A DNA stretch of 6,159 bases, taken from positions 1-6,159 of the forward strand of contig RQSC01000019.1 in NCBI GenBank assembly GCA_013416795.1, in the 5' to 3' direction. Shown in pieces: positions 1-6,159 of this stretch (the first letter of the stretch is position 1; every line of letters begins with the position of its first letter). Made by a program: the position numbers and the translations under genes. The notes under the pieces were generated by a model. The model was given only the letters and a program-made list of their open reading frames with translations, was not told where the DNA came from and ran no database searches. This DNA is from Prasinococcaceae sp. CCMP 1430. Lineage: Eukaryota > Plantae > Prasinodermophyta.

Positions 1-38
1 TGGAGTAGCTGCCGAACGACGCCGCGCGCGCGCACGCA

Positions 39-61
39 GCGCAGGCGCAGGCGCAGGCGCA
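39..61 (+). repeat. (GCGCAG)x3.8 hexamer tandem repeat upstream of SLU7
   Basis: gcgcag at 39-44, 45-50 and 51-56 plus gcgca at 57-61, ending 58 nt before the SLU7 ATG. Confidence 0.8.
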
Positions 62-119
62 CGGCGCGAACGCACGCGCGCGCAGAGGGACCACACGCGC
101 GCAGCCCCCGCCGGCAGCC

Positions 120-1816
120 ATGGCGTCCAACCGGCAGTTCATGTCCTCGGACGAATGGCGCAAGGCGCAGGAGCTCGAGGAGGCGCGGAAGGTGCGGCGG
201 CGCGCACGCACGAGCGCGCGCCGCGCAGCAGCGGCAGTAGGGCAAGCCGCGCGCGCAGCGCTCGGCGGGGCGCGGTCCTCGACGACGGGGCACGAGCGAG
301 CGTCGCGCGCCTCGCTGACACGCGCCCGCCGCGCTTACCGCGCGCGCACATCGCTCTACTTTGACTGCAGGCTGGTCTGGCGCCCGCGGCCGTCGACGAG
401 GATGGCAACGCCATCAACCCGCACATCCCGCAGTACATGTCGCAGGCGCCGTGGTACCTCAACCAGCACCACCCATCGCTCAAGCACCAGCGCAACCTCA
501 ACGAGGCGAAGCGCGAGGGCATGCGCGACGACGCGCTCAAACGCGACGAGACGTACGAGGGCAAGCGCGACCGCTGGGCGGGGTTCGAGGCGGAGGAGTT
601 CGACGCGGTGTTCGAGCGCCACGCCAAGCTGGAGGAGATCAAAAAGGCCAAGGCCAAGGCGGATGCCATGCGCAAGCTGCAGGGGGGCGCGGGCGGCGCC
701 GGCGCCGACGGCGGCGCGCAGGAGCAAGGAAAGGACGACGAAAAGCTGGACGAGTCGGACGTGAAGGACGTGGGCGCCAAGGTTGAGTCGCGCGTGCGCT
801 CGGCGGGCGGCGGCTCGTCCGGCACGGTGCGCAACCTGCGCATTCGCGAGGACACCGCCAAGTACCTGCTCAACCTGGATACGGAGAGCGCGTACTACGA
901 CCCCAAGACGCGCTCCATGCGCGCCGACCCCCGCCCTGACCTACCCGACCACCTCAAGACCTTCCGCGGCGACAACTTCACGCGCGTGACCGGCGCCGCC
1001 AAGGAGATGCGCGAGCTGCAGGTGCACGCGTGGGAGGCCAACGAGCGCGGCGTCGCCATGGACACGGCAGGCCTACCCTCGCAGGCCGAGCTGCTGCACA
1101 AAGAATTCAAGCGGCGCAAGGAGGAGCTCGAGCGCAAGAAGGAGACGGCCGTCACCGACCGGTACGGCGACGCGGCGGACGTCATGCCCGAGGAGCTGAA
1201 GGTGGTGGCCGCCACGGAGCACTACGTGGAGTACGACGCCACCGGGCGCGTCCTGCGCGGCGCGGAGGCCGCCAAGGCGCGCTCCAAGTACGAGGAGGAC
1301 GCGCTCGAGCAAAACCACACGCAGGTGTGGGGCAGCTACTGCCGCGTGGCCGACGGCCAAATCCAGTGGGGCTACGGCTGCTGCGCGAGCACCACGCGCA
1401 ACTCGTACTGCGTGGGCGAGTCGGGCCGCGAGGCCGCGCTCGCCGCCGACGAGCAGATGCGCGCCAACCTCGAGGCCGCGCGCCAGCGCAAGGAGGACGG
1501 CACGGAGGCCAAGGAGCGCGCCGAGCGCGCGGCCAAGGCCAAGGAGAAGGAGGCGAAGAGGGCCGGATGGGGCGGCGAGGCGCGCGACGTGGAGCTCGAC
1601 AAGGACAAGCTCGCGGCGGCGATGGCGGCGGAGGAGGCCAAGTGGGCGGGCGAGGATGGCGAGGAGGCCGACGAGCGCAAGCGCAAGTACAACGTCACGC
1701 ACTCGGTGGACGTCACCGAGGAGGAGATGGAGGCGTACCGGCTGAAGCGGCCGAGGGCGGCCGACCCGATGGCCGACCCGAAGAAGGGCGGCACCGACGG
1801 GTACGACTTCGTGTGA
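120..1816 (+). CDS. SLU7: Pre-mRNA splicing factor SLU7, exons 120-191 and 371-1816, 505 aa
   Basis: Splicing gives [24 protein letters not shown]|[30 protein letters not shown], the conserved Slu7 N-terminus. Further Slu7 motifs: [78 protein letters not shown]. Third codon positions are strongly G/C. TGA at 1814-1816. Confidence 0.96.
192..370 (+). other. Spliceosomal intron in SLU7, phase 0, 179 nt
   Basis: AAG|GTGCGG ... CTCTACTTTGACTGCAG|GCT. A CTGAC branch-like motif lies near 314-318 with no AG between it and the acceptor. Removal restores the conserved EEARK-AGLAPA join. Confidence 0.92.
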
Positions 1817-1853
1817 GGCGAGCCCCACGCGCACGCGCGTGTGTACACTCTGT

Positions 1854-1858
1854 TGTAA
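1854..1858 (+). promoter_or_regulatory. TGTAA chlorophyte-type polyadenylation signal for SLU7
   Basis: TGTAA lies 37 nt after the SLU7 stop, in a locally AT-richer patch. UGUAA is the established poly(A) signal in many chlorophytes. Confidence 0.6.
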
Positions 1859-1954
1859 CTGTATGACGACCTTCCCGACGTGCGCGCGGCGGAGCTGCGG
1901 AAACTTTGCGCCTTCAACGGCGCGTGCGCGGTTGGGTGGCTAGTTGGTGGTTTT

Positions 1955-1982
1955 GGGCGGGCGGGCGGGCGGGCGGGGGGGG
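1955..1982 (+). repeat. (GGGC)5-G8 tract, G-quadruplex-forming motif
   Basis: GGG runs at 1955, 1959, 1963, 1967 and 1971 with 1-nt C loops, then G8 at 1975-1982, between two convergent 3' ends. Confidence 0.75.
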
Positions 1983-2083
1983 ACCGAGTGGGCGCGCGCA
2001 TGCGCGCACGCGCTCTCGCGCGCATATGAGCGCCGCAGGTCCGCATTTCAGAACAAGATTGGGGGCGCGGCCGGGCGCGCACG

Positions 2084-2088
2084 TTACA
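2084..2088 (-). promoter_or_regulatory. TGTAA polyadenylation signal for the small minus-strand gene
   Basis: Plus-strand ttaca at 2084-2088 reads TGTAA on the minus strand, 8 nt after the TGA at 2099-2097. Confidence 0.5.
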
Positions 2089-2096
2089 GGGCCGCC

Positions 2097-2387
2097 TCAC
2101 TCGCTGTCGCTGCCCGCGGCCGCCTCGGCCTCGGCCTTGGCCTTGGCTTCGGCCCTAATGCGCTTGAGCTTGCGGCGCTCGGCCTCCATGCTGAAGTCGA
2201 AGAAGTCCGGGTCGTTCTTCGCGCCATCCACCACCTTCTGAATCGTCGCGAAGAAGAGCACCACGAACGTGCCGACGCCCACCAGCCCGGTCACCTTCCC
2301 GACGACCTCCGCCCCGTCGAGCGCGCGCGCCGCCACGCGGCGCTGCGGCGCCGCCGAAGCGCGGTGGGGCGCCGCCGCCGCTCCGCG
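2097..2387 (-). CDS. Small single-TM hypothetical protein, probably plastid-targeted, 5' end missing
   Basis: RGAAAAPHRASAAPQRRVAARA (transit-peptide-like), then LDGAEVVGKVTGLVGVGTFVVLFFATIQKVV (hydrophobic helix), then the charged tail DPDFFDFSMEAERRKLKRIRAEAKAKAE..SDSE*. Host-like G/C third positions and a TGTAA after the stop. There is no in-frame ATG upstream before an in-frame TAG. Confidence 0.7.
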   Translation of the reverse strand, partial: RGAAAAPHRASAAPQRRVAARALDGAEVVGKVTGLVGVGTFVVLFFATIQKVVDGAKNDPDFFDFSMEAERRKLKRIRAEAKAKAEAEAAAGSDSE

Positions 2388-2499
2388 TACGAGGACGATG
2401 CAGAAGACGGCAGGCGGCGGCACTTGATGCGCATGTGGCTGTCCGTGCGCGACGGCTGGGAGCTACCTCCTGCTTATGCCGCGCGCTACGGCACCATCG
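2379..2499 (+). CDS. C-terminal fragment of a TauD/TfdA-like Fe(II)/2-oxoglutarate dioxygenase, partial
   Basis: Translates RSAYEDDAEDGRRRHLMRMWLSVRDGWELPPAYAARYGTI. This resembles the remembered family end (H.RTAFED..EPERKRHLLRLWL....R.LP..FAERYG.V..GDRGG). It starts abruptly at about 2379 and ends at the N at 2500. Confidence 0.7.
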
Positions 2500-2500
2500 N

Positions 2501-2626
2501 GCCGCGGCCGAGCCCGCGCCCGCGGCCGCGGCCGAGCCCGAGCCCCAGCCCGAGCCCGCCAAGCCCGAGCCAGTGCGCACAACTACCATGCTGGACGCTG
2601 GACTGTACACGTACCATCGTGATTGA
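2501..2626 (+). CDS. Probable low-complexity C-terminal tail (AAAEPAPAAAAEPEPQPEPAKPEPVRTTTMLDAGLYTYHRD*), partial
   Basis: gag-ccc/gcc-gcg codon-like periodicity, with TGA at 2624-2626. It is on the same strand as the TauD fragment and separated from it by an N whose true length is unknown. Confidence 0.4.
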   Translation, partial: AAAEPAPAAAAEPEPQPEPAKPEPVRTTTMLDAGLYTYHRD

Positions 2627-2738
2627 TATTGCACCTAACGCAGGCGAACTGCCGCATTTCGGGGGTCTTTCCCCGGTCTGCCCGCGGCGTTGGGAGCAAG
2701 ACACCTGGGGTGCCAATTTCCCTAATTGATATCGTATC

Positions 2739-2769
2739 ATTGCCGATTCGGCAATTCGGCAATTCGGAA
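2739..2769. repeat. Perfect palindrome ATTGCCGA-T-TCGGCAAT overlapping three tandem ATTCGG(C/A)A octamers
   Basis: Arms at 2739-2746 and 2748-2755. Octamers at 2746-2753, 2754-2761 and 2762-2769. Confidence 0.85.
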
Positions 2770-2842
2770 CGGCCCGAAGAAATGGTATCGTCGTTCACAC
2801 GCGCGCGCACGCGGGACATGCAAACACACACGCACTCACACA

Positions 2843-2844
2843 CA

Positions 2845-2894
<50 letters not shown>
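2843..2894 (+). repeat. (CACG)13 microsatellite in a wider CA/CG-rich tract (about 2796-2930), TLDc 3' region
   Basis: 13 perfect CACG units counted directly. Confidence 0.92.
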
Positions 2895-2896
<2 letters not shown>

Positions 2897-2974
2897 CCAC
2901 GCTCACGCACGCACGCTCGCGCACACGCGCAGGAGGTCCGCGCGCGAGGCCTGCGCGTGCGGGCTCTTCGCCTC

Positions 2975-4026
2975 TTACTTGGCGTCGGCGTCGCGTATGC
3001 GCTCGAGCTCGCCGGGCTGCCACTGCAGCGCGTTGGGCTCGTACGCCTCCGCCTTGCCGCCGATGCTCTCGCCCACGCCGGTGTAGACGCGCACGGCGGC
3101 CAGCGCGGCCTCCTTGGCGCCGCCGCCGAGCAGGGACCGCGAGCCGGAGGGCATCTTCGCGTAGTAGCTGCCGAGGCGCGACCTGGCGGCGCGGCTCGAG
3201 AGCGAGATGGCGAGGCCGTCGGGCCCCCACTGCGGGCCCTTGCCGGGCTCGTCGATGATGGCCATGCCGCTGCCGCCCACCTTGGGCAGCTTGGCGGCCT
3301 CCTCGCCGGCGCCCAGGCCCGTCCCGGCGGGCCACGCGAAGAGGAACGCCGAGATGGCGTCGCGCCAGTCGCCGTAGCCCAGCCAGCCCTTGTGTGTGTG
3401 TATGTATCAGTGCGTGTGTGTGTGTGTGTCAGTGTGTGCGTCTGCGTGTGCGTGTGTGCGCGTGTGCGCGCGAAGGCGCGCGCGTGCGTGTCCAGGCGTG
3501 GCCGCGAGCACTCGCGCACCTTGGGCTGGTACCCGCCGAAGACGGTGCCGTCGGCGGCCTCGGCGACAAGCACGCACGCGCCCATGCCGTCCACGCGCGC
3601 GTGGAAGGCGTCCTCGCTCCACCCGTCGCGCTCCGCATCGTACAGCAGCGCCAGCGGCATGAACTCGAGCTGCGTCTGGCGCAGCAGCGGCCGCACGGCC
3701 ACGAGGTCGGCGCAGCCGGCGTCGCTGTCGACGGGCGCGGCGAACTCATCCACGACGGGGGGCCACTGGTCGGGCCACTCCTCCTTGGTCATGCGCTTGA
3801 GGCCGGCGGGCTCCATGTCCTCCATGGCGCCTGCGCCGAACACGAACTTTGCGAGGCGCTCGGCGAAGCCCTCGGGCTCGGCCTTGGCGCCGCCGGTGTT
3901 GTCGCCGCCGTCAGTGCCGTCGCCGCGGCTGGCAGCGCAGCGCACACATGCGCGCGCGCGTGGCCGCGGCGCATGTGTGTGCGCGTGTGCGCGCTCGCGC
4001 GTGTGTGTGTGCGCGCGTGCGCGCAT
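2975..4026 (-). CDS. TLDc-domain protein, plastid-type; exons 4026(?)-3520 and 3388-2975, 306 aa if ATG 4026 is the start
   Basis: TLDc-type motifs LLYDAERDGWSEDAFHARVDGMGACVLVAEAADGTVFGGYQPK|GWLGYGDWRDAISAFLFAWP..KLPKVGGSGMAIID..GPQWGPDGL..SRLGSYYAKMP. TAA at 2977-2975. The 5' end is uncertain: either an in-frame ATG at 4026 or a CAG acceptor at 3931-3929. Confidence 0.88.
3389..3519 (-). other. Spliceosomal intron in the TLDc gene, phase 0, 131 nt, AAG acceptor
   Basis: AAG|GTGCGC ... CTGATACATACACACACACAAG|GGC. Removal joins GGYQPK to GWLGYG in frame. Confidence 0.88.
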
Positions 4027-4046
4027 GCGTGCGTGCGTGCGCGCGG

Positions 4047-4287
4047 NNNNNNNNNNNNNNNNNNNNNNNNNNNNNNNNNNNNNNNNNNNNNNNNNNNNNN
4101 NNNNNNNNNNNNNNNNNNNNNNNNNNNNNNNNNNNNNNNNNNNNNNNNNNNNNNNNNNNNNNNNNNNNNNNNNNNNNNNNNNNNNNNNNNNNNNNNNNNN
4201 NNNNNNNNNNNNNNNNNNNNNNNNNNNNNNNNNNNNNNNNNNNNNNNNNNNNNNNNNNNNNNNNNNNNNNNNNNNNNNNNNNNNNNN
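4047..4287. other. Assembly gap of 241 N
   Basis: Direct count. The gap must contain at least the SDR 5' end and the divergent promoter region. Confidence 0.98.
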
Positions 4288-4288
4288 G

Positions 4289-5278
4289 CGGCTGGGCGGC
4301 GCGGCGATCGACGCGGGTGCCGGCGCGGACCTCGCCAGCGTCGCGAGCGCGCGAGCCTTCGCAGGCGCGCTCCGCGCGGCGGGCGTGGACTCGGTGGACG
4401 CGCTGGTGTTCGCCTCTGGCGTGGTCTCCGCGCCGCTCTCCGCGGGGCGCACAGTGGAGGGCTACGACCTCAACGTGGGCGTGAACGCCGTGGGGCCGCT
4501 CGCGCTGGCGCTCGGCGCGCTCGACCTCGTGCGCGCCGCTCGCGGGAGAGTGGTGCTCGTGGGCTCCACCGCCGCGCTCGACGTCCCCCCCTCCACGGCC
4601 TTCCTCGATGACCTCGCGTACAACACGAGCAGGCCACACGCGCCACGCGCGGCCTACGCGGAGAGCAAGGCGCTGGGCGTGCTGCTGGTCGACGAGCTCG
4701 CCAGACGCGAGGAGGAGCTCGGCACGGGCGTCACGGCCAATGTCATACACCCGGGGCCCGCTGCCACGCTGGCCGTGCGCTACGAGCTACCCGCCAGATA
4801 CGAGCAGAGGCTCGGTATGTCCGAGGAGCAGCTCGCGCAGCAGGTGTGTGTGAGCGCGTAGTGCGCGTCGCGCGCGTGTGTGCGTGCGTGCACGCGCGAA
4901 CGCGCGCTGGCGCACTGGGCCGACCGCAGACTCTCGGCCCATCCTCGCACACACACACACGCACGCGCATGCGCACACCCGTCCCAACACGCGCACTCAC
5001 ACGCACCACACCCACCCGCGCGCGCACGTGCACGTGCACACACACACGCACACCATCAGGCGCGGCGCCTGGGCCTGCGCACCGCCGACGAGGCCGCCGC
5101 GGGCCCCGAGTGGCTTGCGGCGTCGGCCGAGGCGGCCGGCGCGACGGGCGAGTTCTTCGTCGACGCAGGCGTGCCGCTGCCCGCCGAGTACGCGCCGGCC
5201 TGGCGCACGCCCGAGGCGGCGCGGAGGGCGTGGGACGAGCTCGCGCGCGTGTGTGGGGGGATGCCGCCACCCGCGTAA
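4289..5278 (+). CDS. Short-chain dehydrogenase/reductase (RDH/WWOX/Tic32-like), 5'-partial; exons <4289-4843 and 5060-5278
   Basis: ADLASVASARAFA, VDALVFASGV, TVEGYDLNVGVNAVGP, RVVLVGS (catalytic Ser), YAESK (YxxxK, Tyr at 4655-4657), VTANVIHPG, GEFF, AARRAWD. The TGxxxGxG motif is absent and presumably lies in the gap. TAA at 5276-5278. Confidence 0.9.
4844..5059 (+). other. Spliceosomal intron in the SDR gene, phase 0, 216 nt
   Basis: CAG|GTGTGTGTG ... CACACACGCACACCATCAG|GCG. It removes an in-frame TAG at 4859-4861 and joins QLAQQ to ARRLGLRTADEAA. Confidence 0.85.
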
Positions 5279-5469
5279 TAATGCCCTCGCCGCGCTCGTG
5301 CGCAGGCCGCCCCCGTCGCGCGCGCGCGCGCGCGTGTGCGCGTGCCTCGTGCGCGTGCACTCCGTGCCGTGCATCTTACCGCCGCAGCCGGCGCGGCGGC
5401 GAGGCCCCGCGTCTACGATCGCGCGATCATGCACGGGCGCGCGCACACCAGCATACACACCGCGCGCGC

Positions 5470-6159
5470 TTACGCGGTGTAGGTGCCGAGGACGTCCTCG
5501 GCGTCGAGAAGCTTGTACGTATTGCCGTCGTTGTCCTTGAGGTCCGAGCCGGCGTACTTGAAGTACACCACCTGCGTGCCGGTGGGGTACGGCACGGGCG
5601 TGGTCTCCACCTCGCCCTCCTCGCCGTCCTCCTTGGGAACGGTCTTGCCGGGGCCGACGCGCACCACCTTGCCCGTGGCGGGCCTCTCGTTCTGCTGCGC
5701 GGTGAGCAGCAGGCCGCCCTTGGTCTCGGTCGCGGCGGCGTCGGCGAGCACGAGCAGCCGGTCGCCGATGGGCTGAATCTTGGCGAGGTCGTTGACGGTG
5801 GCGCCGGAGGTGGGCACCGTGCCGAGGACGTCGCGCTCGCGGATGATGGCGTGCAGCTCGCCGCCCATCATCACCTCCTCCACGCCGATGCCAAACTTCG
5901 AGTAGATGACGGTGTCGCCCTTCTTGAGCGTGACGGTGGGCGCGTCGCCCACGGCGACGACGTCGCCGCTCGTCGGCCGCTTCTGCGCCTCGGCGGGCAG
6001 CAGCACGCCGCCTTCCGTCTTGTCCTCGATCTCCGCCACCTTGAGAAAGATGCGGTCCTCGCGCGGCGACACCGTCTTCACGCCCATCGGCAGCTCCACC
6101 GCCATGCACCGCACGCACCCGCGACGCGCGGCGGGCCGCGCGGCGGCGGCGGCGGCCGC
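5470..6159 (-). CDS. CPN20: Chloroplast co-chaperonin with two tandem GroES domains (CPN20/CPN23 type), 5'-partial
   Basis: Domain 1: PREDRIFLK..EDKTEGGVLLP..RPTSGDVVAVG..YSKFG..RERDVLG. Domain 2: PIGDRLLV..TETKGGLLLT..RPATGKVVRVGPG..YFKYAG..AEDVLG. The frame stays open to the window edge with a transit-like AAAAAAARPAARRGCVRC|MAVEL. TAA at 5472-5470. The RPTSGD/YSKFG/YFKYAG features recall the algal CPN23 paralogue, so the exact symbol is uncertain. Confidence 0.93.
   Translation of the reverse strand, partial: AAAAAAARPAARRGCVRCMAVELPMGVKTVSPREDRIFLKVAEIEDKTEGGVLLPAEAQKRPTSGDVVAVGDAPTVTLKKGDTVIYSKFGIGVEEVMMGGELHAIIRERDVLGTVPTSGATVNDLAKIQPIGDRLLVLADAAATETKGGLLLTAQQNERPATGKVVRVGPGKTVPKEDGEEGEVETTPVPYPTGTQVVYFKYAGSDLKDNDGNTYKLLDAEDVLGTYTA

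What the first reader, a model, noticed from the sequence alone, without database searches (positions are those of the whole stretch)
485..580. SLU7 has lost its conserved CCHC zinc knuckle
Seen: between the conserved anchors PSLKHQR and YEGKRDRW there are only 20 residues ([20 protein letters not shown], 494-553). They contain no Cys or His, are in frame, and include no intron. Established: yeast, plant and human Slu7 carry a much longer segment here (roughly 70 aa in Arabidopsis, from memory) with KYRKGACxNCGAxxHxxxxCxxRPR, a zinc knuckle linked to 3' splice-site choice. The C-terminal Cys cluster (WGYGCC..SYC) is retained. Inference: this is a lineage-specific remodelling of a second-step splicing factor, possibly co-evolving with the atypical acceptors seen in this window.
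Basis: partly seen in the sequence, partly recalled or inferred. Interest (0 to 1): 0.7.

Follow-up and report, generated by a model that had tools for sequence, protein, structure and literature searches.

The report
SLU7 lacking its zinc knuckle
The marine green alga Prasinoderma coloniale and its closest relatives make an otherwise normal, expressed SLU7 splicing factor that has lost the small zinc-binding "knuckle" usually treated as a hallmark of this protein. I also found this loss in several unrelated algal groups.

Summary
The window holds the two-exon SLU7 gene of Prasinoderma coloniale (exon 1 120-191, GT-AG intron 192-370, exon 2 371-1816). Between PSLKHQR (473-493) and YEGKRDRW (554-577) lie exactly 20 in-frame codons (494-553) with no Cys or His. 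A complete MMETSP transcript protein (P0121, 505 aa) equals exon 1 plus exon 2 residue for residue, so this is not an assembly or annotation artefact.

The same roughly 54-residue deletion occurs in an uncultured relative (81% identical, genomic contigs) and in Prasinococcus capsulatus (52% identical, transcript). These three form one clade inside the green-lineage SLU7 tree. All other green algae and plants examined keep the C-x2-C-x4-H-x4-C motif. The simplest reading is one old loss in the order Prasinococcales.

The loss is not unique. Cryptophytes, the diatom/pelagophyte/dictyochophyte group and some uncultured eukaryotes also lack the knuckle. I found no paper describing this; one states that all homologues have it.

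The suggested link to "atypical acceptors" is unsupported. All three well-defined introns in the window are GT-AG, although their 3' ends are CA-rich and free of AG.

A knuckle-bearing second copy could not be excluded genome-wide, and read laying was unavailable. This is a new variant of a known protein, of moderate interest.

The parts
120..191 (+). SLU7 exon 1 (24 codons, MASNRQF...EEARK)
   Evidence: Identical to residues 1-24 of the transcript-derived protein P0121.
192..370 (+). SLU7 intron (179 nt, GTGCGG...CTGCAG, phase 0)
   Evidence: Sequence. It is removed in the MMETSP transcript, since P0121 equals exon 1 plus exon 2. It is absent from the 81%-identical relative L001. The last 70 nt are AG-free, with CTGAC at -52 and TTGAC at -6.
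371..1816 (+). SLU7 exon 2 (481 codons plus stop)
   Evidence: Translation. Identical to P0121 residues 25-505. Pfam Slu7 PF11708, E 1.2e-79, covers profile positions 2-253 of 253.
413..457 (+). Conserved N-terminal motif [15 protein letters not shown]
   Evidence: I39-P44, P51, W52 and Y53 are invariant in alignments A1 and A2. It aligns to human SLU7 residues 46-93.
473..493 (+). Upstream anchor PSLKHQR
494..553 (+). 20-residue charged linker [20 protein letters not shown] that stands where about 74 residues, including the CCHC zinc knuckle, lie in other SLU7s
   Evidence: Alignment A1 shows a deletion of about 54 columns shared with L001 and Prasinococcus. The AlphaFold2 model has mean pLDDT 45-53 over residues 61-90, coil.
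554..577 (+). Downstream anchor YEGKRDRW, start of the Pfam Slu7 domain
827..880 (+). Invariant core helix [18 protein letters not shown]
   Evidence: R178-D194 are invariant or nearly so in A2. It lies inside PF11708, 'Prp18-interacting factor'.
1313..1411 (+). Retained C-terminal His/Cys cluster (NHT..WGS..WGYGCC..SYC)
   Evidence: N339, H340, W344-S346, W357, G358, C361, C362, Y370 and C371 are invariant in A2.
1670..1774 (+). Conserved C-terminal tail DERKRKYN...[18 protein letters not shown]
   Evidence: Aligned to human SLU7 up to residue 581. Nearly invariant columns in A2.

Best explanation
This is the orthologous, transcribed SLU7 exon-ligation (second-step) splicing factor of Prasinoderma coloniale. 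A block of about 54 residues was deleted in the common ancestor of Prasinoderma and Prasinococcus (order Prasinococcales, phylum Prasinodermophyta). The block held the CCHC zinc knuckle, part of the WY.RG motif upstream of it and the basic ERPR..GAK..T stretch after it. A 17-20 residue charged linker, predicted to be unstructured, remains. All other modules are kept: the N-terminal [11 protein letters not shown] motif, the full Pfam Slu7 core, the C-terminal His/Cys cluster and the C-terminal tail.

Inferred mechanism: the protein still docks on the C*/P spliceosome through Prp18 and through the Prp8 linker, endonuclease and RNaseH surfaces. It has given up the anchor that the knuckle provides on the Prp8 N-terminal domain in yeast. 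It has probably also given up the Prp18-independent early recruitment route that the knuckle offers. Parallel losses in other algal lineages indicate that the knuckle is an accessory anchor that can be dispensed with, not a core requirement.
For: Shown here:
- The gene model and the linker are read directly from the sequence.
- P0121 (UniRef A0A7R9Y3G5, MMETSP Transcript_5524, PRCOL_00004842; 505 aa, 'type:complete') equals exon 1 plus exon 2 exactly.
- The same ORF is present in independent ENA and Logan assemblies, P0001 and P0122-P0126.
- The Pfam Slu7 domain is complete, and human SLU7 (PDB 5xjc chain Z) aligns on both sides of the gap: query 2-48 to human 46-93, and query 61-468 to human 162-581.
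- The same deletion is seen in an uncultured marine relative, 81% identical. The genomic loci L001-L004 read ...KHQKNLNEEKEDRKRDEELKRDVTY, then a 122-nt GT-AG intron, then GKRDRW.
- It is also seen in the complete Prasinococcus capsulatus transcript P0003.
- In the tree the three form a clade (SH-aLRT 98) inside Viridiplantae (97), beside Pyramimonadales, Streptophyta and core Chlorophyta, all of which keep the knuckle.
- No knuckle-bearing Prasinoderma or Prasinococcus protein appeared among the best hits whose species I could look up.

From the literature:
- Slu7 can be recruited either through its EIE element bound to Prp18 or through the knuckle bound to the Prp8 N-terminal domain (bioRxiv 10.1101/2020.09.22.306647).
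- A yeast knuckle allele, slu7-ccss, exists as a usable strain and is synthetic-lethal with prp8-101.

Independent natural losses:
- Cryptophytes: the Teleaulax transcript P0376 and the contiguous genomic ORF in L005.
- Pelagophytes, dictyochophytes and diatom-like proteins.
- Intronless environmental genes in L009-L011.
Against: - No functional data exist for this protein; the docking mode is inferred from yeast and human structures.
- No genome-wide tBLASTn of P. coloniale could be run, so a second, knuckle-bearing copy is not strictly excluded.
- In humans the knuckle is embedded in the nuclear localisation signal and retains SLU7 in the nucleus (review PMC9658179). How a knuckle-less protein stays nuclear is unknown.
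- Yeast genetics link Slu7 to the use of distal 3' splice sites. The introns in this window appear to have long AG-free 3' regions, with CTGAC candidates 40-52 nt upstream, so a weaker Slu7 is not obviously harmless here.
- The tree is a quick search with SH-aLRT support only.
Confidence: 0.75

Rival explanations
1. Assembly or gene-model artefact: the knuckle is really there but was lost by mis-assembly or by a falsely called intron. This does happen in some public SLU7 models.
For: Such artefacts exist. The Pyropia yezoensis model P0328 lacks the knuckle, yet the genomic locus L008 encodes RKGACENCGSLTHKRREC in frame between the anchors. Several angiosperm and insect models show half knuckles.
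Against: In the window the two anchors are 60 nt apart in one open frame. A complete transcript-derived protein is identical. Independent assemblies, an 81%-identical relative and Prasinococcus all show the same architecture.
Confidence: 0.01
2. This is a divergent paralogue, and a separate knuckle-bearing SLU7 elsewhere in the genome does the main job.
For: No genome-wide search was possible. The branch leading to Prasinoderma is long, 0.67 substitutions per site. A crayfish 'Slu7-like' paralogue without a knuckle exists, P0325.
Against: The P. coloniale proteome and transcriptome sets (UniRef, EukProt, MMETSP) are in the searched collections, and only one Slu7 cluster from this species surfaced. 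The top MMETSP hits belong to other genera. The protein sits where the species tree predicts. All other conserved modules are intact. Prasinococcus shows the same single knuckle-less form.
Confidence: 0.07
3. Adaptive co-evolution with an unusual 3' splice-site architecture. Prasinoderma introns carry CA-rich, AG-free tracts before the acceptor, so there is no competing AG, and the knuckle-dependent contribution to 3' splice-site choice became dispensable or was re-tuned.
For: In the window's three introns the nearest upstream AG is 53-130 nt from the acceptor. The last 60 nt of two of them are 77-82% A+C. Earlier scan notes report the same (GT)n/(CA)n polarity genome-wide (unverified lead). 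Slu7 alleles change 3' splice-site choice in yeast.
Against: The sample is three introns, and no branch points are mapped. The acceptors themselves are canonical AG. The SLU7 intron of the knuckle-less relative (L001) ends in an ordinary pyrimidine-rich tract, TCTCTGTTTTCTAG. Cryptophytes and diatoms lost the knuckle without any known intron pattern of this kind. Correlation was not tested.
Confidence: 0.12
4. The knuckle's function is supplied in trans by another CCHC protein or by a changed Prp8 N-terminal surface.
For: None directly. The genome encodes other CCHC-knuckle proteins (scan notes, unverified).
Against: No candidate was identified. Repeated independent losses argue for dispensability rather than for repeated invention of a substitute.
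Confidence: 0.05

Closest known systems
Human SLU7 (PDB 5xjc chain Z, 586 aa) and yeast Slu7
   Same: Homologous over the N-terminal motif (query 2-48 to human 46-93) and from YDGKRDRW to the C-terminal DPMA (query 61-468 to human 162-581), phmmer E 1.2e-83. The Pfam Slu7 domain is complete.
   Different: Human residues of about 94-161, which include the CCHC knuckle, are replaced by 12 unaligned residues. In yeast this knuckle anchors Slu7 on the Prp8 N-terminal domain. In humans it governs nuclear retention.
SLU7 of other green algae and plants (Pyramimonas P0009, Cymbomonas P0010, Chlamydomonas CHLRE_03g194000v5 P0020, Mesostigma P0012, land plants)
   Same: 41-50% identity over the full length, with the same order of modules. 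They are sister groups in the tree.
   Different: All of them keep WY.RG...KYRKGAC.NCG..TH..KDC.ERPR..GAK.T, with 73-74 residues between KHQR and GKRDRW. By the same measure Prasinococcales have 18-22.
Cryptophyte Slu7 (Teleaulax amphioxeia P0376; P0231, P0232; environmental locus L005)
   Same: Full-length Slu7 with no CCHC between the anchors, confirmed by a transcript and by a contiguous genomic ORF.
   Different: The segment keeps roughly its ancestral length (71 residues from PWY to GKRDRW) but is Cys-free and unrelated in sequence. This is an independent event, and the protein is not close to Prasinoderma.
Slu7 of pelagophytes, dictyochophytes and diatoms (Aureococcus, Chrysophaeum, Rhizochromulina, Nitzschia-like)
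   Same: No CCHC knuckle in an otherwise complete Slu7.
   Different: The knuckle is replaced by a conserved module of about 50 residues, W[IV]EAL.RGK.PWLPAKV..LDG.LD.EFE.G, with no Pfam hit. Oomycetes and brown algae keep the knuckle.

Membership tests
SLU7 / Pfam PF11708 (pre-mRNA splicing, Prp18-interacting factor) | Full-length match to the Slu7 domain model above the gathering score | tested here: met
   268.2 bits against a cut-off of 27.9, covering profile positions 2-253 of 253.
SLU7 / Pfam PF11708 (pre-mRNA splicing, Prp18-interacting factor) | Conserved N-terminal [11 protein letters not shown] motif upstream of the domain | tested here: met
   Invariant columns I39-P44, P51, W52 and Y53. 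Aligned to human residues 46-93.
SLU7 / Pfam PF11708 (pre-mRNA splicing, Prp18-interacting factor) | C-x2-C-x4-H-x4-C zinc knuckle between KHQR and GKRDRW. This is a hallmark of the described orthologues. It is not part of the Pfam model, so I treat it as typical rather than defining. | tested here: not met
   There is no Cys or His in 494-553, and the first Cys is residue 348. Control: Pfam zf-CCHC does not fire even on knuckle-bearing Pyramimonas P0009, so a regular-expression pattern search for the motif, not Pfam, was used as the test.
SLU7 / Pfam PF11708 (pre-mRNA splicing, Prp18-interacting factor) | C-terminal His/Cys cluster and the ERKRKYN...EEMEAYR...DPMA tail | tested here: met
   H340, C361, C362, C371, D489 and P490 are invariant in A2. 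The alignment to human SLU7 runs to residue 581.
SLU7 / Pfam PF11708 (pre-mRNA splicing, Prp18-interacting factor) | Orthology: the protein branches with the SLU7 of related organisms | tested here: met
   Prasinococcales clade at SH-aLRT 98 inside Viridiplantae at 97 (quick IQ-TREE search).
SLU7 / Pfam PF11708 (pre-mRNA splicing, Prp18-interacting factor) | Binds Prp18 and Prp8 and promotes exon ligation | not testable with these tools
   Needs biochemistry or cryo-EM.

The most novel reading that the evidence does not exclude
The repeated natural loss or replacement of the Slu7 zinc knuckle tracks a change in how 3' splice sites are presented. Losses are seen in Prasinococcales, cryptophytes and the diatom/pelagophyte/dictyochophyte group. 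In Prasinoderma the change would be the CA-rich, AG-free tract before the acceptor. On this reading, these lineages run exon ligation without the anchor on the Prp8 N-terminal domain, and they are natural mutants that reveal what the knuckle is for.
Probability: 0.12. Interest if true: 0.7.

Novelty: new variant of a known kind. Interest (0 to 1): 0.42.

Why it matters
The Slu7 zinc knuckle is treated as universal. [quoted passage not shown] In cryo-EM structures it is one of the anchors that holds Slu7 on Prp8, and it offers a route of early recruitment. A whole deep-branching order of green algae, and at least two other large algal groups, manage without it. That makes the knuckle an accessory module. 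It also provides ready-made natural deletion and replacement variants for testing what the knuckle contributes to 3' splice-site choice, recruitment order and nuclear retention. On the practical side, knuckle-less SLU7 models need checking, because some are annotation errors (Pyropia).

Tried and rejected
The RNA evidence is the MMETSP transcript protein P0121.

2. Pfam zf-CCHC as a test for the knuckle. Rejected, because it stays silent even on knuckle-bearing Pyramimonas SLU7. A regular-expression pattern search for the CCHC motif between sequence anchors was used instead.

3. Pyropia yezoensis as an independent loss. Rejected, because the genomic DNA encodes the knuckle and the gene model spliced it out. 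Half-knuckle models in Sesamum, Dillenia, Buddleja, Acer, Vitis, Timema, Macrostomum, Phytophthora cactorum and Rhodosorus are treated as probable model errors and not counted.

4. A short distance from branch point to 3' splice site as the reason the knuckle could be lost. Not supported. The AG-free zones are 53-130 nt long, and the best CTGAC candidates lie 40-52 nt upstream. With three introns and no lariat data this remains inconclusive.

5. AlphaFold2 model of P0121 (pTM 0.27, mean pLDDT 65). It shows only that the linker has no confident fold. It was not used for fold searches, because Slu7 is extended and folds on the spliceosome.

6. A hidden knuckle elsewhere in the window. There is only one chance match with the wrong spacing, in intergenic sequence on the minus strand.

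7. Paralogue search. No tool reaches the P. coloniale genome, so I could only check named hits and the scan's own notes.

8. Spliced model. Exons were searched by reference, and full-length work used the database protein P0121.

Full report
**What is in the window.** The window is GC-rich eukaryotic DNA. On the plus strand it holds a two-exon gene. Exon 1 is 120-191 (24 codons), the intron is 192-370 (GTGCGG...CTGCAG) and exon 2 is 371-1816 (481 codons plus stop). Exon 2 matches Pfam Slu7 (PF11708) over the whole model, with E 1.2e-79. An exact-sequence look-up identifies the organism as Prasinoderma coloniale. Protein P0121 (UniRef A0A7R9Y3G5, MMETSP Transcript_5524 'type:complete', gene PRCOL_00004842, 505 aa) begins with the exon 1 translation and continues with the exon 2 translation, with no difference at any residue. 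Exon-wise references were used for the searches, and full-length analyses used the database protein P0121.

**The observation.** Between PSLKHQR (473-493) and YEGKRDRW (554-577) lie exactly 20 codons, 494-553, reading [20 protein letters not shown]. They contain no Cys or His, and the first Cys of the protein is residue 348. The anchors are 60 nt apart in a single open frame, so no exon can be hidden between them.
- In 296 Slu7 proteins that have both anchors, 258 carry a CCHC motif between them, with anchor spacing of median 86 and minimum 78 residues. The spacing is 34 in P. coloniale.
- Against human SLU7 (PDB 5xjc chain Z) the alignment breaks cleanly. Query 2-48 matches human 46-93, and query 61-468 matches human 162-581. 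About 68 human residues, including the knuckle, have no counterpart.

**Not an artefact.**
- The transcript-derived protein is identical to the gene model.
- The same ORF recurs in independent ENA and Logan assemblies, including a 99%-identical variant.

**Phylogenetic extent.** Three taxa share the deletion.
- P. coloniale itself.
- An uncultured marine relative, 81% identical. Genomic contigs from marine metagenome assemblies, two of them under study PRJEB4352 (L001-L004), read ...KHQKNLNEEKEDRKRDEELKRDVTY, then a 122-nt GT-AG intron, then GKRDRW. No CCHC occurs in any frame of L001.
- Prasinococcus capsulatus, from a complete MMETSP transcript (P0003, 52% identical, 17-residue linker).

In alignment A1 the three share one gap of about 54 columns. 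The gap removes the segment that holds the knuckle (KYRKGAC.NCG..TH..KDC) and the basic ERPR..GAK.T stretch. Pyramimonas, Cymbomonas, Pterosperma, Chlamydomonas, a pedinophyte, Mesostigma, Chlorokybus and Mesotaenium all keep this segment, as do all land plants examined.

A quick maximum-likelihood tree groups the three knuckle-less proteins (SH-aLRT 98) inside Viridiplantae (97), next to Pyramimonadales, Streptophyta and core Chlorophyta. The simplest reading is one deletion in the ancestor of Prasinococcales, in the orthologous SLU7 gene. The top MMETSP hits whose species I could look up belong to other genera, and no second Slu7 from P. coloniale surfaced. A genome-wide tBLASTn was not possible, so a knuckle-bearing paralogue is unlikely but not excluded.

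**Is the loss unique?** No. An exhaustive HMMER search found 2331 representatives with E <= 0.001. Together with a word search seeded on one of the odd proteins, it turned up further knuckle-less Slu7s. I checked these for artefacts.

Real cases:
- Cryptophytes. The evidence is the Teleaulax amphioxeia transcript P0376, the related clusters P0231 and P0232, and an environmental genomic contig, L005. In L005 the anchors and a Cys-free linker lie in one contiguous ORF.
- Pelagophytes (Aureococcus, Chrysophaeum, an MMETSP1166 strain), the dictyochophyte Rhizochromulina, and diatom-like proteins. Here the knuckle is replaced by a conserved module of about 50 residues, W[IV]EAL.RGK.PWLPAKV..LDG.LD.EFE.G. 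Oomycetes, brown algae and Chrysoparadoxa keep the knuckle. The module has no Pfam hit.
- Intronless environmental genes with short or unrelated linkers, in L009-L011.

Rejected cases:
- The Pyropia yezoensis model P0328. Its genomic DNA encodes the knuckle in frame, inside a falsely called intron.
- Several plant and animal models with half knuckles.

The knuckle has therefore been lost or replaced several times. Within the green lineage, I saw the loss only in Prasinococcales.

**What the literature says.**
- I found no paper describing a knuckle-less SLU7. [quoted passage not shown] - In the C_i intermediate, Slu7 is recruited either through its EIE element bound to Prp18 or through the knuckle on the Prp8 N-terminal domain, and the two bind independently (bioRxiv 10.1101/2020.09.22.306647).
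- In human cells the knuckle lies within the nuclear localisation signal and keeps SLU7 in the nucleus (review PMC9658179).
- The yeast knuckle allele slu7-ccss is used as a strain and is synthetic-lethal with prp8-101. By my own recollection this fits the knuckle being important but not strictly essential.
- The P. coloniale genome paper does not discuss splicing factors (PMC7455551).

**How it most likely works (inference).** Every Slu7 module except the knuckle block is intact. This covers the N-terminal motif, which in yeast binds Cwc22 and the Prp8 linker and endonuclease domains. It also covers the invariant [13 protein letters not shown] helix inside the 'Prp18-interacting' domain, the globular C-terminal region with its His/Cys cluster, and the C-terminal tail. 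The linker has no confident predicted structure, with pLDDT 45-53. The protein should therefore still act in exon ligation, tethered through Prp18 and through the Prp8 RNaseH, endonuclease and linker surfaces, but without the anchor on the Prp8 N-terminal domain and without knuckle-mediated early recruitment. None of this was tested.

**The acceptor idea.** The three well-defined introns in the window are the SLU7 intron 192-370, the TLDc-gene intron 3389-3519 on the minus strand, and the SDR-gene intron 4844-5059. All are GT-AG. Their 3' regions are unusual in composition.
- The nearest upstream AG is 53-130 nt from the acceptor.
- Two of the three have 77-82% A+C in the last 60 nt, with (CA)n runs.
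- The best CTGAC branch-site candidates lie 40-52 nt upstream.

This fits earlier scan notes on polarised (GT)n/(CA)n introns in this genome, which I treat as leads only. It does not show co-evolution with Slu7. The sample is three introns. The knuckle-less relative's own SLU7 intron ends in an ordinary pyrimidine-rich tract. Other knuckle-less lineages are not known to share the pattern.

**Verdict.** It needs correcting on uniqueness, and it is unsupported on the acceptor link. This is a new variant of a known protein. It is of moderate interest as a set of natural knuckle-deletion and knuckle-replacement experiments.

Noticed in passing
Proteins P0333, P0293, P0301, P0360, P0384-P0399, P0443; loci L009 6001-7809: In pelagophytes, a dictyochophyte and diatom-like proteins, the Slu7 knuckle is replaced by a conserved module of about 50 residues, W[IV]EAL.RGK.PWLPAKV..LDG.LD.EFE.G. 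It looks Tudor- or SH3-like by eye and has no Pfam hit. Oomycetes and brown algae keep the knuckle.
   Followed up: partly
P0376, P0231, P0232, P0145; L005 741-1787: Cryptophyte Slu7 (Teleaulax amphioxeia and environmental relatives) also lacks the CCHC. A Cys-free segment of about the ancestral length stands in its place, and it is contiguous in genomic DNA.
   Followed up: partly
L008 about 1855 (Pyropia yezoensis CM020618.1): The public gene model KAK1861143.1 splices out the SLU7 zinc knuckle. The genomic DNA encodes it in frame between LKHQR and KRDRWNG, so this is an annotation error.
   Followed up: yes
window 192-370 versus L001 3653-3774: Intron turnover between close relatives. P. 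coloniale has a phase-0 intron after codon 24 that the 81%-identical relative lacks. The relative has a 122-nt intron exactly at the 3' edge of the knuckle deletion (TY|S-GKRDRW) that P. coloniale lacks.
   Followed up: partly
window 3389-3519 (-) and 4844-5059 (+): These introns start with GT/GC-rich repeats (GTGTGTGTGAGC...) and end in (CA)n-rich, AG-free tracts (...CACACACACAAG and ...CACACGCACACCATCAG). This matches the polarised (GT)n/(CA)n introns noted elsewhere in this genome.
   Followed up: partly
window 5470-6114 (-): A tandem double Cpn10 (Cpn20-type co-chaperonin). Pfam Cpn10 matches two stretches, E 2.3e-37. The ORF may continue beyond the end of the window.
   Followed up: no
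window 2975-3939 (-), 4289-5278 (+), 2097-2423 (-): Neighbouring genes: a TLDc-domain gene on the minus strand (PF07534, E 1.5e-6), a short-chain dehydrogenase interrupted by the intron 4844-5059, and a 108-aa ORF without a family match.
   Followed up: partly
window 4047-4287, 2500, 2836-2900: An assembly gap of 241 N lies inside or next to the 5' part of the TLDc and SDR genes. There is a single N at position 2500, and a (CACG)n microsatellite in the intergenic region.
   Followed up: no
P0211 (Rhodosorus marinus): This red-algal Slu7 model has a truncated knuckle (KYRKGACQ-KDCMERPR, about 9 residues missing). It could be a degenerate knuckle or a model error. I did not check it against DNA.
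   Followed up: no
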